A stretch of DNA of 59,655 nt, counting the filler, from Diploschistes diacapsis (lineage: Eukaryota): the NCBI GenBank assembly GCA_023645945.1. It is 7 parts of 7 records of this genome, joined end to end, with 100 filler letters (N's around TTAATTAATTAA, not from the genome) between each part and the next. Parts side by side here need not be neighbours in the genome. Positions count along the whole stretch, not along the records: positions 1 to 8,446 come from JALAIB010001150.1; 6 more parts are not named here. The stretch is one strand, 5' to 3'. Each line of letters begins with the position of its first letter. The stretch's first letter is position 1. A model generated the notes under the pieces. It worked only from the letters and a program-made list of their open reading frames with translations, made no database searches and was not told where the DNA came from. The translations under genes and the position numbers were made by a program. Positions 1 to 59,655 of the stretch are shown in pieces.

Positions 1-214
1 GGAGAATGGATGGGCCCAGGTATGAAGCACCTATCTTGTCCAAGTATGATAGCAAGCAAACAACTGGGGACAGCTATAGGTAGTAAACCAGCCTGCATTT
101 TCTAACCTCATCCCAATACTCCAAGCTCAATGCTCCTGTAGTATAACAATCTGTTGTGAAGCTACCCTCGTTCATGACATACTAAGGAATGCTCCCTTCA
201 CGGGCGTTGCAGAG

Positions 215-976
215 CTAGCGGATCCTGGAGTGCTTCGCGGCGCGTGCCGGCATCGCAGGCGCTCGACCATGGTTGCCTTCCAACGCATCTGCATCTGCGT
301 GGTACCGCTGTACATGGGCCGCGATCTTGTCGCGCCTGGTCAGGACCTTTTCACAATAGGGGCACCTGATGGTCTCAATCGAGATATGTTGGTCCTTAAC
401 GTGGCGAGTCAGACAGTCGGGCCTGCTAAAGGGCTGCTGGCTGCGATGGCAGTTTTCCCATCCACAAAGGATGAGTGGGCCATCTCTGCATGATTGGGTT
501 AGTTGTTACCTAACCATCCTTTCTTCGTGCTTCGCGAGAATAAGAATGTCACTCACTTCTTGCCCTTGCCGTGAGGGATGTGGTTTGCCTTCACGTGCTC
601 AAAAAGACTCTTGTTGGTGGGGTAGAATTCAAGTTCTGGACAGCCCAACCAGCGACAATAGATGCTGAGTGGTTGTGATTAGTCATATCTTCCCTCAATA
701 GGTACAGGGGGGTTACCTGCTGTCATCTCCTTGGCAATCGGACGAGATGGCTGGTAGAAGCCTGCGGGGCCATATGATCAGTTTGGGTAAAAAAAAATCT
801 CACGGTGAGATCCCCGTTATTGTTGGATTAACGCCTTGTTGCAAGGCGCCTTGGATCGAATGGGTCAATGATTCGCCAGGAATGGTGGCCTCGTGCGAAT
901 CAACAGGCGCTAGGGCCGACCGAAGGGCGGAAAGGGTGGAAGACCCTGGCCCGGACGATGACTGTTGGAGGGACAT
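215..976 (-). CDS. Three-finger C2H2 zinc-finger protein, GLI/ZIC/PacC-type tandem CWCH2 arrangement (~198 aa, 4 exons); only exon 1 appears in the ORF track
   Basis: Manual splicing on the minus strand: exons 976-804, 761-717, 664-557, 485-215. Introns are GT..AG with CTGAT/CTAAT/CTAAC branch sites and all preserve frame. Product contains YCRWLGCPELEFYPTNKSLFEHVKANH...LCGWENCHRSQQPFSRPDCLTRHVKDQH...IRCPYCEKVLTRRDKIAAHVQRYH. TAG at 217-215. Confidence 0.85.
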
Positions 977-1271
977 CTTTGAACGAAGAAATAGCTGTTG
1001 AAAACTTGCAGCAGAGAAAATATGTTTGGGAAGACTTGGGTCTGGCACCCTTCTTATCTTTTTTGAACTTACCTCCCTCTTTAACAAGGCTTTAAGCTTG
1101 GTTATTCGCCTTATAATTCGACCGCCCTCTCTGATTCAGGCATGCTCGATTGCGTTCAGTTCCACTAGCCCTGTTCCTCGAAACGTTCTCGGGAACAGCG
1201 TTGTCTGAACTGTGTATTTCCAATATTGTACTAAGTACCAAATAGTCTCAAATGACTTCGATTTCTACAAG

Positions 1272-3888
1272 ATGAAAATTAGCCGCTTTCGCAATACGAC
1301 GCCTTCTATATACGAAGAAGCACGCCTGGGGTCGGCAAAAGACACTTCACCTGGCGGGGAGCTTAAGACCAGGAGAATTGTTCGTGACTTTTCTAAGGAG
1401 CACGTATGCAGATTTTGTGGAAAGCCACATGCGCGGAGGACAGACCTCAAGTAGCCTACGTTCTATAAGAACTGAATAACCCAGAAACTGACCACCTGGT
1501 AGTCTTCACTTGAAAAGGGTCCATGAGCGACCCCATGCCTGTACAAGTTGTACCCAAAAGTTTGGACTGAAGTCCGATTTGGAGAAGCATGTAGCGAAGC
1601 ATTATCGGGACAATCGCTTCTTCTCCTGTACATGGCCTGGCTGCACTAGTAAAGGTTTCTCACGGAAACAGCATCTGAAGAGGCATATCGAGCGTTTGCA
1701 CGTAAAAGAAAATGCCGAGACTCAGCAAGCTCACAATCATGGGATTGACAGTGTTCAGGAGATTCTTGAGCTGTCAAAGCGCGATGCCAAAGCCAAAGAG
1801 AAGAGGTTGGCAAAAGAGTACACAATCATGGCCTCCTTTCATGAAGCCATCCTCCGCAAGGACGTCCCTGAATTGGAACTGTTATTCTCAGAAAATAAGC
1901 TCGACATTAATTATGTAGATGCTAATGGAAACACTGCAGTGCATCTTGCTGCAGAACATGGAAGCGCCCCCGTTCTACAATTTCTTTTGTCAAAAGGTGC
2001 AGATCCAACCCCACCAAACAGATCCTCGTTACGGCCGTTATACATTGCCGCACGTTTCGGGCACGATGAAGCCTTAAAGGTTCTGCTAGACGCCGGTTGC
2101 ACGGACTTTAACAACCAGGCTTCAAAAGAAGCAATCCATAAAGGGCAGGAGAACATCATTCGAATACTGTTGGCACGTGGGGTCGTTGATCGAAAACGTG
2201 AGGAATTGGTATCTCGAGCTATTGAGAACGGAAATGAAGAGATGTGTAAGACGATATTAGAGTTTGGAGTACCTGTGAATTCTGGAATTCATTGTCGGGA
2301 TGAGCTTGTTCATGCTGCATCAGGAGGCCATGCATCAATCACGAAAATTTTAGTGAACCATAAGAGCTATAGTGATTCCAAGCTCTCGAAGGCCATAGCA
2401 TTGTTTCAAGCTTGCTTAGGAGGTCATCTCGAAACGGCGAAGGTACTTCTTACGGCGGGTGCTGACCCCAATGGCAATCCCACCAGGCATCATCCCACGC
2501 CGCTTGAAGCTGGTTTTGAGAAACGGCACATGGAAATTATCTCCTTGCTGTTGAGTTTCGGTGCACAACCTCATTTTCAATACGAAGACAACAAGGAGAG
2601 TGTTATTGAAAGGGCTTCAGCTTCTGGCGACCTCTCGATGGTGAAACTTCTCCTCAGTCAAGATGTTCGAGAAACGGAGAGCTCTGACACGCAAGCGGCT
2701 CGGAGCTCCTTAGACACTGCCTTGGCTGCTGCTGTGACACATGGACAGCGTGAGATGGTATCTTACTTGCTGGAGAGAGGAGCAAATGTCAAATCTTGTG
2801 GTGAAAAACCATTACGTGCGGCTTGCAAAGCAGGCTATATTGAATGTATAAGGCCACTCTTGAGGTATGGTGTTGACCTCGATCTTCAAGATCAAAAAGG
2901 TGTCACAGCGCTCATGCTTGCTTCTCGGCATCGTAGTGAAGGCTGTTTGAAGCCTCTGCTTCAGCATGGGGCCAACGCCAATCTTCAAGATGAATCCGGT
3001 GACACAGCACTCATAATTGCTTGTCGTTATAATGATACAGGCAATGTGGAGCTTCTACTTCAGCATTGGGCCAACGCCAATCTTCAAGATAAATCCGGTA
3101 ACACAGCACTCATGCGTGCTTCTGTGCATGGTATAAAAGGCTGTTTGGAGCTTCTACTTCGGCATGGGGCCAACGCCAATCTTCAAGATAAATCCGGTGA
3201 CACAGCACTCATGATTGCTTGTCGTTATGATAATCCAGGCAATGTGGAGCTTCTACTTCAGCATAGGGCCAACGCCAATCTTTATGACAAACGAGGCAAA
3301 ACAGCGCTTATTCTTGCTTCTGAACATAGATATACGGACCATGTAAAGCTTTTGCTTCAGTATGGGGCCAACGCCAATCTTCAAGATGAATCCGGTGACA
3401 CAGCACTCATGATTGCTTGTCGTTATGATAATCCAGGCAATATGGAGCTTCTACTTCAGCATGGGGCCAACGCCAATCTTCAAGATAAATCCGGTGACAC
3501 AGCACTCATGATTGCTTGTCGTTATGATAATTCAGGCAATGTGGAGCTTCTACTTCAGCATGGGGCCAACGCCAATCTTCAAGATAAATCCGGTTACACA
3601 GCACTCATGCGTGCTTGTCGTTATGATAATACAGGCAATGTGGAGCTTCTACTTCAGCATGGGGCCGATGCTGATGTTTATGACAAGCGAGGCAACACAG
3701 CGCTTATGGTAGCTTCATATTACAAATGCGAGGGTTGTGTGAGGCTTCTACTTGAGCATGGCGCAAACACCAATTATCAAGATTGTGAAGGCAAGACAGC
3801 CCTCACTCTTGCTATGGAATCCGGTGCGGGAAATATTGCACAGCTCCTGCACCAGCACGAAGTTAATCTGTACAACTCTGCTTTCTAA
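1272..3888 (+). CDS. 3x C2H2 zinc finger plus long ankyrin-repeat protein
   Basis: ATG 1272. Intron 1451-1502 (GTAGCC..CTGAC..TAG) completes finger 1 HVCRFCGKPHARRTDLNLHLKRVH. Fingers 2-3 are CTSC..HVAKH and CTWPGC..HIERLH, followed by many GxTAL/PL-type ankyrin repeats to TAA 3888. Confidence 0.9.
2863..3852 (+). repeat. Intragenic 99-bp tandem array encoding ~10 ankyrin repeats with high internal conservation
   Basis: Motif CAGCATGGGGCCAACGCCAATCTTCAAGAT (with variants) recurs at 2962, 3061, 3160, 3259, 3358, 3457, 3556, 3655, 3754, an exact 99-bp period. First and last units are more diverged. Confidence 0.95.
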
Positions 3889-4271
3889 AGGGCTCTTTAG
3901 ATGTGTGACATGGACGGTCCAAGATCGTCGAGGCTTGCCATCACGCAGACGGAAGATTTGGAGTTAGCGCCTTGAAGATCCTTGAAGAGAGAGTGATCGC
4001 TAAGAGCGGCGTGCAAGGGTGCAGCGAAGGAGAACAGCATGGAATAGGAGATTCCGCATAGCAATATGGGGGATAGGATTAGGCCTACGTGTGATCTTCA
4101 GTGTTCAACAAGGAAAAGATGTTATGTTACAGTAGGGAATTGGATACGAGGCTCATATTGGCATGCTTATGAAGGTGGTTTTAAAATTGTATAAGTTTGG
4201 AAAGTCCCTAGGTATCCAAGATTGTGACAACGGAGAACAATCGCCATGTTAGATTTTTACGAAACTGGAAA

Positions 4272-5826
4272 TTAAACTTCCAAATCTAGCTTTTCATGCT
4301 TCCACTTTCTGCCTCCCTCGCCTGCATGGTATTCACCGGCGCTCTGTCCAGATCCATCAACAATGTACTTGTAGATCGTCAGCCCTTCCAGGCCGACGGG
4401 GCCCCTTGAATGGATCTTGTTCGTGCTGATGCCGACCTCGGTGCCGAAGCCGAACCGCATGCCATCCGACATCCTAGTGCTAGTATTCCAAAAGACGCAA
4501 GCGCTATCGACCCCGTTTTGGAACCTGCGCGCAATGCTCCGGGAAGCCGCGAGGATGGCGTCTGTGTGCTTCGAAGAGTGAGAGTTGATGTGCGCAACTG
4601 CAAGGTCGACAGCTGCCTCCGGGGACGATGTCTGCGGAATGGTCTTGATGGCAAGAACGAGGTCCAGGAACTCGGTGGAGAAGTCCGATTCCTCTGCCTC
4701 CTGAAGAAGGGCAGCATGAGCCTTGTCTAGTGAAACAGATAGGGCTGCTTTCGACTTCTCGTCGCATCGTAGGGACACTCCTTGCTGTAATAGGTTCAGG
4801 GCAACAGCGGGTAGGATCGTGGCCAATACAGCCTCATCGACGAGCAAAGTTTCCAGCGAGTTACAGGCTGCGGGATAGCCAAGCTTAGCATCTGAGATGA
4901 CCTTGACGGCCATGTCTAGATCGGCGTCGGCGTGGATGTATGTGCTGCAGAGACCATCTGCGTGGCCCAGAACGGGGATCTTGGTGTTGTTCTTGATATA
5001 GGTGACAAGCTCATTTGACCCGCGAGGTATGACAAGATCAATGTACTTGTCCAGAGAAAGCAGCTGTGGTATGACATCCCGGGTCTTGAGAAGCTGAATT
5101 GACGCATTCGGCACCTCAGTCCGACGGAGTGCTTCTGAGATTACGGTAGAGATGGTCACAAAAGACTCGGTAGATTCCTTACCGCCTAGAGATTATGAGA
5201 TCGTGTCGCTAAGGCACGCTCATAGAACACACCTTTTAGGATCGCCGCATTCCCAGATTTGATGGCCAGGGAGGCTATATTCGCGATGACCTCGGGGCGT
5301 GCTTCGAAAATGATCAACAAGACGCCAATAGGGGCAGTTACTCGTTCAAGTTCCAGACCATCATCAAGGCGTGTCCTTAATGTGACTTTACCAACTTTAC
5401 TTGTGCCTACTCCACGGGATGCTCTGCTTTTCAATTGCTATTGCCATTGAAGGCAAAGCCCCCTCCGGAGTTCCTGGCACATCGTGAGCTTGTAGTTTGA
5501 CAGTTACCTCGAGACTAGAGCTCACTCGGATCTTCCAGGTTTCGAACATCCAGGATCCCCTGCAGCATATCCTCCCATTTCCCTTTCCTACTTAAATCTA
5601 GTCTTTTGAGTATACTCTGACTCAGTCGGCCATCAACTGTGGCTTGGGTAGCTGCTCCAACATCTTGCGCGTTTGCGGCAAAAATCTGGTCTTTAGCACC
5701 TGCAAGGGCAGCATGGATAGCTGTCAATGCATCATTCCGTGCCTTGACAGGCAGTATAGCAATGCTGCGTGCTGATATAGACGCTGCCTTGGCAACTTCC
5801 AAGGGTGAAGAGTCCGTTACCGACAT
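4272..5826 (-). CDS. PRO2: Gamma-glutamyl phosphate reductase (glutamate-5-semialdehyde dehydrogenase), 3 exons
   Basis: Motifs [73 protein letters not shown]. Exons ~5826-5526, ~5394-5233, 5185-4272. The first acceptor is uncertain. Confidence 0.93.
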
Positions 5827-6141
5827 TATTCCCGTCCCTGATTAAACCATTATGACCCTTTCCAAGACCCAGGGTTGCTGCTAAGCCTTAATGGAAGCTT
5901 TATTCATAGCGAACAGGATGGATATTATTCCATGCAGTGGTAGGCCTGATCTCTGCCCTCTGAAAAGGTGAACGCGTAAATTCTAGATCCGGCTTAAAGC
6001 CGAACCGTACCGTCTTGTAGAGCTTGAACTTGAATCATAAGAGCAGACGGAGCTTCTACACATTTCATTTGAAATGTTCTCATAATTTTTACTTTTCTTA
6101 GGATCAGAGTTTCTCTGGATCATGCGGTATTGGCTGCAATT

Positions 6142-7798
6142 ATGGACGAGCTTTATGGAAGATTAAGAGAGTTTCCTATCGCGCCCCTAGTCAGCATTCG
6201 CGAGATACCCGAATCGGATATTGAAGCACAACTCAAGAAGCTGCTCAAGCTATTAAATAGCACCGCCGGTAGCAAGTTGCTGGGAAACATTACAAGCGGG
6301 CAAAGCTTGTTAGACGTGGGTTTCTAAAGTGAGATGCGCCTGCTGTCGCTGATTCTACAAAGGCTCTGACGCTTCCACACAATACTCTTCCCTACCTTTA
6401 CACGCTGCTTGCCCATATTCAATCTCAGAATGGACTATCACCTACCTCTCCGCTTTGGTTCCGAGCGCAAGAGTTTGTGCTATCTTTTGATCCTCTGCAA
6501 GTGCGATACGCTGGCCATGAGTTCAGGCGGCTGCTGGAGGCTATAGCATATGGGGCAGAGGTATTCAAGAGCGTCGGTCTCCCTACACTGACCCAAGCAA
6601 TAATCTAAAGTTTTCATAGCCCGCTGCTGCCACTATACTCATACAACAAGCTCTACTTCGTCTCGATCCTGGCACATCAACATTTACATCGTTACACCTA
6701 CTCTTTGCCCGCCTCTGCCTTGTCTCACGTGCCTACACCGAAGCTCTCCCTATTCTCGACAATAACATCTACCACATTGCCCCTCCCAAGAGCGGTGCCA
6801 GCGATAGGCAAAACCGCGCACTGTGCTCGTCCAGAAATCCAAGTCCCACATTTATCACCCAAGAAGCGGGATTCTCCACTTCACTCGAATACTCCGACCA
6901 CCTTCTGTACTACCTTTACGGCGCTATGATATATGTGGGAGCCAAAAAGCGGGAACGGGCGCTGTCCTTTCTAGAGACTGTCATGCTCTCCCCAGCGATC
7001 AACACAGCCAGCATGATACAGGTCGAGGCCTGCAAGAAGTGGATACTGGTCAGCCTACTCCAACACGGCAAAGTCCCGTACATGCCCCGCGGCGTAAACA
7101 TAGGGACAGCGAAGCTTTATCGTGCAATTGGAAAGCCATACGAAGCTCTTGCTGAAGCCTTCAAGAACGCCGACCCGCAGAAGCTCCGAGATGAGGTAAG
7201 GGCGGGAGAGAAGATTTGGCAAAACGTATGTAGCCCTATTATGTTCCATATCCGTTCCGCAAGCTGACCCAATCTCTAATAGGACTCCAACACAGGCCTC
7301 GTTCTGCTCCTCCTCAGCGCCCATCAACGCTTCGCCGTCCAGTCACTCTCGAGAGTTTACTCTTCCCTCCCCCTCTCTACCGTATACACCCTCGTCTTTC
7401 CCCCTCATATCACCCTCGAAGAAACCCACATCTACATAACGGAGCTCGTCGCCAGCAACCAACTGAACGCCCACCTCACGAAAACCGACCACGCTGCCAA
7501 TGCAATTTTACGATTCACCAACCCCACCAGCCCATCATGGATATCAGCGGCTGCCGCTGCAGCGAAACAAGACGATCTAGACAAGACGCCCGAGCTACAG
7601 GAGCAGAAGGCGAGGATCGAGGCGCTGAGCGAGAGGATGCGAGACACGCGGCACAGGCTAGAAATAACGCGACAGTATGCAGAAGCACTGGCCAAGGCGC
7701 GCAAGGCGGATGCGGACGCCAAAGCCGGCGTTGGCGCGGGGTCGAGCAATGGAATAGCTGATTTCGTCAAGGATGAAGAGCTGCTGGACACGGTGTGA
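6142..7798 (+). CDS. CSN3: COP9 signalosome subunit 3 (PCI domain), multi-exon
   Basis: Spliced exons give FDPLQVRYAGHEFRRL, LLRLDPGTSTFTSLHLLFARLCL, LLYYLYGAMIY, ASMIQVEACKKWILVSLL, typical of fungal Csn3. ATG 6142, TGA 7796-7798. Confidence 0.85.
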
Positions 7799-8446
7799 GA
7801 TCTTCAATGGCATCTTCAAGAAGTGGGAGGCATTTACTTAGCGGCATGAGTACCAAGGGGGCCTTGGCACGCAGACTCTGTTGAGTTCAGTGCTTGGCGT
7901 TCCCATGTTGGATGGCTTTATGTGGCTGCGTGTTTTTTTATGATGGTGGGGGTTTACAAGCATCATAGATGAGTGATGAGGATACGAACAGCATGCTTCT
8001 CGCACGAGGCTAGTGGCTACGTGTACTCTGTGGATCGTATGAGATAGATAGGGTTCTAGGGCTTTGCCTATCTACATACTTGAATTCATTCAAGAGCATC
8101 TCGGGCTTATCTCGGGCTGTACCTGCGCACCGCTTTGTACTTTTCCTCCATTCCCTGTGACATTGTCACTGATGATGTGCTTGAGCTCCAGGTCAACGGG
8201 CTATGTTCAGCGTCAAAACAGTCACAGGACACAGCTCACTCGCTACACGCAGTCTACCAAACGCGATCCAATGCCGCGGTACATACCTCTCCTACTCCGC
8301 AGTACCCTTTACTTCCTCTAACTCCCTCCATGTTCTCTATGCACCGAACCCCCAACCCTCCCACCGCCAACCGCTATCCCCATCATCCACATTCCCTTCT
8401 ATTCCACACCCGCCCTGTGTGTACCAGTGGGGTGCCAAAAGCAGTT

Positions 8447-8546
8447 NNNNNNNNNNNNNNNNNNNNNNNNNNNNNNNNNNNNNNNNNNNNTTAATTAATT
8501 AANNNNNNNNNNNNNNNNNNNNNNNNNNNNNNNNNNNNNNNNNNNN
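8447..8546. other. Artificial contig linker N44-TTAATTAATTAA-N44
   Basis: Identical 100-bp structure occurs six times. TTAATTAATTAA puts stops in all six frames. Confidence 0.98.
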
Positions 8547-10532
8547 CTCCACCACCAGGCCCCCCTTCCCCCTTCTCGGCCGCGATCCTATCCTCCGGCA
8601 TGCTCGGCCTCCCGCCCATGGACGCCAGCACGACATCGCTCGTCGCCGTCGGCGAATCCAGGATCCGCAGCTCGTGCGCGGAAAAGAAGCGGGGCATGAG
8701 CATCCACCGCAGCGGGATGAGGGCGATGATCAGCACGGGAAAGCCGATGGCCGCAATGGTCTGGCTTATCGCAACGGTGGTCGCGATGCCCAGGCCCTGC
8801 CAGCCCAGATACTGCCAGATCTTGCGCCTGGGCACGCAGAGCAGGGGTTCGGTCGAGGGCACGAAGCGCGGCTCGCGCAGGAGGTAGAGCATCTTCTTCG
8901 TGATGCCGGACCCCTCGAGGCCGCCGTAGCCGACGACGAAGAAGACGCCGCCGAAGAGGCCGCGTGGGATGGTGTGCAGGACGACGAGCAGGGGCCCGGT
9001 CATGGTGCCGAGGAGGGCGAGGCCCATGACGAAGGCGGAGAGGCGCTGTTCTTTGACTTCGACGGCTCGGACGACGGGTTGGTTGAGTTTCGTTCCGTCT
9101 TCTAGGGGTTTGGCGTCGAGGGAGGTGGAGTAGACGGTGACGGAGTCGGTGTGAACCGGGGCCTGTGGTACGAGGCCGTTGGGCAGGGGGATGTTGAGAA
9201 CGCCGGCGCCGAAGCAGGAGCAGCCCATGAGGAAGAAGTCCCAGTGGAAGCCACCGGGCTTGCGTAGGGGGAAGTGGCGGGCTTGAGATGCTATCGAGGA
9301 AACATTCTGCAGAGGAGAAGAGAGTCAGCAATGATGACAAGGAAGAAGAGATACAGCAATGGCGCCACGAGGTAAGTACTGTAACAGTATGGCACTCTGG
9401 ACTAACGTGATCATAGTAGAATAAAAGCATGAGAAGGAAACCGATGGGCAGGGCGACAAAGATCCATTTCACGGGCATGGTCCAGAAAGCAACGACCCAG
9501 GGCCGGTCGACGGTGGGGTAGAAGGCGGGAGTATGGGCAAGGGTAGTTATCTCAACGTCGTGGAGGGTTCCCGGGATGTGCGAGAAGCCCGTCCAGAAGA
9601 TCGTGGCGATCTAACTATTCGTCAGCCCCTAAACTGTCGAAAGAAGGTAGTAGGTTGACACCATACCGGATATGCATAATCTCCTAGAATGCCGCGAATC
9701 CAGGGCCTAAACAGTGTACTCTTCCCTACCGACTCAAGTGCGTATACGGTGCCGAAATACAGAATCGCAATCATCGTGCTCATGTACCCGTCCACAGACC
9801 CATGCTCGGAAAACTCTGCAACGAGCAGCTCGACCCCTTTGACTATTCAACAGTCAGTGCCCCAGTCCGCTACGTCGCAGACTCTGGTCGGCGTACTTAA
9901 GTATATAATACTAACGTAGTATCCAAAACTCTGACTCGAAAAGTCCGTCACGTAGCGCATGTAGTCGCACAGATTCCAGATCGCGACCAGCCAGTGAAAG
10001 ATGGCAGCCCATATCGACACCCAGACCATGAAGCACGGAAACAGGCTCACATCATATATGGCGATGATCATGTATATGGTGTAGTTAAACAACGAGATCA
10101 AGCCTGTGATACCGACAATGGTCAACGGTTGAGCGGCCAACACGCTGAAGATGATGGCGCCAAACGCGGACGACAGGAGGGCTTCGTTGATGCCGTAGAA
10201 TCCACCAGTGCGATCGCCCATGTCGAGGATGAAGGCTATAGCTGGCAGAAGGCTATACCGACATCTCGGGTCAGCTTACCTAGGGTTCCTTTTTTGGGGC
10301 ATCAAGGCAACCCATTGGGGGGGGGCAGTACGCACTTGACAAAGTATATCCGCACCGTGCCGGCAAAGGTCCTGTAATTGAAGGCGTCGGTGATGTCGCT
10401 GAGATAGTAAGGCGCGCGCCGTCTCACGTCGCAGTACATGCCCCAGAACGGGCGCAACGGGCGGTATCGTCGGCGACCCTTGGCCTGATCATACCCGCCA
10501 TAGGAATCCTTCTTGGGGTCGACTGATGCCAT
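8547..10532 (-). CDS. BOR1: Boron efflux / HCO3- (SLC4) family transporter, multi-exon, 3' end cut by contig end
   Basis: RRRAPYYLSDITDAFNYRTFAGTVRIYF, LAAQPLTIVGITGLISLFNY, VTDFSSQSFG, LLFYYDH, GFHWDFFLMG, NGLVPQAPVHT, VKEQRLS, QTIAAIGFP. Confidence 0.92.
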
Positions 10533-11643
10533 GGTGGACTACCGGTTGCGGCAACAGTGCTTTGAGCAGAAACAAAGTCTCTATATCCTGAGACGCATTG
10601 CAGTGACGAAAGCTCCTCCAACGCCACCCGATGCAAGATCGCACATGAAGGTCTCTAGACCGGAGGCAATGGTCGGTGTAGATGAAGCTGCTGTCGGCCG
10701 TTGTGGTAGATTTTTCTTTTTTCGTGCCAATCACCCCCACTCGAGAATCGGCGGCACCTTGCAACTTCTGTCAGCTTTTAGGCCCTGCAACAAACATTGT
10801 AGATTCAATTATAAATTACCCCAACGACAGACGTCGTAAATTCACACATCCCGACGATTACGCCTGCTTTGTCAGCAGCCGAGATCTACGTCACGTGTTT
10901 CACCACGAAACGGAACACACCACGAAGCGGAACACCACATTATAATGTAATTGCGCTAGATCGAGCGCTTCCATATTTGTACGAAGCTAAATCTGTTCTC
11001 AACCACACTACCCCGTTCTTCGGCCTTTAAGAAATACACTTTACGAAGGTGCAGGGATTGTGTTCCGCTTCGTGGGTGAAACACGTTAGTAGTAAACTTG
11101 GGACAGCCCATACCGAAAGTTATGAAACAGACGACCAGGCGTAAAAGCACACAGGCGTACCGTTGGTGAGATCACAATGGCCAGCACCCACTTTTATCAG
11201 CTCGCGTCCGGACACGCAAAGAAGGTAAGCGCACAATAATACAATCTGTACCTCCTACGGACAGACAGTACAAGGTTGCAGTTCATTGTCTATGGAAACA
11301 ACCTGACATACATTCGTAGCTCGTAGGACCTAGGGTATTAAGCAAATGCAGAATGGAGGACAGTCATCGGATCCCCAAGACGCCCAGGCCAAGCAAGGGA
11401 TTCTGAGCATCCTCTGTCCTCCGTACCACAAAGCTCCATTTGTATGTGCAAGCAACCAGTCGCCCAAGGAGCCAGATGGGCAACGCCAAAAACCCCTGCT
11501 TCCAGTTTCAAGCAATTCCTCTACCCTTTTTAGAGTGCAGTCGTGTCCATTCCATCGTAGCATGCATAACCCAACGCCCCCCATGCCTCTAGATGCACCT
11601 CTTTGGCCCCACACTCCCCGTTTTTATCGTCACCGGTTGCGCA

Positions 11644-14005
11644 TCAACGCTCGAACATGCTGACCTTGTCACGGGTTGCCACTTCCTCCAGGCATTCCAT
11701 GACCGGAACGTAAAGCTGTCCGCTCCGGGCTGAAGTGTAAATCTTCGTGATCAACGACCCAATCGTCGGCACTTCCCGCATCACCTCTTCGGGCCCACGA
11801 GGGGTTTGCAGGTGCTCGATACTGATGAAAGGGACGCCGAGGTGATCGCGGACGAATGTGTACATACGCTTCGACGCGAGACCAAGCAGGGGTGTTGCAT
11901 CGCCGTGCTCAAAGTAGTGCTCTCGGTTGCTCATGTAGATTTCGTAAACGAGAGGAGGGCAGCGGCTGGTGAACAGCCTGATGGAGCCCAGGAGCTTGGT
12001 CGGGTCAGCATCGGGCGCAGAGTCCAGAATCATGGCTTGACAGAAGTTGGCGGCTAGCCTGAATCGTTCTTTGCTGTCGGAAGTGGTCAGCCTATCGATC
12101 TTTCTGATGAGGCGGTTCCATAGAGCCAGGCCAAAGTCCTTGCGCTGGGCGTCGGTCGCTGACTTGACCATCCATGGGAACACCTCGTCGATCAAGTCTT
12201 GGAATCGAGGATGCAATTGCTCCAGAAAACGTTCGTGCATTGCTCTCAGGTCAAAGGCTTGGCACAGCGTCAGCAGGTAAGCCGAAGCGAGCTTGGAGAG
12301 GATCTCCAGGGCGGTGTGGGTGTATCGCGCAGATATGAGCGCCAGAGAATTGAGAGCTTGATTGCCCATCTCAGCTGTCTGGACGTGGTTTACCGGGTTC
12401 GCGAGGAATCCAAGCTCGGATTGCAGAGCCGCAACCATGATGTCGACACCCTTCATCAAAAAAGACTGGCTCGGCTCGTCAGGAACCAGGTTTGGGGGCA
12501 AGCCGTGGTTCGTAGCAGGGTTGATGAGCTCGGTGCATTGAGCAAAGAGCATCCTTCCAATGCCCTCGATTCCATGACGAGTCTTCTCCATGGCAGATGT
12601 TATGGCTTTGGCTTGGAAGTTCCCACCATGTAGCGCTCTTCCTTCCGGGTTGATCAGGGGATTGTCCGTGACAGAGTTGCATTCGGTGGTAACCTGTTTG
12701 TGAGCAAGGACGAGGTCTTCGAGGATTGGACCAATCCATTGAGATGCAGTTCTGATCGAATACCGGTCCTGTCGCAGAGAGTCTGTGGCCGAGCCATCAT
12801 TGAAACTGGCTAATTTTGAGCCACCAAGGAAGCGATATATATTATGCGCTGACTCGACCTAGAAAAAGCTCTGAGCACAACAGAAGCTTTGAATGTGGGG
12901 ACACATGGGGAGCACGCTCACCTGCCCAGGATGGGGTCGCACTTGGCCAAAAAAGGGATCGAAGCTCTCGCTCGTCCCACACAATGCCTCAACGCTCATG
13001 GCAGTGAGTAATTGAGAGAGTACAGCCAAGCCGTGTGCATCATGTATGGCCAAAGCTCCGACAGCAGCCGACAGAGCAGTACCGTTGACGATGGACAAAC
13101 CTTCCTTTGCGGCGAGTTTGATCGGTGTGATGTTGGCTTCCGCGAGTGCTCTGCTCGCAGTTGTAACGTAGCGATGCTGCGACTTTCGATCGCCCGTCCA
13201 GACCGTCAGGTTGGCTTCGCCCTGGATGACACCACCAATGTACGACAGGGGGCTCAGGTCGCCAGATGCAGAGATGCTGCCGTGCAAGGGAATTCGAGGG
13301 ATTACATCCTTCTGCAACAAGTCCAACAACCTTTCGACAACCTCTGGCCGGACAGCCGAGTGGCCATGCACAAGCGAATTGATCCTGATGACGATGGCTG
13401 CGCGCACCCAAGGTTCTGGCATGCAAGTAGATGTGATGGGATCTTCCATTGGCAAGGCGCTGCTGAACATGGCCGTTAGTCCTTGCGGGGGGTGAGAGCC
13501 ATGTGCACTATTGACGCCATTCGCAAACGGGGATCCGTGGCCGAGCACCGGAGTTGCGAGGACACCATACTGGAGCATGCGGATAAGAGAAGACTGGAGG
13601 TCCTCTACCTGGTCGGTTCGAGTGTCGGCGCTGCCACCGAAGCCCGTGTTGACCCCTGCCGGTAGCTGTGAGCCAAACAGCATGGAAGGGGGGAGAGTAC
13701 GGCCTTACCATATATGATCATGCCCTTATCGAGGCTATCCTCTAAAGCAATGCGACTTTCATTCAGCTTGGAGAGTGATTCAGAATCAACGCCAACGGCT
13801 GCTCCATGTCTACAGCCATCAGCAACGGTCTGCGTGGTCGTTAAAGGAAATCTTACCGCGCGATAGCAATGACGGTAGCAATATCAAGGTTGCAGCCGTT
13901 CACATTCGCTGCTGCACTACCTGCATCACTAGGCGTAATCCTTTTAATGAAGCTCTTCCATGAGCTCAGGGCGATGGAGCTATGGTGACCACGTACAGTC
14001 TCCAT
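11644..14005 (-). CDS. PAL: MIO-dependent aromatic amino-acid ammonia-lyase, probably phenylalanine ammonia-lyase, 4 exons
   Basis: IYG|VNTGFGGSADTR, MIO motif GSISASGDLSPLSY, AKEGLSIVNGT, RPHPGQ, LRQDRYSIRTASQWIGP, NSVTDNPLI, HGGNFQA, HVQTAEMGNQALNSLALISAR. Confidence 0.93.
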
Positions 14006-15784
14006 TTTTGAATGATTTGAAGGTGGAGAGCGAAGAATGAGCATTAATGATGCAGGTTTTATAAGCGCAGACGGGTAAGCAGGGCTGAGGGACGAGTTGC
14101 CAGCAAAAACAGACGACAGTTCATGAGTTGCTATATGATCTAGGAGGGGATCGGGCGGTAGCGAATGCGAATCTATTAGGGGGCAGGTTGAGGCGAAGAT
14201 TGTATGCACTCAAGGCAGAAGCTGAATGGTTGACGGTGTCAGGTCGGGCGATACAAGGAGGGAGGAAAGAACACGATGGCAGTGTTTATCATGATCTAGG
14301 AGCAGCAAGTGGAAGAGTAGAAGGAGAAGCTCTCTGCTGTACAATGAACGGTACCAGGTAGTAGTTTTGTAGATGGGGAATGTGTATCCATGTAGTAGTA
14401 TTTAAGAATGAGGCATGTAAACTACTGGATCAAGTCGGTCTTGCGTCCAGAACCATGCTCGCCACGTTGTTTGGGGACCCTGCGGCCATGTTGGCAATCC
14501 CTTGCTGGGGAGTTTCATTCCATGGATGGATGATGGGAGGGATGGGTGTTCTTGTCTGCGTGGCTATCTGGAACCTGATTACATTATCGTCGTCCGACGG
14601 GCCTTCCTTAGCCAGCTAGGTGGTTAGTAGGGGTCATTTATAAGCTAGTACGGTAGCACGCACACTCTACATATAAAAAACATCTGACTGTAATTATGGA
14701 ATACTTAGGTAAAAGGCAATCCTATCGTATCGGAGAGAGGCGCTTTGTCCTTGATAGTAAATAGCGCGTAGCCGGTGCTGTTTGGCTCAGGGAAGGGGAA
14801 CGGAGAAAATGATTGCAATGAGCTTCTATCCGTAACAGCAACAGGGTGTAACAAGCATACTACCGGCTTTAAGATTTATCATTGTCAGCCAGCAGCTACG
14901 GAGAACTCCTGGATCTACTAAGTTTCTTAAATGATTTATTTGTAATATACTTACTTATAAGAGATACTCGATCATCGTCCCAAGAGGAGCGGGCTGGCTG
15001 CCAACACAGTGCCCAGCCAAGTGGGGCCGGCCGGAAAGCACTGGCGCTGGTTAGGTGTGTGAAGCCTACCACGCTGACTGGACGATCCGTTAAAATGGTA
15101 TCAATCTAGAGCTCTCTACTCCATATCGAACCCCTGCATACAAGGCACAGGCAATCAAGATGATCGATGTAAGGGTTAGGATCTGAACATGATGGCAGCA
15201 AGAGTTAAGTTGATCTTCTCAGAGCATATCTAGTTGTCGGCAGTGTGGCCTTGGTCACCCGGCAATTACCGGAGATAAATTATTAATTTCGTAAGAAAGA
15301 AATAAAAAACAATTAATTAACCGATTAGCGAGTAATATTTAACCCCTGCTTCTTCCCCGTTGGGACCAACTAAGAAGTTGCTAACATTCGGAAGTGATTC
15401 GGTTTATTATTAAGTTATTCTCTGCGCTGCTTTTTCACAGCCGGTAGAGAACCTTGCACACACGCTATTTAACTAATCCCTGGCTTCTTTCAGGAACAAA
15501 AATATCTGGAGCTACCACGACGACGACATCAAAAACTTTAATACTGCTGAGTGACTGAGCACATACACTTGCGAAGAGAGGTGACCACTACGGATAAACC
15601 TACCACATTTCGCCAAGCGTGTAAAGTCAATCATTTCCAGAGAAGCTCCGCGGGCATAGGTCGAATTAAGAAGATCCGAGCTGTTGGCGCGCCACATCGC
15701 AGGAACAGGAAGTTGGAAAAACTATCCTTGTCCCTGTTCCGTGAATGCACATGTAAATTGAAATCATATATCAATAGTCACATA

Positions 15785-16991
15785 CAGTACTAGTCCAAAA
15801 GTAATGGTCCCTCGGTTAAATCGGTGCAAATAAACAATAAATGCCTACTATTATTTCTACAATAATACTACCATATCGTCGTTTGAAGCTCTGGGAGCGT
15901 TCTGAGCTTATAGGCGCATACAGATCAGATATTATTCTGAAAAATGCAGTCAATAGATTAAATATTCCTTATTCTATAGTTAAAAAGATAATAGCAAAGG
16001 TTTTAAAGCGTGATAAAGATCAAGATGATCTGAAGCGCTTCGGAAGACCTCGAACAACGTCCGAAAATCAAGAAAATAGGTTTTATCGAACGGTTAGACG
16101 CCATCTAGAATCTGAGTGGTCTGAATTGCTCGATATCTCGTCTACCAATAAAAATATAGTGCGCCGAAGATTCCGCGACATCGACCCCTCTTTCAAAAAA
16201 TATAGGATACGGTGGAAGCCATATTTAGAGCTTGAAGATGCGGAAAAACGCCTGAGGTACTCTTGAATACACCGAATTTAGCGCGCCGAGGATTTTATTA
16301 ATATTTGGTTTACCGACGAGTGCTTTATAGTAATAGGAAATAATGAAATACGAAAATGGGTATAAAGATATATAGGAGAATAATGGCTTCCCGATTACTT
16401 AATAAAAACGGTTAAAAACAAGGAAAGCATTATATTTTAAGCTGGTATGAGAGTCGATGGACGCGTCGTGTGATATTTCTTCGAAAATTATTATATAAAT
16501 GGACGAAGTGTTACCGCCGAGGTTTATTATGCTTTATTAAGGGATATTTTGTCTTAAATTTACGAACCTAAATAAGGTTTTTTGCAGGATAATGCTTTTA
16601 TACATATTGTAAACGCTGTTAAAACGCTGTTAGAGAGTTTCGGCGTCTAAGTTCTCGATTATTTATTATATAGTCCAGATTTGAACGCTATAGAGCATCT
16701 TTGGCCTAAATTAAAAGAAAAGGTATTTCGGCTTCATCCAGAGCTTAAAACAATGCGTGGAAGCAAGGATAATAAGAAATAGGCTTTAAAAGCTACTATT
16801 ATCGAAACATTTAATTAAATTACGGTAGATAGGGAATGGGATTTGCCTGCTCGATTAATCTACTCGATGCCTACGCGAATTCAGGCTGTATACGACGCGC
16901 AGGGGTGGCAAACAAAGTATTAATAGATACTACGAATAAAGGGCATCAAAATGATCTAAAAAGCGCATTTGTAGGACATTATTTGGGTGCG
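15785..16991 (+). mobile_element. Tc1/mariner (DD34E) DNA transposon, RIP-mutated, right end at contig break
   Basis: Begins TA|CAGTACTAGTCCAAAAGTAATGGTCC (Tc1-like TIR after a TA target). AT-rich, with a decayed transposase inside. The contig end GGACATTATTTGGGTGCG loosely resembles the inverted copy. Confidence 0.85.
15841..16923 (+). pseudogene. Tc1-family transposase pseudogene (360 codons, in-frame stops, no frameshift)
   Basis: A single frame retains GRPRTT, IWFTDE, FLQDNA-x-SPDLNAIEHLW (34 residues between second D and E) and C-terminal GWQTKY*. Many TAA/TGA stops fall where W or Q codons are expected. Confidence 0.9.
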
Positions 16992-17091
16992 NNNNNNNNN
17001 NNNNNNNNNNNNNNNNNNNNNNNNNNNNNNNNNNNTTAATTAATTAANNNNNNNNNNNNNNNNNNNNNNNNNNNNNNNNNNNNNNNNNNNN
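16992..17091. other. Artificial contig linker
   Basis: N44-TTAATTAATTAA-N44. Confidence 0.98.
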
Positions 17092-18172
17092 TCCTCATCC
17101 CCCACCCCAACCCCCTTTGCTCCCTTCCAACACCAGCACCACTCATACTGCCAAGCTCCAAAACCCAATCCCTCACACTTTCTGCCATGCCGCCTTGTAC
17201 GTAGCTATACCTCGCCCTCCCCACCGCCCCACCCGTACCGGCACCAGGCGGACGGCCCCTCCGTGACCGATGCGGCGAGAAAAGCAGAGCGGCAAGAGAG
17301 GCGTCGTAGTTTACGTCCTCGGCTGCGCTAGTGGAGGACGGGAGAATGAATCCGGCTCGGGGGCGAGTATGGGGTAATGTAGGCGCAGTTGCTGTCTCGG
17401 GCATGGTGGCGGTGGTAGAAGGAGATGGGTGGGTTTGGTTGAGGCGGAAGCGCCGAGCTGTTGTGGGGGAAGAGGGTTGCGGTGGGGAGTCGAGGGGCTG
17501 CGAAGGTGAAAGAGACGGGTTGGGCGAAGAGGGGGAGCGAGGTGGAGATGAGGAAATTATGATGGGGCGGATCCGAGGCGGAGTTGCTGTTGCGAAAGTG
17601 GTTGGGGATGCGGGTGTGGTTGGCGCGCGCCGGGCGAATGCTTGATATGGAGGCGGCGGCGGCGGCGGCGGCGGTCTTTGCTGGCCCGGAGGTGAGGGTG
17701 TCAGGCGTCGGCGCTTGCAGGGTAAGTGGGGGAACAGGAGCTCTTCGAGGTCTGAGCTTGTGCCTGTGTCATCGTTGCGTGCGGAGTATACCTGCATGGG
17801 ATCTGTGAAATTGGGCCTAGAGGTGGCGCATGGCTCTATTAAATCAGCGGCGACGCTATGGTGCGCTAGGTCTACCATATTCGCTTCTTGCGCTTGGCTG
17901 CTTCCGTCTTCAATCTCCTCCCTTGTCTCACCGTATGGATTACATTGACCTTGTCGCTTAGATACGAGCGGAGAGGAGGGTGAGGAGTCGAGACCATCTG
18001 AGATGTACTCTTTGGCGATGGCTCCTGGCCTGCTGGATGCAAAGCGTGGTGTAGGCGCGAACTGACGAGAGGTTGAGGATGGTAGGGCCCGAGATGAAGC
18101 CGAAGGAGGATGGCGACCTCGTGACTGGATAAAGCGATGGGGCGTCGGTGTCTGCCCTCCTTGTGAGCTCAT
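17092..18172 (-). CDS. Pro/Ser-rich disordered hypothetical protein, 3' truncated by contig end
   Basis: 360-codon open frame from ATG with islands QFAPTPRF, FSPHRSRR and YVQGGMAESVRDWVLE in low-complexity sequence. Confidence 0.65.
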
Positions 18173-18750
18173 TCCAAGATGTGAGGGAAAGTGGGATTAC
18201 AGTCGGCGGCATGTCGGATTAACTACTTATGAAGGTTGGTACTTGAAGAAAGATCGGTAAATCAACGACATGCATGCGTTCAACTCGAAATGATGAAAGA
18301 CATTCTGCGCATGTTTTGAGAAATGATAGAAGACCAGCAGAGACATACCACTTATATTGAAGACAGAATAGCACCTATATCTATATTCTTAGACAAAGTA
18401 TCAATAATCGCAACGCTGCTGCCGCTGTACCTGACAGAGGATCCCATAACGTAGCTTACGGTAAGTCAATCATATCTAGATTAGTATGTATCGTGAATCG
18501 CCCCGCATGGAACGTGTTTCTTGAACACAACTCGATGCACACGTCGATATTTGAAGTCTTTAAATCTTCACAGTTGGTTAATTATCTTATTCCTTTGTTT
18601 TTCATGTTTCATCAGAAGGCGTGTAGTTGCGCCTTACCCCCTATGTTTAATCTTAGCTCTAATGTATAGTCTTGGTATATTTAGCTTCGTGTTCACCTAA
18701 CGCCGTCGCTATGCAGAGACTCGGTAACCGACCTAATGCACCCATGCAAA

Positions 18751-21544
18751 CTATGCACCGTATTGTATCTGTGAACGCCGAAGCCTACCAGGTCCAGGCC
18801 CGATATCAATCCTGCTAAAATCTTCGCTAAGATTACCACCGCTCCAATCTTCCTGCTCGCCCCCAAACGGCACTTTGGCGGGCACAGGCGGTGGCCCAAC
18901 TGGCGCGCCTCGTCCATACGTTGGGCTGTTGCCGTATCCGTAGTTGGGATGATGCTCCCTTAGCGGCTGTGAGGGTGGAGTGTGCTGGTCCATTGGAACA
19001 GCGGGCGATGAATTGAAATGAACAGGTATAGGAGGGGCGTTCATTTTCTGTAACCGGTTTCTCCCTGCTTGAGACGGTGAAACATCATTGACAGAAGAGG
19101 CATGTGCGACAGGGGCCATTGGCTGGTAAGGCATGGGCTGAGGTCGTGCGACTGACTCTCGAGGGGACCTCCTTTGTGCACTCGATGGTAATGATTGTGT
19201 CCCTGTTGTGTTGTGTCGAAACTTTACATTTATCTGGTGAGATTTTCGTGGAGCCTTTCGCTCAGGCTCTGGAGCCCAAGTGTCCGCTGGCAGGTGATCC
19301 GAAGGATCGACGACACGACCCGCCGAGTTGACTATAGGGCCGGATTCGAGTTGCTCTTCCTTTTCGCGGTCGCGAGTTGCTTCTCTGATACTCTCGGGGG
19401 TATTGTATTTGGGTGCCGGAACGTTGATGCTCTTCGCAGCGCTTAAATTCGGGTTGAACTGCTCGTAAGAGTTCGGGGAGAATGGCGCTCCTCTAAACCC
19501 AGAGTCTCGGGGGGCAGATTCGGGCTGAGGACTAACTGATTTTCGAGCGGGTGTCCTTGGGTCAGGACTGACAGCTCTTGGCTTTGCTATCGGTACAGAT
19601 GCACGGTGCACTCTTGGCAGTTCTGGTTGACTGGGCCATCCTTGCTGACTGCCATTATGGCCCTGCGGAGTCTGGCCCGCGTAGGGAAGTTGACGAGACA
19701 CTGACCTGTCGTAAATGGAAGTCGTGTCGTACCCTGGACCAAACTGATTACTCATATGATGACTTCGACGGTATGCATTAGGTATTCTTGCACTGTCGTA
19801 TCCATCGGGCGTAACTGGGCCATATGGTTGAGGCGTATTAGGGAACGATTGTGAGTGAGGAACATTCGAGTCATCCTCGAAAGGTGGAAATCGCTCGTCG
19901 TTTCTAGGTCTTCGAGGGTCGTCTCGCTGTTGGTTTGATGTGACGCGAGGGTCGTATTCGCGGGGATAATTAGAAGACAAAGGCGCTGATGCAGTCGACA
20001 GTCTCGACTCGGAAGGTGATACTGCGTATCGTTGATCTGGTTCTGAAAAGTCCGTGCTTGATTGGGCCAAAGGACTACCAGATGTGCTTCCTCGTAACTG
20101 CCCGAGAGGCAGAGGTGCGGGTGCGGACTGGCGATGAGGGAGAGCAGCACTATAACCATTGGAAATGCGAGAATGCGGAGGCGGAGGTGGAGGCTGCGGC
20201 GCACCATTGTTTTGAGATTCGTAGGATTCATAAGGCAGATACTGCGAAGCATCTCCAGCAGAGTGGTGTCGGGACTCCTCAGGATATTCGTCTGTGTATT
20301 GCTGATTGTAGGGGTCATCCACGGATTGACTTCGTAGGGGACTAGGGAGATGAGGTTGACTGTTCTGGTATGGCTGTTTGGACTCTCGCGGTTCGAACGG
20401 TTGCGCCTGCTCTGGCAAACGATCGTACTGTGGTAGAGTATAGGAGGGGCTCGATCTAGCAGAGTTGTAGTACTTTGGAGTTTGTGCAGCACTGGACCGA
20501 TTTGTTCTTGGTGTATGAGGTGGTAACTCCGGTAGCTCTAAATCACGGGAGGATGAGTCGTAGCTCGGCTGCACGTCCTGAGGACTTGATGGATATGGGG
20601 GATTCCTGTATTGCTCTGGCTCTTGTGCCATGTACGCTCTGTCATGTTGCAGAGTGCTAACGGAATGGGGGGCGAACGAATCCGACGCCCTTGGTTCAGT
20701 ATCATCAAGGTTGTGGGATACGGTCGAATGGTCATCAATGTAGATATCAGATTGTGCACTATCGTCATAGTTGCTTGGGGCATATTGCGACATAGTAACC
20801 TGCTCTTGCGCTCGAAACATTGACGGAGTGAAGCTCGAGTCGGCAGAGGTGCCAGGTAGAGGTCGGGGTCCGCGAGACGGCGTCAGCTGCGTGACTGGTT
20901 GGGTTGGATTGGCAGGTAGCGGCCTCCTCTTTACGGCCTTGCTCTGTCGGGACCCGTTCGCAGCATCTCTCTCTGTACCAGCCGACGCAGCCTCAACAGC
21001 ACCCTCGAGTTTCTCCTCACGAGGGCGAGAATCGTAGTAGGTGAGCTCAATCCTTATTTCACCTGCATACCTTCCTCTACAATTCAGGGTATGCCACATA
21101 TCATTTCTTCCACCTCCTGGGGCTAGGACAGGATCCAACTGCACCCATGCCTCCCCGATAAGATCCGTCTTCTTGTCGTCGTTAAAGACAGAAACCTTGA
21201 GCTGATGGTAGTCCAGTGAGTCGTGTACCGTAAATCGGAGCTCCTGATCCCTAATGCAATGTTAGTTGATTGTTCTTGTGCCATTTCGATCGCGGCCGGT
21301 AAATATTTTACCACTTTGGTGTCTGGCCTCCTCGTTTGTCGGTCTCCGTCTTCTTGGCCTCCTTTCCTAGCCTTGCAGCGCAATAAGGATCCTGTTTGCC
21401 CATCGTCTTGCGGTTCGGCAGATTCTTGGCTCGATCGATAATGACCACCAGCGTTCCGATTTCGGGTCCGTCGACAGACATATCCGCGAAAATGCCCGCG
21501 GTGTGCCCGCCCGACACGGCCGCCTTCTGGAGCTTGTTGGCCAT
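18751..21544 (-). CDS. N-terminal C2-domain cytokinesis protein, Inn1/Fic1 (ingression protein) family, long Pro-rich tail
   Basis: GTLVVIIDRAKNLPNRKTMGKQDPYCAARLG..DKRGGQTPKW|DQELRF..VFNDDKKTDLIG. Intron 21311-21251. PxxP-rich C-terminus (PPPVPAKVP). Confidence 0.82.
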
Positions 21545-22375
21545 GCTGAGCCCCTGGAATGGTAGAATAGAAAACGAATGGAATGGAAGCACTCGAAGGC
21601 CGAGAAAGAAAACGTTGAATAGAAAATAACTGCTAAATTTTCCACGGGGAGGGTCAAAAGTAGGTCCCAAAGCTATCTTATTGGTAACTAGAGTGGTTGG
21701 GTGACATGGAGGGGCTGGGCATTGCTGCTAGGATTGCGATGGACACATAGCCTATCAATTGACGCATTGGACAACAACGATTTTTCTGTTTTTCTGTCAA
21801 TTTGACAGAAGTCGTTTTGTGTTCATTTGATGACCGGTTTACAACGCTCCAGGAGGATGGGCCAGGCCAATACCGCTGTTTACTTTGTATTTCCAGTTTG
21901 GGGGGGTTTTTGTTTATTGATGTCAGCGGCCCGGAGCCATGTTTGACGAGGTCTTGGCTCCAAGAATGATACGACAGGCGACAGGCGATACTAATAATAT
22001 ATATCTCTTTCAAGAGCGCAAAGGATGCTTCAGATCAGCTATAACATAGAGCCTCAAGTATTATTTCAGACTCGTTGTGTGCAGTCCATGAAACCTCTTC
22101 CAGAGTACGCGTAATGAGTGAGCCCCAGCGAGCACAGCCACAAATGGCTGTGCTTCGTATACAGATGGATGACTAAGATGGATGACTAAGATGATTCGAT
22201 TCGGAAGGCTTGGCAAAAAAAACCTTGAAGCTTTGAAGCTTGCGTCATGTAAATCCAATGTTGCCCCGCGTAAGTTGATGGACCCTAATTCACGAACACG
22301 TTCAAGTGGAAAAAGCTTCACGTTCAAGTTCCATCCTGCCTGATATCGACTAAAAGCTGCAACCATATCAGCATA

Positions 22376-22815
22376 ATGTCTGCACAATACGAAGGACAAG
22401 ATCCTCTTGACATCGCTCGCAAGGCCGAGCAGGACATGAACTCGCGTGAAAACCGTGCAGGCCAACGGACTCTTGACAAAGGTAAACTACCTTCCAACTA
22501 AGATTGGGCATATATTTGATGTGAAGCCTAACCGAGCGTTTCCCAGACGAAGCTGGTGTGGACGAAAACATCGACGCAAAGTTCCCCGGTTCGACAGTCC
22601 AAACTGGCTCCGCCGCATCAGGCGCTGGAGACAACCGTGAAATCCCGGTAGAGGAGGGCGGCGATATTGATGCAAAAGGGAGACCGACCAAAGCCAGGGA
22701 CTTTGAAGGGGAAGGGGGCCCAGAAACGAAGGCGCAGATGCAAGCAGAGCAGAACCCAGGCAGTGACGATGTCAGGGAGAATCTACGAGGTCCATCTGGC
22801 GACAAGACGTTATAG
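22376..22815 (+). CDS. Small hydrophilic Gly/Asp/Glu-rich protein (hydrophilin-like), 2 exons
   Basis: MSAQYEGQDPLDIARKAEQDMNS.. joined by intron 22482-22546 (GTAAAC..CTAAC..CAG) to DEAGVDENIDAKFPGSTVQTGSAASGAGDNREIP.. Confidence 0.8.
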
Positions 22816-23678
22816 GCAAAACCGCAGTATATACTTGGAATCTCCGACGAACTGGCGGCGATTTTGATGGGAATATGGGGGCATGACTACCCAAGGTCAG
22901 ATAGAACAAGGGCAATTTTTCAAGCCTCTACTGTATCATATCATCCGGTAGCTTCAATTCAGAAAGCTTGCAAACTATATACAAAAAGCTTCTGTAACTC
23001 AGAGACCGCCCAGGGCCGTTACGTCATGATCTTATGCTTATGTAACCTGGCTAGGCGAACCAGCTGAGTCAGGTGACAGAGTGATCAACCGTGCGCATGA
23101 TGAAAACACAAGACTCGATGAAGCAATTCTGATAATGGCAATTCTCCTACCTATCAATATCGAGACTGATGATGATAATTGCATTCACAACGCTTCAAAA
23201 AAAAGTGTACGCACCTACTTGCTTGCTTGCAGGTCACATGAAACCCCCCTCTCACCGCTAACTCATGACCATACTTTGTAGATTTGTCTTTACTGCAACT
23301 GGCGTGATCTTCCTGCGAGGCTAGCTTTGACAGGCAACGCTTCATGCGATAGGAACAAGATCCGCCGCCGCTTCGTGCTCCGTTCTAAGGGCTTGACTGG
23401 CTGCCGCCATCCTCCCTTCCCCAGATCTCACTTCTCCTTCGACTTTTCATTTCAACATTGTCTACTCACTCCTTTCTTCTGTCCCGAGTCTACAATAATA
23501 AAGAGTTGGGTGAAGGCAACGGTTGCCAAGGGCGAAAAAACTCTGAATTCTCGACCGTGCTGAAACCGTGCGCAACCCTTTGTAAGCCTTTGTTGTTCTA
23601 TTGTTCGCCCATATCGAAGGAGGCAACCTCATATTAGCGGACTGCCTTTCAGGTAGTCCGGAAGGGAGCAGGGTCAAG

Positions 23679-24503
23679 ATGACCAGGAAAAGTGTCTATG
23701 GCAGTGCTCTGGTCGTGTTCCTAGCGAGTAAGCTTCGACCCATGCGATGCAAATCAACCCAGAACAACTAACTGGTCACTACAGCGATGGCGATGACTAT
23801 CGCCAGTGTGATAATACCGCGCTGGATAAGTTGGAATCTTTCGAGTGTGAGCTCTGCCTTCCCTTTGTCTTAAAGCAACATTTCGAGCCATCAGCCCAAG
23901 CACTCGGTTCGCTGACACGAACACTTGCTGCAGACCTCCGGCGCCCCAATTCATTACACTTATGGCCTCCATTCTCGTTGCTCATCTGTGACCGGCGAAT
24001 GTGACCCATTTCCTACCGACGATGTCTGCCGTGAAGATCGCTACTTCTGCAACGCCTGGCGCTCGGTCGGGTTCCTCATGTCTTTTGCCGTCGTTCTCGA
24101 GGGAATGACACTCGTGGCGTTCATCGTGATGCTTAGCAGCGGCGTCCAGAAACGGACAAGCGGGTGGAAGACAGTGACGGTGCTTCTTGGACTAGTCGCA
24201 CTAGTGCAGTGCGTGGCCATGGGATTGCTGGTATGCTTTGGGGCGCCGCAAGTGGCTACTTTGGACCCAAGACTAATTGCTGTACAGGCGCACATCTACG
24301 AAGTTGACGACCGCTTCTTCCCCGGCTGGCATTTCGATACCAGCTTCATCCTTTGCACCGTCAGCTGGTGCACGCAAATTCTTGTAGGCGGCGGACTCGT
24401 TGCAAGCGCATTCCTGCTTGAGACGGAAGGTGGCTATGAACTTCTGCCTCAGGAAAATATGATGCCGCAAACTGAAGAAAGAGCTGAAGGTTTTGAGCCA
24501 TGA
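23679..24503 (+). CDS. Four-TM membrane protein, claudin/Sur7-PalI-like, multi-exon
   Basis: MTRKSVYGSALVVFLA|TMAMTIASVIIPRWISW, loop YGLHSRCSSVTGEC..C..FCNAWRSVGF, then three more hydrophobic segments. GT-AG introns near 23728, 23846, 24232. Confidence 0.75.
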
Positions 24504-25205
24504 AGATAACAAGTTTTGGGGAAACATGGGTAAAAGAGTACTGGGTTGCTCCCGTTTCACAGTCGTGAAGAGCTTCTGAACATCGTTACTACACTGAGCA
24601 TAGATGTTGGAGGCTGCATACTCATAATACTGAAAGATCGCTTCCTGAAAAGTTAGCAAGGTTTCACATTGGCATAAAAAACTCTATGAAACGATGCTGT
24701 TGCTGTATACCAATCTCGACGGTCTATGTCCTTGTTTGTTATAGTCCACGAGGGGACACAGAAGTCTTGTGGTATCGAACAAGATCTAGCATAGATTCTT
24801 GGGTGCTTTAGGCTCTGGGTCATACAGAAGACACGGTGGTATAACTAGATCGACAGCTTAAAGTCCCAATGCGCTTTAACCTATTAATCTGCTACAAGGT
24901 CAATTTACTTGATCACTTTGGGGGGGGAGGGGGGCTAATGTGCAGGTACGAGTACGTGACGTTGTCTCTTGTGATTCTCGCCCAAAGAGTACATAGTAAG
25001 TAAGCTATTGCATTCGCAACACTTTGCCAACCCATTACAACGATGAGAAACAAAACCGTTCTGGCTTCGTTGCGCCCCTACTATGCACCGGTACGAGTCT
25101 TGCACGTAATAATGCACAGTCCCACCACGCTGTAATCTAGGTCCCTATACGACCTCACATATCCCAGCTCAACAATTCAAATATAGTTAGTTACATTCTG
25201 CCCCC

Positions 25206-25529
25206 TCACCACAAGATATACTGCGACTGCTGCGTAATCGGCCGATCGGGATGATGCACCCACGGCTTCTTCATCAACCTCTTCTGCTCCCTCTCCGCCG
25301 CCTGCCTGATCCTCGTCCTCTCCTCCTTCAAGATAAACGAGATGCCTATAAAACACCACCCCCCCTCATTAGCAGATGCCCCAACTCAAAAACCAATACG
25401 CGCCCAGGGGAAGCGAAGACTTACTAGTATGCGGCCTGAGAATCCGATCCATCCGCCCCCTCGCCCTCGGGAGCGCCAGCCTCTCAAACTTCCCCCTCCC
25501 CACCCACGCCTGGTCGATATAAATAGTAC
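25206..25529 (-). CDS. MRPL22: Mitochondrial ribosomal protein uL22m, 3' portion only (5' part lost at contig edge)
   Basis: Manual translation IYIDQAWVGRGKFERLALPRARGRMDRILRPHT|SISFILKEERTRIRQAAEREQKRLMKKPWVHHPDRPITQQSQYILW* with a GTAAGT..GCTAAT..TAG intron. RARGR and HTSISFILKE are uL22 hallmarks. Confidence 0.85.
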
Positions 25530-25629
25530 NNNNNNNNNNNNNNNNNNNNNNNNNNNNNNNNNNNNNNNNNNNNTTAATTAATTAANNNNNNNNNNNNNNN
25601 NNNNNNNNNNNNNNNNNNNNNNNNNNNNN
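25530..25629. other. Artificial contig linker
   Basis: N44-TTAATTAATTAA-N44. Confidence 0.98.
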
Positions 25630-27065
25630 GTGGGATAGGAGGACATTATTGTGTTGTGGTGGAGAAGAGGGGAGGGAGGTTGGGGCTTATGGTTTGTATG
25701 TGTGCGTGGACCATTGGACGGGGGTTATAGGATGGGAAAGATGGGAGTTTGTTCTCCTGTTAAGTATGCAGAAGGTCCTGTTTTGTCTAGTACGCGTGCA
25801 AAGAGGTTGCGCTTCCAAGGGGGATCAAGCTTCTTCTGCTAGTGTCGATAGCGCTGGCCATTAGTGCTGATAGGGCCCAAAGGAGGCGTTAGACGGACCT
25901 TGTTTTTCCATGCCATGCAGCAATTTGACCTGATAGCCCTGAAGCATATACGGAGGATCTAGGAGATCCCATATGTTCGTTGCCACGCCCTAAAGACCAT
26001 GGTGCGAGAATTGCCCAACCCGTCGAATCGGCATTCGAAATAGGCAATATGTTGGAATTCCGGGAGAATGGGCTGCCGCGCCACTGATGCAGGGAAGTTT
26101 GAAAAGCGCGAGATGGAGCATGACAAGCAGTGACGCCCAGTTGAAGCAAGCACATAGTCACTAACGGAGGTGCTTCCTAGCAACAAGACACTCTTTCGGG
26201 TGCACTGTTTCCGATGTTAAGAATGTGTGCCATATATGGACATAATTAGTCGCTGGTTTAAGTTGGATTCAAGTTGGTTTTTATCGCCAAGGAAAATGGC
26301 TGTGAAGAACTAGTCCAGCCGTTAGCACGCCGAACTCCCCGTTCGCATAAAGCGTGCCAAAGGGACTTGAAGTAGATGAGGTGTGCTAACAGTCGAGCTG
26401 CCCTGGAGTCTGCTGTTGCTTCTACAAAATAGAAAATAAGTAGGTTGCCTGTTCAGTTCAATGCTTCATTCTCCTATTTTGAAACCCCAATTACATTACA
26501 CGTCCAAGCTTGATTGTACCAAGCGCAGAACATAGGTAAGTGCATGCATGTAACTCGTTCATACGTTAGAACTGCACAGTTTCTTTCGCATCGCAATGCA
26601 CAAGGCCTCGACCGGCAACTATGTGCCTAGTGTGCCGACAAACATGTCATGGTGCATCTCGGCGCTTTCAGCAAATCAGTATCGAAACCGAAACCCACGG
26701 CCTCGACACGGATAATACGTGCATTATCGGGCTGTGGAACAGTTGAAGTTCCCATCTGAAATCCTTCTCCACCCTTGAGGCTGAGGCTTACTTTCTCTTA
26801 ACGCTTTATTCTGCGAAATTGCCCATTTGTATTCAAACCCCGTCAGCACCTGCCTGTGCCTGTCTCGCCGTGCCACTAGTGCTGAACCTGTTCTACTTTC
26901 CATAGGCCTCAGGCTGCATGGAGTGGTAGGAGTGGTAGCAGCAGCCATGCGCGGTCTGGGTGGCCGTGGCAAGCTTCAGCCGGGTTTTCTCACCCACCAT
27001 GATCGTGAATTATCTACATCGTGCCTCCGTGCATCGTCTTCCAGACAAGTTGCTACGTCTCGACC

Positions 27066-30000
27066 ATGGCTGGCCTTGGCTTCATGAACGAGCAGCAACA
27101 GACCATCGAAGCGCTCCCCAAAGGGCCAGACTACATTGATTCCGGTACCTGTCGATGCTCTCTCCAGGCGACGAACGTCCAGCAGCAGGACAATAATAAC
27201 GCTCTCGTGAGCGAGGCATGGCGATGCACGTTGAATCAAACGGCCAACCCCTACGTCGGGGCGTCTGGCATGTGGTTTGTGCCGACAAATACACCAGATA
27301 GCCTTGGGCTGGACTTTGCTCAGAACGAAAGCTGGGCCGGAAATCCTCCAAGCTTGCAGACGCCGTACATCCTCCAAGGGCCAGACAACCGGTTCAACGG
27401 GTCCCTAGTTCCGTACAACAGCGAAAGTCCAAGCGGCTTAGACTCCGACGATCAGAAGTGCACCGGGCAGAACGACACGGATGCCAGCACTTTGTACTAT
27501 GAGGGTGTCCAGAAGCAACTGCAGAAGAACAGCCTTTTGCTTCGGGATACCTGCCTTCTTAAAGGCTCCGTGGCCGTTCCACTGGGGAACGTCTCCTACT
27601 TTGAGAAGAATGGTTGTCCTCTTGGCTTCCTCTGTAAGTCACATTCCCTCAGCAGGATCCAGCAGATCTGACTTCGTCAAGGCACGAGCGCATCTGCTAT
27701 ACAAATACCGCTGTACTGTCCTCCGCTACCGCTCTGCCAACTAGCTCGACTCTCGCAAGAAACCTGTCCTCCACAAGGCTATTTCGAACCCGTCATTTGC
27801 AATAAGGGAGCCTATTGCCCACCCGGTGGCAAGCTGGCCCTTCCGTGTCCACAAGGAAATTTCTGTCCCTACGGATCTTACCAGCCCCAAAAATGTACGA
27901 TTGGCGCAAGCTGTCCGCAAAGCTCATCCTACAACATGAGTTTTTTGCCGCTCGCTCTGCTCATATTATTTGATGTAGCTATGGTGGGTATACTTGTATT
28001 CTTGAAATTCAGGCAGTGGATCAGCAAGAGGAGGCATTCGAGCAAGCCTGCAAAAGGACTGCTGCGACGAACAGGAACATTCATGGAGATGACGAAGCGC
28101 AACAACCAGGCATATGAATTCTTGGAGGAGAACGGCCACCCAATAGCCGAGGCCAGGATTTCGTCTCTTCAAAGGTCGAATACCGTAGGTTTCATGGCAG
28201 CAATCGAGCCCGACTTTCTCTACGACGAGGCGCTTGCAAACGACGACAAACCGAGCCCGGAATTGCAGATGTTCGTGCAGTCTCTATCGAGGTGCATGGA
28301 CACCACCAAATTCGGACTGAGCTTCGAGTTTGAGAACCTAGAATTCAAGCCTCGGAAGGCCGTCCAACCTATCTTGTCCCAGGTGACGGGAAGAATTCCT
28401 TACGGGTCCTTTTGTGCGGTTATGGGTGGATCTGGTGCAGGCAAATGTAGGCCTGACCGCGGCGCGTTTCACAGCACAAGCTAACGAATGCGCAGCCACA
28501 TTCTTCAACGTCTTGATGGGTAAGCAGTCACATACCGGAGGAACGACGAAAGTCAACGGCATGCCAAGCAAGATCTCCAAATACAAAAAGATCATAGGAT
28601 ACGTTCCGCAAGACGATATCGTGCTCCCGGAGCTCACGGTTCGGGAGAACATCTTGCACTCTGCTCGGATTAGGCTCCCAGCCAGCTGGAAACCCTCCGA
28701 GATCGAGCGCCACGTCGATGTCCTCCTCGCCTGCCTCCAGCTTGCGCACGTTAAGGACTCGCTAGTCGGAAGTCCTGCAGCTCCGGTCATCTCTGGCGGT
28801 CAACGGAAACGAGTAAGCATCGGAATGGAACTTGCGGCTGCACCTATGGCCCTGTTCCTGGACGAGCCCACCTCCGGGCTCGATGCAACGTCTGCGTCCT
28901 CCGTCATGTCTTTACTCAAAGCGCTGTCCCGAATCGGCATCACGATCGTTGCAATCATCCATCAACCTCGGCAAGAAATCTACGAATCTCTCGACGAAAT
29001 AATCCTTCTCGGACAAGGGCGCATGCTCTTCCAAGGCAACCGAGAAGACGTGCAGACCTACTTCGAGCAACTGAGCTTCATGTTCCCTGAGCACGGCAAC
29101 CCAGCAGATGTCGTCATGGACATCATCGCGGGCCAGGGTCACGCTTACAAGCGCGTCGGCGAAACCGGCCTCCCCGCTCTCATCGAAAACTGGAGAAACT
29201 GCCACGAAGCAAACCTCCTACGCCGCCCGGGCTCTACGGCGACCCTGACGCAAAAAGAGATGTCCACGCTCCGCAAATCCATCCGCCACCGCGGCGCGTA
29301 CTGGTACGGCCAGATCTACTACTGTTACGCCCGCTCCATCCTGCAGCAATGGCGCCTGAAACACAACTTCTTCTTCGAAATGGGTACCGCATCGCTCGCC
29401 GGCTTCCTCGGCGGCCTCACCGAGAACTCGAACCACGGCAACATCTTCACCGGCAACTTCTACGAGCCCTACCTCACGCTCGGCTCTGCCACGAACTACC
29501 AGTCCGTCCCGCAAATGTCGTTGCTCATCGGCCTCTCCATCGGCCTGATCGCCGCGTCCCCCGGCGTGAAGGTGTTCGGCGAAGAGAAGCTCGTGTACCG
29601 GCGCGAAGCGGCCGCGGGACACAACAAGTTCGCTTACTACATCGGCAAGGTTTTCTCCGTGCTGCCGCGCATCATTCTGGCGGCCGCGCACTTCACTGTG
29701 TTCTTCATGCTCCTCGCCACCCCGATCATAGCATGGTGGGACTCCTTCTTCGCCAACCTGCTCTACTTCTACACCATCTACGGCCTCGCCTCTGTCGTCA
29801 GCATGCTCTTCCGGCGCGAAGACGGACCCCTCCTTGCCGTGCTAGCCAGCTTGATCGTGGGCTTCCTGAACGGCATGAGTCCGACGCTAAAGCAGGTGTT
29901 CGAGTGGCACGCGGGCTGGCTGTGGCAGGCGAGCCCGGGGACGTGGCTGGCCGAGGCGTACTTCACACAGAACATTACGCCGCTGGCGTATCTGTTTGAT

Positions 30001-30141
30001 ATTAGTAATGCGAGTGACGAGGCGGGGTATACGCTTAATAGATACCCGTTCGATATGCTGATGTTGTTTGTGCTTGGGACAGCGTATAGGATGCTGGCGT
30101 TTCTGGGGCTCGTGGGGTTCAATAGGTCAAAGCAGAAATGA
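27066..30141 (+). CDS. Half-size ABCG (White-type) transporter with Cys-rich N-terminal ectodomain and extra TM before the NBD, 3 exons
   Basis: Walker A MGGSGAGK|STF split by an intron (~28448-28496), Q-loop GYVPQDD, signature ISGGQRKRVSIG, LFLDEPTSGLD, IIHQPR, C-terminal ABC2 TMD. N-terminus has CxxGxY/FCP repeats. Start codon uncertain. Confidence 0.9.
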
Positions 30142-30816
30142 GAGAGGGTAGGTAGGAAGGGGGAGGGGGGGGCGACTTTGAGGAAGGGAAGCCGGCGAGC
30201 ATGGCGTTTGGAGGGTATAGCGTTTGAGCGTTGCATTTGGTGCATGAAAAAAGGACATTATACATATTTGATTGAAGATACGCCTATGTTGGGCACAATG
30301 TCCGTGCCTCGCTTCTCAAAGCGGTTCCTCGGCGCATCCATACTCGGTCTAATCCAAGGCTTTGATATAAACCTTCTTCAGGTAGCCCGGAAATGCGAGA
30401 GCTCTGGAGATGCAAGTCGCTTGATTACTGTGATTGGGTCCAAGGAGACGCATGTCTAGCTCGAGCCTCCAGACAAGTCTATCTAGGTTGAGAGCCAGCT
30501 CAAAAGAACGCTCTCCGAATACCCGTCTGTTTCCAGCTCCGAGCCCCCCCTCTGAGGGTTCATGTATAATGATGACACGTCGCCAAACCTTCCAGCCCTC
30601 CCGCCAGAAGCCTACCGCATGAAACAGAGAGGAGATAGAAACCCCATATCTATTTACACAACATGAAAACAAGTCCCCGTAACTCTCACTCACTACTTCT
30701 ACCCTTCAGGATATTTCATTAGAAAAATCCCATTGCTCCTCTCACCTTTGCTGCATGCCCGGACCCCAACCTCAAACTCACCCTCAAAACCCTTCCTCCA
30801 GCGCTACCTTCCACCC

Positions 30817-31648
30817 TCAATCATCGACTCCATGCTGAGAAACCCCCGGTGAGCTCCTCGAGCCACCGGCCGAGCCGCCGGCGGAGCCTCCGCCAAGGCC
30901 CCGCACGGGAATACTGTCGTCGAGGGCGATCATGTCCGCGAGCACGTCGAGCACGGGTTTGGGCACCGTTTTGTCGTATATCGAGATCAGGTCTGACGGC
31001 TGCGGGTAGACCTTCAGCGCCTTGTAGAAGTAGAGCGCGGCGTCGACGTCGTCGGCTCCTGTTGTTTTGGGCCGGTTAGCATCGTCGAGCAACTAGCAGA
31101 TAGCACACGAGTGTAAAATCGGAGTGAGGGATTCTCGGCGTGCAGAATGTCGAAGGAAAAGGGAAGACCGTGTAGGAGTGAAGGAGGGGAAAATGGAGGA
31201 AGAGGGGGCCTGCATACCCTGCTGCGATAGCATCTCGCCCTGGCTGACCTGCTCCATGAAGTACGCTTCCTTCTCTTCCGAGTTCTCGGGGAAGCCTTCC
31301 GCCTTGGCGGCGTTGACGGCCTCCTTGATGGCCTCGCGTTGCGCCGTGCTCTGCTGCTCGGCTTTCGAGCGCGCGATCTTGGCTTCCTTTTGGGATTCAC
31401 GCTTCAGCGCTCTGCGGAACTCGGCGTCCGTGCGGCGCTTGTGGTCGAAGTAAGCGGCATATGCTGGGATGGTGAGTTGGAAGCGGTTTTTTTTTGAGGA
31501 TAGGTGGGTTCTAAGGGAGAATGGAACAGGGGGAGGTGTGGAAGTAGAGTACTGCGACTGGACTGTACGTACCTAGAAAGCCGGCGACGGCGACACCGAC
31601 GGTGGCTGCAACTACGGCTGAGGGCCGTAATGTCGAGGAGTCGGACAT
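30817..31648 (-). CDS. TOM20: Mitochondrial import receptor Tom20, 3 exons
   Basis: N-terminal TM then [64 protein letters not shown]. Confidence 0.93.
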
Positions 31649-31857
31649 GTTGTGTGGGATGAGTGTCTATAGAATCAGCCGGGAGGAGGAATGGGCACTG
31701 ATCAGAGCTCCGTTGTTTGCATAGCTACAGACAAATTTCCAGGCGGCGATCTGAATTGCAGGGGTGAGGCTTGGCACGGCGGATACTCCGCTGCATAAAG
31801 TTTAACCAGCTCGTCACTTCCACACAAGGAACATTGGGTTCTTTCCAATAAGCCAAG

Positions 31858-34065
31858 ATGAGTGCTCCGTATCCTACTAACGGCGACAGAAGCGGCAAGT
31901 CTCTACGCCAAAACAAAACCCGTCGTCAGGCGATCCAAGACCCTTTCGAACTAAGAAATGGCATCCCCGAGCAACGGCCGCAGCTGCCTTTACCTCAAGC
32001 GTCTCAGGGTTCTGGTATTTCGCAGATAAGTCAAGAACGACGTAGCAGCGAGAGCGCTAGATCCAGTGAGGCGCGACCACGGCCACGTCCGAAAGCGGAT
32101 GATAGTACCTCGAATCTTGTGAAGAAGAGGTACTCGGTCAGATATGGACAGGCGCCGGACGTCAGCCAGGGCGCGCCTGCCATTCCGAGCATGCCTCGAC
32201 TGCCACAAGGATTTACGCAACAGCAGAACGGGAGCAGTACTAGCTTGGTTCAACAGGACCAAGCGGTGGATATGCGGGCTCTGAGGGATCCCAACTTGCA
32301 GCCGGATCAATGTGGGTAGTTGTCCCTCTGCTGGCTGGACACAGGCTAATCAAGGCAGATGTTGCCGGTTTCTTAGCAACTGCCAGCGAGCAAGAGTTGG
32401 CCAGCTATCAGAAAGACCTCCGCAGCGTGAAGAACAGGGCATCTACCGATTTACAGCGCAACGTCAACCAAAACCGGACGCAGTTCATCAAGATCAGCAA
32501 GGAAGCTGAAAAGCTCAAGGGCGAGATGCGGACGCTACAAGGGTTGATGAACGATCTGACAATCACCCTCGACCAGGCGGCTGCCACTAGCGGATCCCAG
32601 CGTGACGACATGGTGCGCAAGAGGAAAAACCGCAGCTCGGTTGCCAACCTGGAGGCTATGTGGAGTACCCAGCTACAGGCCCTGTGGAAGCAAATTGAAG
32701 GCTCCCAAAAATTCATCGCAGCGATCCCAGGTCGACACGTCATTCTCGAACAAGCCGGCTGGACAGAGCTAGACGCTGCCACATGGAAAGCCAAGAAGCC
32801 CATCCACCTCATCCTTCTGAACGATAATCTGCTGGTCGCTGCCCGCCGGCGGAAGCGTGTTGACCCGAACCTCGCCAAACAAGGCATGAAAGTTCCCACA
32901 AAAATTGTCGCCGAGCGCTGCATGCCGCTACAAGAAATCGACATCATCGACCTCCAAACCGGTGTCAGGGATCTCCCAAGCCGATCCGGCTCGTCGCAAC
33001 AACAAACTGCCGGCGCAATCTCGGTCCGCCATGGCGCCGAGTCCTTTACGTACCGCCGCGATCAGCCCGACGGCAGCCAACTAACGGACTTGATCTTTGC
33101 GTTCAAGCGAGCAGCCGAAGAACTCCGCCGCACAGAGCAAGCTGAGACCGAAGCGGCCAACAAAACACAAGACTCACTGAACTATCTCGCTATCCGCGAC
33201 ACCGCCGTGACCAACACTCAGGACCTCATGCGAAGCTTCGGCAACGCTGCTGACCGCCCAGAGCTCCTCATCGATGTGGAGGGCAAGCAGCGCAACATGC
33301 GCTGGGTAGAGACGCAGATCGACGAGCTGGACATCGAGGTAGCCTTGCAGCGTTTCGAAGAGGCTGTTAGCCGGGTCGAGTTCCTGAGGCATATTGCTCG
33401 AGGCTTGAAGGGAAATAGCGTTGCGCAAGAGCTGATCAATACAAAGGTCAACGAGAGAGCGAGCAAGCTTGCCGGTGAGTTTCCTCTTTGCTATGTGGTT
33501 AAAACGCGTGTGCCCGAATCCCCGTTCGGTTTCGTCCGGCGATGTCTCATCGCTTACTATACACTGCCTTGGCTTCACCCAAACGCGGATTACTGCACTT
33601 TTAGTCATCCGGCTTGAACCTCAACCCTGCGCTGCCCGACTCCATTCCCACAAACGCCTGTGCCATCTTTTTCACCACTCCCGTTAACCCCCCTTACCCC
33701 CTTCTCAAGAATCCCAGTTACTGACCCCCCCTCTCCAAACAGAAACCCTAACCTCCCTCCTCTCCACCTCCACCTCCCTCCCCAGCGCAACAGCAACCTA
33801 CACCTCCTTCCTCTCCCGCCTCTCCCTCGCCACCCTCGCCCGCACAACCTTCCTCTCCTCCCGCACCGCCACCATCGCGGCGCGCGCCCGGCAGTGCATC
33901 TTCGAGGGCAATGTCCTGGCGCACATCTCGTCGCTGGCATACATCTACTTCACGCTCATCCGCAACACGGTCGCCATCTACCAGCAGTGTTTCCCGGCGC
34001 AGATGAGCAGCGCGTGCGTCAGCTGGGCGAAGGGGCAGCTGGATGCGTTCAATGCGGTTCTGGCG
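31858..34065 (+). CDS. EXO84: Exocyst subunit Exo84, 3' truncated by contig end
   Basis: SNLVKKRYS, DLQRNVNQNRTQFIKISKEAEKLKGEM, RSSVANLEAMW, PH-like LILLNDNLLVAARRRKR, IDELDIEVALQRFEEAV. Introns at ~32312 and ~33475-33742. Confidence 0.9.
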
Positions 34066-34165
34066 NNNNNNNNNNNNNNNNNNNNNNNNNNNNNNNNNNN
34101 NNNNNNNNNTTAATTAATTAANNNNNNNNNNNNNNNNNNNNNNNNNNNNNNNNNNNNNNNNNNNN
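34066..34165. other. Artificial contig linker
   Basis: N44-TTAATTAATTAA-N44. Confidence 0.98.
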
Positions 34166-34671
34166 GTTGTTGGCTTTGTTGGGATACGAAGGGTACGGTG
34201 GGGCGGGGGAGGCCATTGCAGATCGAGCGAGGGAGGCGAGGGAGGAGAAAGGGCGGCGGGAGGTGCGAGAGAGGGAGTGGTGGCTTTGAAGGCATGGTTG
34301 TTGGTAGAGAATGGGAACTTTGCTTGGGATGCAAAAAAAATTGGGAGGTTCAAGCAGGAGTGAGTGACTAAGCAGGACATATGGTTCTTGGCATCAAACT
34401 TTACCCATTCGTGGAGACTGGCATTCGAGTTTGTTGGCTCCATCATCTGCATAGCGTACATCCTTGATTGCCCCCAGTTTCTTATGTCGTCCACACCACA
34501 TCTGTAAACGAACGACATTGAATGAGACGAACAAGTGCCAACCCCCGGCACCAGATGCCCGACGCCAACTCGCTATGCCTTGCTGACTTCGCATCGACAT
34601 AAGAAATGCGTCCATAAATAACGATAGGCTGCGTTCAAGTGAAATATTCTCAAAAGTGCCGATTCAACGCC

Positions 34672-36550
34672 TCATGCCACCTGCACTTCGCTTGCAAGTT
34701 CCTTTCCCTCTCCAAAGCTAGCCTTCTGTTCACCATTGGCCTTCTTCGCCTCAGCCTCCTTCTTCTTCCTCTCCGCCCACTGCTTGCTCGCCGATCTTCC
34801 CCTCTCCGCCGCCTGAGCGCGTGCTTTCTTCGTGGCCTCCATTTTCTCCTTGAGCGCCTTATGCTGCTCCTCCTCTTGTGCCTTGAAGCTGTTCACAGTA
34901 CTCTTGCCACGGACACTACCCGATTTAGCTGCTGGGATGGTCGCAGTAACTGCTTTGTTCGGCGATGACACCGAGCGAGATGGGAGTGTGACTGACGGCG
35001 ATGGGCGGAAAGTCGAAAGTCGTGCTGCCGGAGCAGTTGGCTTCGACACAGGCCCATCTACAACAGCTTTGGTGCTCGAGACTCTTGGTTTGGGGCCCGT
35101 CTTTGCGATTATAGGAACATCAATTCCCCCAGTCACCTTCCCGGCTTGCGCAAGACTAAGCCTAGCCCTGCTCGCTGCATTCTGACGCGGTAATGTTGCA
35201 GAGCCAATGCTGGACACGCGACCATTTGGTGCCGGTCTTGCCTTGAATTCTCGGTTGAACTTCTTTTCCTCTTCCTCCTTCTTAAGACGATCTTCGCGCT
35301 GCGCTTTGAGCTTTGCGGAGATGGCTTCGCCAGGAAGTGTAAACGTTGAGCGTGTAGGTGCCTTGGTGGATTTCGTGGGCACGAAGGGAGGGTTGGTAAC
35401 CGAGGAGACGCGAGGTTTCTGTGGCTTTAGCGCTGGCTTTGTGGCTGAGTTGGGCGGTTTGGAGGGAGTGGCTCTGGTGGACCTTGGCCGTGTTGGTTGA
35501 GAGCCCTTCTGAACGGGGCCTGCTGATTTGGTAAGGGAGGGCTGCGAGGGCTTCTTGGCGATGGCTGGACGACTTCCAGCCGGTTTTGCAGCAGAAGGCT
35601 TCTGCAAGGAGGCTTTTGGCATGCTGACTCTGCGCTCGCCAATAGGCTTTGATGTGTTGGCTTTGGGCTTTGTTGCCTCTTTCTTTGAAATTAACGGTTT
35701 GACGGTGCCCGAGTTCTTGGATGCAGGCTTTCGTTCCTTAGTAGGCGCGAGTGCCTCTGGAGCCACAATGAAAGATTCGCCAGCTTTCTCAATGGCCTCT
35801 TGGAGGGCATCAATTGCCTCAACACTGTCCTCAATGCGCGGGCTCTTTTCAGGCGAAACCTTGGTTACACCCGTATCTGGAGTAGCCATATTTTCCTCTT
35901 GAACTTCCTCTGCAATAGGTTCTGCATTCATGATTTTGGCAGGCGAGCGACTTCCAATGGCTGCGACGAAAGAATCCTCCGTAGGATTCTGCTTAGTTGC
36001 GGATTCAGGGGCTTTATGAATCTTAGGGTTGAAGCGGGGTGTTTCAGATTTCGGCGACAACTTCCTTCTGGCAGCGCGAACCGCCTTTGAAGGCGGTGTC
36101 TGGGGTCTTCGGTCCAAATATGGTGCGCGAAAGTTCTCTGTTGTTGATGTGGTTAGCCCGCGCTCTAATTGACGCAAAAAAAAGTTCATCAGTACCATCT
36201 TTCCCTCCGTTCCTAAGCTCTTGGCACGCTTCTTCGATGGCTGAAGTACTCGAGGAACTCTCGTAGTCGTCTTCAAGAACCATTGGGTCTCTCCCGGGCC
36301 GATCATTCTCCTTATTGACAGGCTTCTTCTTGCGTCCGACGCGTTTATCTTTCTTTGCCGAGACGGCCTTTCCAGGTTTCTTCATGTCGACATCTGGCTG
36401 AATCCTGGGCGGTGCTTCCTCGTTCAGCAATATCTCGCCTAGCGGAGCGCGGTCGCCGCCTTTCTGGGGTGTCGAAGGCAATGGCACTGCAGCTGCATCT
36501 TCCAAGTCTTCAAATATAGCGTTGCGCAAAGCAGCGCGCGTGCGAGGCAT
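34672..36550 (-). CDS. Basic disordered protein with TPX2-like FKARP motif and C-terminal coiled coil (putative microtubule-associated), 2 exons
   Basis: Intron 36195-36138 (GTACTG..GCTAAC..CAG) joins the two track ORFs in frame. Contains D-box-like RAPLGEI, a KEN box (NKEND), and PTRSTFTLPGEAISAKLK..EFKARPAP. Confidence 0.75.
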
Positions 36551-36617
36551 GGTAGATGTGGTAAGCCTTGCACAAAGCGTGGGAACAAGAGATAATATGT
36601 GTATGCAGGTATGTTAT

Positions 36618-36911
36618 TTGTTTACTATCTGGATCAAAAGACAAGGGATGAGTGGCAGCCTAAAGATCTGAACTGGATGGTTGGTATGTGTGTATGGCAG
36701 CTTCCTACTGCTGTGAAGGCAGCCGGGCTTAAATGAGAGTTATGCAGAGCGGGCTAGAATGGTTTGTTTACTTTGATGCTCGCTTAGCACGCTAGGAGCA
36801 ACCGCGACAAGTCACGTCACGTCACGCTAGAAGCCGCATCTCTTAGCTGTGGTCTGGCTCGGATGGGCTGAGAGCGGCGCGTTGCGAGCCCTAAGCGTGT
36901 TTTTGACGCGT
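36618..36911. promoter_or_regulatory. Putative cell-cycle promoter elements: two forkhead sites and one MCB
   Basis: TTGTTTAC (=GTAAACAA) at 36618 and 36764, ACGCGT at 36906, all upstream of the FKARP gene ATG at 36550. Confidence 0.45.
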
Positions 36912-37734
36912 CTCTGCCCGACGTGACGGAACCTCGTTGTAACTTGTTTCGTAAGCTAGTATAGTGAGTCACTGCGACGAAGATGGTTCTATGTACCTAT
37001 TCGCTCTGGGAGTGAAACTTCAATACCTAGCACTCCACTGATGTTTCATAGTACTTACCCGCCACTCAGATCATTGAATCACTGCTGGGGAATACTTCAG
37101 TCTATCCTGGTTTCACGCAAAACCTTTGCATCGAAGGGGCTTGAAAAGCCATCGCTGCTGCCCGATAGCTAAATACTGTGGCTCCCACTCGTAACATATT
37201 TTCAACATCTGCTCGGGTAACTTTTCGTGGTCGTAGGAAAGACAGCATCCTTGATTCCAGAAGGTGAAGTCGCATAGATTATGCAGGACGATGTCAGTAG
37301 CGAAACTGAGCTGTTCAATACCCTTAGAGTGTCTCCAGTGGATTCCTCCATGTTCATGGAGCTCTCTTTCTGTTAGGGAGGTTTGAGCGAGCCGCAGCGA
37401 ATAGAACTGGATTGAAAGAGTTGCACGGGTCCGTGGCCAGGTAAGAAGAGGCTAAAGCATTACTCCGCAGAAGCGCAGGCCAGGTATATAATCGTGTCCT
37501 ACAGTATTGGGTTGCCACCCTGTGGCTTGACAGGCACGAAGCAAAAAGATAAAGCACAAGGTCAAAGCGAAAATCATAAGCGTTCATTCGTCGTAACCAC
37601 AATTGCATCACCCTAATCCAGTAATTACCCAAGGACTCAGCAGCCATCGCCCGCGATCCGGTACTATCCAAAGAACGACCATCCCACTCAGAAGCCCCTC
37701 TGGTCCTCAAACCCACCAGTCCTACGGTCAAGTC

Positions 37735-40156
37735 TCAAACCATCATGCTCCTCCTCCTAGCCGCCGCCCTCTCCGCCCTCCCCAGCGTGCCATTCCTCGC
37801 TATCTCGCCATTCGCCTCCCCCTTCTCCTCGTTCCCTCTATCAGCTTTCAAGCCTCCGGCGGCACTGTTCGACCTTGCTAGCCCCACAGCATGTTCTCTT
37901 GGTTTCGGTCCAGCCTTGATTTCGGACATGCTCGAGTGCCTTCTTGAAAATCTGCTCGACGAGTTCGATAATCTCCCTGGGACGTGGCCCTGGCTTGGAA
38001 CGTGCTCCTTCACTAGGTCCTTGGGGTCCGCCTTGAGGGGGGAAGAATCGTTGAACTCGTATATATCCAGATTCGTCTTCTCGCCGCTCAGTCTGCGCTG
38101 GACTTCGGCTGCTTTTCTGGCGCGGGAGAGACGCTCTTGCGAGCCCGCTACGAGGGCGGCGATTGTGCTTTGCGAAACGGTGCTGCTGGGGGCTGCGGGA
38201 AGCGATGGCGCGGACATGTCCTCGGAGCCGCGCTGAGCGATGGAGCTACGTCTTCGGCGGTCCGTTAGTACGGTCGACGGGAGCTCGGTGGGCGGAGGGT
38301 GCGAGAACTTGTTACTAAGAGGGCTAGGGGGCTCCACAGGCTCATGAGATTTGCTTATGGGGAGCTTCTTCCATTCTGCCGTTTCGGGCTCGTCCTCTTT
38401 CTGGATGAACATGGTAGAGTCTGCCTTCGTCGAGTTTTCATTTGAAGTGACGTGGGTCGAAGCCTTTGCGCTCGTAGCAACGGCGTCGACTAGCTCCTTG
38501 CCTGGTCTCCGCATCTTGTCACGAAGGCTTGGCTCGGCATAACTGACTGCTGCTCGTTGTCTTCGGCTTGGTCGACCGCCTTCATTGGCTTGCGAACCCA
38601 GATCAGCCGGTGGTGGAGTATCTCGAGAGTCTGGCCTTAAAGAAGGCTGAGAGTCCATGGGCGAGAACAAGTCTGTTTGCGGAGGTGCTGGAGTAATCGG
38701 GGCAAGCTCCTTAGGCCCTGCTGGAGCATCTATTTCTTTAGTAGCAGATGTCTCCCGCTGGCTTGTTTTCTCAGCGCTAACTTTCTTTCTAGTTTGCTCC
38801 TGGACTTTCAGCTTCGGAGGAGCACTGTTCTTGTCCAAGTCTTTGGCTTTCAGTAGACCGCCTGCCTTGGGTTTTACGGGAGATACGATTGGGTCTGTGT
38901 TGACACTTTCTGATCACTTGTCAGCACAAAGACTGACAAATAGAAGCGCATAGACTCACTCTCTCCAAGTGCTTTCCTTTGGGGCTTTAGGACAACTGTG
39001 TCTCGCTTTCGGTCGAGGGATGTCTGCTCCGAAGCCATTTCCGGGAGTGCTCCGGCGACAGAGTTTTGGTAATGGCTTGGCTTTGTAGCAGATCCAGCTC
39101 TACGGTTAAAAGCAAAACCATCCAGATCCGATTGTTTGGGTTGGACGTTGGGAACGTCTTCATCCCGACTGCTCAACTTTCGCTTTGCACCAGCTCTTAA
39201 GGGGTGTCCTAATGCAGACGAGAGACCATTCGATTCTTCCAATTCCTTGCTGGGCGCTCGATCTTCGGTATCCTTTGTCGCCCTGATAACCGAACTTACC
39301 CTGCGTTTTCGCCTTGTCTCAAGGTTTGCAAAGCCAAGGTCTCGCGGGACATCGGAGCCTTCTTGCCCTTTGTTTATATTGGGCGGAGCAGCACAGGGAC
39401 TTTTATCGCCCAAGTCATGCTTGATAGGATCACCTTCCTCAAAGTGTGCAACAGGTGGCGGCCCTAGCTCTGGTGATTCCGTAATAATGCCGAGGTCAGC
39501 AGCGGTATTTTTAAGTTCCTCAGCACTACTCTGTGTCAGCATTGTTTCTTTCATTCCCACTGTAACATACTCGAGAGTTCGCCTTGGAAAGTACTTCCCC
39601 TCCACTATTGGCGCCAGGCCGGTAACCTCGGGTCCACACATCGTGTTCCTCCAGTTGCGCTGCTGTGTCGGCGAACGTTGAAATGACCGCCTTCTCGTAG
39701 TCTTTGGTGCGGGGGTAGGCTTGGGTCTTTCCGTATGAGCTTTATCCAGCAGGACCATCAACTCATTCAATTCGGCAACTTTCGTGACGAGCTTCTCCTT
39801 AACTGAACCGACATTCTGAAGTGCGCGCCTGCCGAGATCCCTCTCAAGCTCTTGCCTAAGCTGATTATTCTCCTCTCGCAATGTGATGTTATCCGAGAGT
39901 AATTGCGAGCGATCGGCTTCTAAGTTTGCGATTCGTATATTCAGCGTTGAGTTTGACCTAGGGAAGAATTAACCTGAGAACTCAAAAAACTGCCGTAGGA
40001 AAGACTGACTTTGCCAGTTCCCTGTTCTGTCTTATGAACCTGCGCTTCACTAGAGCACCTTTGTTAGCTGGCCAAATCTTGATCCAAACGATAAACCGAA
40101 GACGCACAAGCTTCAACCGATTCGCCGATCACAGGTGCTTCGTTCAATCGTGCCAT
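37735..40156 (-). CDS. SGO1: Shugoshin, multi-exon
   Basis: N-terminal MARLNE..|LKRRFIRQNRELAK|SNS coiled coil and C-terminal SGO motif RPSRRQRAAVSYAEPSLRDKMRRP. Confidence 0.92.
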
Positions 40157-40750
40157 GAGAGCCAGACTGAATAAGAGAGCATCAACCCGTATGTAGGCTT
40201 TGATTCTTTGGGTTTAAGCTCTGCAAGATTAATTCTGTGGTGTTGACAATACTAAGTTACGAGTTCAACAGATTCTCGCTTACAAACGAAAGTAAACAAC
40301 AGAGCGAAAAAGGGTTTAGCACACCTCGGGCTCCGCTGAAATTTCTTGGCTATATGTGCAAAACATCCAGCATGCTCGAGGTGCTCTCCTCTTCTAGATA
40401 TTTCTACCTGGAAAGAAAGAAACGCTTATTGATAGTTGCAGAGATGCAATAACATGTTCATCGGAACCCTCTCCAAGTGTCCATGATGTGTCTTACAAGT
40501 CCTTCGGGCAAATACTAACCGAATGCTAAACGTTCAAGCCTTCCCCATGGGTCTATATCACCGTCAAGTATGGGAACACCATATATCACCTGAACGGGAT
40601 CTCAGCTATAGCAGAGTTCGATCAATGGCTTGCGATCTAGGGGATCCGCCGTCCGCCTAGTTGCCCTATCAATGATGTTCTCCCACTGTGCTTATTCCTT
40701 TTCTTATCTCATGACTCAAATTCCCAGCTCAATATTCACAACTCGCTCCT

Positions 40751-41014
40751 TCACCACTTCTTGCCCTCCCCAGCTGCCCTGAGGCCTTCTCCGACTCTCT
40801 TGGTTCCTCCTTCGACTCCTGTGCCAACGGCCACAATGCCGTTCGCAACGGGCTTTCCTACCCCGCCGGTGGCGCCTTCGATGGTCTCGCCTACCCCCCT
40901 CGCTCCAGCACCCACGATTCCTCCGATAGTATCACCAACCCCCGCCACTGTGTGAGTAACTGTCGAGCTGACAAACTTGGCTGCCCCGGACACGCCACTG
41001 TTAGATGAGGACAT
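40751..41014 (-). CDS. Small Gly/Val/Ala-rich protein (87 aa) with 11-residue repeats
   Basis: ATG 41014 in GCAATGT context. Repeats GVGDTIGGIVG, GVGETIEGATG, GVGKPVANGIV, AVGTGVEGGTK, RVGEGLRAAGE. Confidence 0.7.
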   Translation of the reverse strand: MSSSNSGVSGAAKFVSSTVTHTVAGVGDTIGGIVGAGARGVGETIEGATGGVGKPVANGIVAVGTGVEGGTKRVGEGLRAAGEGKKW

Positions 41015-41205
41015 TGCTGTAGCGTTGCGAGGCCGGAGGGTATGATATCCGGAGAGGTCCAGTGGATGGCACGAAATTCGTTTAGAGTCAAGGAACGATA
41101 ATATCAACAGGGTTGCAAAGGCTTTGAAACTGCTATGGCAAAGCAAGAGTGAGGTGAACTTAAATATCTCGAGAATTGCGCTTATACGCCACGTGAGCAG
41201 ATCAA

Positions 41206-41215
41206 CTGACGTCAG
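41206..41215. promoter_or_regulatory. Palindromic CRE (ATF/CREB bZIP) site
   Basis: CTGACGTCAG ~190 bp upstream of the ATG at 41014. Confidence 0.4.
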
Positions 41216-42599
41216 ATAGTGCAAGGATAAGGCCTAACTTTTTCCCAAATGGAGTACTTCATACTGCACCTTCCACTATTTTGAACCGCGTAGAAGCTGG
41301 GGACTCTGTTCACAAAGCTTGACTGCCTGCTGGATGGAGCTGGTAGGAATGGAGATATCGCCAATAGTTGTCAATAAGAGCAGGAGGGGAGCTGAGCAGC
41401 GTGCACTGCGCCCACTTGCAATTAGTAGGATACAGGCCCTGTTTCATTGTTCATCTGCTGTTGTTTTCACAAAAGATTTGATTTGGAATCTCTGAGCAGG
41501 ATAGAATAGGAAGCATCTCCAGAGATCACAGGTGAGCCGCGCGGCTATTCTGCTTGGAGACTTATAATCAAACCCCTCGCTTTCTAAAGCCCAGCTTTTG
41601 CACTCATCATCACCATCGAGTTACGCAATCAGGAAGGAAACAAACTCCAACTCTTGAGAGCGCGTCTACAGCGTCATCTCCCCTGCTACGGTTCACCAAC
41701 GAGGCGAGACGAATGCCGAAAAGTGAGCAGTTCCGATGATCTCCCGCGCACGCGCTTCTCAAGCTCCGCGACGAGCCTGAATTGTGGCACTGCAAGCATG
41801 CCGGCGACTTTCACTGCCTTTTTCGTGTCGCGGGATCTTGCGTTGTTCGCAAAGGAATTAAGTTCATAGTTACGTCGAATATGGAGGTGGACGTGCAGGA
41901 TGTGGGACAATGGGGATGGGAAAAGGAAAGCCCGTAGAAGCAGCGGATGGGCTAGAACCAAGCTTCCTCGCTGAAGATAGATAGCCGTATGTATTTTTGT
42001 TGCCTTGATACGTAGTGATCTCTGCTGAAACTTCCTGGCTTAGCCGCCTGTTTCCTCGTCACCGCTTGCAATATAGTTGCGAATGCGAGCCATTTTTTCA
42101 GTGCATGCGTGACCGAAGATGGGACATCTAGAGTTCTGGCAGTGCGACATTGTTCTTAATAGCCAGAGCCACAACATGCTACACACTACTACAGGACTTA
42201 GTACGGTGGGAATAAGGTTGGAGCTGTAGGGAGGTACGGAGTGGGTGCAGTGGACCTCGTTGTTTTACTGTAATGGGGCAGCTTCGGGGTTTTGACCGAA
42301 CAGGAAGCTGACCCTAATTGTAATAGGAGTTCAGCAGTTAAGTTGCTAAAGCTCTGGCGAGATTTACTATACTATGCTAATCACATATCGATCATGACGC
42401 TGCCAGACAAGCCGATGCAATGACTCCGTCGCAGCAGTAATCGAAACCGCCGCTCGTAAGCAACCGTACTCCTCCCGCCCCCAAACGTTGCAGAGACTCC
42501 TCCAGCGCCTTGTCCCCTCCACTCGATCCCAACTTCCCATCCCCTTTTGCGCACTCGCCACTGTAATCCTCGCCCGCCAATTTCCACTCACCCCCCCTC

Positions 42600-42699
42600 N
42601 NNNNNNNNNNNNNNNNNNNNNNNNNNNNNNNNNNNNNNNNNNNTTAATTAATTAANNNNNNNNNNNNNNNNNNNNNNNNNNNNNNNNNNNNNNNNNNNN
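42600..42699. other. Artificial contig linker
   Basis: N44-TTAATTAATTAA-N44. Confidence 0.98.
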
Positions 42700-43490
42700 C
42701 TTTGGGGCGGGAGACGGGGACGGTGGGGTTGAGGAGGAAGAAGGGCGTCGAGGAGAGGCGCGGGCGGTTGGCTGGTGCTGGTGCGGGTGGGGGTGCGGTC
42801 GCGGAAAGAGCGTGCGCTGTTGGATGAGGGACGGTCGCATGAAGAGAGGCATGCTGGGTCAGAGATACCTCGTAAGAAACTTTACGCAGATCCAGGGCAC
42901 GGCCCGTTCAAGTCATTTTGGCACGTGAAGGGCCCGGCGAGATGGACTTGGGCGGGCTCGCAAAAATGATAATCCATCATGGGTGCATGGAGTTGACCGG
43001 AGGAATAGTTTTGCCGTACTCACTCCGTAGCTTCTGCACCCAAAGAGGCAAGAGATAGCCAACCCCTTAGAGGACGAGTAGATGTTTGGGAGGGACAAGA
43101 CAGCTATAATGTATTTTTGCTACAAGCGCTAATGCATATACGTATACCGAAATTGATATTGATCTATTAAGGTCTCCATCCCTCCTTGACAAGCAGAGCC
43201 TCTTGTGCTCTTCATTACGTCGTACAATCGCATCAACTGGGTCAACTCGATCTCTTACTGTGCTCGCGATATCTGATTCACAGAGATGTTTGTTGTTTGC
43301 ACCGTTTTACTTACCCTTAATTCCCTTACACTTCGAGGGTCCGTTGAATGTTCTTCCTGTTGCTATAGATCACGAGAGGGTTAGAGGCGTAGCGGCATTT
43401 CTCCAACATATTTTCGGCTTCCAGTGGTCCAAGTTGAGGCTTTCGCACAGGGCCTTCAAGTTTTCCGGCTGCTCCTGCTAGTCAAGACTT

Positions 43491-44419
43491 TCATGAAGCA
43501 GTAGCAATAGATCCCGAATGGTTCGCGTCTTGAGAATCGGATGGTCGACCGAGTCCTTCATCCCCACACATCGCTTTGAGCGCCTCCTCCCTCACCTTGC
43601 CCGGATCTTCGAACTTTTTGATCTCCAGCCCCGTCTCCGCCTCTCCAGCCTCGACCCTCTTCATCTTGATAACCGCCCATTGGGATGTTAGGCTTCTTTG
43701 CCATGCCTCCTTATAACGCTGCATGGTCTTCTGCCTACCCCATTTGTCCCAAATGTCCCACTTCTGCGCAAGCATGCGAGCTAGCTCCTGTGAGCGCGGA
43801 TGGAGAAATGTAAGCTTCTCCAGGCGGAAAAAGCCGTCAAAATGGAAGATTGCCCCTGAGGAGCCATGCCGGATCTTTTGCACGAAGACGGGAACAGGTG
43901 TCAGATCACGAGGGACTTCGACTTCGTGAGAGCCGGGGCTTTCAGCGGCGAGGCCCTCGGCGGCTTCGGCATCTTCGTTCGTACTCTGATCGTTGGTAAA
44001 AGATGTACTATCATGAGAAGCCGCCTGGAACGCGTCATGGTACCCGGGCAGGAAGGAGATATTTGTTTAGCGATGATCCTATCAGAGTCCCACCTGGGGT
44101 GAGCATCTTTAAATAATATCACGTACGCCAGCTTCATTGGATACTCCAGCGAGTCATTGAGATTTGACCGCGTAAGTTCCTGGTAAGTTTGGCCAGCAAA
44201 TTGCATATGGATTTCTTCCACCGCCTGAGCATCGGGGTCATGAGCACGTGGATTTTCATGTCTCGACTTGCTAGGCTCAAATCTAAGGTCCTCGAGTGTT
44301 CTTATTGGCAAAGTATCGCTTGCCTGTGGACACTTGGTAGAATTAGGATATGCTCCTGTACTCCTATTCTCTTGCTGCTGATGGCGGAACGCCGGAGGAA
44401 CGTAGCGACCTATACCCAT
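43491..44419 (-). pseudogene. Hypothetical protein gene interrupted by an apparent frameshift near 44067 (pseudogene or sequencing error)
   Basis: Frame 1 reads ..LAYVILFKDAHPRWDSDRIIAK. Adding one A in GCTAAACAAAT continues as TNISFLPG..PVPVFVQ..FHFDGFFRLEKLTFLHPRSQELARMLAQKW..WAVIKM to the stop at 43491. No intron signals at the junction. Confidence 0.6.
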
Positions 44420-45055
44420 GTCGAAAGAAATTTCTCCTAGAACGGCGGGAAAGTATTAATAGATGGGAAATAGCCTGGATTACTTGGCATGATTATAGAG
44501 CCATGTCAAGATCTCAACTGCAAGGTTTTAGCCACCCTTGAATGTTACAGTGTGCCGCCTCAACAATCTTGTACAATAAATATGTATCTAGAGTTAATAC
44601 TTGTACATTACTCATCCGTTTTATGCCAATATACTGAACTGGCTATCACCTCAGCTAGGCTGTCCAGCCCCATTTAAGTTCAGCTTCTCAAAGTTCTTTC
44701 GAGGACTTGTAGGTTATCAGGGATAGCCTCAAAGAGTGATGCGTGTGCATAAATAATGGATATAGAGTATGTTCCTGAACCCATGCGGGTGCGCAGACAA
44801 CTCTTCCTATAACGTAGCGTGCACCATTATCTCTGCTTCCACTCAATCATTGCACGAGGGCCCTATTCAATGCAAAGGCCATCTCATGCAGTCTCATATC
44901 ATGACGACGTTCCCATGTTCAAAGAAACTCTACCTACCATGCTAACCCAAAACGCCGTAGCCATCGTCTACCCCTACGATCCAAAGATGACCGATGAAAG
45001 CTGATGCAAAGACAAGAACTCCATGGAATCCCTTGATAGTAGGGCTGAGCTTAAA

Positions 45056-47351
45056 TCAAAGTGGCAGAGGAGCCGTAGGGTCTTTGGTTATGATGAAAAC
45101 TTGGAGTATGCCGGCCAACCGGCGCATCCGTTGGTTTCGCCCATCTCTTGAAGCTTAGCCATCACTGTCGACTTGGATTCAGCGAAACTTACATTCGGAC
45201 TTTCCTGTCATCGCCAGCAGAAGCAAACATGCATGCTTCGACTGGGTTCCAAGCAATAGCGTTCACCGCGCCCCCATGGTGACCATTTAAAGTTTCAATG
45301 ATTGTCCCCCTTTCTTTGTTGAAAACGTACACCTTGCTATCTGAAAGCTTATCAGCCATTGTAGTACCTTGAAGATCAGCTCAAATACCTTCACTGCCGC
45401 TTATAACAAGATTTTCGTCGGCACCACCGAATGTGCTCCTGATTACGTACTCACCTTGCTTTTGGCCCAGAAAACGCTGGGTTATTTCGGCAGTATCAAG
45501 ATCAATCAGCTGTAGCTCACTATCCGCCATGTTGACTAGCATGTATCGAGAATCCCGGCTTATTGTGACGCTGGTCAGATTGGCGTTTAATCTTAGACTG
45601 TATTCCTCTTCCCTGTTATGTAAGTTGTAGACGTGTATTTGTGGCTCGTCAGAAAGCGTAACGAGGCGGGCACCGTTTGGAGAAATCGCGAGGGCTGCTA
45701 TCCGGTAGGTACTTGGCCAAGTATGAACTCTTTCGGCCTTTGCAGTCCACATATTTAGCGAAGACTCCTTGTCCAAAGACCCAGTGATGAATGACTGCCC
45801 ATCAGGGGTCCACGCAGCAGCCGTGACTGGTTCAGTGTGGTTTTGTATGGTGTACAGGCAATGGCCGCTAATCGCGTCCCAGAGCTTCGCTGTTTTGTCG
45901 TTTGAGCAAGTGACGATCTTCGTGTCGTCCGGACTCCAAGTAAGATGCCCGACAAACTGTGTATGCTCGGCCAATGTATAGATTTCCTGGAAAGTTGTGG
46001 TTTCATAGATTATTACACGATTTGGCTGGCCGCAAGTCGCCAATCTTGTGCCGTCATGGGAGAACTCAAGATACCAGACCTCGTCTTTCTGCGATATTTC
46101 ATGGATCGTTTGCAGAGGAAATTGATTCTTATCGCAGATGTGGTCCACGAAGAGAGACATTGGAGTCGTGGGATTGTGATAGTGGCATTTCGATAGTTGA
46201 CTTTGTTTTACTTGATTGAGCAGGGTGGCCAACCGGTGTTCGGGCATCATCACCGACGGCGATATGGACCTTGACAATTCAGCTAGAAGGATGTTCCTCG
46301 AAGACCCCTGAGCTCCATCCCATGCCGCTTGCGCTCTCAGATCTTCGGCAGACGGACAAACCATGAGACCAGAAAGGAAGTGAAGCTGCGAGACATCTCT
46401 GTGCAGTGGTGTCAGCTCTTGCCGAAGGACCATCAAAGCACCTGCGTGGTCCCTTTCTTCTAGTAACTCAAGGTACTTTTGTCTCCGTAACTGAAAGCGA
46501 AGTTCGTCTTTGTCGGAGCCTTCGGCGAGCGGCAAGCCTTCATGGCTTTGAGAATGCCCGTTGCTTATACGAACGCCTCCGCCGCTTTCTTCGGGGCCGA
46601 AGAGTAGGGATTCTGCCTCTGACCATTCACCGTCCAGGATGCTGTGCCGAAAAGCCGCAACCGAAGGGCTTTCAAGCTCGAAATTGCTTTCTCTCCGGAG
46701 TACACCCGAGGATTCATGATAACCCAAGTCGTTCAATGCCTGTAGCAAAAGTCTCGCTACTTCTTCTCGGGCATGACCGAAAAAGTTGGTGCCCGACAAA
46801 TCGCCTCTTGTACCATTGGCCAGTGTTGATGAATTCCCCTTCGCATGCCCATAGCTATTTGTTGCAGAAGATATTGTCCGCTTTTGGTACCCATTCGTAT
46901 GGTGTCCACTGTTATGCTGTGTGTATGCGCTATCGGAGTCACGGTGCATGTTCCTGGTCATGAGGCGTCTCCGCTTCGGAGTGGAAGGTCTACTAGATGT
47001 CCTTAGTCCTTCTCCCCCAACCCTTCCAGCATCCACAGATCCTGATTCGGTATGGCTTTGGGATTGAGAGCTTGTATTTCTCCTTAGCGTTCTCTCTGAT
47101 GACGAGCTTCGACGACGACGGCGTCTGTTGGTTCGAGTCGCAGAGGCAGTAGATACTGTACGATGTGTGTTCTCAGCGCTCCCTCCACCGGTATGGTCCT
47201 GCTCTTGGGTGAGGTGTCTTGGGGTGTCTTCGCTCGAGGAAGGGGTTGGGGCAGAGGTGATTGTGTTCGTAGGCAGCTGTGGGGAATTCGGAATGGATGG
47301 GCGGTCGGATGCGAATGGGGTGTGTATATTAGAGGGGTCCTCGTCTGCCAG
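45056..47351 (-). CDS. GID7: LisH/CTLH + WD40 protein, GID7/WDR26 (GID/CTLH E3 ligase subunit). Start uncertain: first in-frame ATG 46961, candidate CTG 47351
   Basis: REEVARLLLQALNDLGY (LisH), FRHSILDGEWSEA and QKYLELLE (CTLH), PEHRLATLLNQ, WD40s (EVWYLEFSHDG, GQKQGEYVIRSTFGG). Two 3' introns lead to TGA 45058-45056. Confidence 0.88.
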
Positions 47352-48426
47352 GTCGGCGAGGGTGATCCCACCGTGTTAAGGGCCAACGGAAAGCAGCCAA
47401 GATGTCTTGATCACTTCCCGTGGCAATCCGAGGGTTTCGAGGCAGGTTTCCCGCTTTGAGAAGCGAGATTATGCACTTGGTACTTGAAAAAGTAATTAAG
47501 ATGCTCGAACAGGCAGATCTTTTGCTGAAATAGATGATGCTCTCGGGAATGGTAGACTATGTCCTTGTTAGGCTGGAGGGGCTGTAGAACAGCGATAAGC
47601 TGGATAATCCCTGAGTTTAAATGGGCAAGAACGAGTGTGAGATGACCTTGACTGGAGGAATACCGCGTTTTGGAGATGGGAAGGTCCTAGACTGAAAGGA
47701 AGTATATATGGGAATCATCAGCGACGGTGACGTGAGATGAGTGCTGAGTTGTTGCGGGCCAAGTCGCCTGGGCCAGCCGCCCAAAGCTCGCCCCAACTAG
47801 AAGTATAGTTATCCCCACTACAGCCACACTACATGCCCCGGGGGGAAATGCAACAACTCGACTTAGGAAGGGGGCACAAGTTGGTCTCAGAAAACGATGA
47901 ATAATGACTTGATGTAGATACTTATAACTTATAGGCTATTTAATAACGATAGGGTTACACCTTCGCCCTGCTTTTCAAGCTAATCTTGGCTGGGACTCGT
48001 CTGTTACCTCTAAGCAGGCTTCTGGTTAATTGCTACTACAGCTACATAATGCTAAGAGGTGGCAGCTGACCTGGGGATTGGGCAGTGGTTCTTTACGTAC
48101 CTATACTAATAATAAAGCAACCGTGAATGTAGGATCCTAGCAAGGGTGAACTTCGAGAGTATGATCTCTGGGGATCAACCGGGGGATCAACCGCGACAAT
48201 ATCGCACACGAGCGCTAGATTGAACATGTGAAATGCAGCAGGAGAGCGCCAACGTGCGATGGGACAGTGAGTGGTAAAGGAATGAGGCATCTGGTTATCT
48301 CCGCACAAAGTCCGCAGTGCCACCACTGCTTACAGCTAGATACTAACAGCTGAGCTTCCTCACCGCGCAACACTCTTTCTTCAACTAACAGAAGCCGCCA
48401 CTGAGATCACGTCGTGATGAGCTTGT

Positions 48427-50592
48427 ATGATCGGTTTGCGTCCTCGTCTCAAGAGTCGTAATTCCCTTTGGGAACTTGTTGAGAGGAGTAGGCTTGACGC
48501 TTCATCCTCTCGTAGCTTACCCACTGCTAATTCGGATCTCGACGCTGACGATTTGCCCCCTCTACCGACCTCGCCCACCACTTCCCAATACACTCGATTT
48601 CTATACTCCCCGCAAATTTCCCATACTCCCTTCACCCCAACTACTCCCTATATCCAAGAAGACGAAGAAGAACAAGAACACGAACAAAAACCGTCAAGAC
48701 CGGCAATGGCTCCGTCTAATTCAAAAAGGTCTCGCCAAGAGGCAGGGGAGGATGACTATGGAGCTATTTTCTCGGTCTCTGGACCCGTCGTTGTTGCAGA
48801 GAACATGATAGGATGTGCTATGTACGAGCTCGTCAAAGTCGGTCACGACCAGCTGGTGGGAGAAGTTATCAGGATAGATGCAGACAAGGCAACGATCCAG
48901 GTCTATGAGGAAACTGCTGGAGTAACCGTTGGAGATCCAGTCATGAGGACGGGCAAACCTCTTTCCGTTGAGCTCGGTCCAGGTCTCATGGAAACCATCT
49001 ATGACGGTATTCAGCGGCCTCTCAAATCAATCTCGGAGAGATCAAAATCGATCTACATTCCCCGTGGCATTGATGTTCCCTCGCTAAGCCGAGAGACCAA
49101 GTGGGATTTCACCCCGGGCAGCTACAAGGTCGGTGATCACATCACTGGAGGTGATATTTTTGGCTCGGTGTATGAGAACAGTCTACTAGACGAGCATAGA
49201 ATCCTTCTCCCGCCGAGAGCCCGTGGTACAATTAAGCATATTGCAGAGAAGGGGAGCTACACGGTCGAGGATAAGGTCCTCGAGGTAGAATTCGATGGAA
49301 AGACCACAGAATACACTATGATGCACAACTGGCCAGTTCGCGTACCAAGGCCTGTTGGCGAGAAGCTGCCGTCTGATTCCCCCTTCATCGTTGGCCAGCG
49401 TGTGCTGGATGCTTTGTTCCCTAGTGTACAGGGAGGCACCGTGTGTATTCCTGGTGCTTTCGGCTGTGGTAAGACAGTCATTAGTCAGTCAGTCTCCAAA
49501 TTTTCGAACAGTGATATCATCATCTACGTTGGCTGCGGTGAACGGGGCAACGAGATGGCTGAAGTCCTAATGGATTTTCCCGAACTTGAAATCGAAATCA
49601 AGGGCCGCAAGGAACCTATCATGAAGCGAACAAGCCTGATTGCAAATACATCGAACATGCCTGTTGCTGCAAGAGAAGCTTCCATTTATACTGGTATAAC
49701 TGTCGCCGAATACTTTAGAGATCAAGGCAAAGCTGTTGCTATGATGGCAGACTCTTCATCCCGATGGGCTGAAGCTCTGCGTGAGATCTCGGGTCGGCTA
49801 GGAGAAATGCCGGCAGATCAGGGTTTCCCTGCCTATCTTGGTGCCAAGCTGGCTTCTTTCTACGAACGTGCTGGTCAGGTTACGGCATTGGGCAGCCCCG
49901 AGCGTAAGGGCAGTGTCAGTATCGTGGGAGCTGTCAGTCCTCCCGGTGGTGACTTTTCGGATCCCGTCACTAGCAGTACTCTCGGTATTGTACAGGTTTT
50001 TTGGGGCTTGGACAAGAAGCTTGCCCAGCGAAAGCACTTCCCTTCTATCAACACCTCCATGTCTTACAGCAAATACACCACTATCCTGGACAAGTTCTAT
50101 GAGAAGAATCATCCCGAGTTCCCCAAGCTACGGGACAGGATCAGGGAATTGCTCAGTAGCTCCGAGGACTTGGACCAGGTTGTGCAGCTTGTCGGTAAAT
50201 CTGCCTTGGGTGACCCAGACAAGATCACTCTTGATGTGGCGACTCTCATCAAGGACGACTTCCTGCAGCAAAATGGCTACAGCGACTACGACCAGTTTTG
50301 CCCCCTATGGAAGACGGAATACATGATGAAGGCCTTTATGGGATTCCACGATGAGGCGCAGAAGGCGGTTGCCCAAGGTCACAGTTGGGCTAAGGTACGA
50401 GAGGCCACTAACGACATTCAAAGTCAGCTACGGAGCATGAAGTTTGAAGTACCGTCGGAAGGTGAGAAAAAGATCTCAAAGAAGGTATCCTCGCCATCTC
50501 CCGATTTCCTTTCAACGTTTGCTAATATGTTATAGTACGATGACTTGATTCAGGGCATGCTGGAGCGGTTCGCCTCCGTAATCGACGAATGA
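48427..50592 (+). CDS. VMA1: V-type H+-ATPase catalytic subunit A (canonical-length start at 48706; 93-aa upstream extension)
   Basis: [20 protein letters not shown], Walker [49 protein letters not shown]. 3' intron ~50485-50535 then [18 protein letters not shown]. Confidence 0.97.
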
Positions 50593-50984
50593 TCAATACA
50601 AATCATGTACCTTCTGATATTTTTGTGGTCGGCATCTGCATGCTCAGGATGTAAATTTTGATAAGGCCACGAGTACATGGTAGAGCGTTCTTCGTTGTTG
50701 CTAGCATGGGGGGCCACTTCGGTCTCAGCATAACATAGTTTTGCGAGACTGCTTTTTAGGAGCCTCGATGGAGGTCCTCCAAGCACTGTCCTATCTGTAT
50801 TTCTGGTAGAATTCCAAGTCACAAATACAATAGTTAGAAACATGTTGCGCCTCTTGTAGACTTGAATTGTAGTCGCTTCCAGGCTAATAATTTCCCATGT
50901 GATGATGCCTGACAGGCGGCCATTTTTGGCAAACACCCGCGGCTTGTCTTATTCTGCCTACTGTAAAATTGTGCCAGGTACTTA

Positions 50985-51132
50985 GTTCTCTATATAATTT
51001 ACATACAAATACATATTACTTACAGAAATACGCAAACTATATAAAATTAAATATAAAATAAATAATATTTAATTATTATTATGGCCATAAAGATTGTATC
51101 GTAATAAAAAATAAATATTAGAATATTAAAAG
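50985..51132. repeat. Very AT-rich contig end, probably the edge of a RIP-degraded repeat
   Basis: Abrupt switch to TA-rich sequence (ATAAAATTAAATATAAAATAAATAATATTT) right before the contig break. Confidence 0.5.
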
Positions 51133-51232
51133 NNNNNNNNNNNNNNNNNNNNNNNNNNNNNNNNNNNNNNNNNNNNTTAATTAATTAANNNNNNNNNNNN
51201 NNNNNNNNNNNNNNNNNNNNNNNNNNNNNNNN
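51133..51232. other. Artificial contig linker
   Basis: N44-TTAATTAATTAA-N44. Confidence 0.98.
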
Positions 51233-51307
51233 GGGTGAGTACGAGAGAAGGTAGGCCGGAAGGCAGATGGGGGAGGAGAAGACGTAATTCAGGAGCTGGT
51301 ATCTTAC

Positions 51308-51366
51308 AAGCCGACGATATCCAGCTGCAGATTGGTAAACTCTGGGAAGTACAACCGGCTGAACAT
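51308..51366 (-). CDS. Possible first exon of a gene running off the contig
   Basis: AAGATG start, MFSRLYFPEFTNLQLDIVG, then a GTAAGA donor and pyrimidine-rich sequence up to the contig edge. Confidence 0.35.
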
Positions 51367-52172
51367 CTTGAACCTTCCGTGGTTGGAGCTCCGAGCGCGG
51401 AGGACTCTCGATGGTGTTGTTGTCGGAGCCTTGGAGGAGTAGGCTAAGAGCTTTAGATAGTTACATTCCCAATAAGCTACATCGGCGTATTCCCTCTCCG
51501 AAACCCGTTTATGCGGGATTTTAATGCGAGGCGGCTTCAGCGTTGCAGTATGGAAGAAACGGAGATACAGGGAATAAGTTATCGAGAGCGGAAAAGGGGT
51601 CCGCTGTACATCAGCCCTCGGTGAGGCAGATATGGTCCGGTATCTCCCTTGAATGGAAAGGTTACAAGACTATTCTTGTCCTAATAGGTCCCTCTCGAGT
51701 AGAAGCATTCTGCTTCGCTCTCCAGATTGCACTATGGACAGTCATACGGATAGACAGCCCCAGCCAGGTAGAGAGACAGACAAGCTTCGTTATAGGGTAT
51801 ATATCGTCCGTCGTCCGTCCGTTGTACTTCCCAACCCCCCCCCCGGCCCTCTCTTTACCATTTCCACCACTACTTAGCGTCTCTACCATCATACACACAT
51901 CTCTCAATGCTCTCGACATGCGCGTCACACTCTCCACTCTCGCAACGTGATCTCCAACAGCCAGTGAATCGAAAGGTAAACCCCGTACGCCAACGCTGTG
52001 CTACATCTTCCCGTGCGTATACGCACGCATGCGTACGCTTTATGCATGAAAACAGAAACCACGCCCGAGCACCGCAGCATTGCACGTTCAGATTCCACAT
52101 CTCACTCTCCCCAGTGCACCGTACCCATGCCCGAACCCAACGACCATCAAAGCCAAGCCCTCACCCCATTCC

Positions 52173-55100
52173 CTACGTCTTCGCCCTTGGAAAACTCGGC
52201 CTTGCCGTAGCCGGCGTCCTGGCCCAGTCCGGCGGACGCGCCGTATTCGGCTGTGAATTCTCATCATCGTCACCCTCTTCCCCCCCTTCGTCGCTACTGT
52301 CGTCTCCGTTTTCGTCAAGAACGATCCGCCGCATGACTTGTTTCCCGAACAGGTCGATGATGCGCTGCCGGATGGGCAGGCGGATGGTGTGGCATTCCAG
52401 GATGAACATTGTCTTTTTGAAGATTTGGGTCGAGGCGAAGAGTTCCGGGCGCTTGGATTTGATGCTGGATCGGGGTATTAGATTTGATGTTTCTTGTCAA
52501 AGGAAGACTACGGAGGTGGAAAAGGGATAGTGGAAGTAAGTATACGTACCTGTTCAGGTCATTGAGAGCCTTACGGCTTAGCACCGTATTGCCAGACTCA
52601 ATGACAGACTTGTAAAGGCGGTTCTCGTAGGCATCGTCCTCATTGGCGTTCGGAGGCATATCCGAGAGTGTTGCAAGCGGCGAGGTTGGCTTCGTAGCTC
52701 GGTAGGGTTCCACCTGCAATCCGATCAGTCCCGTAACACCATATAAGAACCATCGCCACCCTTTACCGGAAATAGTGCATCCAGTGTCGGCGGAAGAACA
52801 TATCCAAGCGACTGCCCAAGAGAATTAGTCGCCACGTCCCAGCCGCGCTCCGCCAGTATCTCTGCACCGTGAAGGCTCCGGGACGCAAGCCCGAGTACGA
52901 AGAACGCCGTCCCCCGCATGGTGATGACGTTCGATTGCTCTGCGATCTTGATAATCCAGTCGACAACGCTCGACCTCTCCAAGAACGGCGCGCCGAGCTC
53001 CATCGATCCCACGTTTCCAACCGCCCACAATGATCCTTTGACCTTCAGCATCGTTTCCTGATCCTCGTCTTCCTGCCAGAAATCCTTGATGGTGGAGACG
53101 AATTCCTCGAAGTGGCCGGACTCTTCGAGCAGCTTACAACCTTCACCGGTCCGCGTCAGCTCGCGGTAAAAGTGAGGCGGCACCACGCCGAAGAGCTTCT
53201 GCTCCAGAGACTCCTCGACCGCCGTTCTGTTCCTTTCCGCTTCGTACGAGAAGGCGCGGCTCAGTGAAGCCTCTACAAGCGTGACGTATTTCTCGTTGCG
53301 GCCGAGGAACCAGTCGTCCATTTCTTGTGTAATGTAGTCGAGGCCATGGAGATACTGATAGCCGAGCGATGTTGACAGGAAGCGCAGAAGAAGCGGCGCA
53401 CCGATCTCTCCGAGATGGTCCAGAGCCGGCCGGCATCTGACAACATACTCGAGGTACTGCTTGCGGTTACAGGCTTCTTGCAGGATTTGGACTGCCACCT
53501 CGCTCACTTCAACCACCGGGTCGTAGAGTTGAGTTACCAGTAGACGGATCGCCCAGTATGCGACGCTGGATGCCGAGCCAGGAGCGTTACTGACCGTTGG
53601 CTCCTGAGTGGCGTATTTCCGGAGAAGTTTTGTAGCGTAGATGCGGATCGACTTATGGCAGGCAGTCAGCGCCTTGGAGAGCATGACTCGCAGATGACTG
53701 TTCAGAGTGAAGTCCATATTACTAAGTAGAAGCTCAACCAAGTCATCGCGATCGTCCTGGTTGATAAGGTGGTAGAACATGTTCAGCATGTTGCAGTGCG
53801 AGAGTATCGCTATACCTTGGGGCTCGCTCGTTAGGGCACCTAGTATTGCAAAGTAGCCTCCGGTCAAAGTGTCCGCCACCCTGTCCGCTGCGAAAACCGG
53901 CGATGTCGAAGTTATGCCACTCAGGCGGTCCAGCTGCGCGAGACACTCCGCTATCTGCCGAATGCACTTATTCGCGGCCAAGAAGTCGACGCCTTGCGAA
54001 GTCCTCAAGAGACTCTTCATCAGGGCGCAGCCAGCTCGGACGTATCTTTGGTTTGGCTTGGTATTCTTTGCATCGGAGAACCGAAACTTGAATGGCCGAT
54101 AGAAGCCGACGATACGATCCAGAAACTTGGTAGACATGGCCTCTTCGAGTCGCTTGGGGTTCTGCAGCGGTCCTTCGATGATATCGAGAATCAAGTCCCA
54201 TCTCCACTTTTGGTAACCTGCGTGAGCAATGACTTGGCTCTCAGCCATCAATGATCTGAACTGTATGTCATCCATGTCGACACTGAGTTTCGGCTTGTTC
54301 AGCTCAGGCACCTTCACGGTCGCCCTACTCTCCTCTCTTGCGTGAGTCGCATTGCTACTTAGCTTGTGCGTCTTGGTACGGTTCAGAGTCTTGTTCACGC
54401 TGTCGATCTGGAACACCAAGTCAGAAGAGACCTCGTGACCTAGTTCAGACGCCTCGTCCTCGGAACCATGCTCCATGACATTCGGGAGCGCTTGCACCGA
54501 TGCACTGATATGGCTTGGAAGTGCATGGTCGGCCAGCTTTAAGACCTCGTTTAACAGGAGAGTCGTTTTACGTTGCAATTGAAGGTCCTCATTGTCGAAG
54601 GTGAGATTTGACAGCGCTTGGACTAGCCCGCAGCGAATGAGGATCGATAACACAAGAGCCCTGTAGTGATCAACAAGATTGGAGCGGTTGAGATCATCCT
54701 CGTTCTCCAGTCGTGAGTGGTCCTCCATGGGGTCTGCACGTAGATTGGCAACCCGACCGTAGGTTGTGAGCCTCCTTCCTGCGAGGAAAGACGACGTCCA
54801 AGAGGGAGGCCTAATGTGCAAGAGGTCGAAAAGCAGATCGAGGAGTAGGTTCTTAGCGAAGGGGGCGGGATGTGAAAGCGACATGATAAGCGAAGATATG
54901 CTAGCAAAGCCCGATTGAGAAAGTGCAAAGAGGCCCGGCCAGGAGTTTATGATGGCGGCGATAGACCTTGCTGAAGTCTTCAATCGCTCTTCGTGCCCAT
55001 GAACGGTCAGAGAATCAGAAAACAGCCCGAAAGGCCCCTGCAGCTCTTGGCTCGAGTATAGTAACCTCCGTTGATGAGGCGTGTCTGTAAGATAAAGAAA

Positions 55101-56360
55101 AGCAGCTACGATACTCTCGGCTCCAGGATAGTTCCCATCTTTCAGGGCTTCGGCAAGCGGAGTCACTCCACCAGCGCGGACAAGCAGCTCAGGGTTCCGG
55201 ATTAGTATTTCCGCCAAGGTCAAGAGGGCTACACTCCGGAGTCGATCCTCATAGTGTTCTGCGACTGAGATGATGGCACGTAATACCGCGTTAGAAAGCT
55301 CCATGGCACCGTCTTTGACGTCAACAAATGCCCGTGCAAATTTCAAGGCTTGCTCCCGTTCTATGGTAGCTTTGTTATCCTTTGCAAGTGAAAGGACAAC
55401 GAGGAAGTCCGTGTTGAGGGCACGAATTGTTTGCAAAGAATTCCGGTCAGCAATAGCGTGTCGAGTAACCCTGTAACCTGCAGCCACCACCTCTCGACTC
55501 TCGCTCAAGAGCATCATCTGCACCCGAAGCCCGAAGATCGACCATGCAAGATCGTATTTCAGGGTTCGATGCCGCTTGAATAAATCCACAAGGGTATTTG
55601 CTCTGGTGACGTAGTAATCAGGCTGCATGCCTTCGGCTTCGAGCGATTGCAATATCTCTGCTAGCACGAAGGTAGGGGACTCATCTTCAACGGATTCCGC
55701 GTCATCGTCTTCGGCATTCCGGTCCTCTTTCTCTAATGACACCCGCGACTCTGTACGCATCGGACTGCCCTGATAAATAGCCGATAGCCGATGTCGCGTG
55801 ATAGGCGTGGCGGGATATTTGGCACGCTCAATCTCACCCTGAAGTTGGGACTTCAACTCTGCGATCTTCTTGTTCGAGGAATTCAGCTCCAACTCCGCCT
55901 TCATCCGCTGGTCCTTGGTCTGCTTCGCGTTTTTGGCCTGGAGCGCCTCGAGAAGATTCTCGGAGCCGACCTTGATCTTCATTTCGACCTTGATCTTCTC
56001 TCTGTAATCCGCCTGCCGTCGCGCCGAGGCAGCGACATCCTCCATTTTCCCTTCACTTGCACCAGTCGCATAGGCATTGAGTTCTGGCCGGGCAGAACGG
56101 GGTCCGGTAATGTCCAGGTTCGAGCTGAAGCTGCCCGGGCCATTTATGGAGTTGACCAACGAGGCAGTCCTTGGGCCGAACATGCTCGCATTGGACATCG
56201 ACCGCTCGTCCTTACCCACAGCAGATGGAAGTGGCAGAACCTCTCGGACGCTGAAACCCCCCTCTTCATTCTTACTGTCGCTGCGCCTATGTGACCTCAG
56301 AAGGTTCAGCGGTGTGGGTGTTGCAGAAGATGCCGTGGACGCTGGTGGCCCAGGCGCCAT
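52173..56360 (-). CDS. AVO3: TORC2 subunit Rictor/Avo3 (Tsc11) with N-terminal HR1 domain, 3 exons
   Basis: EMKIKVGSENLLEAL (HR1), EREQALKFARAF, SFLAGRRLTTYGR, RLLVTQLYDP, LLLRFLSTSLGY, PPHFYRELTRT, KGSLWAVGNVGS, MRGTAFFVLGL. Confidence 0.93.
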
Positions 56361-57318
56361 CGTGGTGGAAGCCGGTAATGTTGCGTACCCCAATCAACCT
56401 GCGTCATCAAGCCAGTGCAGGCGGTCCACGGGGAGCATTAGGGCACAAGGGTGCGGGCGCACCATGTGAGGTGCTTATGTCCGCAATATTTGAGAAGGTT
56501 TCCGCGACAAGTGACCAAGGTATATCAGGACGCGTGCACTTGTTGCAGAAGCACGAGGGGCTCTGATCGCTGGTATTTGCGGCTGTAGATTGCAGGGCAG
56601 CAGAAGCGTTGCAGACGCTTGAAGGGAGGATACTCATCGATTGAGCATATGGGAGTCTACGGTGAATATTGTAGAATGTTTGCAGAGACGGTGTACTTTT
56701 GTATGATTGGTTGCAAGCAATGATGCAGTGAGGATGCACACGAACTTAATCGGAACTTAATCGGGAACATCCGGATCTACATTTTTCCCTACTCTTCGCT
56801 CGTGGCCCCTTAACCGTCAGGGGCTATTACTACTGACTAATTATTACTATCCTCGCCTTTTGCAAGTGATGTACTCCCCCATACGCAACCGTAGACTACG
56901 AATCTTGAGTTGAGCAAAATGTCTCCATCTCCAGGACTAATGGTGCTAAAGTTCGCTGTCCTAGGCCCTAGGATGACGGCCCTTTGTTGCAGGGGGGGGT
57001 TGGGGCTTCTGGCGTTGAGGAACCTTCTCCTAAGGGAGAAAATAGAGGCGCGCTACATGCGTACACACTTCAGTTACCCCCCTATTCGCCCCCAAGAGGG
57101 AATTTTTCGCACCGGAAAAGCCCAAGAATTCAAAAAGATGTCCCCCCCAGCAGAACATAAGATTTGATTGCTAGCCGCTCGGATTGCAAAAGAGTATACA
57201 TACATTGTATCGTTATCAACTGCAAAAGGTGCCCGCTAAATGCACGAAAATTCAATCCGTGATCCGTGGGTGCGTCCGAAGCTTCCTGTACGCATGCCCA
57301 TGGTAGGACTCCTGCGCA

Positions 57319-59457
57319 TCAGCCCCGCGGCGAGAAGTCGAACATCCTCTCCAACGAAGCGATGGGCAGAGTGTCGACCGTGTAGGGTGGGCTGGAGAAC
57401 CATACATCACCTCGCATCAACGGACCGTATTTTTCGTACCATTGCTGTAGCTCCTTCAGGCCATCGAATGTTGGCACATCTTCGTCCATGATCCTCATCC
57501 CTTCTTTGTTCCGCTCGTACTTCTGCTCCCTCCTAGCTCCTTGCCGGGAGGTCGATGGCGCGTCATCCTCTACTTCGACGATGCTCCAACACTGCATGTT
57601 CAAGGGCTTCGAGCCTTTCCCAAGTGCACTCAGCAAATCTTGAGCCATCGGATAAAGGTGCTGCCGTAGTTCGACAACAGTAGCTGGTATGTTGTACCAC
57701 AACTTGTCCCGAGACACCGGCGGCACTGCAATGGCCATATCTGTCAGAATTATATAGCTCAGCACCATCATGCAGGCTGCCATGAACGCAGGAAACCAAT
57801 CTCGGAGACGACCTGTCAGACAGGAGTTTAGAAACGAGTTCAGACCTGTTATCAGGATTTTCCGAGTTTGTGTGACAAGACCGCCGATTTCCGAAGGGGA
57901 CGTTAGGACCAAAGGATCATCGGTCGCCACCACAAGGCGATACAGATCGCATGTTGCCGTTAGCATTCTGGCCGCATTGTCGAGGGCTTTGCTCTATAAA
58001 TCATGCGCAGTTAGCGCTCGAACAGGATCATAGTGGGATGGGGTGACTAACTTCTTTTTCCTTGGTACGCTGAAAACGTGCGGCAATCTCCAACAGCTCG
58101 ATAATGCCCAAGCCATGGATCCTGGTATTCTGTATCTTGAGGAGAAGCTGATCCCACTTGTCGCCCTGGGCTGCGATTGCTGGTATTGACTTCTCGCTCC
58201 TGTATAACTGTGGTGCTTTCCGCCAGTTGAACGGTTTGGGATAGTCAAAGCTCAAATCTGAGAGGACCTGCTCGGCGTGGGCTGTAACCGATTAGCGACA
58301 GAACTGACACAACTGATCCGTGAGGGCTTACTTGGCAAAATGGCGAATCCGTAATTGTCGAGCTCGCCTCGACGGCACCCTATAGCTGAAGGCCAAACGC
58401 GGAAGCCGGATGTAACGCACGTAGTGCAGATGCCAGGCCCAGTACACTAGAAGTCATGGGTAACTGTATGAGTGAGACGCAGCTGAGGAGGGCTTACCGG
58501 CTTCTTATACTTCTTACAGCGCCAGCAAGCACCATAGTACCTCATGTTCTCTGCATTTTCCTTTGTCCTAGGACTCAGCGGCTTTGAGCGTACTTTCAAA
58601 GTCTTGGTGGCCTTCGTCTTGGTGACACCCCGAGGAGCGGCCGGGGGGGGGCGCACGTTTTTCCCTCTGTCTGCCCGCCTTGTCTTTCGCTCAGGGACGG
58701 CCTTTTCGACAGAGGAAGCCAATGTGGCTTGCTCCTCGACCGGATAACGCTCGTCTACCACGAAGCTCGTCGATGGCGGGCAAGGCCGATGGACGTCTGG
58801 GCTGCTTGAGGGTACCGTAGGAGCCGGCCTCGAGGCGTGGGGCTGGTAGAGAATGGAATGATCGATCTGCAAAGTAGGACTAAAATGCGTGAGGTTTAGG
58901 GGAGCCACAATTGTGGGTTGCAGCCTTGGATGGCCCACGAGTGATTGTCTGGTGATTGGAGAGACGGCGGGACTGCTGCGTCTGATGGGGTGAGCAGCTG
59001 TAGCAGACCGCTCGAGCTGCCATGCAAGTTCCTGCGATGGCTGCTGCCAGCCAGCGAGATGGTTTTGGGTCAAGTCCCAGTCAGAGTAATCTGGCAAACT
59101 ATCCGGATTCCCCCATCCGACGCTGTTCAAAAAGTTTGAATCTGACCATGGCTCGTTGTCCGTTGCCACCAGGGAGTCCAGATGAGTGGGCGAAGACACC
59201 AAAGACGGCGTGTACTCGGTTGAGGTCTGTAGCGATGCAACTGATCGATAGGAGGCAGGATCGTCGGAGCTTATCGTATCGATGCTTGATGCTACCATCG
59301 CTCGAGGAACAGGAGATTGTGTATAAGGCAGCGATGGAATACCTGAGAAAGCGGTGACACCCTCTCGCGTGTGGGAGATGCCGGCTAAGGGGCCGGCAGG
59401 AGATCCGCCGCGGGAGGCAGGCAATCGAGACCTCGACTGTCGATGGCTGCCAGACAT
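57319..59457 (-). CDS. Putative fungal transcription factor with an internal Zn(II)2Cys6-like cluster, 4 exons (alternative start 59514)
   Basis: Splicing gives RYYGACWRCKKYKKP|CTGPGICTTC (C-x2-C-x6-C-x5-C-x2-C) then ..IGCRRG. Introns at ~58497-58447, ~58331-58286, ~58052-57994. Confidence 0.75.
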
Positions 59458-59655
59458 TTCGGAAGTAGCAAAGGCGTGATGATGATATGGAAGAGCGTTG
59501 CAAATCTGGATCATGGCGCACGAGATGATGTTTATAGCGATTGAGATCCAGGAGGATAGCGATCCTAAGTTCGGGGGCGTAGAGGTATCGGGAGGCACCG
59601 AGCTCAACGGCTATCAATGCGTCGCTGATGTAATTCGATTCGCCAATTTGGGGGG

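Follow-up and report, generated by a model that had tools for sequence, protein, structure and literature searches.

A C2H2 zinc finger protein of Diploschistes diacapsis with a long ankyrin solenoid, a putative DNA-tethered platform recently lengthened in its lineage

The window analysed here, a stretch of 59,655 nucleotides made of seven joined parts of the Diploschistes diacapsis assembly GCA_023645945.1, contains on its plus strand a gene of two exons for a protein of ~854 aa, which comprises three C2H2 zinc fingers, a helical linker and ~20 ankyrin repeats (Table 1). If left unspliced, the frame of exon 1 is stopped by an in-frame TAG at 1452-1454, while most of exon 2 is covered by an uninterrupted plus-strand ORF of 792 aa (1510-3888). 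The predicted intron begins with GTAGCC and ends with TAG; its removal would join the two exons in frame and rebuild finger 1, with CRFC supplied by exon 1 and H-x4-H by exon 2. The two introns inferred in the flanking gene are ~50-57 nt long.

Table 1. Features of the C2H2-ankyrin gene (positions along the window)
Feature	Position	Strand	Details
Exon 1	1272..1450	+	start codon, ~45 N-terminal residues, first half of finger 1; ends two bases into a codon
Zinc finger 1	1407..1524	+	C-x2-C-x12-H-x4-H, split by the intron
Intron, 52 nt (predicted)	1451..1502	+	GT 1451-1452, CTGAC branch-point motif 1488-1492, AG 1501-1502
Exon 2	1503..3888	+	rest of finger 1, fingers 2 and 3, linker, every ankyrin repeat; stop codon 3886-3888
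Zinc finger 2	1540..1602	+	C-x2-C-x12-H-x3-H; regex match, PDB matches, conserved in P0196
Zinc finger 3	1627..1701	+	C-x4-C-x13-H-x4-H, one extra residue; helix RKQHLKRH; aligned to WT1 fingers
Helical basic linker (SKRDAKAKEKRLAK)	1705..1899	+	long helix at residues 82-115, AF2 model
~10 divergent ankyrin repeats	1900..2880	+	Pfam Ank families; helix pairs 143 to 452; 34% identity to P0196
Ten ankyrin units, exact 99-bp (33-codon) period	2881..3870	+	unit order A B A B C B B B C E
Run of three adjacent B-type units, near-identical in DNA	3376..3672	+	other two B-type units at 2980-3078 and 3178-3276

A public protein that is 100% identical to the product and named Diploschistes diacapsis (P0002) comes from a gene model that splices out all three fingers, with an intron of 355 nt (1404-1758; GTATGC at 1404, CAG at 1756-1758). 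This splice also keeps the frame, and the GTAGCC donor of the 52-nt intron is weak, so that 1404-1758 might be taken for the true intron, the product for a plain ankyrin-repeat protein and the fingers for a relic. We regard this as highly improbable: 101 codons would have stayed open by chance while encoding three complete C2H2 fingers, and the fingers are the best-conserved part in comparison with a homologue from Thelotrema lepadinum (P0196; 56% identity vs 22-34% elsewhere), the public model of which begins within finger 2 and keeps finger 3. As far as the available text of PMC9907504 goes, the public gene prediction drew its evidence (ESTs, protein models) from other lichens, and RNA from this species is not mentioned there. 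Two relatives ~95% identical to the window (X2 and X3), for which 15 exon/intron differences up to position 1652 were classified, also speak against the longer intron. The X2 substitutions cluster in 1451-1502 only (6/52 positions vs 3/150 in the coding stretch just downstream; p=0.010 in a Fisher test), and in both relatives the GT and AG of this intron are unchanged, with the branch motif CTGAC replaced by CTAAC. Their coding indels come in multiples of three: a 3-nt deletion at 1314, found in both and leaving the exon 1 frame intact, insertions of 9 nt at 2797 and of 3 nt at each of 2925 and 2928, and a pair of insertions, 1 nt long at 3122 and 2 nt long at 3125, that add up to three. The clustering of substitutions in the intron, the lengths of the coding indels and the conservation of the Thelotrema fingers speak for coding fingers that are kept under constraint. 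The gene is real and intact, but mis-annotated in the public model; since both splice choices preserve the frame, the finger-skipping form could be an alternative isoform.

The three C2H2 fingers had been proposed from the sequence alone, and this proposal holds. All of them follow the ligand pattern C-x2-4-C-x12-H-x3-5-H (x13 in finger 3) with a hydrophobic core and short tandem linkers, and a strict C2H2 regular expression matched one of the three (finger 2), because finger 1 is split and the spacing in finger 3 is 13 residues. The Pfam C2H2 models all scored below threshold (zf-C2H2: 13.6 bits, cut-off 25.2; Zap1_zf1: 17.3, cut-off 27.2). A phmmer comparison of fingers 2-3 with PDB chains reported 157 distinct sequences at E<=1, with ZBTB20 (E-value 3.9e-10) and WT1 (2.6e-9) as the best matches, followed by GLI, YY1, Zif268 and TFIIIA. 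The Diploschistes fingers share with those of classical three- or four-finger DNA-binding proteins (WT1, Zif268/EGR1, ZBTB20 and YY1) the ligand spacing, a linker similar to TGEKP that connects finger 1 to finger 2 (ERPHAC, preceding finger 2), a C-x4-C finger as in WT1 and basic or His residues at the base-contact positions; finger 3 carries R/Q/H/R there. They differ from classical C2H2 fingers in the extra residue before the conserved Phe of finger 3, in the His that takes the place of the conserved aromatic residue in finger 1, in Pfam scores that fall short of the gathering level and in the 20-repeat ankyrin solenoid that follows them. None of the listed differences in X2 and X3 falls on a Cys or His ligand, and the sole change seen in finger 1 of these relatives is R>K at 1438. 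In the Thelotrema homologue, 29 of the 52 residues of fingers 2-3 are identical, and finger 3 shares the extra residue as well as the residues at -1/+2/+3/+6; by our reading of the alignment, 7 of 8 base-contact positions in fingers 2 and 3, in what we take to be the canonical numbering, are identical and the remaining one is a K/R exchange. The AF2 model gives the fingers a pLDDT below 50. On sequence grounds, the fingers would be expected to bind DNA in a sequence-specific manner; C2H2 fingers are also able to bind RNA or protein.

The basic linker that follows the fingers, which may represent a nuclear localisation signal, carries a motif, S-x-R-x-AKA-x-EK, common to the window protein and the Thelotrema homologue. 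The remainder of the protein is a continuous ankyrin solenoid, as Pfam (Ank_2: E-value 5.7e-152, 12 stretches), the AF2 model (mean pLDDT 86.2; ~20 helix pairs, residues 143 to 791) and a Foldseek search with this model all indicate, the top match of the latter being the 24-repeat solenoid of AnkB (4rlv; E-value 9.5e-29, 727 columns); the repeats are tandem 33-residue helix-loop-helix-hairpin units. The order suggested earlier, divergent ankyrins followed by a regular array, is thus borne out by the Pfam Ank families and the helix pairs of the model. The Pfam listing at E<=0.1 comprises 16 families, none of them NACHT, NB-ARC or an AAA domain, the P-loop motif [AG]xxxxGK[ST] is absent from the protein and from the six frames of 1-1600, and neither NACHT nor NB-ARC was found in the 63 ORFs scanned, out of 106 in the window that reach 110 aa. 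Pfam, the motif search and the AF2 model therefore agree with the sequence-only reading that the protein lacks a NACHT or NB-ARC domain. We also considered a degenerate NOD concealed in the stretch from the fingers to the array; Pfam and the model, which has no room for it, ruled it out. Tested as a fungal NLR/STAND protein, the product has the C-terminal ANK/TPR/WD repeats and lacks the NOD with a Walker A P-loop.

The array is modelled with a pLDDT of ~98. Its exact 99-bp period in about ten repeats, noticed at the outset, was recovered by TRF (period 99, 7.9 copies, 81% matches) and by a second repeat search (9 copies, spacing exactly 99 in all eight steps). The further claim that the repeats are nearly identical in DNA applies to half of them: the five B-type units (starting at about 2981, 3179, 3377, 3476 and 3575) are 88-98% identical to each other, but the other five of the ten show only 45-83% identity to the B-type units. 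At the protein level, mean identity is 85% (76-94%) for the B-type units, which are non-contiguous and total 165 aa, and 59% for the full set of ten; at lag 33, the highest value for a contiguous 100-aa window of the array is 79%. Among the B-type units 11 codons vary, 10 of them nonsynonymously, a bias that is not significant (binomial p=0.20), and only some of these codons, at canonical positions 2 and 5, map to the classical binding face; when nine units are compared, variability is highest at positions that include 2, 3, 5, 13, 14 and 33, which belong to the binding face in what is presumably the canonical ankyrin numbering. In two array units the conserved ankyrin glycine is replaced by W or R. 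These replacements, together with the many nonsynonymous changes among the listed X2 differences (11 vs 8 synonymous when each change is labelled separately, with 2041 and 2042 sharing one codon), would fit relaxed constraint. RIP-like mutation was tried as a source of the differences among the B-type units and rejected: relative to their consensus, the units show 10 transitions against 7 transversions, with no RIP signature.

Near-identical units in a draft assembly may arise from mis-joined or collapsed short reads, and the data from X1 could be read in this manner: its array pieces have a k-mer depth 1.9-4.5x that of the flank, though their 31-mers occur only 1.0-2.0x in the window, and its contigs break inside 2988-3637. 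We nonetheless consider an artefact very unlikely. Exact repeats within the array reach 73 nt at most and every 99-mer is unique, so that reads of ~150 nt can order the units as assembled; the X1 pieces differ from the window at only 1 position; the array of the public protein is identical, although this protein is possibly not independent of the window; and an excess of depth argues for more copies rather than for fewer or none. Since the k-mer depth in X1 exceeds that of the flank, it suggests that the array has been assembled too short, or that there is a paralogue. Repeat-number polymorphism between isolates is the key prediction of the sensor reading discussed below, and here the contigs are fragmentary: those of X2, ~95% identical in the flanks, part from the window sequence within the array (loose ends: 2995 and 3813); the X2 array has one-codon insertions at 2925/2928 and 3122/3125 and two weak joints, and its pieces are short, many of them fitting in two places. 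At 85% likeness, X3 provides no cover over 2887-3774 and is uninformative either way. If the proposed history of the array is correct, 2881-3870 would be a locus at which to look for repeat-number polymorphism in lichen mycobionts, organisms that are genetically hard to work with.

The Thelotrema homologue is collinear with the window protein over 653 columns (32% identity, E-value 1e-91), with an identity of 22% in the linker and 32% in the array region. It has no internally similar units, only ordinary divergent repeats; 125 of the 335 array residues used as a query have no counterpart in it, 210 being aligned. Because the array aligns with units of the 'TALMLAS' type at the same position in the homologue, it appears to have been amplified in place, rather than captured from an NLR. 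The homologue lacks an internally conserved array, and on this sequence comparison the amplification is specific to the Diploschistes lineage; as the homologue keeps the fingers and the ankyrin repeats without such an array, the conserved function of the family is independent of it. We propose that the two proteins form a Graphidaceae C2H2-ankyrin family, defined by collinear fingers 2-3, the linker motif and the ankyrin solenoid. A search for this architecture, which the sequence-only reading had called for, yielded this one homologue and, in the open-access literature searched, no account of a C2H2-ankyrin family in fungi or lichens. A profile search with the fingers and linker gave 6 matches, with no third C2H2-ankyrin member among them (P0196, P0002 and four C2H2 proteins without ankyrin repeats, including P0272 from a Chrysothrix MAG). 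The HMMER search was dominated by giant ankyrin proteins, and P0196 is the only clearly collinear protein from another species among the 150 matches listed; P0196 was inspected, while P0247 (best stretch 62-383) and seven others, with a best stretch from query residue 72-99 onwards, were left out, these eight being proteins of 1,796-4,472 aa in which the best stretch never starts within fingers 2-3. With the whole protein as a query, 119 of the 120 matches listed are generic ankyrin proteins (22-41% identity), none of them with a C2H2 family. A word-based search with residues 1-130 returned only the window's own protein (1 match among 123 candidates), a metagenome scan with the non-array part gave 63 pattern matches of which 0 were confirmed, and the ESM Atlas contained only generic ankyrin clusters (best score 0.92). 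The family appears to be fast-evolving and, in the searches run here, has so far been seen only in two Graphidaceae genera. If the proposal is correct, it is an undescribed family of putative regulators, so far from lichen fungi only, which is invisible to domain databases because the fingers are lost or truncated in both public models and the single finger left scores below the Pfam threshold.

Arrays of this kind invite comparison with fungal NLRs, and the sequence-only reading had taken the protein for a recombination-shuffled, reprogrammable ankyrin ligand sensor wired directly to a DNA-binding module, i.e. a one-component recognition and transcription system. According to the available text of Dyrka 2014 (PMC4986451), NLR ankyrin arrays have 33-residue units on an exact period, several of them near-identical in DNA, mostly nonsynonymous variation that includes the binding face, and signs of unit duplication or conversion, in all of which the Diploschistes array is alike. 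The sensor idea is weakly supported by these likenesses, namely the five B-type units, the preponderance of nonsynonymous variable codons and the location of variable positions on the binding face, by the departure of the X2 contigs inside the array, and by the presence of C2H2 fingers in 34 Sordariales NLRs reported in the consulted portion of PMC12258605. On the other side, the Diploschistes protein has no NACHT, NB-ARC or known effector domain, only half of its units are highly similar, and the nonsynonymous bias lacks significance. The criterion for highly conserved (HiC) arrays given in the same text of Dyrka 2014, more than 85% repeat-to-repeat identity across 100 aa or more in all, is one on which the Diploschistes array only borders, without clearly reaching it. 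Repeat-number polymorphism between isolates and positive diversifying selection at binding-surface positions are further marks of HiC arrays. Conserved arrays had been expected to be normally attached to a STAND domain; this stands in so far as NLR-like proteins account for 60-70% of the highly conserved ANK/TPR/WD arrays in dikarya, but for no more than that (PMC4986451, as far as its available text goes), and with 30-40% of them outside NLRs, non-NLR arrays are not exceptional. Moreover, the Thelotrema homologue has ordinary divergent repeats, from the ancestral counterparts of which the array would derive in place, the genes neighbouring the locus in the window are housekeeping genes, with a gamma-glutamyl-phosphate-reductase-like gene flanking it, and the W and R residues in place of a structural glycine point to drift rather than tuning. 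The Sordariales proteins resemble the Diploschistes protein in combining C2H2 fingers and NLR-type repeats in one chain, but in the portion of PMC12258605 available to us they possess a NOD, their fingers are mostly C-terminal, with zinc-finger domains of all types pooled being the only N-terminal domain in five cases, and no C2H2 finger adjoins the canonical repeats. We hold the sensor to be unlikely, and nothing shows the Diploschistes protein to be of the immune type. It is likewise quite doubtful that the protein represents a NOD-less, one-polypeptide alternative to NLRs, in which a fast-turnover array would read a ligand of a symbiont, a competitor or a non-self mycobiont and, tethered to DNA, switch transcription; an exchange of units with a second locus would then possibly explain the excess k-mer depth.

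The reading we favour, with somewhat better than even confidence, is that of a nuclear C2H2 protein tethered to DNA, in which a recently lengthened ankyrin solenoid serves as a platform for partners. The three fingers would anchor the protein at specific sites in nucleic acid, probably in G-rich DNA, and the long ankyrin groove would dock partner proteins at the sites bound by the fingers, making it a DNA-bound scaffold or recruiter of co-regulators; DNA binding, nuclear location and the recruitment of partners are what we infer from its domains. The C-terminal part of the solenoid was lengthened recently in the Diploschistes lineage: 99-bp units, and a 396-bp block of four units, would have undergone tandem duplication and gene conversion, with a gain of at least 4 units relative to Thelotrema. 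If so, this would be a case of recent amplification and homogenisation of ankyrin units in a protein that is not an NLR, and the homologue without amplification would serve as its comparison, which would help to ask whether internal repeat conservation alone signals a recognition function.

C2H2 fingers combined with ~20 ankyrin repeats are an unusual domain combination, but such a gene overturns nothing that is known. An N-terminal DNA-binding module and C-terminal ankyrin repeats that bind partners or act in cis are found in NF-kB p105/p100 (RHD), CAMTA (CG-1) and Swi4/Mbp1 (APSES). The Diploschistes protein has the same layout, with an unrelated DNA-binding fold, ~20 repeats vs 4-7 and no sequence relationship to any of them. 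By analogy with p105/p100, the solenoid could fold back and mask DNA binding or the nuclear localisation signal until released by a signal or by processing. The basic linker motif conserved between both homologues, the single-chain layout and the title of the top structural match, AnkB crystallised with an autoinhibitory segment bound (4rlv), are consistent with such autoinhibition; there is, however, no Rel or IkB homology, no processing signal was identified in the protein, and the AF2 model has no confident finger-ankyrin contact, with the fingers at low pLDDT, so that we give this variant little credence. Two further comparisons are relevant. ANKZF1/Vms1, the 'ankyrin repeat and zinc finger domain-containing protein 1', also combines a C2H2-type finger with ankyrin repeats; the Diploschistes protein is not a member of this family, having no VLRF1 among its Pfam matches and an unrelated number and order of repeats. 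The 24-repeat membrane-binding domain of ankyrin-B/R (4rlv) differs in its N-terminal module and its biology, and its 28% identity is at the level of the repeats only, but it provides the closest likeness in shape, a long continuous solenoid with an inner groove for several partners.

The ORF of exon 2 (P0001) and an upstream ORF fuse in frame once 1451-1502 is removed, and the join restores one C2H2 finger, with CRFC contributed by exon 1 and H-x4-H by exon 2. With this inferred splice the gene product would be ~854 aa long and comprise fingers 1-3, a basic helical linker and then ankyrin repeats to the C-terminus. The public protein of the D. diacapsis MAG (P0002, 808 aa, 100% identical, recorded as hypothetical) is modelled differently: its sequence jumps from '...DFSKEH' to 'EILELSK...', which corresponds to a 355-nt intron (1404-1758) and the loss of all three fingers, and doubtful upstream exons are added from about 230 and about 1248. 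As described in the paper on the public MAG of this species, 2x151 Illumina reads were assembled by MEGAHIT or MetaSPAdes, and funannotate predicted the genes with other lichen species as the source of evidence (PMC9907504). We regard it as highly improbable that the public model without fingers is correct, since substitutions cluster in the short intron, a homologue conserves the fingers (see below) and the introns of the neighbouring gene are short, all of which argues that the finger stretch is coding. Of the differences listed for the contig of X2, a ~95%-identical relative (24 of 26 for that contig), the 52-nt intron holds six, the following 150 coding bases three (two K>R changes and a synonymous one) and exon 1, with its 179 bases, six (Fisher test, intron vs exon 2: p=0.010; intron vs both exons: p=0.009). 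In X2 and in the similarly close relative X3 the GT and AG of the intron are unchanged, while the branch motif CTGAC reads CTAAC. The neighbouring gene has two inferred introns of ~50-57 nt, like the 52-nt intron and unlike the 355-nt one. The four coding indels at 1314 (-3), 2797 (+9), 2925 (+3) and 2928 (+3) all have lengths divisible by three, and the insertions at 3122 (1 nt) and 3125 (2 nt) sum to three; a 1-nt deletion is located further upstream, at 1059.

Features of the C2H2-ankyrin gene and of other genes in the window
Feature	Positions	Strand	Remarks
Upstream ORF	ATG 1272, in-frame TAG 1452-1454	+	ORF ends at this TAG
Inferred intron	1451-1502	+	GT 1451-1452, CTGAC branch motif 1488-1492, AG 1501-1502
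Exon 2 ORF (P0001)	1510-3888	+	uninterrupted, 792 aa
Finger 1	1407-1524	+	split by intron
Finger 2	1540-1602	+	
Finger 3	1627-1701	+	C-x4-C-x13-H-x4-H
Aldehyde-dehydrogenase-family ORF	4275-5192		Pfam
Aromatic amino acid lyase (PAL/HAL-type) gene	11647-13704	-	two ORF pieces
COP9 subunit 3 ORF			Pfam
Bicarbonate/borate-type transporter ORF			Pfam
ABC transporter ORF			Pfam
Tom20 ORF			Pfam
Exo84 ORF			Pfam
Shugoshin ORF			Pfam
WDR26-like protein ORF			Pfam
V-ATPase subunit A ORF			Pfam
Rictor ORF			Pfam

The Pfam C2H2 scores are all sub-threshold (13.6 bits vs 25.2; Zap1_zf1: 17.3 vs 27.2), and the fingers are modelled at low confidence in the AF2 model. Searched against PDB chains, fingers 2-3 clearly matched known C2H2 proteins, with 157 distinct sequences at E<=1 and with ZBTB20 (3.9e-10) and WT1 (2.6e-9) as the top matches, followed by GLI, YY1, Zif268 and TFIIIA. 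The three C2H2 fingers proposed by the sequence-only reading are thus present, finger 1 by virtue of the inferred splice.

An exhaustive HMMER search with query residues 1-457 gave matches of which those listed are dominated by giant ANK proteins; among them, P0196, a Thelotrema lepadinum protein of 656 aa recorded as hypothetical, aligns in one stretch to query residues 14-456. Thelotrema is a member of Graphidaceae, the same lichen family as Diploschistes. BLASTP reported 32% identity to P0196 over 653 columns (E 1e-91), distributed as 56% in fingers 2-3 (29/52), 22% in the linker, 34% in the divergent ankyrin part and 32% in the array. Finger 3 of P0196 has the same extra residue, and of the eight residues that canonically contact bases in fingers 2 and 3, seven are shared and the remaining one is K/R. 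P0196 starts with 'MCSLKFG', within finger 2, so its gene model is probably N-terminally truncated too. Since one model drops the fingers and the other starts inside them, domain-based surveys would miss this architecture; no third member of a C2H2-ANK family was found in the sequence searches, among the matches listed, and no description of a fungal one was found in the open-access literature. The gene is real and mis-annotated, and it presents an unusual domain combination with a young ankyrin amplification.

The ankyrin part matches Pfam Ank_2 (E 5.7e-152, 12 stretches). The AF2 model (46-row alignment; mean pLDDT 86.2, pTM 0.71) exhibits a long helix spanning residues 82-115, followed by ~20 helix pairs in 143-791, and Foldseek reported the AnkB 24-repeat solenoid as its top match (E 9.5e-29, 727 columns). 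In the divergent part, at 2472-2497, the X2 and X3 contigs both lose the match and go on with similar letters unlike those of the window, suggestive of a short replacement or insertion common to both relatives. The claim that a NACHT/NB-ARC domain is missing was borne out: no such nucleotide-binding domain (NOD) is among the 16 Pfam families matched by the protein at E<=0.1, the protein and all frames of 1-1600 are free of a Walker A motif, and the AF2 model, with every globular stretch assigned, would leave none for a NOD.

For the array, TRF reported a period of 99 (7.9 copies, 81% matches) and a 396-bp higher-order period (89%), while a repeat search found 9 copies with a spacing of exactly 99 eight times. 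The codon register gives ten 33-residue units in 2881-3870, in the order A B A B C B B B C E. The exact 99-bp period noticed previously therefore holds, whereas "about 10 nearly identical repeats" is an overstatement, because only half of them are: the five B-type units (starts 2981, 3179, 3377, 3476 and 3575) share 88-98% DNA identity, and the other units are 45-83% identical to them. Protein identity averages 85% among B units (76-94%) and 59% among all ten; the top contiguous 100-aa self-match is 79%. Of the 11 variable codons in B units, 10 are nonsynonymous, an excess that is suggestive and not significant (p=0.20), and W or R replaces the conserved ankyrin glycine in two units. Departures from the B-type consensus (10 transitions, 7 transversions) indicate no RIP-like bias.

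Within the array, exact repeats extend to 73 nt at most and no 99-mer occurs twice, so ~150-nt reads can resolve the unit order of the assembly, and it is very unlikely that the array is purely an artefact. The contigs of X1, the best-matching run and possibly the source sample, do break within 2988-3637, and their array pieces (3191-3660) have a k-mer depth 1.9-4.5x that of the flank, with 31-mers that occur 1.0-2.0 times in the window; even the piece 3236-3391, unique in the window, has a depth of 2.26x. The explanation is either collapse, with fewer units assembled than the genome contains, or a second locus with the same units. Within the array, the X2 contigs cease to follow the window sequence, with loose ends at 2995 and 3813 and two weak joints, and carry one-codon insertions at the same loop position of both A-type units (2925-2928, 3122-3125), which would make these units 102 bp long and break the exact period there. 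These differences hint at a quicker turnover in the array than in the flanking sequence, the X2 pieces being short and ambiguous as to repeat number.

P0196 carries 'TALMLAS'-type units at the position homologous to the array, which lack internal conservation and are ~4 fewer (125/335 array residues unaligned). The array therefore arose by amplification in situ within the Diploschistes lineage, and was not captured from an NLR. In Dyrka et al. 2014, high internal conservation is defined as identity above 85% across 100 aa or more, is found in 10% of NLR ANK domains, and 60-70% of such arrays in dikarya belong to NLR-like proteins (PMC4986451). The present array borders on this definition and falls in the 30-40% outside NLRs, hence it is not exceptional on that ground. 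For the ANK NLRs of Podospora, the same source shows that repeat number is polymorphic and that the concave face is under positive selection (PMC4986451). C2H2 fingers, mostly C-terminal, are reported for 34 Sordariales NLRs, so their combination with fungal NLR-type repeats is not unprecedented; however, those proteins keep a NOD, in contrast to the gene analyzed here (PMC12258605).

We lean slightly towards a mechanism in which the fingers would tether the protein, presumably located in the nucleus, to specific nucleic-acid sites, the 20-repeat groove would recruit partner proteins, and the recent amplification of units would lengthen or retune this platform in Diploschistes. By the recognition code, the R/Q/H/R pattern of finger 3 corresponds to a G-rich triplet as the predicted target. 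In NF-kB p105/p100, CAMTA and Swi4/Mbp1, too, a single polypeptide combines a DNA-binding module with ANK repeats behind it, although their DNA-binding folds are unrelated to C2H2 fingers; autoinhibition in cis is an improbable alternative to the tethering and recruitment mechanism. A sensor array coupled directly to transcription, as initially suggested, would predict array polymorphism between isolates, and we give it equally little credence.

Among the window ORFs of at least 110 aa, 63 of 106 were scanned (shorter nested or opposite ones were dropped by eye); NACHT, NB-ARC and ANK were found in 0 of these 63, and their Pfam matches correspond to housekeeping genes. The aldehyde-dehydrogenase-family ORF is taken to be gamma-glutamyl phosphate reductase. 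The open frames 34675-36381 (minus strand, 569 aa) and 38877-39968 (minus strand, 364 aa) have no Pfam family at E<=1e-5. The same holds for an 836-aa open frame at 18754-21261 (minus strand), which adjoins a C2-domain fragment (21311-21727) and may form one large unannotated gene with it.
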